Assembly: GCF_009914755.1 (NCBI RefSeq)
Contig: NC_060931.1
Origin: the human T2T-CHM13v2.0 reference genome, Homo sapiens
Reading direction: 5' to 3' (one strand)
DNA: 64,000 nt
Positions 1 to 64,000 of the stretch are shown piece after piece. Numbering within the stretch: position 1 is the first letter of the stretch; each line of letters opens with the position of its first letter. A program made the position numbers and the translations under genes. The notes below the pieces were generated by a model, which saw only the letters and a program-made list of their open reading frames with translations, was not told the origin of the DNA and made no database searches.

Positions 1-392
1 ATTTCAAGAACAAGGTAAAACATTATCTCAGATGAGGTCTATGCATGTTCTCCATGCAAAGAAAGTTTGCTCTTTTCTAGCAAACTTTAAAGATTCAGGG
101 AACCTGGAGATTCAACGTTCTTATGTGCGTCTATCCAAATCTCCTAATCCCAATCCCTAGAATACATTTAGTCCTCACAAAGGTCCTAACTTTATCACAG
201 GAATCTTTGCTAAGGCTGTGAATTCAATCCTTTTTAAATATGCCACCATTACTATGAAATCTTAGGCCTGACTTAGTATCACTGATTTTCTGTAGGTGTA
301 CTGAAAATTGCAAGAGGTGAGAATTTTTTAAACTGCCTTGAAGACCTTCTGACTTTGAAACTATATTTTGAGTTGATCATTGACATATCTGA

Positions 393-728
<336 letters not shown>

Positions 729-860
729 TTCTTCTGGGTTTCTATAACCAATCACAGCAGTCATCCAGTGCCCCAACCCTTATAATTATTCTTACTTATA
801 ATTATCCATGTTTTAATAAAACACTACAGATACCTCATTCCAACCTATCCAAAGTTAAGG

Positions 861-2462
861 TTTTTTTAGTTCAATATATCCCTGCTTGTCTATTTTTGTT
901 TTTGTTGCTGTGCTTTTCTTGTCTTATCTAAGAAATTGTTGTTAATGCCTATATCAAGAAGTTTCTTCTCTGTGTTTTCTTCTAGGAGTTCTATAGTTTC
1001 ATGTCTTATGTTTAAATCTTTAATGTATTTTAACCTACTTTGAGTTGATTTTTGTGTATGGTGTAAAATAATATTTCAGTTTTATTCTTTTGCCTATGAA
1101 CATTCAATTTTCTCAACACAATGTGTTGAAGAGACTATCCTTTATCCATTATGTATTCTTGGTGCCCATGTCACAGATCAGTTGACCATACCTGAGTAGG
1201 TTTATGTCTGGGTTCTCTATCCTGTTACATTGGTCTATGTGTATATCTTTATGCCAATATCATGTAGTTTTAATTACTGAAGCTTTGTAATATATTTTGA
1301 AATCACGAAGTATGATACCTTCAGCTTTGTTCTTTCTCAAGATCACTTTGGCTGTTTGGGATCTTTTGTGTTTCCATATAAATTTTTAGATCATTTTCTC
1401 TATTTTTATTAAAAATGCCATTGGGGTTGAATGGGGATAGCTTGAATCCATATATTGCTTTGGATAGTATGGATATTTTAACAACACTAAGTCTTCCAAT
1501 CCATGAACACAGGATGTTTTTCCATTTATTTGTGTCTTCTTTAGTTTTATTCATCAATGTTTTGGTGTGTGTGTATGTCCTTTACCTTCTTGGTTTGGTT
1601 TATTTCTATTTTATTGTCTTTGATGCTTTTGTAAACGGAATTGTTTTCTTAATTTCCTTTTCAGGTGGTTCATTGTTAGTATATAGAAACTCAACAAATT
1701 TTCATAGGTGAATTTTGTATCCTGTAACTTTAATGAATTTGTTTATTCATTCTAAGTTTTTTGGAAGTGTCTTTGGGATTTTCTACACACAGTATCATGT
1801 CATCTATGAGCAAAGATACTTTTACTTCTTCTTTTCTGATTTCATTTGAATGCCTTGTGATTTGATTTACATGCTTTGTATTTCTTTTTCTTGCCTAATT
1901 GACCTTGTTAGAACTTCCAGTACTGTATTAATCCATTTTCACATTGCTATAAAGACCTATCTGAGACTGGGTAATTTATGAAGAAAATAGGTTTAATTGA
2001 CTCACTGTTCTGCAGACTTTACAGGAAGCATGACTTGGGGGATCTCAGGAAACTTACAATCATGGCAGAAGGTGAAGGGGAAGCAAGGACCTTCTTCACA
2101 TGGTGGCAGGAGAGAGCTAGGAGAGAGCTACACACTTTTAAGCCATCAGATCTCGTGAGAACTCACTCACTATCAGGAGAACAGCAAGGGGGAAATCCCT
2201 ACCCATGGTCCATTCACCTCGCACCAGGTCCCTCCTCTAATTCAACATTAGATTCAGGTGGGGACACAAATCCAAACCATATCAAGCACTATGTTGAATG
2301 GAAGTGATGAGAGGGGGCATCTTTATCTTGTTCCCGATCTTAGAGGAAAAGCTTTCTGTTTTTCACTGCTGCGTATAATACTAGCTGCAGGTTTGTCATA
2401 CATGACCTTTATTATGTTGAGAAAAAATCCTCCTATACCCAGTTTGTTGAGAGTTTTTATCA
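861..2462 (-). mobile_element. Old L1 (L1M) ORF2 fragment, inverted 5' part; interrupted by an MST LTR
   Basis: Minus-strand ORFs with L1 ORF2 peptides (NKWKNILCSWIGRL..KAIY; IKTLNKLGIGG.FLNIIK..YDKP). Confidence 0.9.
1924..2284 (-). mobile_element. MaLR solo LTR (MSTA/MSTB-like)
   Basis: tgtatta...ccaaaccatatca termini; 5-bp TSD agtac/agcac splitting the L1 motif cttccagtactatgttgaat. Confidence 0.9.
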
Positions 2463-2642
2463 AACTATAAATTTCTCGATAGCAAAGGAAATAGTCAACA
2501 GAACTGAAAGGCGACCTGTGGGATAGGAGAAAATAGTTGCAAATCATATGTCTGATAAGGGTTTAATATCCGAAAAATATAAGAAACCCCTACAACTCAA
2601 TAGCAATAAGTAAGTAAATAAATAAATAAAAATTACAAAATG

Positions 2643-2978
<336 letters not shown>

Positions 2979-3550
2979 CTATTTCTCCAGAGAAGACATA
3001 CAAATGCCTAACAGGCATATGAAAAGGTGTTTAACATAACTAATCATCAGGGAAATGCAAATCAAAACCACAATGAAATGTCATTTCACACCTGTTATAG
3101 TGGTTATGATTTTAAAAAAGGAAGATAAGTGCTGGGGAGGAGGAGGTGATATTGGAATGCTGTACACTGTTGTTGAGAAGGTAAAATGGTAAAGCTGCTA
3201 TGAAAAACAGCACGATGCTTCCTTAAAATAAAAATAGAACCACTATATGATCCAGCAATCTCATTTCTGCATATGTATCCAAAAAAGTGAAATCAAAATC
3301 TTGAAGAGATACCAGCACTGCACTTCCATGTTCACTGCAGCATTATTCACAATAATTAGTTAGGATATAGAAACAACCAATGGACAAATGGGTAAAGAAA
3401 TTATAATAAAACTCTCAACAATTTCTTTATATGTCATAAAGAAATTTATATATATATATATGGAATATTATGGAATGTTCATATATATTCGTATATATGT
3501 AATATCATAATGGGATATTATTCAGCCTTGAAAAAAAAAAAGGAAATACT

Positions 3551-3856
3551 GGCCAGGCATGTTGTTCATGCCTGTAATCCCAGCATTTTGGAAAGCCAAG
3601 ACAGGCGGATCAACTGAGGTTGGGAATTCAAGTCCAGGCTGGCCAATATGGTGAGACCTTGTCTCTACTAAAAATACAAAAAATTAGCCAGGCGTGGTAG
3701 TGCACACCTGTAATCCCAGCTACTCGGGAGGCTGAAGCAGGAGAATTACTTGAGCTGGGAGGCGGAGGTTGCAGTGAGCCACGATTGCACCACTGCACTC
3801 CAGCCTGGGCGACAAAGTGAGACTCCATCTCCAGAAAAAAGGAAAAAAAAAAAAAA
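3551..3856 (+). mobile_element. Alu (AluS)
   Basis: Alu dimer with A-tail. Confidence 0.95.
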
Positions 3857-4799
3857 CCCACGAGTGAACCTGTAACCAGGAGAATATTTTGCTAAATGAA
3901 ATAAGCCAGGCATAGAAGTACAAATACTGCAAGATTCCACTTACAGGAGGTAACTAAAATAGTCAATCTCACAGAAACAAAGAGTAGAAGTATGGTCTTG
4001 CACTCCAAGAGATTCCCCAAGGTTGGAGTTGCAGGTGTGTACAGTAAGAAGCCTTGGAGCAATCATTAGTGCCTTGTCCATCCCTCGAACCCTAACCTAC
4101 CATCCCTGTGCCCTCTGAGCAATTTCAACCTGCCATATCTGCCTCTCTGTGCTAGTGGACTCCTACCAGAGATAGGAAAGGTCATTTTGCCCACACACTG
4201 CAGACTAAAGGGGTAGGTGGGGATAAGGCCACTAAAAACCCTGAGGAGCAAGCCTCAACCAGTGACGGGAAAATTGGCATGGAGAACCCATGCTTTTCTG
4301 CCTGAGAGGTGTGGGAACTCTGAGTCACATGTTTCACAGCACTTGCCAGAGATTCCTCTCAGGATGAAGCCTCAGTGTTCCACTGTGGTAACTGGCCTAA
4401 TAATGTACCTTTATTTTTTAAAAAATTATATTGCCCTGAGCATTAAAAAAATTAAAAACTAAAAAATATTTCTATTCAAATCTTGGTCTTAAAGTCTGTC
4501 CCTGGAGGAACACAAGCTAAAATAAGTTTCACCATGTTCAAGAATGATAGTTACTAAGGAAAGACAGTGGAGCCCCAACAGCAACTCCTACAGGAAGGAA
4601 AGAAAGAAAAAAGAAAACTATTGCATCAAATCAGATATCAGTGGCAATAAATGGTTACACGACATTTGATATGTTTCTTTTGGTTGTAGGCATTTCAGCT
4701 AAGTATACATTTTTATGGTCCTTAGCAAGAAAATCAAAATTCTGTAAAACTCATTAAAATTTTAGTCTTGTGTTAGGGTCAGAAATGTAGTGAGAGGTG

Positions 4800-5165
<366 letters not shown>

Positions 5166-6624
5166 TTACCAAAAATGTACACACCTGTCTGAAAGAGCTG
5201 TAACTCATAGAAACAAAGTATCTGCAATAACAACAATATCAGCTCCAGGCAAGAATCTTGGCTCTTCACTGGGAAACCACAGCACCAGGAAGAAGGGACT
5301 GAAACACAGTGAAACTGCCAGACAGGGAGGGTGACTATGGAGAAAGGAGAGACTCCCTGGTTCAAGATGAAACACCAGACCCAAACTGTAAGACACAACA
5401 TAGAAACCTAATGTCAGGCTAATGTTTAACTAATGGTATAATCTTAAAAGGGCAGAAATTTTTTTAAAGGGGCAGAAATAAAAGAAAAAGAAGTAAACAG
5501 GAAAAGTAAGCAATTAGAAATTTTGCAAAGGAAAAATATATTCACTGAAGTTTTTAAAGACACAAATAAAAGGAATAAACTGTGAAATGAACCCAATAAT
5601 GAAAATAGTTGTAAATTAGAATATGATGTTAAAGAATTTTGCTAGAGCTACAGAAATTTCCCACAAGCATATTAGTCTATGCCTTTTGCTCCAGCGCCCT
5701 CTCTAGATTTAGCATTTGTCCCCTATTTTTAATTTTTAGTCTTCTATGTTAAAATATGACAGGATGAACTTGGCACTTTCATTTTGTACTCCAACTTCTA
5801 CGAAGGTCTTCTCTAGTAATATATTAGCTACTCCCCTAAAAACCCTATAGTTTCTGTAAATAGAAGGACGCTAATACCTCTTTTTCAAAGGTGCTATCCA
5901 GGGAACTTGCTGCAAAAATAAAGTGCACTCCTAAGCAAGTGGCTCAGGACAGCCCTCTCTCTCTCCAGCCATAGATGGTAATGCGAAAGTAAACAATGTT
6001 GCTGCCAGGGCCGGCCCCACTCACCAGCTGTGCCAAGGCTCTTGCTGTAACCTGAGAATTTTATGAAACCTTCAGATCACTAGTTGATGAGAACAGTGGA
6101 AAAAGGTGAGAAATTATAGCTTAACTGTACAGGAAAAGTGAGTAGGAAATAGAGGCTGAGCAGTCCTGTCATAGAACATATAAAGAGAGGTCTGAATGTT
6201 CCTGCGATGATAATTTGTCATTTTTTGTAAGGCGTAAATCTACAACTACTTATTTTATTATTTGACATTTTTTTTTCAACCAAGCTTTTGGCATAGTGAG
6301 CTCAAGAAAACAAAATGTATGATAATGAAAATTAATTACTGAATTTTCATTTTTCAAGGAAGTTGATGATGAACATGTAACTTGCACAATATGTTTGTTG
6401 CCATTTACCATCTACCGTAATGGCTATAATAACATCACTGACTACTTGAAAGCCCTAGACCAAATTTGCTGTGGGAGCCTCAGCATTGACTTGAAATATT
6501 AGTTGCTACTTTAAAAAGAGTATGCCTAAAATGACATCAATGTATATCTGCAGAAGATGCATTTGATTTATATCTTTCAGTAGAGTGTGACCTTTCATTT
6601 TGGTCCAATACTGCTATCTAAACT

Positions 6625-7795
6625 AAGTAAGAAATAAAGAGGGAAGAATCAAATAAATAAAACTGGAAATGAAAGATGAAACATTACAACTGATGCTACA
6701 GAAATGAAAAGGACATTTAGGAGATTCTTATGAACATTAAACACCAACAAATTAGATAAATGAGGAGAAATAAATTCCTAGAGACATGCAACCTATCAAG
6801 AATGAATCATAAAAAACAGAAAATCTGAACAGACCAATAATAAGTAAGGAGATTGAATTAGTAATCAGAAACCTCCCAACCTGGCCAGGCGTGGTGGCTC
6901 ATACCTGTAATCCCAGCACTTTGGGAGGCCAAGATGTGAGAATGGCTCAAGGTCAGGAGTTCCAAACCAGCCTAGACAACATGGTGAGATCCTGTCTCTA
7001 AAAAATCAAAGTTAAAAGATTAGCTCACTGTAACCTTGAACTCCTGGGCTCAAGGGATCCTCCTGCCTCAGCTTCCCAAGTAGCAGAAACTACAGATGTG
7101 TGCCACAACTCCAAACAAAGAAATCTCCAAACAAAAAAAATTCCAGGACCAGATGGCTTCACTAGTAAATTCTGCCAAACACTTAAAGAATTAATGCCAA
7201 TCTTTTACAAACTCTTCCAAAACAATGGAAAAAGGAAAACTTCCAAATTATTTTATGAGCCCAGCATCACCTTTATATCAAAGCCAGACAAAGACACTAC
7301 AAGGAAAGAAAATGACAGGCCAATATCCCTGTGAAAATAAATTTAAAATTCTGAACAAAATATTATAAACAGAATTAAACAGCACATTAGAATAACCAAG
7401 TCAGGTTTATCCCTGAGATGCAAGGATGATTTTGCATATGCAAATCAGTAAATATGATATACCACTTAACAGGATAAAGGACAAAAATCACATGAGCCTC
7501 GCAATAGATGCAGTAAAAAACATTCGACAAATTTCAACACCTTTTCATGAAAAAAGGCTCAACAAACTAGATATAGAAGGAATGTCCCACAACATAATAA
7601 AGTCCATATATGGCAAGCCCAAAGCTAACATCATCCTCAAGATGAAAAACTAAAAGCTTTCTCTCTAAGATCAGGAACAAGACAAAGATGAACGCTTTCA
7701 CCACTTCTATTAAGCATAGTATTGAAAGTCCTAGCCAGAGCAATTAGGCAAGAAATAAAAGACTTCTAAATGGGAAAGAAAGAAGTATAATTCCC
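6625..7795 (+). mobile_element. L1 ORF2 internal fragment (RT region) nested in the hAT fossil
   Basis: KKIPGPDGFTSKFCQT, KPDKDTTRKENDRPISL, KDKNHM..AIDA peptides. Confidence 0.9.
6883..7118 (+). mobile_element. AluJ-like with forward left arm and inverted partial right arm
   Basis: Left arm + to ~7020, right-arm segment on - 7021-7112; TSD agaaacctcccaac/agaaatctccaaac. Confidence 0.85.
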
Positions 7796-8027
7796 AAGTA
7801 TACATTTTCAATTCCAAAGTTTTTCTGTGCGTGTACAAAAAAGGAATTGGAAGCTATTAATATGTTGAATCCATCTATAGAAGAAAAAATTCCCAATTAC
7901 ATGACATCAGTTTTATATCAATTTTACCAGAGTCTTTCAAATAGAAAAATCAGTTAATTCAAATAATGGTTAGATTGTGTTCATCCAATTCATGAAATGA
8001 GAGTAAAGCTTTTAAAAGTTATTTCTG

Positions 8028-8372
<345 letters not shown>

Positions 8373-9545
8373 TCATTTAGAAAGGTAAAATTTTATTTGT
8401 TTTGCAGTTAATAACATAAACAAAAATTTTAGTGGAGCACAGCGTCACAGTAAAAGCTTAGGGTCTTACTAAATTAAAACATCTGTGAAATATGAAGACA
8501 ACTGAAATTTTCTGTGGTACAAACATAATTAAAAATATTCAAGCAATCAGAGATACTTTATCAATCAAAACAGAAGCTACGATTGATAAACTTTGCAAAA
8601 TTTTTTATGTGGGCAGAATAACTGACCTACTAAACTTGTATGATGAATCTCATCTTGAACACTAAAAATACTTCAGCATAGTTCTCTCTTTTTGTTCCCT
8701 CTCATCAATCATTCTTTACATACGTTTGAGTCTTTGAAGAAGTACTTTGTATATGAACCAAAATTTCTTACAATTATATTGAATGTTTTGGTAAACAATT
8801 TCTCTAAATTTTGATTGCTTTTGTGGAAAATTAGAGGGAAATATATAATCAAAGTATTAAACAAATGGAGCAAAAAAATGCTTCAGCTTCTAAAGCTTTG
8901 AGAAATCACAGTGATTGAAACACAACTTACAAATAGGAAGGCACTGAGTATCGACATTTATCCCTGCAAAAGTAAGAAAGAAACTAAACAAATTAAGCCA
9001 TGCATGCTTAATGATGGAGAAGATATAATTTCAAAATTTAAAAATTATGCTAGAATATCTCATTTTCTAGAAAGGAATATTTTGGTGTAGTTATTATTTT
9101 TTGATTAGATAAATAGATATCCTGTATTATAATAAAGTAAAACTGAAGACTAGAATTTTGCATGATTTAGATTTAGTAAAACCTTTAAAAGAATCATAAA
9201 TAGAGAAAATTTACTTGATTATTTTTGTCATAAAATATTTTAAAGAAAGGTTTTCCAAATGGAAGCTAAAATATTTACATAATTCAGTTTAAAAAAGTTA
9301 CAGTTGAGAATAGACTCCATGTAGCAGAACTTACTTAGCACACATTAGTTATCTCAACTTATAAAGAACTATTTTCTCAATCGTCAGAGAAGAGTCCATT
9401 AAAGTGTCAATAATTTCAAATGTGTTAACCATAAAATGCAACTTAAAAGAATACTGTAGGCAATTTCATAAAAATAAGAGCAATCAAAACAGGTATTTTT
9501 AAAAAATATACATTATTCAGAAAAAATATCAATGACATGGTATCA

Positions 9546-9875
<330 letters not shown>

Positions 9876-10300
9876 TTAAATTTAAATTTAAATTTAAAAA
9901 TACATTAATATATAACAAAAAATTATCTGCTTATATTATTTTTAATGTTCAGTTAATACAAAGAAGTACTTTTTATTTTGCTTTAGAGAGCAGGATATGT
10001 GGTTTTTAGAACGATTTCATAGAATACTTTTAGAATAGATCTATTTTATCAGACTACCAACAAATAATAAAAGTAATTTTAGCCAATAAATTTGTATTGT
10101 AAGTAATTATATACTTTTAATTATTGTTGTACCCTTTCCACACATGGTAAATTACATAGTTGTCTTCAGAATATAAAATACAGAAACAAAAATATTAAAA
10201 ACTTGCAAAAACAGTTAAGAAAAACTGAGTCTAATTGTAATTCCAGGTAAAGAGAATGGAAGAAAAGTCTGAGAAGCAGTTTGTAAAGATACAATTGCTG

Positions 10301-10625
<325 letters not shown>

Positions 10626-10947
10626 TCAATTAAAAAAATATATAAAAATATATAAAATGTTACATCTAGAGCCCCTTCTGAATACCAAGCAAGACATATT
10701 AAGTAATAGTAATAATAAAGTCCAAACTGCATTCATGGTAGAAAAACTGCAGAAAATTAAAGAAAAACAATCTTAAAATTAACCAAAGTTACTGCTGAAA
10801 AGAATTTGCTCAAACATTTTTCCAGAGACTCCACTCACAGCAAAACAACTCTGAAAAGCATGAATAAAGTTGGAGGATTCACACTGTCCGATTCCAAGTC
10901 TTGTTATACAGTTACAATAATTAAACAATGTGTTTTTTACAAAAGAG

Positions 10948-10954
10948 TAGATAG

Positions 10955-11046
<92 letters not shown>

Positions 11047-11058
11047 GACAGATAGATA
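10948..11058 (+). repeat. Compound (GATA)n tetranucleotide microsatellite
   Basis: About 110 bp of AGAT units with GAT/GAC interruptions. Confidence 0.98.
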
Positions 11059-11258
11059 AAATAGAAGAGACAGGGAAGAAATAGACCCACACAAATATAG
11101 TCCACTGATTTTTGATAAGAGTTGCAAGTAATTTCAATGGAGAAAGGATGCTTTTGACAACAAATGGTGTGGAACAATTGGATATTCATATACCAAAAAC
11201 TAAAAACACCCAATCTGGACACACTCCTCATACCTTACACAAAAATTAATTCTAAGTA

Positions 11259-11889
11259 TGTTATAAGTAAAATGTTTATTTAGAAACAGAACACTTATTC
11301 CTCGGTACTATAAGGAAAAATTAGTATTCAGATAAAACTTTTTCTCAGCAAGGCAATTTTACTTTCTGCAGAAGAGGTGCTCCTTGCAGATGAAACAATG
11401 GCAAGAGCACACCTGAACAAAGGAGGGAAGCAATTATTATCCCTTATGCAGCTTGTCCCTGCTACTGTGTCCTGTCTCCATTAGCTGGAGCCAGACCTCA
11501 CAATCTAAACTGAACCCAACTGGCTAATAATTTAAAACTTTCCTAAATAGGTAAAGGCAATAGAGAACAAAGGAAAAGAGGAAGTTGCTTATGAAAAGAC
11601 TTAGAAAACTAATAACATTCCCAAATAAAAAAGGGGCATAAGTTGCAAGCTGGGACATGCCTGTGAGCACGTCTAGCACAGACATCTTGGTTAAAGTACA
11701 AGGACATAGAATGTACTACATGCCTGTAAGCATGTCTAACAGCTACAGAGAATAGGGCTTAACAAAGAGGTATTAGCACAAAGTAAGGAGGGCTGAAGGA
11801 AGTTAGTCTTTAAAAGAAACTATTAACACTTATGATTTATTCTTTAACAAGAAGGGAAACTTTGAAGAGGAAACTTTTTACTTTCTACA
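11259..11889 (-). mobile_element. ERV1 solo LTR, LTR10 family (HERV-I)
   Basis: TG...CA termini, perfect 5-bp TSD aagta; reverse start tgtagaaagtaaaaagtttcctcttcaaag matches my recollection of LTR10. Confidence 0.8.
11653..11737. promoter_or_regulatory. Two p53 response-element-like pairs inside LTR10
   Basis: GGACATGCCT-gt-GAGCACGTCT (11653-11674) and CTACATGCCT-gt-AAGCATGTCT (11716-11737) vs RRRCWWGYYY. Confidence 0.55.
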
Positions 11890-12233
11890 AAGTACATCAT
11901 CAGCATAAATATGAAAGCTAAAATTATAAAACTTCTCAAAGAAAACACAAGAGAAAATATGTATAGCTTTGGGTCTGGCGCAGTTTTATGACCAAACACC
12001 AAAAGTGTAATCCACAAAAGAAAAATTGATCAATTGAATTTTACCAAAATTTAAAACTTGTATTCTGTAAAAACCATTAAGAGATTGAAAGGATAAGTCA
12101 TGCACTGGGGGAAAATATTTGCAAAGCACATAGCTGATAAGGGACTTATAATTAGACTATATAAGGAATATAACAACTCATTTTTTAATAGGCAAAATTC
12201 TGAATAAACAAAGACATATTGATGGTCAGTAAG

Positions 12234-12659
12234 TGTATTAGTCAGGGTTCTCTAGAGGGACAGAACTGACGGAATATATATATAAAGGGGAGTTTATTAA
12301 GTATTAGCTTACACCATCACAAGGTCCCACAATAGGCCATCTGCAGGCTGACAAGCAAGGACAGCCAGTCCGAATTCCAAAACTGAAGAACTTGGAGTCC
12401 GATGTTTGAGGGCAGGAAGCATCCAGCACAGGAGAAAGTTGGAGGCTAGGCCAGTCTCTGCTTTTCACATTTTTCTGCCTGCTTTATATTTGCTGGCAGC
12501 TGATTAGATGGTGCCCACCAGATTAAGGGTGGGTCTGCCTTACCCAGCCCACTGACTCAAATATTAATCTCCTTTGGCAACACCCTCACAGACACACCCA
12601 GAATCAGTATTTCGTATCCTTCAATCCAAGCAAATTGACACTCAGTACTAACCATCACG
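12234..12659 (-). mobile_element. MLT2A (HERV-L) solo LTR
   Basis: tgtattagtcagggttctctagagggacagaac...ttgacactcagtactaaccatcac; TSD gtaag/ataag. Confidence 0.9.
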
Positions 12660-14196
12660 ATAAGAATATGAACAGATCCTCAACATCACTCGTTATTAGG
12701 GAAATGCAACTTAAAATCACAAAGAAATAGTGCCACATATTTTTAAATGACTAAAATTTTTTAAAAACACTTGACAATACCAAGTGCTGGCAAAGATATG
12801 AAGCAACTGGAAAACTCTCATACATTGCTGGTAATAGTATAACTACTCTAGAAAATAGTTTGGCAGTTTCTTACAAAGTTAAATACCTAGATATTGGTGT
12901 GTAAATGCCATTCTCCAATAAAAGAATTAAGACTCTTTGAATAAATGATTTATTTCAGTGTTGGGGTGGGAAAAATATGAGTTTGGAACATCCCATGATG
13001 CCACAAAGTTAGGAAGTTCTTAAGAAAAAAAAAATGGAGCCATATTTAAAAGACATAAGAACCAATCTGAAAGAGTTCCCAATTGCCAAAGCTTGAGCAG
13101 GTTGAGCAAAAAATAACAATAGTATTGAAGTGTGACCGAAATGCAAAATATAAAATAAAAATCCATGAGTGCATAAGAATACAAATAAATGTTTGATTAA
13201 GTAACTAAATGGGAGAGGAGGAATAATTTTTTCTTAGAGAAGAATTCTAATTAATAAAGGTGAAAGGAAAGAGGAAAACAAAAAATTATAACACCACAGT
13301 AATGTTAATTGCTGCAGGCAGCATGCCGTCATGAATACTCAAATCAGTGGACAAGAGTTTTAGGAAAAACAAGATATTTGCATAGCTTCAAAATATCTCC
13401 TACAGAATATTTCTGTGTTGGTTTTTAAAATAATGTCCACAAATTCTTTAAGAGTTCTCCTCTGGGAGGTAAAGTCTAATTCATCTCCCTTGAGTGCGGG
13501 CCAGACTTAGTGACTTACTTCTAATTGATAGAGCACAAAAGGAAAAAAAAGAGTAACTTTATGGCCGAGAGACCAGTCAGATACCACCTTAACTAAGTGA
13601 TCAAGTTAACATCGCCAGTAAAAGTCATTGACATCATGGGTCCCTGCAGTCAGAGGGGCACATCATCTCTGTGGTACTCTTCCCAAAAATCCATTAACCC
13701 AGGCTAATAATGAGAAAACTAAGACAAACCCAAATCAAAGAATACACTGCAAAATACCTGACCAGGACTCTTCAAAACTGTCAAGGTCATAAAAGAAAAG
13801 GAAAGACCAAGAATTTGTTTTGAATTGGAAGAGATGAAGGAAACAATGATGAATTACAATGTGGTATTCTGGACTGGGTCTCGAAACAGAAAAAGAGGAC
13901 GTTAGTGGAAAAACTGGAAAAGTCCAAATGAAGCCAAAAATTGAGCTGATAGTATTGTAACAACGCCAATTTCCTTCGTTAGATCATTGTAGCATGATTA
14001 TGTAAGATGTAAGCATTAGTGGAAGCTGGGTGAAGGGTGTATGAGAATTGTCTGTACTATCTTTATAACTCATCTCTATGTCAAAAGTTATTTCACAATA
14101 ATAAGTTAAAAATATAACCAAATAAACTGGACTTTTAAAACCTATTCCCTATGTCCTTAATGGGTCAGAGTTTTCTTCATGAGCGTTCCTTAATTA

Positions 14197-14280
14197 TTAG
14201 GTTGATGTAAAAGCAATTGTGGTTTTTGCCTTTTTTTAAAAGTAATGGCAAAAACCACAATTACTTTTGCACCAACCTAA
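14197..14280. mobile_element. MADE1 mariner MITE (palindromic)
   Basis: ttaggttg...caacctaa inverted repeats, TA TSD on both sides. Confidence 0.93.
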
Positions 14281-14375
14281 TATTAGAAATACCCACTCAA
14301 ATACATCCAAGATGTATTTAGGAAACTGAAGGTGCCATTTAGGAACTGGTCCAACAGTGTTACTTTAAGAAGATC

Positions 14376-14768
14376 AAGAAAATGTGGCACATATACACCA
14401 TGGAATACTATGCAGCCATAAAAAAGGATGAGTTCATGTCCTTTGTAGGGACATGGATGAAGTTGGAAACCATCATTCTCAGCAAACTATCGCAAGAACA
14501 AAAAACCAAACACCGCATTTTCTCACTCATAGGCGGGAATTCAACAATGAGAAGACTTAGACACAGGAAGGGGAACATCACACACCGGGGCCTGTTGTGG
14601 GGTGTGGGGAGGGGGCAGGGAAAGCATTAGGAGATACACCTAATGTAAATGACGAGTTAATGGGTCCAGCAAACCACATGGCACATGTATACATATGTAA
14701 CAAACCTGCACGTTGTGCACATGTACCCTAGAACTTAAAGTATAATAAATAAAAAAAAGAAAAAGAAA
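14376..14768 (+). mobile_element. 5'-truncated primate L1PA 3' end
   Basis: aagaaaatgtggcacatatacaccatgg...ccctagaacttaaagtataataaa + A-tail; aagatca direct repeat. Confidence 0.95.
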
Positions 14769-16016
14769 AGATCATCTTTTCACCCAGAAAGGTTATTTCA
14801 TCCCCCCTCAGATCGCCCCTGGAAATTTCCATGAACAAAACTCTTTCCATTGCAGGAAGCACCTCTTTCATAAGCTGTGGCAAGCAGAGCATCTTCTGAA
14901 ATGCCTTTGGTGATGTCTGTGGTCCCAGCTCCTGCCCACAGCCTCTGCAGCACCCTACACTGTGAAGCCAGACCCTGTCTGAGCTCTTTCTCATCTGGCT
15001 GCTCTGTCTCTGCTTCCCCTTCCTTTGTTCCCCTCTGTCACCCACCAGTGTTTCTTACACAGATGTTCTCTACAGTCTGCTGTGTTCTCACTGAACCTCA
15101 CTGTTTATGCTCTGACACTTGATTTAGGCATAGGACCTGCAGATTTTCAAATTTGAGGAGACGTGGAACTGCCATTCCTCCTCATGTCTCTCATAAAGAG
15201 CTTCTCTGAGCTGAAGGTCTTCACTAAGGCCATATATCAACCCAGCAAGTATCTATGTACTGCCTCCTGGGTGTCTGGCATGGGCTAGGGGCTCAGAGTG
15301 GGATACATGGATAAACAAATCAAATGAGGAAAGACGCAACAGCCTCTGAAGGGACCATGTCCTGTTTCTCCTCCCACTCTTGGAAGCCTGGATCAGCAGA
15401 AGTAGGGGAAAGCCAGTGGCAAGAAAAATCCTCTTTAAAACCAAACTGGAGGTCCTGAGATACTCCAGGCCTACTTGTGCAAATGGGTAGAAACAAGCAG
15501 AGAGGAGCAGTTGTCTATTACGCTGTATTCAAGGGAAATATTTGTTCAGGAATAGTGATTTTCAAATGAGATGGTAAAATTCGTAACAACTCATCTAAAA
15601 TCATTAATCAAGCCAGAAAACGTTTATGAGTTCTTGCCTTGTTTTTAAAAGGCTTTAAGTAAAAACCAAATGTTATAAAGATTTTCTGAGACTTCTCACC
15701 CACCAACTTTCTCTTTATTAGAATTATTACTTCATCATTATTTTAAAGTTACATACATTCATAAAAATTAATTTACCCTGAAATGAAAAGTCCATTTTAT
15801 CATTATGTGTCCTATGCTTGCGTTTTAAAATCAGAAAAAAATTCCTTAAGATAAAAGTGATTCTTTTTTCCTTTCTTTTTGTTTTAATATTCCAAAATTG
15901 GATGAATTGGGACATTGCTTTTATTCTCAGGTTCGCTAGCTTACCTTGCTAGGAACTAGGGAGTTTTACCTTCAACTCTTATTTTCCTAGTTTTGCTTAA
16001 AATGAAAGGTGAATAT

Positions 16017-16038
16017 GTGTGTGTGTGTGTGTGTGTGT
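16017..16038 (+). repeat. (TG)n microsatellite
   Basis: About 11 TG units. Confidence 0.95.
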
Positions 16039-16244
16039 ATGATCTTTTATGTATAATTAAATTTATTACCTCTCAAGTAATCTACTTTGAAAAGAGAGTC
16101 CTATCTCTTAAAAATCAGTGTCTTCTTGCTTTATTGATTTTTCTTTAGAGGGTGGGGACATAAAAGGCTACCAGGAAAAAAATGTCATAGTGGAATCAAC
16201 CCTGCATTTAGTCTTGGGCACACAAAAGAATCCACAGGTCTAGG

Positions 16245-16470
16245 TAGCATAACATGGTGGATAAGAGGAGGAACTCTGCGACCAGGTGACTTGGGTTTGA
16301 ATCCCAGTTCTATCACGCTCTAGTTGTGTGATGTTGGCCAAGTTATTTAACCTCTGTATGCCTTAGTTTCTTCATCTGCAAAATGGAGGTAATAGAAGCA
16401 CATGCTCATAAGGTTGTTGTGAGGTTTAAATGTAGTAATTATAAATAAATCATTTGAAAATTTCTTAGCA
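16245..16470 (+). mobile_element. MIR
   Basis: MIR core gggtttgaatcccagttct...ttatttaacctctg...gtttcttcatctgcaaaatgg. Confidence 0.9.
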
Positions 16471-16715
16471 CAAAATGAGAAGTGCGTGTGTGTGTGTGTA
16501 TGTGTGTAGCAGTTTTTATTTTCAATCATTTTCTGCAGTCACAAGTGAAAGTAAGTTAAATGATGACTCAGTTAACCAATGTTCAAATTAACTGATGCTA
16601 CCAAAGAACACGGACCTCAGTACCATGTTAGCTGCTTTTAAAGAGTCTACTCAAGCGCTTCCCTGGGCCTCATTATTGAACCACTACCAACATGTTCAAA
16701 AATAGAGAGAGGATT

Positions 16716-16800
16716 AGAAACCAAATCCTTCCAACATTTGCATCTCTAGATGTAGAGCTAAGAATTCTGAAATAAACAAATGCAGTGAATTTGGAAATGA
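16716..16800 (+). promoter_or_regulatory. Putative TAS2R39 proximal promoter module (octamer + forkhead/E-box)
   Basis: ATTTGCAT 16736-16743 and ATAAACAAATG 16772-16782, both conserved upstream of TAS2R40. Confidence 0.6.
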
Positions 16801-16861
16801 TACATCAATTGCTTCCTCCTATGACATCAATACTGGGAGTTATCAAGAGTCTGCCCATCAA

Positions 16862-17878
16862 ATGCTAGGGAGATGTTTTCCTCCAGACACCAAAGAGAAG
16901 CAACAGCTCAGAATGACTAAACTCTGCGATCCTGCAGAAAGTGAATTGTCGCCATTTCTCATCACCTTAATTTTAGCAGTTTTACTTGCTGAATACCTCA
17001 TTGGTATCATTGCAAATGGTTTCATCATGGCTATACATGCAGCTGAATGGGTTCAAAATAAGGCAGTTTCCACAAGTGGCAGGATCCTGGTTTTCCTGAG
17101 TGTATCCAGAATAGCTCTCCAAAGCCTCATGATGTTAGAAATTACCATCAGCTCAACCTCCCTAAGTTTTTATTCTGAAGACGCTGTATATTATGCATTC
17201 AAAATAAGTTTTATATTCTTAAATTTTTGTAGCCTGTGGTTTGCTGCCTGGCTCAGTTTCTTCTACTTTGTGAAGATTGCCAATTTCTCCTACCCCCTTT
17301 TCCTCAAACTGAGGTGGAGAATTACTGGATTGATACCCTGGCTTCTGTGGCTGTCCGTGTTTATTTCCTTCAGTCACAGCATGTTCTGCATCAACATCTG
17401 CACTGTGTATTGTAACAATTCTTTCCCTATCCACTCCTCCAACTCCACTAAGAAAACATACTTGTCTGAGATCAATGTGGTCGGTCTGGCTTTTTTCTTT
17501 AACCTGGGGATTGTGACTCCTCTGATCATGTTCATCCTGACAGCCACCCTGCTGATCCTCTCTCTCAAGAGACACACCCTACACATGGGAAGCAATGCCA
17601 CAGGGTCCAACGACCCCAGCATGGAGGCTCACATGGGGGCCATCAAAGCTATCAGCTACTTTCTCATTCTCTACATTTTCAATGCAGTTGCTCTGTTTAT
17701 CTACCTGTCCAACATGTTTGACATCAACAGTCTGTGGAATAATTTGTGCCAGATCATCATGGCTGCCTACCCTGCCAGCCACTCAATTCTACTGATTCAA
17801 GATAACCCTGGGCTGAGAAGAGCCTGGAAGCGGCTTCAGCTTCGACTTCATCTTTACCCAAAAGAGTGGACTCTGTGA
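16862..17878 (+). CDS. TAS2R39: Taste receptor type 2 member 39 (bitter taste GPCR), intronless, 338 aa
   Basis: 7 hydrophobic segments; TAS2R motifs [51 protein letters not shown]; N-terminus MLGRCFPPDTKEKQQLRM recognised. Confidence 0.97.
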   Translation: MLGRCFPPDTKEKQQLRMTKLCDPAESELSPFLITLILAVLLAEYLIGIIANGFIMAIHAAEWVQNKAVSTSGRILVFLSVSRIALQSLMMLEITISSTSLSFYSEDAVYYAFKISFIFLNFCSLWFAAWLSFFYFVKIANFSYPLFLKLRWRITGLIPWLLWLSVFISFSHSMFCINICTVYCNNSFPIHSSNSTKKTYLSEINVVGLAFFFNLGIVTPLIMFILTATLLILSLKRHTLHMGSNATGSNDPSMEAHMGAIKAISYFLILYIFNAVALFIYLSNMFDINSLWNNLCQIIMAAYPASHSILLIQDNPGLRRAWKRLQLRLHLYPKEWTL

Positions 17879-18107
17879 CCAGCACCCAAGAAGACCACAG
17901 GACCTGGCCTTACCAGCTCTGCCATTCCCTCACCTAGACCTCTCTTTTCTCTCTTCTTTTCTTCTCCAACCCTCATCTGACCCTTTTCGCCTGATGTGGC
18001 TTTTTATATAGGAAATTGATCATTTCTTTTTTGCTTCATGGGTACAATCTTAGTGGTACTGTCATATTCTTTACCTGAGCCCTCTACCTCCCCTTGCTCT
18101 GTTTAAA

Positions 18108-18278
18108 GCAGTGATTCTAAGCACTGGCTACCCATTAGAATCTCTAGGTTGATTTTTGAAAATACCAATGTTCAAACCCAATCTCAGATCTATTAAGTCA
18201 GAATTTCTAGTGTTAGAACTCACACAATTTTCTAAGATCTCCAGGTGATTCTGCTGTGCAGCAGGGTTGTATAGCCAC
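18108..18278. mobile_element. MER5-type hAT MITE
   Basis: cagtgattct...cattagaatc...ccaggtgattctg.tgtgcagc.agggttg. Confidence 0.75.
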
Positions 18279-20259
18279 CAAAATAGAAGAATGTTCTGAA
18301 ACTAGTTCCTGACAACTCTCTTTCTCCCTCCACATGCCTTTTAAACACATTTAGATAACTTGGGAAGTTTTCTGAGCAGAAGTTTGAAATGCATTTTGTC
18401 TCCATCTTTCAAAGATATAACCAAAATAATGTGGAACTATTTATCAAAATTAATAATGCATAAAACACCTTTCATCCTAAAAATTACTAAGAATTTTTTC
18501 TAAGCATGGTTTTGTATAAATAAGCAAAAATATGTGCAAGAGGCTCTTCACAGCTGCACTGTTCATGAATGACGGGAATTGAATGTCTGAAATGAATATT
18601 ATGTTAACCTTTTTTAAATGAGATAGATGCATGCTTCCTGAGATGAAAAGATTTCCAATACACAGTGCAAAAAGCAAGGAGATATTTTATGATTCCATCT
18701 GTATTTCTTTTTTTCATAATACTTATATATTTGTATGTATATATATGTACATGCAAAGTTTCTGGACAAATATACCAAAAATAATTCACAGAGGGCTTCT
18801 GAGTGGTGTCACTGGGTATCTGGGGAATAAATGAAATATTTACCGTTTATTTTATGCCTTTATGCATTGTTTGAATTACTTAGAACATGTATTCACTAAT
18901 TTTAAAATTTTAAAAGATTTATATTGATTTTTATTAGAAAGAGAATTGGTAAGTAAAAAAGATTTGAGAGAAAGGATAGTGCACATTATTTTGTTGATTG
19001 GCTCTCTCACTATTGGGTTTTATTAAAAATGCAAACAAATCACAAATTAAACATCACAGGCTTTCAATCCATTGACACCTCTATATTCTCTGTCCCTCTA
19101 TCAGGCCTGTCCTCTCTTCCTTTCATATTCAATTTGGATTACTGGTCAATCATTATACTCACCCTTCAAAAATAGCTTCAATATTTACAGATGAAATGAG
19201 CTGTATCTGTGATTTGCTTTGAATTAATCCAACATAGGACAAAGGAGTAGAGAACGGGGTGGTTTGGGTTATTCTTATGCTAATGTTTTTTTAAACAAGG
19301 CTTCAGGCATGTGGAGTTCTTTCTACTATTCTATTTCAGAATATGTTTGAGAATTTCCCTAATATAGCTTTTATATAAATAAATCATACAATATTCTAAA
19401 TTCCTGACCCTTCTAAATGTGAAATAATCCCACATTTAAATGACTATTTAACATTCTGTGTTTGCTTCTAAGCAGCTGAGTGTTACTTGAGAGTATTTCA
19501 GAACTGGATGAGTTCATGTTCCTACAAATTCATGCTATTCAGCCTCAAACGAGTAACTTCATTGAGCATTTCCATCCCATATTTCCCTAGAGAAGTCACT
19601 CATTAAAGTCCCCACAATGACTATCTCACATCTTTTTCTCAGTCTCCAAACCTTCAGCCTCTCTTCTCCCTGACCCATTTCAGCCCTTAAAGTCTTTGTC
19701 AGGCAACATTTGAAGGACAATCCTCTTTTTCCCATTAGTGAATCTACTAATCCACCAATTTCTGCCTATATCCCCAATATTCAATAGAAAGGGTGCCAGT
19801 CAATGAAAAAAAATCATTAGACATGTTTTAACTATGTTCTACTCCCTCTATATTTTTTCCTCCTCCAAGTTTCATTTTTCTATGTGTTTCAGTTTGTTTT
19901 CTCTCGTGATCGAGTCTTTCCTTAAACATCCGATGATCCTTGAATGTCAGCGCTAAAAAGTCGACTGCCAAATTTTAAAAATTCATTTTAAAATATCTTT
20001 TAGAATATAAAAACTATGTTGAAACATCTATGTGAGTGGTCGCTCAAAAGTAGAACATGCAAACTTGGATTCTTAATTTTCCCCTTGAAACACATTTCCT
20101 TTTCAGTTTTCTCCAACTCATTAAATAGTGCCACATTATTTCCACTGGTGAAGTCAGAATGCTAGGAACCACCATGGATGTGTCTTCTGTCTTACTCACT
20201 TCATGCAACTCATCAGTAAGTCCCATGTTTCTGTCCTGTGACGTGTATAAGTAGAGGAT

Positions 20260-20465
20260 CATTCAGTTATTAGTTGAACAAGTATTGGCTGAACACCAAC
20301 TATATGGCATATTCTATTCCAGTTGCTATGTATACAATGAACAGGGCTCTTGTCATCATGGATCTTCTAGTCTAGTGGGAAAGCATTGGTAATAAAACCT
20401 AGAATGAATAGCACATCATGGTGGTGGTGTTAGATCAGCCCAGTCAGGAAAGGCCTAAATGAGTA
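20260..20465 (-). mobile_element. L2 3' end fragment
   Basis: attcag..gaacaagtattggctgaacacc.actat resembles the reverse L2 tail. Confidence 0.55.
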
Positions 20466-20475
20466 AATAAGATAT

Positions 20476-20790
20476 AAAGAGGTAATTGTTAAAAATATAA
20501 ATCTAGGCCAGGCGCCGTGGCTCACGCCTGTAATCCCAGCACTTTGGGAGGCTGAGGCGGGTGGATCACGAGGTCAGGGGTTCGAGACCAGCCTGGCCAA
20601 CATGGTGAAACCCTGTCTCTACTAAAAATACAAAAATTAGCCAGGCGTGGTGGTGGGTGCCTGTAATCCCAGCTACTCAGGAGGCTGAGGCAGGAGAATC
20701 GCTTGAAACCAGAAGGCAGAGGTTGCAGTGAGCGAAGATCACACCACTACACTCCAGCCTAGGCAAAAGAGCAAAACTCCATCTCAGAAA

Positions 20791-20841
<51 letters not shown>

Positions 20842-21100
20842 CTAGATAGAGGAATAAGTTCTAGAGTAGCACTGTAGGGTGACTTATAGTTAACAATAAT
20901 TTACTGTGTATTTTCAAATTGCTAGAAGAGAGGATTTTGAATGTTTCCAACACAAAGAAATGTTTGAAGTGATAGATATGCAGATTACTCAGATTTGATC
21001 ATCCCACATGGTATACATGTACCCAAATATCACTGGGTCCTATTAATATGTACAATTACTACATGTTAACTAAAAATAAAACAAAATTATAAAAATAAAA
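20476..21100 (+). mobile_element. L1MA 3' end, interrupted by Alu
   Basis: gaggaataagttctag..atagttaacaataat..gctagaagagaggattttgaatgtt. Confidence 0.85.
20507..20837 (+). mobile_element. Alu (AluSg-like) with A-tail extended by (TA)n
   Basis: Dimer; poly-A then ~15 TA units; TSD atataaatcta. Confidence 0.95.
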
Positions 21101-21985
21101 AATTATAAATATAAACCAAACATTTAGGATAATTACGAAATAAATCTAAGGAAATCAGAACATATTAAATATTGATTTGATAAATAAAATATAAAAAAGT
21201 TAAAATGGATACAAAACTGGTTCATTGAAAAGAGGCAGTAAAATTGGCATCATTAGCTTACATAATCAAGAAAGAAAAAAGGCATAAATACACAAAATAA
21301 GACATGAAAGAAAAATAACTACAAATCAGAGAAATTGCAGTACTTTTAAGAAACTATTTTGTTTAACTCTATGCTAGAGTTTGAAAACGTAGATAAGATA
21401 GATGTTCCTAGAAAAATATAATTTACTAAAATTGACTTCAAGAAAATCTAAGCAGAATAATCATCACAGTTGAGCTAGAGAAAGTTGTGAAGAGCCACTC
21501 CTCAAATAATGCTGGCACCAGATGTTCACAAGGGAATTCTATCAACTTTTTAAAAGCAAATAATATGAAGTCTATGTAAATTGTTTCACAGCACAAAAGT
21601 TAAAGGAAGCTTCCAAATTTGTTTTGTGAAATAAATATAATTTAGATATCAAAACCTAACAAAAATTGTCTCCCAGAAAACTACAAATAAACCTCACCTC
21701 ACTTATCAGTGTTTATACAAAAATACTAAATAAGATTTAGTATTAAATTTAAATCTAGAATACAGGTTTATTTCATAAAAGTAAAGATGGTTTAATATTA
21801 GAAAACATATCAATATAATTAACCATATTAATAATACTAAAGAGACAAATCATATAATAATGTTAAGTGCTGAAAAATAAAATTCAAGAACCATTCCTAA
21901 TTATTAAAAAATCTTACAATAAAAATAGATGATTTCCTAACATGATAAAATATATCTATCTCTTAATAGCTAGCAAGCATCATTC

Positions 21986-22156
21986 TTTTTTTTTTTTTTA
22001 GACGGAGTCTCACTCTGTTGTCCAGGCTGGAGTGCAGTGCGATGGCACAGTCTTGGCTCACTGCAAACCTCTGTCTCCCAGGTTCAAGCAATTCTCCTGC
22101 CTCAGCCTCCCAAGTGGCTGGGATTACAGACATGAACCACCGTGCCTGGCTAATTT
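21986..22156 (-). mobile_element. 5'-truncated Alu (right arm only)
   Basis: Poly-T + right arm; TSD agcatcattctt. Confidence 0.9.
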
Positions 22157-22493
22157 AACAGCTAGCATCATTCTTAATGAGAAAACATTATTATTTCCAT
22201 TAAATTCAGGTAAAAAGACAAAGATGTTTACCCTCACCCTATTAACTGATGTTAACCCTAGATAAGTATCCAGTACAACTAGAAGAAGTGAAATTAATTT
22301 AAAGGATTTTAAAAAATTGGAAGTTTCCTGGTGGAGTATCTTATCTGCAGATGGTTATATAAATAAAAAACCCAAGAGAAGCAACTAAAATATTATTCTA
22401 AATAACAAAAGCATGAAATATGGAAGGAAAAAAATAAACAGCAACAAAAAATAAGATACTAGAGCAATAAAGTTAACAAAAAATGAGCACGAC

Positions 22494-23257
22494 TGAAACA
22501 GGAAATTTTCCCTGACCCCTTCATAGGCCTCACAAAGGGAGTTGCTCGTTTATTCAGCCTGCAGCTCTCAAATCCTTTGTAGGAGGGGAGGCATGCAGGT
22601 GAGTGGGTGCAGGGACCAGGAGGAGTTCTGGATGCCGGCAGGAGCAGAACTCCTTGCGGCCCCACAGCAGCATCCAGCGGGGTACCCATGACCCCTGGAG
22701 CCCCAGAGGGCATGTGTTACTGTGCTCTTATAGCTTTGCTATCCATGTACGGCTTTAGTGTTTAACAGCTCAGTGTGATAGCCCTCTGTATCTCAAGCTC
22801 TTGTTGGGCATCCAGGAAGAATCAGGTCGCAGGAACAAACTGAACATGGTAAATGCAGGGGATTTTATTGCTGATAAAAGTGGTTCTCAGTGGGATGAAG
22901 GGCTTGGAAGTGGATAGAGCAGGAAGGGGGTCTTCCTCTGGAGTTAGGCCATCTCTTCTCCAAGGTCCAGCTATCAAGCCGACCCTCTGAAGTCAAGCTG
23001 CTTCTTGCCAATGTTAAGCTGCTTTTTCTCTTCTCTCCTCTGATGCTCTGCTGCTAGTGGAGCCTGGGGTTTTTATGGGCACAGGATGTGGGGGGCGGGG
23101 GTGGAGCAGGCCAGGGTAATTTGGAAGAGGCAACATTTAAGCGGGAAAACAGAAATGCATGTTCTCACTTTGGGCTGTGAGTCCAGGCTTGAGGGTGGGG
23201 CTTCAAGAAGGACCCGCCCTTTTCTACCTAATATTTCGCTGCCTCCTGTCCATATCA
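22494..23257 (-). mobile_element. ERV1 solo LTR (LTR1/LTR27/MER52 group)
   Basis: TG..CA ends; reverse start tgatatggacaggaggcag; degenerate 4-bp TSD cgac/caat. Confidence 0.8.
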
Positions 23258-24210
23258 CAATCTATATGAAGACTACTTTTAAATGCTTCAGATATACACA
23301 CAGAAGACTTGAACAGGAGAAAGGCTACCATGCTATTGAGTGGAAAATGTCAATGTCATCAGATACAACATTTCCCTAAATGAATCTACATTTACTGTAA
23401 TTTGACACAAATGCCAAAAATTTTTTAGACAGATAATAAACATAATCTGGAAAAAATGAAGCAAGAATGGCCAGAAACATTCTGAAAATGAAAAAGTAAT
23501 GAGGGAGGACTAACCCCATGAAATAACACACATGTTATGAAGCTGAAAAACACAAAATAGTGTGACAGTGGAAATCAATACTCAATAAAACAGAGTAGAC
23601 ATCCAGAAAAATGAGAATTTAGTATATGGTAAAAGTGGTATTAGTAAAGGAATAATGGATTATTCAATAAATTATGTTAGAACAACTAGCTAGCAAAGTG
23701 GAAAAAAATTTTGGATGTCTCTCTCACATCTTATACTAGGCCAAATAAATCAAATAATTCATGTTTTTATTTAAAAAAGGAACTATTAAATATTAGAAGA
23801 AATTTTGGAGATTTCAAAGTTAATTTTAGAGTTGAGAAGACCCTTCTAACCATGATAAGTGAAAAAACAAGCATAAAATGATTTATTTAATCTGGTTACA
23901 TAAAGTAAAAAGATACTACATGGCAAAAACTACCTAAGCAAAGTCAAAGACAAACAAGAAACTGGGAAATAATATTTGCCACTCACATTCCAGATAAAGA
24001 TTAATTTTCTGAATATATTAAGAGCTCATACAAATCAATAAGAACAATTACTGAAGTTAAAAATTGGCAAAGGATATGAACTGATAGTTAGAGAAAATGA
24101 AATAAAGGTGGCTTTTAAGAAATTAAAAGCTTATAAAATGTGAAAAGGTATTTAAAAATTAAAATTAAAAATCATCCATTATCCTTCAACCCAGAGACAA
24201 CTTTTAAAGC

Positions 24211-24214
24211 GTGT

Positions 24215-24256
<42 letters not shown>
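24211..24256 (+). repeat. (TG)n microsatellite
   Basis: About 22 TG units with one TC interruption. Confidence 0.97.
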
Positions 24257-24258
<2 letters not shown>

Positions 24259-25032
24259 TTTAACAAAACTGGGTTCATACTAAAGTTTTTGTAATCTTTT
24301 GTTTTCATATAACATTTAGATGATTTTTCCAATTCATTAAGTTGCTTTCAGAAGTTTGTTTAAAAAATTTAAAGGATGCTCAGCCTGATTTACTACAAGA
24401 GAAATAGAAATAAGAACTACTCTGAGATGTACTTTTTCACCTATCAGATTAACAAAGATCAAAAAGTTTGAAAACACACTGTGCTGATGATCATAGGGAC
24501 CAGGTGAGCTCATAAATGATGGAAGTGTTAATTGCTACTGCCTCAAGTACAGTTTAGTAATAGCTATGAAAATCATGGTGGTACATACATTCACTCAAGA
24601 ATTTTACATGAGCGAAACAAGAATACATATACTTGAACACATAAAAGATAACATATGTACACAGGTTACATGTTACAGCATTGTTTATAATAGAAAAAAT
24701 AGGAAAATCATAGGATATCATCAATACAAATTGATATCAATACAAAGGTTCAGTGTAAGAAGCTATAGAAAGAAAATATTAAAAGAGGCACAAGAAAGAG
24801 AAAGATAGAAAGAGAAAGGAACCAAATGTATTTATGTGTTTGGAATGGCTTCCAAATGTATTATTAGGCGCAAAAAAAAAGCAATGCATTTAATATACTA
24901 TCATTTGCATTCAATACTGTTGTTAAAAATAATTAAATACATGTGTGCTTGCATATACACTAATTTTCTCTGGAAGAATACAATAAGAAATTAATAATAT
25001 TGTTTTCTTAAAATAGAGTTAGAAAATGGGAA

Positions 25033-25337
<305 letters not shown>

Positions 25338-25484
25338 TTATGTTTTCTTCCACAGATGTAAATTATGGACTGGGAGACAAGAAGCAGGAAGAAGACTTTT
25401 TACTGTATACATTTTGTATCTTCTGAATTTTCAATGATATTACCATATAATCTATTCAAGAAATGAATACATAGAAAATCTGAG

Positions 25485-25822
25485 CTGTTTTGTCATAAAG
25501 ACATACCCAAGACTGGGTAACTTGTAAAGGAAAGAGGTTTAATTGACTCACAGTTCCATATGGCTGTGAGGCCTCACAATCATGGTGGAAGAGCAAGGGA
25601 CATCTTACATGGCGACAGGCAAGAGAGAGCCTGTGCAGGGGATCTCACCTTTATAAAACCATCAGATCTCGTGAGACTTATTCACTATCACGAGAACAGC
25701 ACGGGAAAGACCTATCTCCATGATTCAATTACCTCCCACTGGGTCCCTCCCATGACACAAGGGAATTGTGGGAGCTACAATTCAAGATGAGATTTGGGTG
25801 GCGATACAGCCAAACCATATCA
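25485..25822 (-). mobile_element. THE1-type MaLR LTR
   Basis: aaagacatacccaagactggg...cagccaaaccatatca. Confidence 0.9.
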
Positions 25823-26479
25823 GTGCTACTAAATCTTGAGAATTTAGTCACACCTATTATAATGCTAACAACACCCACTGCCATCCTGTGTGTTTCTAGA
25901 ACTTTGTTTTGTTTCAGCCACAAACATTTTTTTCGTATCTGGTCAAGAATTGTATACACTATGCAATGGTGAGTCTCAGGCAGCCAGGAGTACTCTCAAT
26001 GTGTGCTAACTTGAATTAAGGGAGGACATATTTCTGCGGCCCAATAAATTTAAGAAATGCTCTCTTGAGCCCCAGTAAACAGGTTTCTATATAATAAACA
26101 AAATGTTGCTAATTCACCATCAGCATTGGAATGATAAACCCTAGCAAGCTGACCCTTTCATTTCTATTATACGTGTGATAACATAAAATCTCCCATATCA
26201 CCAGCCATTTAGCAGAAAGAATTTCTCCTACTTGGCACTAGACCAAGAGTAACAACCTACAGTTGGGTTGAAAAGGCCAGATAGAGGTACCTGTAAAAAA
26301 AAAGACTAAAGACAAACTGAAAACAAAATGCTGAGGAAACAGTAATTAAGAAAGTGCTCTGAGAAGAAAATTAGGTTGAATCTTAGAGAAAATTGAATTA
26401 ACAACAAAAGTAGCAGCAACAACAACCAAATAACCACAGAGCAGAAAGTGTCTACAAGCAAGGAATGGTAACAGTAGTT

Positions 26480-26650
26480 AAATTCAAGTTAAAGTTCTAA
26501 GTCTCTGCCATCTACTCTGTTTATTCTTGAGCAAAAAACTAACCTATGCAAATCTTAATTCTCTCATCTATAAAATGAGGAGGATAATAATGCTGATCTC
26601 ACAGGAGGGTCCTGAACAATAATTAAAATAATATATATATAGCAAATGGC
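26480..26650 (+). mobile_element. MIR fragment
   Basis: ttctctcatctataaaatgaggaggataataatgc core. Confidence 0.7.
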
Positions 26651-28160
26651 TGATACAAGCTGGCCGTACCTGTTATTGAAAGCAGCTGTATCGGGGTAAC
26701 AACTAATGTTGAATCACCAGTCTCCAGAACTTGACCTATGATAAATTTTCCAAACAAAACTTATTTTACCCTCTATTCCCCTCTGCAAAGTACTAGGTGG
26801 AACTCTTCTGAAATAGAGGCACTATTTCTTTTTTCTCTTCAGGAAATTGCAGTGATTCTTCTTAAGGGTCTCATTTTCTGAACTTTAATGTCCATGGACT
26901 TCTAAGAGGAGATAAATAAAAGCAAAAGAGCAAAAGGCAAGAACAATCCTGAAACTCTCAAGTCAAGAAACAGATGCTACAGATCGTTTTAATCAATTCT
27001 GGGTAGGTTCTGGGCATCAGGCTTCTGACTTGGAGTGGAAAGGGCCCCAGAAGGTAGACCTTCCTAAAAGGAAAAAGGTGAATGGAACTGCCCCCATTTC
27101 TAAACTAATCTCTAAGACAGTCTGTAAACATGGACACCTGTTGGGGGTCCTCACTGGACCAGTGACTTATCTGTGTTAGCCATTGTTCCTCAGATCCACC
27201 ATCCTTAAAAGCTAACAACAAGTAATAAGACATTTTGTTGACACCCTTTCACAGCCTTCCAGGAAGAAACATGTCTGTTCCAGGTGTGTTAGACAAACAA
27301 CATTATTATCTTTCATTTGATCCCTAGTGAGGATTTTGTTGTTGTTTAAAAAAATAAAGTATTTGGTATTCAAATAATGGCATGCTTCCTTGTACATTAA
27401 CAAAATGGATTTTGAATAATATACTGGATGCAGAGGAAACAGGTAAGTGTACTTTGTAAATGCTTTTTCCTGTCTCATCATTCTCAGGGGCTGAAAACAT
27501 TAAGTCAACAACTGTCAAAACATTGCCACAGACAGCTGGAAGTAGAGCATTAAAGCCATCGAAAACCACCTGGGAGAAAATATTTATGGGAAATGATGAG
27601 ATTTCTTAGCAAGCAGCTCCCAATCATTTTAGTAACAGGTAATTTGGTGAAAACATGTCACATGTCACAATTGTTTGCTACTACTTTCTCGTAATGTTGA
27701 GAGGTTTTATTTTCTTGTGAAATAGCCTGATGAGTAGAAAGTTAAAATTGTCATAACTCAAATTCTCATGTAAGGCCTTTTTAAAAAATGGATTGGGAAG
27801 ACTTACAAAAACATAATAATATTACTCATTTTTAAATCTTCTCCCTAAAAAAATACAGAAGCAAAATTGGTTGTTTCAAAATGATGAAACTTTCAAAATT
27901 ATTATTATCAAAGTAATACTGGTTTCTGGGGGAAAAAATTAAACGCTAAAAAAGGTGTTTTGTGAAAAGCAGCAGTCTCCTGTCTCACCCCAATTAACAT
28001 TTCCAAAAGCAACATTTCTATCAATTTCTGGCATTAGTTTTTGTGGTGGTTACTCTCACAATTCCAAATACATACACATATACATGTATGTGTATTTTTT
28101 GTCCATTTGTAAATAATATTCATTGACATATCACTATAAAAAGTGGGAATTTCTTTTTCT

Positions 28161-28280
28161 GGCTGGGTGCTGTGGCTCACACCTGTAATCTCAACATTTT
28201 GGGAGGCCGAGGCGGGAGGATTCTTTGAGGCCAGGAGTTTGATACTAGCCTGGGCAACATAGCGAGATCCCACCTCTATA
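28161..28280 (+). mobile_element. Alu monomer (FLAM-like)
   Basis: Left monomer only; TSD aagtgggaat/aagtgagaat. Confidence 0.85.
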
Positions 28281-28767
28281 TTTTCTTTTTAAGTGAGAAT
28301 CTGAATGTCACTTACATTACTCTCAAACTATTGACCCTGTCCTCTTCTAAAATTTTGAGTTGTATTACTATTTTCAGCTCTTGTTTTCATTGCCTTTAAA
28401 TTGTTAAGTGATAATTTTAAGTTTTCATTTCTATTCAAGTATTTATACTCAATGCCCATAAAATGCACTTTATAAAAAGAGTATATTAGCTCTCTACCCT
28501 TCCTTCAAACACCTTCCCTTTTCCACCTTATAACTTCTGAAAGCAATATGTTCCTTCTGAATTGTCATATGCTTTTCTATAACTATAGTTCAGTCTTCTA
28601 TGCTTTATTTATAAGTTGATTTAAATATGGAAAACCAATAAATAGCATTTCTAATATTGTGGCTAAATATTGTTCAACTCAAATAGAAAACTGTTTCCCA
28701 TTAAGGTCAATGACACAATCCATAGACCCAAATCAAAGGAGAATATTTCCACAATAAAAGTCAAATG

Positions 28768-29970
28768 TGTTTTATAGTTTTCTGTGTACAAGTCCTTCAA
28801 CTTCTTTTATAAGTTTATTCCTAAGTATTTCATTATTTTTGATGTGATAATTTTTGACAGTTTTTTAAAATTTCATTATCAGATAGGTCATTTTTGGTGC
28901 AAATAAACAGTACTGATTTTGTATATTGGCTTTGTATCTTGCAACTGTACTGAATTTGCTTGTTCGTTCTAACAGATTTTTGTAGTCTTTAGACTTTTCT
29001 ACATATAGGATTATATCATCTGCACACAGAGATAGTTTTATTTCTTCCTTTCCAAATTGGATGCCCTTTATTTCTTTCTCTTGCCTAATTGCTCTAGGAA
29101 AGACTTCTAATACTATGTTGAATAGCAGAGGCAAGAGTGGGCAACCTTGCCTTGATCTTGACAGGAATAGCTGTCAGCTTTGAGCTATGAGCTTATCATG
29201 TGATATATGGCCTTTATTATGTTGGGGCAAATTCTTTTTATACATAATTTGTTGAAAGTTTTCATCATGAAAGAGTGTTGAATTTTGTCAAATGTTTTTC
29301 TGCATTGGCTATGATGATGATATAACTTTTATTCTACATTCTGTTAATGTAATGTATACATTTATTGATTTGCATAGGTTGAGCTATCCTCGCATCCCAA
29401 CAATAAATCCCAGTTGATCATGGTGTTTTCAATGTGCTACTGACTTCATTTTGCAGTATTTTGTTCTGGATTTTTGCATGTATGTTCATCAGGGATATTG
29501 GCCTGTAGTTTTCTTTTCTTATGGTGTCTTTGGTTTTAATATCAGGATAATGCTGACCTCATAAAATTAGTTTAGTACTGTTTCTTCTTCTATTTTTTAG
29601 AAGAGTTTTTAAAGGATTTTGTTTATCTTATCAATTTTATCTTTTCAAAAAACAAACTCTTAATTTCATTAAGTTGTTTTAAAATATTTTCTATTTTATT
29701 TATTCCATCTCTAATCTTATTATTTCTTTCCTTTTATTAACTCTAGTAAAAACTTAGTTTAGGGCTTAGTTTGTTCTTCTTTTTCTAGTTCCCTGAAGGG
29801 TAAATTTAGGTTTTTAATCTGAGATTTTTTTTTTAATGTAGATGTTTATCACTGTAAACTTCTCTCCTGCTGCTTTTACTGCATCCCATAAGTTTTAGTA
29901 TGCTGTCTTTCCATTTTATTTGTCTCAAAGTAGTTTTTTTAATTTTCCTTTCGATTTATTCTTTGAAACA
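28768..29970 (-). mobile_element. L1MA-like ORF2, inverted 5' segment
   Basis: [41 protein letters not shown] (RT, ADD motif) on - strand. Confidence 0.92.
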
Positions 29971-31892
29971 TTGATGAAAGAAATTGAAAAAGTCACAAAT
30001 AAATGAAAAGACATTTCTTCATGTTCATGGACTGGAATAATTAATGTTGTCAAAATGTCCACAATATCCAAAGTGATCTACAGATTCAATGTAATCCCAT
30101 CAAAATTGCAATGGCATTTTTATAGAAATAGAAAAAAATCTAAAATTTACGTGGAACCATAAGATGCCCCTAGTAGCCAAAGCAGTCTTGAGCAAGAAGG
30201 AAAAAAACAGAAGGAATCACACTTTCTGATTTCAAAATATATTAAAAAGCTATAGAAATCAAAACAATATGGCAGTGGCATAAAAACATACATATCAACC
30301 AGTGGAACAGAATGAAGTTCCCAGAAATGAATCCACGCATTTACAGTAAACTTATTTTTGACAAGAAGGGCAAGAATATACAATCAGGAAAGGATAGTAT
30401 CTTCTTCAGTAAATGGTGTCAGAAAACTAGATACCCACATACAGTAAATAAAATTTGACCTTTATCATACACCATACCAAAAAAATCAACTTAAAATAGG
30501 TTAAAGATCTAAATGTAAGACCTGAAACAATAAAATTCAAAAAAAAAAAAAAGAAAGGCAAACCTTCTTGACGTTAGCCTTGACAATGATTTTTTGGATA
30601 TGACACCAAAAGAATAGGCAACAAAAGAAAAATAGACAAATGACATTATATCAAATTAAAAACTGCACAAAAAAGAAAACAATCAGCAAAAGGGACAAGG
30701 CAACCTATTGAATAGAAGAAAATATTTGCAAAAGATATAGTTGATAAAAGACTAATATCCAAAACATAAGGAAGTCCTACAACTCAATAGCAAAATAGTA
30801 GCCTGATTCAAAAATGGGCAAAAGATTTGAATATACATTTCTTAAAACATCCAAATGGCCAAAAGGCATATGAAAAGGCGCTCAACATCACTAATCATCA
30901 GGAAAATGTAAATAACAATGATATATCACGTTAGAATGGCTGTTATCAAAAAAGAAAAAGTAGCAAATGTTGGTAGGATGTGGAGAAAATGAAACTCTTG
31001 TAGACTGTTGGTGGGAATGTAAATTTCTACAGTCACTATATGGAAAAAAAGTATAGTTGGTGGAAATGTAAATTGGTACAGACACTATGGAATAAGATCC
31101 CAAAAAATTAAAAATAGAACTACCGTATGATCCAGCAATCCTACTTCTTGATATATATCCAAAAGAAATGAAATCACTATCTCTATGAAGTATCTGCACT
31201 CTCATGTTCATTGCAGCATTATCCATAACAGCCAATACTGAAAACAACCTAAGTGTCAATTGACGGATAAATGGATAAAGAAAATGCAGTATTTATCCGT
31301 GTGTGTATATATAATATATATATGTATGTATGTATATATGCATACCACACACATACACTCACACTCAGTGGAATATTATTCAGCCTTATAATGAAGGAAA
31401 TCCTATGACAGGCAACAAAATGGATGAAACTTGAGGATATTATGCTAAGTGATGTAAGCCAGACACAGAAGAACAAATACTACATGATCCCACTTATATT
31501 AGAAATCTAAAACAGTCAAACCCATGGAAGCAGAGAGTAGAGTAGTGGTTACTAAGGACTGAAGGAAGGAAGAATTGAGAAAATTTGCGTCAAAAAGTAC
31601 AAAGTCTCAGTTATACAAGATGAGTAAGTCTTAGAGATCTGCTGTGTAGCACAGTGCATATAGTTAACAATCCTGTATTGTATACTACTTTCAAACTTGT
31701 TAAAAGGGAAAGTCTTATGTTAAATATCCTTATCACAAAAAAGGAGGGAAAAAACTTTTAGAGGTGACAGTTATGTTTATGGCATTGTTTATGGTGATGG
31801 TTTACATAGGTATATACTTGTCTTCAAACTCATCAATATATATACATTAAATATATACACCTTTTAGTATGTCAGTCACACCTCCAATTTTT
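29966..31892 (+). mobile_element. L1MA-like ORF2 3' end and 3'UTR (sense segment of the same element)
   Basis: aaacattgatgaaagaaattgaa...; L1MA-type 3'UTR. Confidence 0.92.
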
Positions 31893-32463
31893 AAAATCGA
31901 ATGCATTTTATTTTCTTATTATCCATCATTGACTCAGTAGCATTCAAGAGGTTGGGTTTGTAATAATTCTACTCAGTTGCTTTATTTTACGTTGTTTGGA
32001 TCCCTCCTCCAAAAAATATACACATATGTTTTACTGTCTCCTCATAGTAACTCAGCTTTGTAATCACACTACTACCAAGTAGATGTAATCCACTTTTTTT
32101 GCTCCAGGAGCACCGTTTTCAAAGCCCTTTATCCTCTTATTTCAGTCTCAACAATTGTGCCCTAATCCTGATTCACATTTGGAAATTCCTTCGCTGAATG
32201 TCTGAATTATATCCATTAACTATTTTCTAGATCTCATATCTTACCCTTCATTTATTTTCTCACTTTCTTACTGGAACACATCCTTAAGTAATTCCCTCAG
32301 AAAAGTGACCTGAGAACGTAAACTCTCTCAGTCCTTGAAAGTTTATAATATTTTTATTTTGCCCTCATTCTTGATTGGTAGTTTTGTTGAGTATATAATT
32401 TAGGTCTAAAATAATCTCCCTTAAGAACTTAAAATACATTTCATTATCTTCTAAGATTCCTTG

Positions 32464-32828
32464 TGTATTAGTCCATTCTCATGCTGCTATGAAGAAATAC
32501 CTGAGACTGAGTAATTTATAAAGAAAAGAAGTTTAGTTAACTCACAGTTCCACATGGCTGGGGAGACCTCTGGAAACTTATAATCACGGTGGAAAGCACC
32601 CCTTCATAGGTCAGCAGGAGAGAGAATGAGTGCAAGCAGGGAAAATGCTAGACGCTTACAAAATCATCAGAGCTCATGAGACTCACTCACTGTCACGGGA
32701 ACAGCATGAGGGAAACTACCCCCATGATCTAATCATTTCCCACCAGGTCCCTCCCATGACACATGGGGATTATGTGAACTACAATTCAAGATGAGATTTC
32801 GGTGGGGACACAGAGCCAAACCATATCA
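32464..32828 (-). mobile_element. THE1D/MSTA-type MaLR solo LTR
   Basis: tgtattagtccattctc...gccaaaccatatca; perfect TSD ccttg. Confidence 0.92.
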
Positions 32829-33148
32829 CCTTGTTACAAATTGTTAATCTGAAAGCAATGTGTCTTTTTCATTTGTACATTTTCACATTCTTTTTCTCTA
32901 GAAGTTTTTAGGGTCTTCTCTTTATTTTTGGTGATTCACTAGTATTGTACAACTTCATATAACAGAAATCTAGCTACAGTGACCATATAATGACTAATAT
33001 TTTTAATGTAACATGAAGTCTAGAGGCTGGACAAAATGCTCCACGCAGTCATGAAGGACCTAGGATCCCTCCTGTCCTACCACTCTTTTCTTGTCGCTTA
33101 CTCTCTCGTTCATTGTCACAGATGGCTTCTCCACAATGAGGCATCACA

Positions 33149-33438
33149 TTTTTTTTTCCACACAGGCTCACCCTCTGCCACCCAAGTTGGAGTGCAGTGG
33201 CATGATCTTGGCTCACTGCAGCCTCCACCTCCTGGCTCAAGCAATTCTCCTGCCTCAGCCTCCCAAGTAGCTGGGACTACAGGGATATGCCACCACGCCC
33301 GGCTAATTTTTGTATTTTTAGTAGAGACAGGGTTTTGCCATGTTGCCCAGGTTGGTCTTAAACTCCTGGGCTCAAGAGATCTGCCCACCTCGGCCTCTCA
33401 AATGCTGGGATTACAGACATAAGCCACTGCACCCAGCC
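33149..33438 (-). mobile_element. Alu (AluJ/S)
   Basis: Reverse dimer; TSD aggcatcacat/aggcatcgcat. Confidence 0.93.
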
Positions 33439-33455
33439 AAGGCATCGCATCTACA

Positions 33456-33610
33456 TTTAGAAGTGATGGTTATGTTTATGGCATTGTTTATGGTGATGGT
33501 TTACATAGGTATATGCTTGTCTTCAAACTCATCAAGATATATACATTAAATATATACACCTTTTAGTATGTCAGTCATACCTCCAATTTTTAAAATCGAA
33601 TGCATTTTAT
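33456..33610 (+). repeat. 155-bp direct duplicate of 31757-31911
   Basis: 6 mismatches in 155 bp by manual alignment, no indels. Confidence 0.95.
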
Positions 33611-34281
33611 GCAGACAGGCAGAGCTGGGTCACATGGACACCCCTGCAAGGAACTCTGTGTGATAAATGATTTTTCATTGTGCACACTTCCACACTAAAC
33701 AAAATTGATGTTTTTTTCAGGAGAAAGGGGAGAATGAACATGTCTTAGTAAATTTGTAGTGAATGTTCCACTTGATGAAAATTATGTAAGACCAACTCTG
33801 GGCTTACCAATTAAAATAACATGTTTTTTGTCGGCACTGAAATTTTTTCTTCTATTTAAAAAAAAAAATAATGTTTTTCCCTCCATTGTCTCTAACTTCA
33901 CTACCTAAAACTTCTTTCAGTCAGATCTTAGACCTCCTGGGTTAAACAACTGTGTCTCTCATCTTTTCCTTTATCTTTTTCATGATTGAGTTTTGCTCTG
34001 AATTCTGAGAGATTACCTTGACTTCATCTTGTTTTTACTATAATCATATATTGCCTGGATGTAATTTTAAATCATACTTTAAATATCTGAAAGCCTGTTG
34101 TGTCTTTTTTACTTTGTTTTTAATTGGCATTTAACAATTATTCATATTTATGAGGTATAATGTGATATTTTAATACATGTATAAATTGTGTAATCATCAA
34201 ATCAGGATATTTAATATATCTATCTCCTCATATAATTATCATTTCTTTACAGTGAGAACATTCAAAATTTTCCTATTTTGA

Positions 34282-34578
<297 letters not shown>

Positions 34579-34901
34579 CACCTTTCTAACTATTTTGAAA
34601 TACACAACATTGTTAACTAACATAGTCACCCTACTGTGCAATAGAACACCAGAACTAATTCCTCCTATCTAACTGTAACTTTGTAGTCATTGACAAATCT
34701 CTCCCCATTTGCCCCCTAATCTCACTATCTTCCCCAGCCTCTGATAACCACTATCCTACTCTCTACTTCTATGAGATCAACTTTTTAAGATTCCACATAT
34801 TGGTAAGATCATGCAGTATTTGTCTTTTTGTGCCTGGATTATTTCACTTAAAATAATGTTCTCTAGGTTTACCCATGTTGCCACAAATGATAGTACTACA
34901 A

Positions 34902-35219
<318 letters not shown>

Positions 35220-38200
35220 TAAATAGTATTCCACTGTGTATATATAAAACACATTTTCTTTCTCTATTCACCCATTGGTGAACACATAGGTTGATCCCAT
35301 ATCTTGACTCTTGTAAACAGTGCTGCAATAAACATTGAGAGTTCAGATACCTCTCAGTGATTTCCTTTGGACATATACTCAGTAGTGGGGTTGCTGGATC
35401 ATATGGCTAGTTCTATTTTTAACTGTTGAGGAATTTCCATACTGTTTTCCATAATGACTTACTAATTTACATTTTCACCTTCTCATTTCTTAATTGTTTA
35501 TTTTTAATAGCATCCTTCTCTTATTTTATGGAGGCAATATCTTCTGTGCCTCCTCTAAGGACACAAGCTTAAATTTTTTGTCTTCTTTGATCTTTATTTC
35601 TTCAGGGGTAATTCACTCTTGGTGTTTAGCTTGGTCTTTCTCTTTCAGGCTGTGGATTTTGTTCCTATTTCTGATCATCCTTGATTAGTAATTCATGAAG
35701 GAAAAGGAAAGGCTGTTTTGGGTAAGCAGGTATCATTCTCCAGTAGAACGGTCTCCTGAATGGAAAGGCTGATTGGAAGCTCTCTTTTGTAACTGGGCCA
35801 CCTTGACAGGCTGGCTCCTCTTTTAGGTATGTGGGTGTGGAATCTGACATTAGCCTGGAAATTCAAAATGCCATAATAAAAAAAGGGTTTAATCTATGTG
35901 CAAATATCTGCACTTGAAGCCCTAGTTCTTCCTTGGAAATGTATTCAATTTTTCTAGAAAAGAATTCTCAATATGAAGGTTTTCGATGGTTCTGTATGCA
36001 GTGGCAAGGAAGGCACTGGAAAGCATCAATGATGCAGCTATATGGCAGACAGAATTTTAATGATGCCTCTGGTTTTTGCACAATGTCTCGCTCCTGCTAT
36101 CCAAAGCTAGGAATCCGATAGCCAAGGCCCTCCAGGCTTCTAGCAGCCTGATCAGCCACCACATTCCCAGAGGCCCATGACATGCATATTCTGAGCATCC
36201 TTTACTCCACTTCATCTACAATATGCTTTTTCTGATTGTCCACAACCAAGAAATAGGATGAAATCTCCAGTCTGCTCTTGGCCATCCTCATTCCCTTCTC
36301 TTTAGTGTTATGATATTTTTTTCTCTATGGAGTCTCAGAAGAAAGGGAAGTAGTGAACACATTATTTAAAAAATCAAATCAAAACCTTATACATACTTTT
36401 TTTTTATCATACAAGAACCTCTGGGTCTATTTCAGAAGCTTAATATTTGGTGCCCAAAATATTTTATCCTGGACAATCTTATATTGCACAAATCTTAATT
36501 CAGAGTCATAAAAGTCCCCCAAACTGGCTTTTTAAGCTGGTGCATAAACCCCATTGATGATAGTCTTATCCTATTTTTGTTTATGCTCATGTGCTTTCTC
36601 ACCTGTTAAGAAACTTGCTAATTCTATTATGCGACTCTCTGGCAAAGCTTATCAAAGCTTCAAATTAATTAAGCAGTGGCAGCTCCCAATTTCCTTTTCT
36701 TACTGGCAAAAATTTGTTTCACAGAAAATGTTTAGAAAGCTTAAGTTGGTAACAGCTGATTGTTGACCTGGAAATAAGAGGTCTTCATCAATATGTTAAG
36801 CGGTCAGGATACTTAAAGAAAAACATCTATGGAGACTTCTTAGCATGCACTCTAGGCAAATACTTGCTGTCCTTCACCATTATTTCAGGATTTTTTTTTC
36901 CTAAAAGCATAAGAACAAACACATAAATGATAAAAGCAGAATTTAGGCCAACTCTAGCTTGCCTGCCAAGTAGGTAAGATGCGGTGGCAGAATACTGGCT
37001 ACACTTGTGCCTGTATCACCATGGAGACCCTACTCTGACCATCAAATAATGGGATTCTAATGAGGAATGCTGCTGAACAACAAGCATGGCTGAGCACAAA
37101 GACAGAGCTGCTGGCATTGGAACATGGGAGTGAGCAAGAAAGGGGCAGCCCAAGGGAGAAGAAAAGGTGACACTGAACGTAGGTGTCGTGATGAGAAGAA
37201 AATAGGTTGCAGGTGGTGACTGCCTGGAGACCAGCCCAAATCACCTTCCACCTTTACGTGGAATCCAGGCTCAAAGCAGGAGGGACAAACTTGAGTGGGA
37301 TAAATGTGACATGAAATGAGTCAGTTTGCCCAGAATATGTTTTTACCTATGAGGTGGATTGCATGGGATGGGGGAGGGGGGCTTGTAGGCAGGAGGGGCT
37401 GGGTCATGGAAATTAAATGAATTACTTTCCTAATGTGCATTGTTGTTTTTTTTTTTTTTTACACAATTGGTTCACAAAATAAAAAATTAATCCTTACTTT
37501 ATGTATGAGCTCATCTGGGATTTTGAAATAGCCTCCTGATGCACATCTGTACTTAGACCAATTCTAAATCCTGGACTAGAATTTTGAGTAAAATCATCTC
37601 CAGGCAAGAGCCAGGACCAGTGAGAGCTGAGAGGCTCAAGAAGTGATGAGAATAGATTAGATGAACCCTCACTGCTGATATCAGAATTAGAAATGAATTA
37701 TAACAAGGCTGAGTTTCAAAGAGAAATGCCCAGGATGGGGTCAGGATGCACCTTTCTCTCTCTCCATACAAGCTCTCCCTGAGGGGTCTCCTCTATTCTA
37801 AGTGCTCAGGTCCCCTCACAAGCCAATGGCTTCCAAACTTGTGTTTATCTCATCTCTTGCTCTTGATCTCCAGGCCTCTCTACCCACCAACAATCCCTTC
37901 TCCTATATATATATTTTTGGGCCCAAATTTTTGCTAAGTGAATTGTTCTGGCTCTAACTATCCTCTCCTTTGCAAATGAGAGGTCTTTCATTCTAAGAAT
38001 TATCATGGGCCGGCATTTGTAGCTGACATTGAAAATAAACCTCCCCCCTCCCCAGAACTGCCTATAAGATGTGATTTTCTGAAAACCTGCAGGCCTTGGG
38101 AATGCAAATCAGAGAAAGATCCAATTGTCACCAACACTTACCAGGGAACACTGCCATTTGCATCTGCACTCCAGATCCCCGGTGGCTGCAAATATATCAG

Positions 38201-38817
38201 TGGCTCATTCAAACCAGAGCCCAGGCACAGATTGAAAGCTTGAGTGGAGGTGGATTTGGAAAGAGGAATGAAAAGGACACAGCTCTGGAAACTGGGGGGA
38301 ATGAGCCCGTGTCACTGCCAAGATGGAAGGGTAGGCAGTGCATTCCCACATGTCTGACCCTAAGATTTCAAATTTCATTAGTAGCATCTCCTTTAGCTCA
38401 ACCTAACTACAAGGAGAACGAGAAATACAAGGAAGTCCCTGCCATGTTTGGGGAGCATTTTTATCTCTGCCCCAGCATCTCCCATTTTCTGCTGAACTAA
38501 AAACCTTTCTCTTTCTCAAGATATGTGGAAAAGGAAAAGGAGAAATAAGGAATATCTCTTACTTTAGTCCTTCATTTTTCTAGCTTCCCAACTCTCCAAC
38601 TCAGACTCTCGCTCTGACCCCCAAGTCAAATATGGCAGGTAGCACTGCCTTCTTTAGGGGTCTTCCAGATTATGCTACCACCACCACCACCACCACCACT
38701 CCACTTTTCAGAAACATGTGGGTTTCCACTTGTCAAAAATAAAACAACCCTCTTGATCATTATAGACTTGGGGTCTTGGCTAGAGAACAAATGAAAACAG
38801 AATTAAGAACAAAGAGG

Positions 38818-38990
38818 CGGGGCATGGTGGCTCAAGCCTGTAATCCCAGCACTTTTGGAGGCTGAAGCAGGTGGATCACGAGGTCAGGAGTTCGAGACCA
38901 GCCTGGCCAACATGGTGAAACCCCATCTCTACTGAAAATACAAAAATTAGCCAGGCGTGGTAATACTACTACTAATAATAATACTAATAA
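38818..38990 (+). mobile_element. Alu lacking most of the right arm, with (TAA/TAC)n tail
   Basis: Left arm + linker + ccaggcgtgg then taatactactactaataat; aacaaaga on both sides. Confidence 0.88.
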
Positions 38991-40574
38991 TAACAAAGAA
39001 AAGCAAATAGTTAAGTATTTAAACATTTTGAATTCCATAAATATTGATCAAGGCCCAGTATATACCTAGACTCTTTACATTTAATATTCACTATACCCAT
39101 CCAAGTTCCGGGCACCTTATAATGCACACATTTGCAAGCCACAGCCCAGCACAAAGGGCACTCCCTAAATGAGAGCAACCACAATCCCTCCTGAGAATCG
39201 CACGATGTAGAGATCCACCCTCTCTCCCTTTGAAAAAATACGACCATGGAACATAAGGCTGATCGCATCAAATATAGGAACAGAGGAGGGAGGACTCGCT
39301 GCTGGAGGGAGATAAAGCAAGTAGTCCCAATGCAGACAGTAAATGAAGGTGGCACAGGGTTCTCTGGCGTTTGTTGTATTGATGCGCCCAGCGAAAGGAA
39401 ATTTGGCAGCTCTTTAGAGGTAATCTGCCTTACAAGGGACCGTGAGCTGACTGGCAAGCAACAGAGTTGCTATGCCATCATCATGGTCACATTTGTTACC
39501 CTCACTTGCGGAGGAAGAACAGTCACATTCCTCCCCACCGCAAACGTCCAAAGAGATCTGGCACCAAAGAAGACTTCCTGCTTTCCTGCCACAGCCCAAA
39601 GCCTCAGAGTCCCCCACAGATTTCACTTCCTCCATAACCTCAGATGCCATTGCTTGTAGTAAATCCATGTGATAGTGCACAGAAGCACACACACATACAG
39701 GGAGGTCTTCATTTCTTTCCTCCCTCTTTCCTTCCCTCATTCCTTCTCTTCCTTACCTCCTTCCTTTCTTTCCACTTTTCTCTCTTCCAACTTCCTTCCC
39801 TCAACCAATTTATTTATTGGTAGCCTAACACATGGACAGGCATATCTCTTTAATTTAGAAGATAAGACTTTACTACATGCAATTTAAAAGTAAAATGCAC
39901 CTGTCCCCAAATAAACAGGGACAAATACATGGAGAGAGACAGAATTCAGCTTCAGTTGCATACTTCTGCCCACCACCTGAGCAAAACATACAGCTACACA
40001 GGTTCTTTCCTTTGTCAGATAATTCTAGCAACTTTTTGGCATGAAGATAGCATGCACCCACAGAGCTAAGTATATAAATGCTGTCTTACTTCCAATATCT
40101 GCAGTGAACCTGGAGTAGAGCTTTCACAATTCAATCCTATTTAGGACCTAGAGACAGGTTAATTCTGTTTAACTCTTATCACTCTTCCCTCCCTCCCACC
40201 CACCATGTCAGTCTCTTATGTGGCTCTTCTCTCTGGACCTGAAGCTCTGTTGAGGATTGAGCCCAGTTCTCCAGCTTTGCATTTCCCTCAGGCCCTATAC
40301 TAATGTGGGAGGCACAAAATACCTATGTCTTATTGCATTATCTTCATGACCTGCTGCACTTTATCCTGAATATTCCATTCCATTCAAACAGATATTCCAA
40401 CATCTTGTTCCCTTCATGTAACACACAACCATTTTTGGTGCTCCATAATCTTCTATCTCCCCAATGCCGTCCCCCCCGCAAAGAAAGAAAAAACAAAAAC
40501 AAGCAAAAGACCCAAATCACTGTATCTCTTTTTATGGAAAAATTACAACCAGAATATATTTGCCACTTTTTAAT

Positions 40575-41259
40575 TGATGACCTAAACAGGTAAACTCTGT
40601 AAAATATTTGCAGAGATTTATTCCGAGCCAAGTATGAGTGACCGTGGCCCATGACACAGCCCTCAGGAGATCCTGAGAACATATGCCCAAAGTGGACAGG
40701 CTACAACTTTGTTTTATACAGTTAGGGAGGCAAAAGACATCAATCACTAAAACTTAAAGTATAATAAAAAAAAAAAAGAAAAAAAAAAGACATCAATCAA
40801 TATAAGATGTATATTGGCTCAGTCCAGAAAGGTGGGACAACTGGAAGGGGGTGCTTTCAGGTCATAGGCAAATTCAAAAATTTTCTGATGGACAATAGGT
40901 TGAGTTATTATCTACAGGCCTGGAATCAATAGAAAGAAATGTCTAGGTTACAATATGGGGTTGTGGAGACCAAGGTTTTATCATGCAGGTAAGCCTCCAG
41001 GTAGCAGGCTTCAGAGAGAATAGATTGTAAATGTTTCCTATCAGATGGAGAGTCTATTAGTCTTAAGGTCTGTGTTGATGTTAATACTGGTCAGTTGGGC
41101 CTGAATTCCAAAAGGAAGGAGGATGTAATGAGGCATGTCCGACTCCCCCTTTCTATCATGGCCTGAATGCGTTTTTCAGGTTAACTTCACAATGCTCTTG
41201 GCCAAGAGAAGGGGTCCATTCAGATGTTGGGGGGCCTGGAATTTTATTTTTGGTTTACA
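40575..41259 (-). mobile_element. MER4-family ERV1 solo LTR
   Basis: Reverse start tgtaaaccaaaaataaaattcca; ctctgtaaaatatttg..gagccaagtatgagtgacc; TSD taat/gaat. Confidence 0.88.
40747..40784 (+). mobile_element. Ultra-truncated young L1PA insertion (~19 nt + poly-A)
   Basis: ctaaaacttaaagtataat + A-tail; perfect 15-bp TSD aaaagacatcaatca. Confidence 0.9.
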
Positions 41260-41297
41260 GAATTCTTAAAATGGTCTTCAAAATTATATATAAATAG

Positions 41298-41697
<400 letters not shown>

Positions 41698-42775
41698 TTA
41701 ACAATTTCCACTCAAAGTTTTAGTGTTTGAGTAACCTGTCCTACTATGTTCCTGGATCCCAGAAAAGTGAAGGACTCAGGATGAAGGCTCACCCAGCGAC
41801 GAGGGGAGAAACTTGGGTTTAGACGTTTGATTGGTGTCCTCAAGAAACCCAGGAAAGTTCCCTGGTTACAGCTTTAGCGTTTAAGCAAGCCATCCATTTA
41901 CAAATTGGAAGCATTTTTAAGTTTGATTGCAGAGAGGCAAGCTGTACCTCTCTCCCTTTGGTGGCCGCATGCCCCAGCATTTTCTGCCAGCACAGATTTA
42001 AAATATTATCTATGTATTCTTCTCTCACAAGAAGGCTGGTGGCTCTCAGTCCAGGTCTTTCCACTTTTCTCTCACACTTCTCTCTTATCTCCTTCCTCTG
42101 CTGCCTTCCCCAAACATCTAGGTAACAGAAAAACATCCGGTGGTCCTAGGAAAAGAAAAAAAAACCGTGGGCTTCCCAAGGCACCACCTCTCAGTCTCCT
42201 GGTACCGACTGGCACAACTCCCAGCAATCTCACCCTCTCTAGGAAGACCTTCACAGTCCATGAGGTGGCTTCATAGAATTTTGAAATCCCCTCCCCTAAA
42301 ATCATCTGGTTCCAGGTTTATTCAAAGAACCGGATTCTACAAAGCACCACGAAGGATAACTTTTTCTCTTTCCATCACTGCCTTTGGTTTTACTGTTTAA
42401 CAGCTTTCTTCTGCGTTTAAGAGCAACCTTTCAGGTCTAGACATGTCAGAAATCAAAACAACATTATTTTTAGGTAAAAGATTAAAAAAAGGTTCAGTCC
42501 TATTACAATCAAAACTGTTATCTCCCATCTCATTTTAAGGTGCTCTCCCTCTCTCCAGCAAGGCCTGGGCCACAGAGCTTTACCCCAGTTCCAGCAATGA
42601 GAATGGATCCGATAAAATCTCTTTTCCTCACCTTCCTTTCCCTGCTTGCTCAACTGCTGCCAGTTTCTGGAGGCAGGAAGGGAGGGAAGAGGAAAAAGTT
42701 TAGGTAATTACTTAACTAGTTCCGGTGCAATGTGGCTACTCAATGCCCTCTGGTTGACATGTGCCCAAATACTAA

Positions 42776-43566
42776 TGAAGCGGGAAAAATTCCCTTATTC
42801 CCTTTGCAGATTATGCCACAGGGGTGTGGCTCGATTCTTTGGTGCCCCGCTGCTCAAACCCCTAGCCGGAACATGCAGATAAGCAGGTCTTGGGGAGCTT
42901 TTTTGGGCTCCAACCCCACAGCAGCATCTAGGGCTGAGTGTTTACAGTTCCCAAAGAAGCCCCAGTGGGCGTGTGCTACAGTTTACTCTTTGAGCTTTGC
43001 CGTCTGCAGGCAGCTGGTGTCAAGCGGCTCAATTAGATCCCTTGACTTATTGCAAGGACAGAGGGCTGTCTGTATCCTGAGTTCTTGTCCCAGGGTACTG
43101 GGAAAATCGAATCACGTGGGCTTGGAGGATGGGTGCAAGGTTTTATTGAGTGGTGGAGGTTGTTCTCAGTGAGGTGGATGAGGAACCAGAAGGGGATGGA
43201 GTGGGAAGGTAGTCTTCCTTGGAGTCGGGCTGCCCAGCGGACAGACTCTCCTCCGACTGCCCCCAACCGAATGCCACGTCGTCCTGCCCTAGATGGCGTG
43301 CCGGTGTCTGCTGGTGTCTGTCAGTGTGCTCTTGTGCCCCTCTGCTCCTCTCAACGTCCAGCCACTTGTGTCTGTGTCCGCTTAAGGTCTTGGGCTTACA
43401 CGGGTACAGGATGGGGGGCGTGGTGGGCCAAAAGGCAACTTTTGGGGCGCAAAAACAGAAATGCTTGTTCTCATTTGCGTCCGTGGGCACAAGCCCGAGG
43501 GTGGAGCCCTTGTCAGGGACCCTGCCCTTCTCTACTCAGCACTTCCCTGCCCCCACTCCCCTGTCA
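42776..43566 (-). mobile_element. ERV1 solo LTR (LTR1/LTR27/LTR28/MER52 group)
   Basis: TG..CA ends, TSD ctaa/ctga, GC-rich; shares aaaacagaaatgc.tgttctca block with the LTR at 22494. Confidence 0.8.
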
Positions 43567-43567
43567 C

Positions 43568-44346
<779 letters not shown>

Positions 44347-44424
44347 CTGACTTCCTTATGGGACACATTGTAGGTTTTCCAGACCTCCGTAGCAGGATTC
44401 TTGACAATGCATCTTTTTCTAAAG

Positions 44425-44643
44425 CAGTGTTTCTCAACCAAGGACAATGTTTGCCCCCACGGCATCATTGGTTAATGTCTTGAGATATCTAAGATCATCA
44501 TGACTGAGAATATGCCACCAGTATCCAGTGAGTAGAGCCCAGAGATGCTGCTAAACATGTTACAATGCACAGAAAGCCTCCACAACAACAACAAAAAACT
44601 ATCTGGTCTAAAATGTTAATACTGTCAAGGTTGGAATACCCTG
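44425..44643 (+). mobile_element. MER20 hAT MITE
   Basis: cagtgtttctcaacc...gtagagcccagagatgctgctaaacat...aaggttggaataccctg. Confidence 0.85.
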
Positions 44644-44688
44644 ATCGCAAGCAAGCAACTCTTTGACTTCCAATTAAAGTGCTTTCCT

Positions 44689-44986
44689 GGCCGAGCACGA
44701 TGGCTCATGCCTGTAATCCCAACATTTTGGGAGGCTGAGGTGGGTGGATCACCTGAGGTCAGGAGTTCCAGACCAGCCTGGCCAACATGGTGAAGCCCCA
44801 TCTCTACTAAAATTACAAAAATTAGCTGGGCGTGGTGGCATGTGCCTATAGTCCTAGCTACTCAGGAGGCTGAGGCAGGAGGATCGCTTGAACCCAGGAG
44901 GCAGAGGTTGCAGTGAGCTGAGGTAGTGCCACTGCACTCTAGTCTGGGCGACAGAGCGAGATTCCATCTCAAAAAAAAAAAAAAAA
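44689..44986 (+). mobile_element. Alu (AluSx-like)
   Basis: Dimer, A-tail. Confidence 0.95.
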
Positions 44987-45354
44987 GATAAAGATATGTA
45001 CGGAATTATTGGGACTTAGACAGCTGCTTATTAACTAATTCTGCCAGGAAGCACTGTAGGCCAACATTGTCATCAAAGAATGATGACTTTTATTTCCTGA
45101 GAGTGACTTTTACAAAAATTTGTAGAACTGGAGTAGGGAAGGATACAATCTAATGTTTATGTATCAAAGAAAGGCTATTTACAAACAAAAGAAGAGAAAA
45201 CTGGGAGCAGAGCAAAGTTTATGTGCTTTCTCCAGTCATTATTTCAACAAATACTCCACTCAGATGTTACCTTCTTACTGAAACCTTCTCTTAAAATAAT
45301 CCCATCACTACCCTATGCCCACTTTCTCTCTATTCCCTCTCCCTACTTTCTCAT

Positions 45355-46873
45355 TAACTTTTTGAGGAACTGTTTTCCAAAGTGACTGAACCATTTTGTG
45401 TTCCCACCAGTGGTGTATGAGGGTTCCAGTTTCTCCATAGCCTTGTCAACACTTGTCATCATCTTCCTTATTTTTGCCATCCTAGTGGGTAAGAAATGGT
45501 ATCTCCTTGTGTTTTTGATTTGTGTTTCCCTAATGACTAATGATGCTGAGCATTTTTTTCATGTGCTTATTGGCCATTTGAATATCTTCTTTGAAAAGAT
45601 ATCTATTCAAATCCTTTGCCCATTTTTTTTTTTTGAGACAGGGTCTCACTGTCACCCGGGTTGGAGTGCAGTAGTGCAATCACGGCTCACTGCAGCCTTG
45701 ACTTCCCAGACTCAAGTGTGACTCTCCCACCTCAGCCTCTTGAGTAGCTGGGACTACAGGCATGTGCCACTGCACCCGGCTATTTTTCTTTTTTTTTCAT
45801 TTCTAGTAGAGATGGGGTTTTGTTATGTTGGCTGGTCTCGCACTCTTGGGCTCAAGCAATCTTCCCGCCTCAGCCTCCCACAATACTAGGAATTACAGGC
45901 GTCAGCCACCATGCCTGGCCCTTTGCCCATTCTGCGGGGGAGGGGAACATTATGGTAGAAGTTTATTCAGAGGCAGAAGAAGGGAACAGTCACTTTTTTA
46001 AATTATAAATTCAGAGGGGTCCATATGCAGGTTTGGTACATAGGTATATTGCATAATGTTAGGGTTTAGGCTTCTAGTGAACTCATCACCCAAATAGTGA
46101 ACACACAATAGATAGTTTTTCAACCCTTGCCTCCCTTCCCCCTCCCTGCTTTTGGAGTCTCAGTGTCCATTGCTTCCATTATTTTTCAAATAGAAGAGCA
46201 TAACAAAGTTATTTTATCACAGCTCATGTGACACAGCCGTCTTCAGAATGAAGACTCAGAGATCCAGGGGAAACTGCCCATGTTTATAAACATTAACATG
46301 GTTCAGCAAAGTATGGAAACATGATTGGACAAAAAGAGTAAGATCAAATGCTCATAGACTGAAAGGAAGAACCCAGCCAGGCCTGTCAGTTCAGATTCTT
46401 CTTGGCATCTCTTAGCAGCATTCCCTTTGCCCATTTTTTTAATTGAGTTTTCTTTTACTGTTTGCTTGTAAGAGTTCTTTATATATTCTGAATACTAGGC
46501 CCTTATCAGATATATGATTTTGCAAATATTTTCTCCCAGAATGTGGGTTGTCTTTCAGTTTCTTGATAGGGCCCTTTGAAGCACAAAACTTTTGAATTTT
46601 TATGAAGCCCAATTTATTATATTTACTTTTCTTTCATTGCTTGTACTTTAGGTCTCATATCTGAGAAACCATGGCCTAATCCAAGGTCACAAAGATTTAC
46701 ACTTATGTTCTCTTATATTTACATCTTTGATCCATTTTGAGTTACTTTTTGTATATGGTGTAAGATGGAGGTCTAACTTCATTCTTTTGCATGTGGATAT
46801 TCAGTTGTTTCACTACCATTTTTTAAGAGTTTTCCTTCCTCCAGATAGTTTTGGCACCCTTGTGAAAATCAAT
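45355..46873 (-). mobile_element. L1MB-like fragment carrying an Alu and a ~490-bp foreign insert
   Basis: ccctaatgactaatgatgctgagcat, cccttatcagatatatgattttgcaaatattttctcc, cattcttttgcatgtggatattcagtt. Confidence 0.85.
45623..45920 (-). mobile_element. Alu (AluJ-like)
   Basis: Reverse dimer; TSD ctttgcccatt. Confidence 0.93.
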
Positions 46874-46961
46874 ACCTTATTGTCTTTATGACACTTATCA
46901 CCATCTGAAATTATATTATTTATTTGTTTATTGTCTACCCTTCCCAAACTCCCTTACTCCC

Positions 46962-47309
46962 TGTATTAGTCTGTTTTCATGTTGCTGATAAAGACATACC
47001 CAAGACTGGGAAGAAAAAGAGGTTTAATGGACTTAAAGTTCCACATGGCTGGGGAGGCCTCACAATCATGGAGGAAGGCAAGGCGGAGCAAGTCACGTCT
47101 TACATGGATGGTGGCAGGCAAAGAGAGAGCGCTCATGCAGGGGAACTCCTCTTTATAAAATGATCAGATCTTGTGAGACTTATTCACTAACAGGAGAACA
47201 GCACAGGGAAGACCTCCCCCCATGATTCGATTATCTCCCACCAGGTCCCTTCCACAACTCATGGGAATTCAAGATGAGATTTGGGTGAGGACACAGCCAA
47301 ACCATATAT
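46962..47309 (-). mobile_element. THE1A/B solo LTR
   Basis: tgtattagtctgttttcatg..gctgataaagacatacccaagactgggaagaaaaagagg; TSD ctccc. Confidence 0.92.
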
Positions 47310-47349
47310 CTCCCCTTCCTCCTACCCCCTGCAAACACACATACAAATT

Positions 47350-47445
47350 CAAATGTACATCTTCTTAAGACAGGAACCTGTCTTATCTACTATTTATCCC
47401 CAGGGACATCGTGGGCACTTAATAAATATTTGTTGAATGAATAAA
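47350..47445 (+). mobile_element. L2 3' end
   Basis: gggcacttaataaatatttgttgaatgaat. Confidence 0.75.
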
Positions 47446-47854
47446 AAGGGCTCCAGTTTTGTTGAAAATTAATGGCCACTGTATGTGTCTATACCCAAGC
47501 GCAGGTAATTACTTCATTTAGGGCAAAAAGATTGTTGAACATTGCCTAAATGAGATTTTATAGCCATTTCCTGGGTTGGATGAGAAGAACCTAATTAGGC
47601 AAGAAATTACCTCATTGGCAGAAAAAAAAATCCAGCAGAGAATTTTAATGAAAATCCAAATGCAAGTGTGAAGGGACTTTCTGAGACCCTCTGCTTGATA
47701 GTCCAATAATACCTCAGTAGGTGTATGGCTTTGGTCAATTCCCCTCACTTCTGAAGGACTTCGTTTACTCACCCCTATATGGGGAGCTCCTGTGCTAAGC
47801 CATCTTGCAGGTCACTGGCAGCAGTAGCATTATATCATTCTAATGTTTTGGATT

Positions 47855-48160
47855 GTTTTTGTTTTTGTTTTTGAGACAGGGTTTCCCTCTGTTGCCCAGG
47901 CTGGAGTGCAGTGGCGTGATCACAGCTCACTGTAGCCTCAACCTCCCACCTCAAGCAATCCTCCCACCTCAGTCTCACAAGTAGCTGGGACTATAGATAT
48001 TCACCATCATATCTGGCTAATGTTTTTTTTTAACAGATGAGGTCTCACTATGATGCCCAGCTGGTCTCAAACTCCTGGCCTCAAGGAATCCTCCTGTCTT
48101 GGCCTCCTCTCCTGCCTTGAAATTACTCTGGGGTTCCAAGAGTAAGCCACTTCGCCCAGC
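47855..48160 (-). mobile_element. Alu (AluJ-like)
   Basis: Reverse dimer; TSD atgttttggatt. Confidence 0.92.
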
Positions 48161-48287
48161 ATGTTTTGGATTCTTTAGAAATAGCATCTGTAATCAATTA
48201 AAGTTAGTCTACTTAAGGACTATAGTTTTCATTTGCAATTTATCTTGCAAAAATATACTGACCAATCTGTTAATTAAAAGTATATGT

Positions 48288-48450
48288 GGTTGGGGAGAGT
48301 GGCACATGCCTATAATCTCAGCTCCTCAGGAAACTGAGGCCAGAGGATCACTTGAGGCCAAGAGTTCGATGCTGTAGTGATGCACCGTGAATGCATCTGT
48401 GAATAGCCACTGCACTCCAGCTTGGGCCACATAGCAAGACCCTTTCACTA
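48288..48450 (+). mobile_element. Alu right monomer (FRAM/AluJ-like)
   Basis: gaggatcacttgaggcc..gtgaatagccactgcactccagc. Confidence 0.8.
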
Positions 48451-49149
48451 AAATATATTTTTTTTTAAAGAGGCTTGATTAAGAGACAATATAAATTTTC
48501 TCTTGAAAACTGTCTGAAATAACTGATCATAAGTACAAAGAATCAGAGACCTCCTTAGAAGAGAGGAGGTAAAACTCTCAGTCAATTGTCTCAAATAGGT
48601 TTTGAAAGGTTTCCCCAGAAGTTTCCTATTTAGAAAGAGCATGCCTGCCCACTAGTGGGCGAATTAAGGAATTGCTCCCTTTTCCGAGAGGCATTCATAA
48701 GGCTCCATCTTGTGGTGAAAACTGTTAATAAGCTTTACTGCTAACACATAATCCATTCCTAAGTAAGACCTAGGCCTGGAAGAGCTCATTCAAAACTCCA
48801 GGGTCTGCAGAAGCCAGAGACGTCAAGGTGTACGGGCGAACATGGCAGCCGTATGACAAAACAAACCAACTGTCAGGAAAATAATCACTGTGTTTATTTT
48901 TCTAAACTAAGACTGCAACCATACCAGATAATGTGTATGTGTATGAATATATATGTGATATTGAAGATTGTATCTTAAATTCAGAATTGAAAAAAAGATA
49001 AAATATAAATATTTCATTTCTAGTATTTTATTTTACAATTTGCTCACTTTTTCTTCAGTACCAATATGTCCTTGTTAAACCTGTGTTAAGTTGTATAATG
49101 AAAACAGAATTCAGCCTTGACTGGGACCCATTAACTAGAAGTGATAATT

Positions 49150-50700
49150 AGTCCTAATTAGTTTAATACTGGGAGAGAGCTGTTCAAAAACGTAGATATT
49201 TTAAAATATGAGTCTTTGCACAACTGTGAAGATATTTGTAGAAGCCTGGCATTCCAGTGTCACTGTACAAAATGTCCAATCCTATATCACACCATGAGTC
49301 ATTTTTCACACTATAAGTAGGAATTGACAAGGTGCATTGAACAATGGGAGGTTATCTTCACAAAGTCTGAAATCAATAAGCCATTTTGAGGAATCAGTTT
49401 TCAGTGTATCACAATTTTTATCACAGGTTTCAGGCCATCAGTTGTATTTCTAGAAACTAATTCCAACCACAGAAAAGAGGACTTAGTAACGATGCCAGAT
49501 ATGCCTTCCTAAAACATTTTTTTTTCTTTTTTTAACACCCTTGGCAGCAGACTCTATTCTACATTTTATAACTGCTTTGTGGATGCCTTTGCGGGGAAAT
49601 ATTCAAAGTGTTTGTCTACCCCAAAGGTCAATTATATGATAACAATCTTCGCTGCTTAACATAAGCAAAGCTTTTTTCCCTCCAATGATGTGAATAAGTT
49701 CATTTCTCTTAACTGTTCAACAATGCTGCTTTGCTTTCAGCCATGACTAAGCCACCCACCCTCTGTGTCATGAGCAGACTGCCATGCTACGTGTCCAATT
49801 CATCACACAGTGCATCCAACACTCTGTGCCTGAAGCCCTACAAGGAGATCCAGCTCACAGTATGAACGCTGTGTTCGGGACATCTTCAATTTTTAGCTTC
49901 TCGCAGAAAGCAATTCCTGCTAAATAATGCAAGCAAGTAGATGTAAAGCCTGTGTCTTTATATAACTTGCCACCTAGAGTTTAAGTTTTATTGCAAGTCT
50001 GATATAAACACTGCTCATCCCAGGAATATCATCCTATAGGCACACAAGTCTTCTGCATTAAATTGTTTGAAAGTTTCCTCTATACACACAAAAAAATTAT
50101 TTTCTTAATCATTTCCTAAGGTTGTGTCTGTCATGAGCACACTGTCCAAAATATTTTTCAGTCATATAAAAATTCTTAACCCCCATGGTGGTTAATAGAG
50201 CTCATTACTACATCTAAATATTACTAAATATGTATCTTCACCAACTGCAATAGCAAATGCCACCATTTAAAAATTTTTTCACATGATTTTTCTTTTCATT
50301 TCTTAGTCACATTTCCATTGCATTGAGCAACAGTATTTCTAGTTACATTTACATTTGCACGTGCTTGTATCTTTTCAGGACACACAATTTCCGCTACATT
50401 CAGTAGATTCTCTTTTACAACTTGCTATCTGTGAAGAATTTGATGTCCCAGGCAGATTTTTTATTTATGACTTCTTATTTCTTAAACAACCAAGACAAAC
50501 CTTGTTGACATTACAATTCTCTCTTCAGCTCCTTAGGTTTTGATCACATGTCTCTTCCATGGCCCTCTTCTTTCTTCTTCCAGTGGTTTGTTTCATAATG
50601 GCACCTACACTGTTTTCTTAAATTACATCTTTTGCCAAATATGCACACAGGAGGGTTCTATGAGGAACACAGGAGGAACATATGACCCCCTCAGTCTATC
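49150..50700 (-). mobile_element. Degraded Charlie-type hAT transposase; ends approximate
   Basis: Minus-strand remnants: RCHYETNH (BED-like RRHYETKH, ~50585-50610) and LCDELDT*HGSLL..TE..WLS.G (~49740-49810, HTEVRWLSRG-like, frameshifted). Confidence 0.65.
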
Positions 50701-50997
50701 TTCCTTTTCCTACTTTTAATAAAGATATGACTACAAGAAATATGCTACTTTTCTAATACTATTGGGTAGATGTGACTTCACACCACCAAAAACCCAGTTC
50801 TGCAAAATGTTATAATTATTTTCCTAATTCAATCTCTGAATTTGGTCTCCTACCACCTGATAAACGATATGTCCTCTTAGTCTTCTTCAGGAAGTCATTC
50901 GGTCACTTCTACAAAGATATTGAGGGCCACTTTTCCTGTTGCCCCAAGTAACCCTGGAGCTCATACTAAAAACCATAAGGGTAAGTCCCCCCAAAGG

Positions 50998-51190
50998 GCA
51001 GTGATTCTCAACCCTGTCCTGCTTCATATAAGAATCACAGTGGGGAGTTTTGAAAATGCCAATGCTTAGCTGTTCTCCAGAACAATTATTCATAATCTTC
51101 GAGGGTGGGACATATGTATAGGTGCTTTGCAAAAGCCCTTCCAGTCATAAGGGTAATTCTAGAATGTGGACAGGGTTGAGAAAAACAGAT
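50998..51190. mobile_element. MER5-type hAT MITE
   Basis: gcagtgattctcaaccctg..ataagaatcac..ggggagttttgaaaatgccaatgc...cagggttgagaa. Confidence 0.75.
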
Positions 51191-52449
51191 CTAAAGAAAG
51201 CAGCCAACAATTGAGGCCAAATATCTACCTGCAAAGCTTAATAAGAGGCAGCAGTACCTGCAAATGGCCAGGATCCCAGCAGCAGCCCTCCACCTGAGTC
51301 TGCACATATAGAAAGATTAGGGAGGAAGAAGGGGGGCCTATGGGAGTTATGGGCAGCAGAGTGAAGAGTTGCTGCAGAGCCTCCTCAAGACTCACATGAG
51401 ATCCTCACAAGACAGCCAACATATGGATATCTGGCACCCGGAAGTCATGGAGGGCCAGATGGTGTTGGCCAGGGGAGCAGCAGCAGCACAAAAGAGTGCA
51501 TTTACAACAGCAGCCAGGGAAATAAAGAGACTCTTCTGCCTGTCCTCTCTCTCATACACTAGCCAAAAACTGAAGAGGGAGAGACGGGTGTCTCAGGGTC
51601 CACCTTGTCTCCTCCCAGTCCTAGCAGATGGGGTGTCAGCTGAAACTGTGCTTGGGGAAAGGCAGAAGATAATACTTAAACCAAATATGAAATTAAACTG
51701 GACTGAGTATTAATAACCAAAAGAAGACGAACATTTGGAACCTGCCCAAGACATTACAATTGGATGGGAAGCACAGAATGGGGCACTGAAACTGGAGGGG
51801 GAGAAACATGTTGTGTTTATCCCTTCTCCTTTCTCCTTCTTGTCTTCCATGAAGGACACCTATGCTCCTTGGGAGTCACTCAAAGATTTGGCATGAAGGT
51901 GGGATGTAGAGTCTATACTGTGGTCATTCCTGTCCTTACGTTGATGTCAATTCACGTGTCCACACTTTGATCTCATGCTTGTAAAGTCTCCTTGATATGG
52001 CCACTAGACCCCATGGAATCCGATAACTCCCTTAGCAGATTTCCAAACTCCTTCTGTGAACACAAGGAAGGTTGAACAGCTCTCCCAAGTGTGGACAGGC
52101 TGCAGGGGACTCAGGGGCCCTCTTGCAGCCTGTCTGCCTTTGACACCCCCATGCAGCCATGAGCAGTGGGCCAAGATGTGGGACCCCTTCAAAAGAGATC
52201 CTTACCTTCTCTAGCTCTTTCCTGCCTCCTCTTCTTTCATTCCTCTCCAACTGGGAAAGCATTTTCTAGTCTACATGGTAGTGATGGAGAGAGATGTGAA
52301 AGAAAAATGTTTCCCTGGAAACATTGGAAGAATAGGTGTATTCTTCCAATCTGTTCTATCCTATGCCTGGACCAAAGCTTTTAAACTTCGTAGCCAAGAA
52401 TTTGAAACTTTTGTTCCTTGAAGACCCCCATGAGAACTTCTCTAAAGCA

Positions 52450-52836
<387 letters not shown>

Positions 52837-53431
52837 CTATAAATGTGGCACTGTGAGTGCCTTGGAGTTGTCAGCCCAGACTGCCAGCTTGCATTGAGCC
52901 TCAGCAATAGTCCCACACCCCAATGGCTGATCCCCTCCCTGCTCCTCTTGCCTGAGCCTCTGGGGCTGCAGGCAGACCCTGCCCAAGATCTCCTTCTGTT
53001 CCCACCTCTTAAAATCAGAGAAAAACATGAATGAAGACCAATAGAAAACAGTACCAGAACAATGGAAGTCAACGATTGTGTGCCAGAAATTTGGGGAGAT
53101 ATCATTTATTACAAACTTGCATATGTTGGGACAAAATAAACCAAAAAGTGAGTTTGATGCTTTGGAATACGTGAAAGCTGCTGACAAATACTACTGTCCT
53201 CAATTAAGAGAACTAACCAAAGTTAATGAGTCTCTTACAGGAGATGCAGAACCTGCCAACAAATCTCGTTTCCAGTTCTGACTATTATGAATAAAGCTGC
53301 TGTGAGCATTTTTGTACAAATCTCCGTGTTGACATAAGTTTTAATTTCCCTAAATAATGCTTTCTTAATTTTGAAATATATTGCTTTGCCTGGTGCTTAT
53401 TTCTATACAAATAATAAATCTCTACTTCCTT

Positions 53432-53735
53432 ATTTAATTAATTTATTTATTTTTGAGACACGGTCTGGCTCTGTCACCCAGGCTGGAGTGCAGTAGCTCC
53501 ATCTCAGCTCACTGAGACCTCCGCCTCCCAGGCTCAAGGATCCTCCCACCTCAGCCTCTCGAGTAGTTGAGACCACAGGTGCATGCCACCATGCCCAGAT
53601 AATTTTTTGTATTTTTGGTAGAGAAGGGGTTTCACTATGTTGCCCAGCCTGACCTCAAACCCCTGAGCTCAAGCAATCCTCCTCCTCAGCCTCCCAAAGT
53701 GCTAGGATTGCGGGCATGAGCCACTGCGCCCAGCC
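53432..53735 (-). mobile_element. Alu (AluJb-like)
   Basis: Reverse dimer; TSD acttccttattta. Confidence 0.93.
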
Positions 53736-53859
53736 AACTTCCTTATTTTAAATAAAATTAATTTGGGGTGGGGAAACCCATTTTTATCATTCATCAATTT
53801 ATATTATTAAAAAATATAATGGACCAAGGCCCAAAATATAATGGACCAAGGTGTGAAGG

Positions 53860-54150
53860 ATGGTAGCTCACACCTATAGTCCCAGTATTTTCGGAGGCTG
53901 AGATGGGAGGATTGCTTGAGCCCAAGAATTCAAGATCAGCCTAGCCAACATGGCGAAACTCTGTCTCTACAAAAAATACAAAACTTAGCCAGGTGTGTTG
54001 GCATGCATCTGTAGTCCCAGCTACTCAGGTGGCTGAAGTGTGGGGATCACCTGAGCTATGGAGGTCAAGGCTGCAGTGAGCCATGATTACACCACTGCAC
54101 TCCAGCCTGGGTGATAGAGTGAGACCCAGTCTCAAAAAGAAAAATAATCA
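53860..54150 (+). mobile_element. Alu (AluJ-like)
   Basis: Dimer with degenerate 5' end. Confidence 0.92.
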
Positions 54151-54164
54151 AATAAAAATAACAG

Positions 54165-54520
54165 GGTAAGCACACTGGAAAATGATAACTGGCACTCAGC
54201 TTCTGTGTCAAGAAGACACTAGGAATTAGTATTGTCAACAAACTGAAAAGTATATACCTTGTTTAAAATGGGCAGCCATTACTCAGCTTCAGCCAGTTCA
54301 CTATGAAGACCCAATACTGCCAAATCTTCTAATTTTTCAAGAGAAGATAGATTTTTTGTGCATGCATATAAGTAATCTCCTAAGTTTAAATGTTTGCCAA
54401 TAGAACCCCTCAAAAAGAAAAGTTACACACTGGTGGATTAATGCTGTACAGCATTAACCAATGCAAGGTAAAATGACTACAGGCCAAATCTGACCCAAGG
54501 CTCATTGGTTTCCAGCTAAG
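54165..54520 (+). mobile_element. MER45-like hAT MITE remnant
   Basis: actcagcttcagcc...atactgccaaatcttctaatttttcaagagaag...ggccaaatctgaccc. Confidence 0.5.
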
Positions 54521-55308
54521 ATTTTGGATCTCAATCCTGACTATGAGCAACAAGACCTTTCGGCTTTTTTAAAAGATAGCATGCCTGAGCCCTAGTCCAG
54601 TTCTGATTTCCTAGATTTGGACGAGTCCTGGGCATCTACATATTCTTGTAAAGTGCCAGAGTTCATTCTGGTTCACAGCCAGGGTTAAAAAGTAGGAAAT
54701 TAAATTTCAAGTCATAGTACCTTATCACATTTCCAAACTTCAACACCATGTCCAGAACACTGAATTCTCCCCAGGCTCATTCTACCTGATTCTGAGCTCA
54801 AATAGTCATGTGGGATCTCAGTAAGCTGAAATTGATGACACATACACAAACAATAAAAACTGGGACTATGGAGACTTCCTTCTCTCCAACTCGAATAGCA
54901 TCCAATTTTGGCTTTTCTATATACTATTCGAGGACATTATAATAGCAGGCCTTTTTGGAAGAAACTCAATTCTAAGTAAAAGATGTTCATATATGAGCTT
55001 ATGGGAATTTCTTATTCACAAACATGGTAACTATCAAAATAAAACTCTCTCCCAAAATAAGAGAGACAAGAAAAGAAGTGGGGAAAACAGATTTTAAAAG
55101 CTGTATGAGCTTTTACAAATAATTTAGCAGGTAACAGAGATCTTGTGAGACAAGTAAAAAGGCCTTGTATTCATTGCTTATCAGGTAAATGTGGACTTAA
55201 AGTAAATAAGGTAAGAAGGTGTTGAGCTAGAAACATGTCTCAAATTATTTCCAGTGAGCTTCTGAAAGCCCAAGACAAATGTATCTTTATGAAAAATTGA
55301 GACAGACC

Positions 55309-55392
55309 CAGTAACCAGATCCTCTCATTATTTGCATGTGAAGCCTCTAACTTGTAGTCATGTGATAAACAAATGGAGAAAAATTGGAAATA
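55309..55392 (+). promoter_or_regulatory. Putative TAS2R40 proximal promoter module (octamer + forkhead/E-box)
   Basis: ATTTGCAT 55330-55337 and ATAAACAAATG 55365-55375, both conserved upstream of TAS2R39. Confidence 0.6.
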
Positions 55393-55480
55393 ACCATTAA
55401 TGAGGGCGGCAGAAATTATAACATTGAGCAAGGGTCAGAAGATTGCAGAGCAGTTACCCATTCTTGGCGCAGAAACCTGA

Positions 55481-56470
<990 letters not shown>

Positions 56471-56748
56471 CTGGAACTCACGGAGTTCTGCGGGACCTGG
56501 TCCAACCACTTCTGCCTTTGCCTCAGGTAGAACTCTCTCCTCACCCGTCTCTTCTCTCCCAAACCTGCTCTGACACTTCTCAGATAACGTGATCCTTTTA
56601 TAAATATGAAGCTGAATTTTTAACTTGAGATTCTAAACAGAAGTAACTAAGAAACCTGAAGATGGACTTTGAAAGCTCCTTGAACTATGTTCATTCATAT
56701 CCTGCCCTGAGATCTCTCCACTTTCTTCTCCTCCTGAGCCTTAAGGAG

Positions 56749-56868
56749 AGGGTGGCCAGACATATCGGTTTGCCAGGGACAATCTCTGTTTATTGTCTGT
56801 TGTCAATTGAGCATCCTTTAATTCTCAAGAATATCATGGTCTGGATGAAGAATTACATGATCATCCTA
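56749..56868. mobile_element. MER94-like hAT-Blackjack MITE
   Basis: agggtggccaga...cggtttgccagggacaat...tggatgaagaattacatgatcatcct. Confidence 0.7.
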
Positions 56869-57804
56869 CTTAAGACACCCAACTAACACACAGTTAGGGC
56901 TGGTGAAGCAGAGCACAGCACTCAGTCCACGGGGTAGAAGGGAAACCAGAGTGGCTACAGAAAAAGAAGATTCAGGAAAGAAAGGCTGCTGGAAATTATC
57001 AAGTGCTGCAGAGTTCCGAGGAAAGTAAAGGGTGAAGAAAAAGGCTCTGGATTTGACTAAAAGGATGCCATGTGTGCCATTAGTGGAGTGATAGGGTGAC
57101 ATCCTGATCCCAGGAGTTCCAGAAGATAATGCCAAAAGGGAGGGGATGGGTAAAAACCAATAGTCTAGAGAGGATGTTTGCAGATAAAGATGAGTTATAG
57201 AACGGCAGATGGATATGTGAAGGGTCAGTTCAATGCTTTATTTCTCCAAATGGGAGGGGACAAAGTGAGCAGAGAGGAAAGAAAGAATGCAGGGAAAAGA
57301 GTGAAGTGGGCAGGAAGCAGAAAGAGAAAAGGAAGAGGCCAGAGTAAGTAAGCGTCTGTTTTGCTCAGCTCCTGACTCTGTGGCAATGCTAGCGGCACCT
57401 GTGCCTCTGGTTTTACCAGTTCTGGGTTACCTTGAAGTAAATAGTGGGGCAAGAGCGGGTTACTTGGGGCAGGCTGCTGGAGAAGAGGAAAAACATTATT
57501 CTCCATTGTCATTGTTCAGGATGGTTCCAGCAGCATTGTCTCAAAGAGCTGTTCACAAAATATTGGACACCCTCTCCCCAGATATCTTAGAGCTTGAACG
57601 TTAGGAATCTGAAGTTGTCTTTTATTAGGTAAGTTTTAAATCATGATTATTGAGGAAAATGAAAAAAGAATGCTGTGGATCATACCAAGCTTAGGTAGCC
57701 CCCAAATGAAAATATGAGGTCAGTAGCAAAGTCTAGTTCTGAGCTCCAGCGCTCTCAAGCACACATTTCAGAGAGAGTTCCTTACATCCATAAACTGCAA
57801 AAAC

Positions 57805-57838
57805 CACACACACACACGGCATACACACAGACACACGG

Positions 57839-57873
<35 letters not shown>
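57805..57873 (+). repeat. (CA)n compound microsatellite
   Basis: CA units with duplicated cggcata interruptions. Confidence 0.95.
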
Positions 57874-57876
<3 letters not shown>

Positions 57877-59092
57877 TTCCTTTATAGCTCAGACAGCTTG
57901 GGACTTATTTACCTGAAAAGTAAAATATTAATAAAACACACATTTTTGATAGTTTTCTTAAGCTATAGTTATTTATATGACTATTTCAGGCGGTATTTGT
58001 TATAGTAAGACAAATTAGATATTGAAGTTTTATTCCAGTCCCTAGAATAGAGAAATATACATTTTCTTCCAAGTTATATATATTGATAAAAGGGTCATGT
58101 ACCCACTAAGGGTTCTCTGATGCATTACAGAGTTAGAGAGAAAATTGATTTAAAGTTGCCATTATATTAACATGAACCATGTCAAGACCACAAAGTGGAT
58201 AACTCCATACTTACTATGAAGAAATATCATCTCATTGCTAGCAAGAGCCTAAGGCAGCACATAGCTAACAAAAGCTCCAAGGATGATAACATCCTTATCG
58301 ATGCACATGTTGGCCTGCCTTCAACGAGATAAAATTCTCTCCAATTCTCTTTCTTCTGTATGTAAAACCCAAGTAAGCACTCAGAAAGACCCAGAATACC
58401 TAGTCTTCAAGTTGTCTGGCTTTAGACAGCAATCAGAAGTCCTAAATGAAGACAATAATCGACTCTGCTGGACAAAAGTCTGTAACCAAATGCAAAGCCC
58501 GGCTTGCTGTGGTCTCAATATTATTACAGGTTTTCACCTTGCAAACTCTACATCATCTCCCTCGCCCCACAGCCCTGCGGGATGTTGAAAGTGATAGAGT
58601 GAAGGATTCCTTTACCCACAAAGTCACTCTGAATATTCATCTAGCATGTGGAGCAGGTAAGGGGACTTTGGTTAGCAATGGATTCCAGTCTGGCAGGCCC
58701 AGCCCAGAGGCAGGGTATCTGGCTTCTTTCCTCATACCTGGTCGAGTCCTTGCAAATAAAGGCTAGACTGGCAGCCATGGCCAGTCTAAGGGCTATGACT
58801 TTATGGGCACCAGATTGTCCCACAATCCAGTATCATCTTCCCCTTCCAACTACTTCGGTGTCTGCTAAAATTCCACTGTGGTTCTGGCTTTTCTTTGCTT
58901 TTATTCTACAGGAAATCTGTTATTCTCTCAGGCATTCTTTACTTGGGGCAGCAGGGAAGAAACATCTATGTAATAAAAAGAAAAGAAACTGTAAGTCCAA
59001 CCAGTCTAAAATGTCTTGTGCTGGGGGAGGGGAGCAGAAACCAAGGGCTAACTAATTATGTCTTGTTGGAGACAGGGCAACTTGTGCATTAG

Positions 59093-59497
<405 letters not shown>

Positions 59498-60399
59498 AAG
59501 AAAAATCTTTAGAAGAGAGGTAAGAGGAGGAAATTTCTTATGTACTCAGAAAGATTTGTTTGGGGGAGAAAGAGGAGGACAGAACGGCTAAAAAGCCAGT
59601 CTGTAATGTTTGAAGGCTGGGGGAACTCTCTGTACCCTTTTCTAAATGGGGGAAGCGTTGCCTAAAATAGGAGAGGCAAAACTTTCAGGGAAATGCTCAA
59701 ATCAAGTGTATGCTGGGAAGAGGTAACATGTTACACTGCTACAAGTTTCTGTTGACAGGAGGAAGATGGAAGCATTTTGGAGCCTGTGACATGGCCCAGG
59801 AAGGGCAGGCCTGGGCGGAAAATGGGAGCAGACAGCAGAAAATGGGTGGTGTGAAGGGCTGGGGCAGTGGGAACCTAAAGGGGAAGATGTGGAGGTGTTG
59901 AGTGCTGAGTTAATCTTGGCCACTCTCAGTTGGGAGAAGCTCTTAACTGACAATTCTGCCTAGGCCTGTGGGGATTACCCTGTAAGCAGCAAAACAAAGT
60001 TTTCCAAGAGCTTTGAAGAGGAGCATTTCTGGGTTGGACTCTTCCCTCCCAGTGTGGTATTGCAAAGGTGCTCTGTGTCTGTGGCGCTAGCCCATCAAAC
60101 AACGTCAGTAGGAAGAATACAGATTTGTAAAAAATTTTCCTGGTTTGTCTCTCATTTGGTTTTTCTTATTTTTTTTAGCAAAGTGTCTTATGAATGTTCT
60201 ACCCTCTTTCAGTTGCATCAAGAAGAAAATAAGAGAAAAGTGGTTTTGAAGATAGCCCAAGAAAGAAAAGTACCAGCCACCCCCTAGGTTTAGTATGGCA
60301 GCAGTAGCAGGAGGGGATCCAAGGCAGGGTGGAGCATTAACAGAAAAACCTGCATCCCCTCAACTTCCACACCCCCGCCCGTGCAGTTCCCAGAGTCGT

Positions 60400-60620
60400 G
60401 AGACTGGGTTTGGGTCCTGGCTCTGCCACTTACTGGTGTGCAAATGGGCATGTTATTGCATCTCTCTGAACCTCAGTGTCCACATCTGTAAAATGGGAAC
60501 AATAATGGGAAATACCAGCCTCCTAGGGTTATCTCATCCTAAGAGAAGAATGGGGTAAAGTGTTTAGCACACAGCATCTGACCCAGAGTAAGCCATCAAT
60601 AGATGTTAGCTGTTAGTATT
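60400..60620 (+). mobile_element. MIR
   Basis: ctgggttt..tcctggctctgccacttact..ctctctgaacctcagtgtccacatctgtaaaatggg. Confidence 0.88.
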
Positions 60621-60941
60621 CCAAAGGGAAGTGGAGTGACACTGAGAGGCATCTAGAATGAGGATATTTAAAGCAGGCCAGATATGAAAAGGACAGACCA
60701 GACTGGGCCAGATGCACACAGAAGGCTTAGCCTTTATAGTCCCACAGGCTTGGTGGCAGAACATGGCCATGGATCCAGTAGTTCAGTCATCCAAGTGGCA
60801 GGTGAAAAGTGTAGGGTGGCCTTAAGAATTGGATTCCTGTTCACTTCCTGACAATGTCAGAAATGAAAGACATCTAGTATTCCACAGTTTAGCTGCCCGA
60901 CAGTTATCTGAGTGTAGATTTGAACCTAACAGGCACTAGGT

Positions 60942-61408
60942 TAGGGGTCAGCAAACTTTTTCTGTAAAGGACCAGAGAGTAAATATTTTAGGATTTGTGG
61001 GCCACATGCAGTCCCTTCCAGAAGAATTCAACTCTTCTGTTGCAGCACAAAAGCCACCATGGTGATTCAAAAAATAAATAAATGGACATGGGTGTGCTCC
61101 AGCAAAATTTTGTTTATGGACACTGACATTTGAATATCATATAATTTTCACGTGTCATGAAATATTATTCTTCTTTTAATGTTTTCAACCATTAAAAATG
61201 CATTTTTAATAAATGCCTCTTGCATTTTTAAATGGTTAAAAAATTAATATTTCATGATGTGACATTTTGTTGGAGCACAGCCATGTCCATTCTTTCCCAG
61301 CTGTGCACTCTTGGAGGGTGAAATTTTTGCTTAGTTGATCTCGTGGGCCATACAAAACAAAAAGAATCAGTGGGTCAGATTTGCCCCCAGGCTGCAGTTG
61401 CAGACCCT
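60942..61408 (+). mobile_element. MER58B-like hAT MITE with internal inverted duplication
   Basis: aggggtcagcaaactttttctgtaaagg...cagatttgccccc..gcagttgcagaccc. Confidence 0.85.
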
Positions 61409-61514
61409 TCACTCAGGCATGTTCTCCTACCCCTGAAGGCACAGCATTCCCCAGGACCCAGTCACACTTCATTGCAAAACCAGGGATACTTATTGTGGCA
61501 ACTTTTGCCATGTT

Positions 61515-61870
61515 ATTTTTTCTTTCTTTTTTTTTTTTTATTATACCTTAAGTTCTGGAATACATGTGCAGAATGTGCAGGTTTGTTACATGGGTATACA
61601 TGTGCCATGGTGGTTTGCTGCACCCATCAACACATCGTCTACATTAGGTATTTCTCCTTATGCTATCCCTCCACCAGCCCCCCACCCCGCAACAGGCCCC
61701 AGTGTGTGATGTTCTCCTCCCTGTGTCCATGTGTTCTCACTGTTCAACTTCCACTTATGAGTGAGAACATGCGGTGTTTGGTTTTCCGTTCCTGTGTTAG
61801 TTTGCTGAGAATGATGGTTTCCAGCTTCATCCATGTCCCTGCAAAGGACATGAACTCATCCTTTTTTATG
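61515..61870 (-). mobile_element. 5'-truncated L1PA 3' end
   Basis: Poly-T, tacatgtgcagaatgtgcaggtttgttacat...gcaaaggacatgaactcatcc; TSD ttttgccatgtt. Confidence 0.95.
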
Positions 61871-62294
61871 AATTTTTGCCATGTTTTGAACGTGGCAACT
61901 TCCCCAATATTTTTGCCACTTTCAATTTCTCCAGCTTTTCTCTGTCCCTGTGCAATCTTTAAAATAGAGTCCACTAGCTCTTTGTAAAAAAATAAAATAA
62001 AAAAATAAACAGAAAGCTAATGTTCTAGTCCCCTGTCTCCCACCTGCTAAGGATAGACACGGAGCCCAAATTTTGTTTCTCCTTAAGGCTTTGAAAGCTA
62101 TTGCCCTGAAGCTACTCACTTGATAACAATGAGTTTGAAATAGTCATGCCTCTACAAACCATCTCTGTTGAGGTTGAACACTAGGCTTTCTGAGTGCTTT
62201 CTCCTTGTGAATTTGATCCAGCAGGGCAATGTTTGTATTTTTGTGTTCTTTTAGATGACTAAGCAACAGGCTGGTTTATTGAATAATGATGGGA

Positions 62295-62500
62295 AATGTG
62301 GTGTATAGAAAGAATCTACATTCGGTGTCAAAGATCTAGACTTCAGTCTCCATTCTGTGTGATCTTGGGAAAGTCACTAAACCTTTCTGAGCCTCAGTCT
62401 CCCCATCTGGAAAGCAGAAATAATCATAACATCCGCTACACATGGTTGCTATGAGACTCAAATAAAATATGTCTATAATAAATTGTAAACCACGATATGA
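62295..62500 (+). mobile_element. MIR
   Basis: tgtgtgatcttgggaaagtcactaaacctttctgagcctcagtctccccatctg. Confidence 0.85.
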
Positions 62501-63715
62501 AGATAAGTGCATTCATTCATTCAACAAAAATGTATTTCTTAATGCATTTTTAGTAAATAAAGATCAACTCAACAAAAATTTTACCCTCCAAGAGTACACA
62601 GGCTAGAAAAGAATACTGGATTAAATTATAATGTGAAAAATTCCTGAGTAGTCATCTATGTACTGTGGAGTCAGGAATGTACCCTAAACCTCAAATGTGC
62701 ACAATTAAAACGCCTATCCTCTAAAAACAATTTTTTAATCCTGATCTTCTTTCCCTAGTTCCTTCACCGTGGGGAGCAGATAACTCAGGACAAAATCCTT
62801 TTCTCTCGGTCTTACTGAGCCATTTAGGAGAAATCAGGGCTGAGAGAAAAAGAAATTTTCCACTGAGCTTCCTCAGAGATTCCCATCAGAGCCTGAGGAT
62901 GGAAAACAGAGAAGGGTCCCATTACATCTAGCCCTCCCGAGGGAAAGCTGCTGTTTGCATTTCCTGCCTACAGCTCTCGGGACTGCAAATAAATCAGTGG
63001 TTTATTCAAACCAGTAGCTGGAGAGTAGATTATGGCTGGCGGCCCTGAGTGCAGCTGAGACCATGAGTGATGGAAATGCTTGGCAGGGAGGGAGTGGCAA
63101 TGTGACCTGCGGAAAACACCAAGACCCCATAGGCCCGTTCTTCCCTCATCTCACTGCTCAGTGGAATAGCACCTGACACTCACACTCTACTCATAAGAGT
63201 TAACTAAGATTTGTTAAGATTTATGTGAGATTTATCTTAACATAATAAAAATTAAATATCTCCAAATACTACAAGAAATGGTCTTAACCTCTTTGTTATC
63301 TAATCAAATTGTTAAGTGATTCAAACACCTTTGCCTAATATTTTATCTTTCATGAGTTATTTCACTAAGTTTTGTGTCTATATTCTAATTTACGTTTTTG
63401 GCACTGATGGCATTAATTGTACCCAATGGCAGAATTTTTTTTTGAAGGCTAAATAACTAAAAAACATGCCTAGTAAGTCCTGATCTGAATAAGTTAATAA
63501 TATTTTAAAAAGTCAAACCTGTGGCCTGAGTCTCCATTGCCTCTGATCCCCTTAAGGGTGGGGCACTGTTGGCCACTCTCTCTGTTTTAAAGATCTTCAC
63601 CCTTGACTTCCATATCTATTCAGCTGCCTGAGTTTTCTTCTATTTCCTTATCCACCAAGTACCCTTCAAACATACAACTACTCACAATTTGTACCCTTTA
63701 TCTATTGCCACCACT

Positions 63716-63808
63716 AAGGTGACCAACCACTCAGATTTTATAAACTGAAAGTTCCACAACCCAGAAAACCTCTCTGTCCTGGATAACCTGGGACAGTTGG
63801 TCACCCTA
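63716..63808. mobile_element. MER81-like hAT-Blackjack MITE
   Basis: TIRs taaggtgaccaac...gttggtcacccta. Confidence 0.8.
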
Positions 63809-63929
63809 AGCTCCACCCAAATGACTGAGGCTAAATTCAGGTAACAAGTATTACCTTTCAACTCAGCTATGATATTCACACCAATTCCATAACTTTGTGA
63901 ACAAGAAACCTATACACATTCACTTGAAC

Positions 63930-63992
63930 CGCACATACACACACACACACTCTTATACTCTTTCACACACACCTCATGCACACACTCACATA
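63930..63992 (+). repeat. Degenerate (CA)n
   Basis: CA-rich low-complexity tract. Confidence 0.8.
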
Positions 63993-64000
63993 TACTCCCA

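What the first reader, a model, noticed from the sequence alone, without database searches (positions are those of the whole stretch)
16716..16800. Octamer + forkhead promoter module conserved upstream of both TAS2R39 and TAS2R40
Seen: the 5' flanks of the two paralogs are mostly hard to align, but two blocks persist. Block 1 is agaaaccaaatccttccaacATTTGCAT (octamer 16736-16743) vs agtaaccagatcctctcattATTTGCAT (55330-55337). Block 2 is ATAAACAAATGcagtgaatttggaaat (16772) vs ATAAACAAATGgagaaaaattggaaat (55365). Orientation is the same, the spacer is 28 vs 27 bp, and the octamer starts 177 vs 169 bp before the homologous agaATG (16913 / 55499). Known: ATGCAAAT is the POU2-class octamer; POU2F3 (Skn-1a) specifies type II taste cells and tuft cells and uses POU2AF2/POU2AF3 cofactors on octamer sites; TAAACA is a forkhead core; CAAATG is an E-box. 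Inference: a paralog-footprinted cis module through which POU2F3 plus a FOX or bHLH factor directly drives these receptors, possibly also in extra-oral tuft cells. The octamer alone is common in the L1s of this window, so the evidence is the paired positional conservation.
Basis: partly seen in the sequence, partly recalled or inferred. Interest (0 to 1): 0.8.

Follow-up and report, generated by a model that had tools for sequence, protein, structure and literature searches.

The report
Shared octamer site in bitter-receptor promoters
The short DNA word ATTTGCAT seen in front of two bitter-taste receptor genes is real, and it sits in the same orientation in front of most human bitter-taste receptor genes, which suggests direct control by an octamer-binding factor such as the taste-cell regulator POU2F3.

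Summary
Both blocks lie where stated: block 1 is 22 of 28 identical, block 2 is 23 of 27. Both sit on the coding-sequence diagonal, and 0 of 2000 shuffles reach either score. They are better conserved than the adjoining N-terminal coding DNA, which is 55% identical.

The octamer is not special to TAS2R39/40. In the window's own genome, 18 of 30 TAS2R loci carry a perfect ATTTGCAT on the gene strand 177-391 bp before the Pfam match. Counted by old lineage it is 16 of 21, against 4 of 21 for the best unrelated 8-mer. An olfactory-receptor control had such a site at 2 of 30 loci. The genes that carry it are a median 34% identical as proteins.

The forkhead-type ATAAACA at +35/+36 is confined to the 39/40 pair. 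Block 2 may instead belong to a family-wide class of sense-oriented RCAAAT words.

Binding by POU2F3 is inferred, not shown. Six library searches found no report of a TAS2R octamer. The nearest is an Oct motif upstream of TAS1R4.

Verdict: a real, selected promoter element, family-wide. It is a new member of a known kind.

The parts
16698..16708 (+). Upstream block AAAAATAGAGA of TAS2R39. It is the counterpart of AAAAATTGAGA in TAS2R40 and a one-mismatch copy of the family motif AAATTGAG.
   Evidence: collinear, 10 of 11 identical. ATTGAG occurs 5' of the octamer in 7 of 19 lineage representatives vs 12 of 600 background pieces.
16716..16735 (+).
   Evidence: 14 of 20 identical to 55310-55329.
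16736..16743 (-). Octamer of TAS2R39. It reads ATTTGCAT on the gene strand, which is canonical ATGCAAAT on the minus strand.
   Evidence: Family-wide presence.
16772..16798 (+). Block 2 of TAS2R39: ATAAACAAATG (forkhead-type ATAAACA 16772-16778, CAAATG 16777-16782), a variable stretch, then TTGGAAAT 16791-16798.
   Evidence: 23 of 27 identical to TAS2R40. Position among the family.
16854..16858 (+). CCCAT in TAS2R39, a possible counterpart of the CCCATTC at the RefSeq 5' end of TAS2R40. It lies 4 bp before the annotated ATG at 16862.
   Evidence: A weak, inferred initiator: CCCAT is not significantly enriched (6 of 19, p 1.2e-3 before correction for 755 tests).
16913..16915 (+). ATG of TAS2R39 that is homologous to the TAS2R40 start (agaATG).
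55292..55302 (+). Upstream block AAAAATTGAGA of TAS2R40. It contains AAATTGAG.
55310..55329 (+). 5' part of block 1 in TAS2R40 (agtaaccagatcctctcatt).
55330..55337 (-). Octamer of TAS2R40 (ATTTGCAT on the gene strand). It lies 120-127 bp before the RefSeq 5' end at 55457.
   Evidence: The exon start 55457 comes from the hub's gene table.
55365..55391 (+). Block 2 of TAS2R40: ATAAACAAATG, a variable stretch, then TTGGAAAT.
55457..55463 (+). CCCATTC at the annotated 5' end of the TAS2R40 mRNA. It is initiator-like (YYANWYY, a recalled consensus).
   Evidence: and the hub's gene table. The same CCCATTC follows the near-octamer of locus L018.

Best explanation
The octamer is the core of an old proximal-promoter element that nearly the whole TAS2R family has inherited and kept under purifying selection. 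It has a fixed orientation: ATTTGCAT on the gene strand, about 130-390 bp before the receptor domain.

The most likely reader of this site is POU2F3 (Skn-1a), the POU factor on which bitter, sweet and umami taste cells and tuft cells depend. Its POU-specific and POU-homeo domains would bind ATGC and AAAT. The A at position 5 would let it recruit OCA-T1/T2, and with them chromatin-opening activity, so that TAS2R promoters become usable in that lineage.

POU2F3 is also present in cells that do not express TAS2Rs. The octamer can therefore only license a promoter. Clade-specific neighbours would add selectivity: AAATTGAG 5' of the octamer, sense-oriented RCAAAT words, and in TAS2R39/40 the block ATAAACAAATG...TTGGAAAT.

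Shown here: the presence, orientation, enrichment and conservation of the motifs.
Inferred: which protein binds, that it activates, and where transcription starts.

My split of the odds: a selected cis element 0.9; POU2F3 as its reader 0.6; block 2 as a forkhead site 0.25.
For: 1. Family-wide presence. 18 of 30 TAS2R loci have a perfect ATTTGCAT on the gene strand at -177 to -391 from the Pfam match start, and one more (L014) has it in the sense orientation. A further locus (L017) has it at -826, inside a promoter block pushed upstream by an insertion.
2. Density. 20 octamers lie in 8.4 kb of zone (2.38 per kb) against 12 in 107.8 kb of the rest of the same loci (0.11 per kb) and 10 in the 64 kb window.
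3. Unbiased census. Among all 8-mers in -450..-100, ATTTGCAT is present in 16 of 21 lineages. The best unrelated 8-mer is in 4 of 21. In three control zones the top words are A/T runs in 5-7 lineages. The chance of 16 of 21 at the background rate is about 1e-21 or less. After merging every pair of lineages whose flanks still align it is 12 of 16, 2.5e-16 or less.
4. Controls. 30 olfactory-receptor loci had 3 octamers in the same zone, 2 of them in this orientation (Fisher p 1.9e-5). Two weak chr19 Pfam matches had 0 of 2.
5. Depth of divergence. The 18 carriers have a median protein identity of 34%, and 122 of 153 pairs are below 40%. In 12 conservative lineages the 8 octamer columns are 12 of 12, while flank columns average 5.6 of 12 with a maximum of 9.
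6. Within the 39/40 pair, the blocks (79% and 85% identical) exceed the first 240 coding columns (55%).
7. Literature, passages only. OCA-T binding needs A at octamer position 5 (PMC12755459). POU-type motifs are enriched in type II taste-cell accessible chromatin, and Tas2r loci are open mainly in those cells (PMC10239704). A conserved ATGCAAAT upstream of TAS1R4 was ascribed to Skn-1a (PMC10781636).
Against: - No binding, accessibility or reporter data for these sites could be examined.
- In the supplements of PMC9170729, 'tas2r' occurs once in 8 files: a Pou2f3 ChIP peak 3.9 kb from Tas2r118 in mouse intestinal tuft cells. None is at a proximal Tas2r promoter.
- The authors of PMC10239704 found no correlation between Pou2f3 gene score and motif accessibility, and they suggest a repressor role.
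- POU2F3 is also expressed in sweet and umami cells, so the octamer cannot explain bitter-cell specificity.
- In the young chr12 clade only 4 of 9 loci keep a perfect site. 4 have one mismatch and 1 has two. L015, L018 and L031 have only one-mismatch versions, and I chose those anchors by eye.
- Only one 5' end (TAS2R40, RefSeq) places the site upstream of a transcript. No consistent TATA-like word was found.
- Conservation in other mammals could not be tested here.
- Lineages share ancestry, so the binomial measures retention against chance occurrence. It does not count independent events.
Confidence: 0.6

Rival explanations
1. The octamer is functional, but another octamer-binding protein reads it. 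One option is the ubiquitous POU2F1/OCT1 acting as a general promoter element. Another is that the site serves repression rather than activation.
For: Every POU2-class factor binds ATGCAAAT (recalled). PMC10239704 reports Pou5f1 and Pit1 motifs, not Pou2f3 itself, as enriched with footprints in type II cells, and it suggests that Pou2f3 may repress. A mouse tuft-cell Pou2f3 ChIP re-analysis shows no proximal Tas2r peak.
Against: TAS2R expression is restricted to Skn-1a-dependent cells (PMC10131560 passages), which a ubiquitous factor alone would not explain. All perfect sites carry the A5 that the lineage-specific coactivators need.
Confidence: 0.2
2. Block 2 of TAS2R39/40 is not a forkhead/E-box pair. 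It is this clade's copy of a second family element, a sense-oriented RCAAAT word (a weak, inverted octamer-like half site) that accompanies the main octamer.
For: - Sense RCAAAT occurs 19 times within 100 bp of the main octamer in 19 lineage representatives, against 4.8 expected (P 7e-7). Antisense ATTTGY occurs 3 times against 4.0 expected.
- 16 of 19 representatives have at least one.
- In five chr12 loci (L009, L011, L012, L016, L027) the word sits 4 bp after the octamer, as AACAAAT, ACAAATGAG or GCAAATG. This resembles AACAAATG in block 2.
- The forkhead word at +35/+36 is found only in 39/40.
Against: Homology between block 2 and the chr12 element is not demonstrable, because the spacing differs by about 27 bp. 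ATAAACAA is a full match to the forkhead consensus RTAAACAA (recalled). All 11 bases are identical in both genes, and a 6-base RCAAAT reading does not require that.
Confidence: 0.3
3. The conserved word acts in RNA. Transcription would start upstream of it, and AUUUGCAU would lie in a 5' untranslated region, which would also explain the fixed orientation.
For: The orientation is almost uniform: 18 antisense-oriented vs 2 sense in the zone. Start sites are unmapped for nearly all TAS2R genes. The hub's table gives no 5' UTR for TAS2R39.
Against: The only annotated 5' end (TAS2R40, 55457) lies 120 bp downstream of the octamer. The word is exactly a well-known DNA-binding site. Orientation is inherited, so its uniformity needs no RNA function.
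Confidence: 0.07
4. The two blocks are leftover similarity from the duplication, or from gene conversion between TAS2R39 and TAS2R40, and have no function.
For: - The 3' flanks also align: 92 of 130 identical, 17900-18025 vs 56493-56619.
- The 3' two thirds of the coding sequence plus 110 bp beyond the stop are 77.9% identical.
- One stretch of the coding sequence is 93% identical, which could mean past conversion.
Against: The blocks border the least similar part of the genes: 55% in the first 240 coding columns. A conversion tract therefore does not reach them. The same 8 bases are kept in genes only 27-40% identical as proteins, on three chromosomes.
Confidence: 0.03

Closest known systems
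Octamer in immunoglobulin variable-gene promoters, read by Oct-1/Oct-2 with the coactivator OCA-B (recalled; OCA-B and its structure are cited in PMC12755459)
   Same: A large family of receptor genes in which almost every member carries the same 8-base octamer, in a fixed orientation, a short way upstream of the gene. The site is read by a POU2-class factor plus a lineage-restricted OCA coactivator that needs A at position 5. Light-chain promoters use the same ATTTGCAT orientation (recalled).
   Different: In immunoglobulin genes the octamer lies about 70 bp before the start site next to a TATA box (recalled). Here the one annotated 5' end is 120-127 bp away, and no consistent TATA-like word was found. 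Binding and function are proven for immunoglobulin genes and only inferred here.
Conserved Oct motif upstream of TAS1R4 (Nat Ecol Evol 2023, PMC10781636; passages read)
   Same: ATGCAAAT is conserved upstream of a taste-receptor reading frame, and its authors ascribe it to Skn-1a/Pou2f3.
   Different: That case is a single T1R gene followed across species of fishes and reptiles. The authors did not see Oct sites at the other novel TAS1Rs. Here the site is shared across paralogues of the unrelated T2R family within one genome, and orthologues were not examined.
POU2F3-OCA-T1/T2 complexes on octamer DNA in tuft cells and tuft-like lung cancer (PMC12755459, passages; PMC9534498, search listing and one supplement look-up only)
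   Same: The same DNA word with the required A5. The same cell lineage as taste type II cells, according to the literature.
   Different: Those papers describe mostly distal enhancers in cancer lines. No TAS2R promoter is mentioned in the passages I saw.
Olfactory-receptor promoters with shared O/E-like and homeodomain sites (recalled)
   Same: A chemoreceptor multigene family whose members share short promoter motifs that tie the whole repertoire to one cell lineage.
   Different: The motifs and factors differ. The 30 olfactory-receptor loci tested here do not share the octamer (3 in the zone), although that zone may not be their promoter, since many have upstream exons (recalled).

Membership tests
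POU2-class octamer site | 8 of 8 match to ATGCAAAT | tested here: met
   reverse complement of ATTTGCAT at 16736-16743 and 55330-55337.
POU2-class octamer site | Adenine at position 5, needed for OCA coactivator docking | tested here: met
   Read from the sequence. The requirement is stated in PMC12755459.
POU2-class octamer site | Conserved beyond its flanks | tested here: met
   Among paralogues: 16 of 21 lineages; octamer columns 12 of 12 vs a flank mean of 5.6 of 12. Orthologues in other species were not available.
POU2-class octamer site | Occupied by POU2F3 (or another POU factor) in the relevant cells | not testable with these tools
   The only indirect look found one distal Tas2r118 peak in mouse intestinal tuft-cell ChIP.
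Forkhead site (RYAAAYA, recalled consensus) | Match to the consensus in both genes | tested here: met
   ATAAACA at +36 (TAS2R39) and +35 (TAS2R40) from the octamer.
Forkhead site (RYAAAYA, recalled consensus) | Shared with other TAS2R promoters at a comparable place | tested here: not met
   2 of 19 representatives have it at +35/+36. Elsewhere there is only GTAAACA at +12 (L006), TGTTTAC at +7 on the other strand (L012), and scattered ATAAATA.
Forkhead site (RYAAAYA, recalled consensus) | Bound by a forkhead factor in taste or tuft cells | not testable with these tools
   No data available. Foxa1 motifs were reported enriched in type I, not type II, taste cells (PMC10239704).
E-box (CANNTG) | Match and conservation | tested here: inconclusive
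   CAAATG is present in both genes (+41/+40) and at +13 in L011, L012 and L016. It is a 6-base word of low information that overlaps the RCAAAT class.
Octamer-dependent proximal promoter of the immunoglobulin type | Octamer within about 100 bp upstream of a mapped start site, with a TATA box | tested here: inconclusive
   The TAS2R40 RefSeq 5' end is 120-127 bp downstream. TATAA at 55417 is 40 bp before it and fails the TATAWAWR scan. No consistent TATA-like word was found across the 26 loci scanned.

The most novel reading that the evidence does not exclude
The octamer is the common address label of the whole bitter-receptor repertoire. POU2F3 with OCA-T1/T2 would directly license every TAS2R promoter, as Oct-2/OCA-B does for immunoglobulin V genes. 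The clade-specific words beside the octamer would then decide which subset of receptors a given bitter cell or tuft cell expresses. These words are AAATTGAG at a fixed 9-10 bp in four chr7 loci (L030, L031, L018, L032), RCAAATGAGAATT in the chr12 clade, and ATAAACAAATG...TTGGAAAT in TAS2R39/40. Loss or weakening of the octamer in the young primate clade would then be a source of expression differences between receptors.
Probability: 0.3. Interest if true: 0.8.

Novelty: new member of a known kind. Interest (0 to 1): 0.62.

Why it matters
Reviews state that TAS2R transcription is poorly understood. Only SREBP-2 at one mouse gene is named (PMC5299619 and PMC8529754, passages), and [quoted passage not shown] (PMC10239704).

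A single 8-base site shared by most TAS2R genes would link the taste and tuft-cell master regulator directly to the receptor genes. That link can be tested with one class of mutation, at 8 known bases per gene. It would also give a handle on why TAS2Rs appear in extra-oral chemosensory cells. Natural one-base variants in the young chr12 clade would serve as ready-made experiments.

Tried and rejected
- A first global alignment with free end gaps gave a meaningless result. It was replaced.
- A TATA-like scan (TATAWAWR, at most 1 mismatch) downstream of the octamer gave no consistent position in 26 loci.
- 5- and 6-mers downstream of the octamer, including CCCAT (6 of 19), do not survive correction for 755-1554 tests.
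- A SIX/MEF3-like word TCANGTTTCA (recalled consensus) lies 16 bp after the octamer-homologous site (24 bp from its first base) in only 3 loci of the young clade (L017, L019, L021). It is not family-wide.
- Neutral leftover similarity and gene conversion were considered and rejected (see rivals).
- Literature: one search failed on a term's syntax. One search was too loose and returned nothing about TAS2R.
- The supplement of PMC9534498 held only an expression table, cut when stored, with one TAS2R14 row. It was of no use for binding.
- bioRxiv supplements were not opened. Subscription-journal papers, for example early TAS2R gene-family descriptions, are outside the library and may bear on priority.

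Full report
**The observation.**
- ATTTGCAT lies at 16736-16743 and 55330-55337.
- Block 1 is 22 of 28 identical and block 2 is 23 of 27.
- The spacers are 28 and 27 bp.
- The octamers start 177 and 169 bp before the shared agaATG.

A Smith-Waterman alignment of the 5' flanks gives one local match, 16698-16798 vs 55292-55391, 72 of 103 identical. It is the same whether 300, 500 or 1000 bp are offered.

**Is it more than chance?**
- In a 12 kb by 12 kb blastn the two blocks have weak E-values on their own (0.035 and 0.12). They lie on offsets 38593 and 38594, next to the coding diagonal at 38589.
- Restricting the test to 15 diagonals either side of the ATG anchor, 0 of 2000 dinucleotide-preserving shuffles reach either observed score.
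- In the whole 3.1 Gb assembly the composite ATTTGCAT-N20-35-ATAAACAAATG occurs 5 times. Two of these are the present sites. The reversed control pattern occurs once.

**Is it leftover similarity?** The paralogues are 57% identical as proteins, 183 of 322 residues. The similarity is very uneven:
- Nucleotide identity is 55% in the first 240 alignment columns of the coding sequence.
- It rises to 93% in columns 600-720 and 84% near the end.
- The well-matched part runs 110 bp past the stop codon.
- The 3' flanks align at 92 of 130.

So the 3' part may have been homogenised or is strongly constrained. The 5' blocks border the most diverged part of the genes and are far better kept than it. That already argues for constraint.

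**The family.** The window's own genome can be searched. Pfam PF05296 (TAS2R) gave 48 matches. I examined the best 30 as loci L006-L035, each with 1500 bp of flank. The other 18 matches are fragments, decayed copies and two weak chr19 matches.

- A perfect ATTTGCAT on the gene strand lies 177-391 bp before the start of the Pfam match in 18 of the 30 loci. One more locus (L014) has the octamer in the other orientation at -194.
- The loci are on chromosomes 7 and 12. The single chr5 locus has only a one-mismatch version.
- In the zone -400 to -120 there are 20 octamers in 8.4 kb. The remaining 107.8 kb of the same loci holds 12, and the 64 kb window holds 10.
- Most loci without a perfect site have a one-mismatch version at the homologous place. 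In the young chr12 clade these are GTTTGCAT, CTTTGCAT and ATTTGAAT (L019, L021-L023). In pseudogene L027 it is TTTTGCAT. Elsewhere they are ATTTGCCT (L015), ATTTGCTT (L018) and GTTTGCAT (L031). I picked these anchors by eye.
- Two young-clade loci (L017, L024) have insertions that push the old promoter block upstream. L017 keeps a perfect octamer at -826. L024 has ATTTGTGT.

**Unbiased and controlled tests.**
- I counted every 8-mer in -450..-100. The young chr12 clade counted as one lineage. L035 was dropped because it is a fragment whose match starts at model position 111. ATTTGCAT is in 16 of 21 lineages. The best word that does not overlap it is in 4 of 21. In three control zones of equal size the top words are A/T runs in 5-7 lineages.
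- At the background rate, about 0.02-0.03 per 350 bp zone and orientation, 16 of 21 has probability about 1e-21 or less. Merging all lineages whose flanks still align above the 99th percentile of a null gives 12 of 16, 2.5e-16 or less.
- These figures measure retention against chance occurrence. The lineages share an ancestor, so the uniform orientation is inherited.
- Thirty olfactory-receptor loci treated the same way have 3 octamers in the zone, 2 of them in this orientation (Fisher p 1.9e-5). The two weak chr19 Pfam matches have none.
- The 18 carriers have a median pairwise protein identity of 34%, a minimum of 27%, and 122 of 153 pairs below 40%.
- Anchored on the octamer, 12 conservative lineages show 12 of 12 at each of the 8 positions. 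The 80 flank columns average 5.6 of 12 and never exceed 9. Anchoring on the octamer biases this view, and the census is the check on it.

**The neighbours of the octamer.**
- The forkhead-type ATAAACA at +35/+36 is found only in TAS2R39 and TAS2R40 among 19 lineage representatives.
- ATTGAG (AAATTGAG) lies 5' of the octamer in 7 of 19 representatives against 12 of 600 background pieces. In four chr7 loci (L030, L031, L018, L032) it sits 9-10 bp before the octamer. In TAS2R39/40 the gap is 28 bp.
- Sense-oriented RCAAAT words are in excess within 100 bp of the octamer: 19 against 4.8 expected, P 7e-7. Antisense ATTTGY words are not: 3 against 4.0.
- In five chr12 loci (L009, L011, L012, L016, L027) such a word follows the octamer after 4 bp (ATTTGCAT-nnnn-RCAAATGAG).
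- The ACAAAT inside block 2 of TAS2R39/40 belongs to this class by sequence. Whether it does so by descent cannot be shown.
- The second half of block 2, TTGGAAAT, is 8 of 8 identical between the two genes and remains unexplained.

**Position relative to the transcript.** Only TAS2R40 has an annotated 5' end, at 55457 in the hub's table. It falls on CCCATTC, 120-127 bp after the octamer. TAS2R39 has CCCATC at 16854, and L018 has CCCATTC after its near-octamer. CCCAT is not significantly enriched, and no consistent TATA-like word exists. The promoter reading is therefore reasonable but rests on one annotated end.

**Mechanism.** ATGCAAAT is the canonical POU2 octamer (recalled).
[quoted passage not shown] All perfect TAS2R sites have it.
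- Bitter, sweet and umami cells depend on Skn-1a/Pou2f3 (PMC10131560, passages).
- In mouse taste tissue, Tas2r loci are accessible mainly in type II cells, whose open chromatin is enriched in POU-type motifs (PMC10239704, passages).

The simplest reading is that POU2F3 with OCA-T docks on the octamer and makes TAS2R promoters usable in this lineage. Other inputs would restrict them to bitter cells. Eya1 marks bitter cells, and Etv1 marks the other Skn-1a cells and may repress T2R genes.

Against this reading:
- The same scATAC study found no correlation between Pou2f3 gene score and motif accessibility, and suggests repression.
- A re-analysis of Pou2f3 ChIP-seq from mouse intestinal tuft cells lists only one Tas2r-associated peak, 3.9 kb from Tas2r118.
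- The young chr12 clade tolerates mismatches.

**What is known.** Six searches of the open-access library combined TAS2R, T2R or bitter with octamer, Oct-1, POU2F3, motif, promoter or the word ATGCAAAT itself. None found a paper describing an octamer at TAS2R promoters.
- Two reviews name only SREBP-2 as a TAS2R transcription regulator.
- A 2025 review of bitter receptors has no passage on promoters or transcription factors of these genes.
- The nearest report is a conserved ATGCAAAT upstream of TAS1R4 in fishes and reptiles, attributed to Skn-1a. Its authors saw no Oct site at the other novel TAS1Rs (PMC10781636).
- Subscription journals are outside the library, so an earlier mention cannot be excluded.

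**Verdict.** The element is a new member of a known kind, an octamer-bearing promoter of a receptor gene family. It is directly testable.

Names of loci other than TAS2R39 and TAS2R40 were not given by any tool. By recall of their N-termini and positions:
- L030 is probably TAS2R60.
- L031 is probably TAS2R38.
- L018 is probably TAS2R16.
- L020 is probably TAS2R41.
- L008, L013 and L014 are probably TAS2R3, TAS2R4 and TAS2R5.
- L015 is probably TAS2R1.
- L006, L010, L007 and L009 are probably TAS2R7, TAS2R8, TAS2R9 and TAS2R10.
- L011 and L012 are probably TAS2R13 and TAS2R14.
- L026 is probably TAS2R42.

Noticed in passing
window 16854-16915: The annotated TAS2R39 start codon (16862) lies 4 bp after a CCCATC that matches the CCCATTC at the RefSeq 5' end of TAS2R40. 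The ATG homologous to the TAS2R40 start is 51 bp further on (16913), which is residue 18 of the annotated protein. If transcription starts at the CCCAT, the annotated ATG would be very close to the cap, and the shorter protein may be the real one.
   Followed up: partly
window 17234-18025 vs 55823-56619: Similarity between TAS2R39 and TAS2R40 is strongly lopsided. It is 55% in the first 240 coding columns, up to 93% in columns 600-720, and 77.9% over 760 bp running 110 bp past the stop. The 3' flanks align at 92 of 130. This suggests past gene conversion of the 3' part or a conserved 3' untranslated region.
   Followed up: partly
L017 (G000:C12:10902276-10906166) and L024 (G000:C12:10964728-10968618): In two young chr12 TAS2R loci, an insertion of roughly 500-700 bp lies between the old promoter block and the coding sequence. 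It moves the octamer-homologous site to about -826 and -1016. The inserted DNA was not identified.
   Followed up: partly
L019 and L021 at -306, L017 at -802 (relative to the Pfam match start): TCAGGTTTCA begins 24 bp after the first base of the octamer-homologous site in three young chr12 loci. By recall it is a full match to the SIX-family MEF3-type consensus TCANGTTTCA. Eya1, the usual SIX partner by recall, is reported in bitter cells (PMC10131560).
   Followed up: partly
L030, L031, L018, L032: In four chr7 TAS2R loci, AAAT(T)GAG or CATTGAG sits at a fixed 9-10 bp before the octamer, as if the two formed one composite site. Which factor would read the first half is unknown.
   Followed up: partly
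window 16484-16508 and 57805-57879: (GT)n/(CA)n microsatellites lie about 230 bp upstream of the TAS2R39 octamer and about 1.3 kb downstream of TAS2R40. They are ordinary.
   Followed up: no
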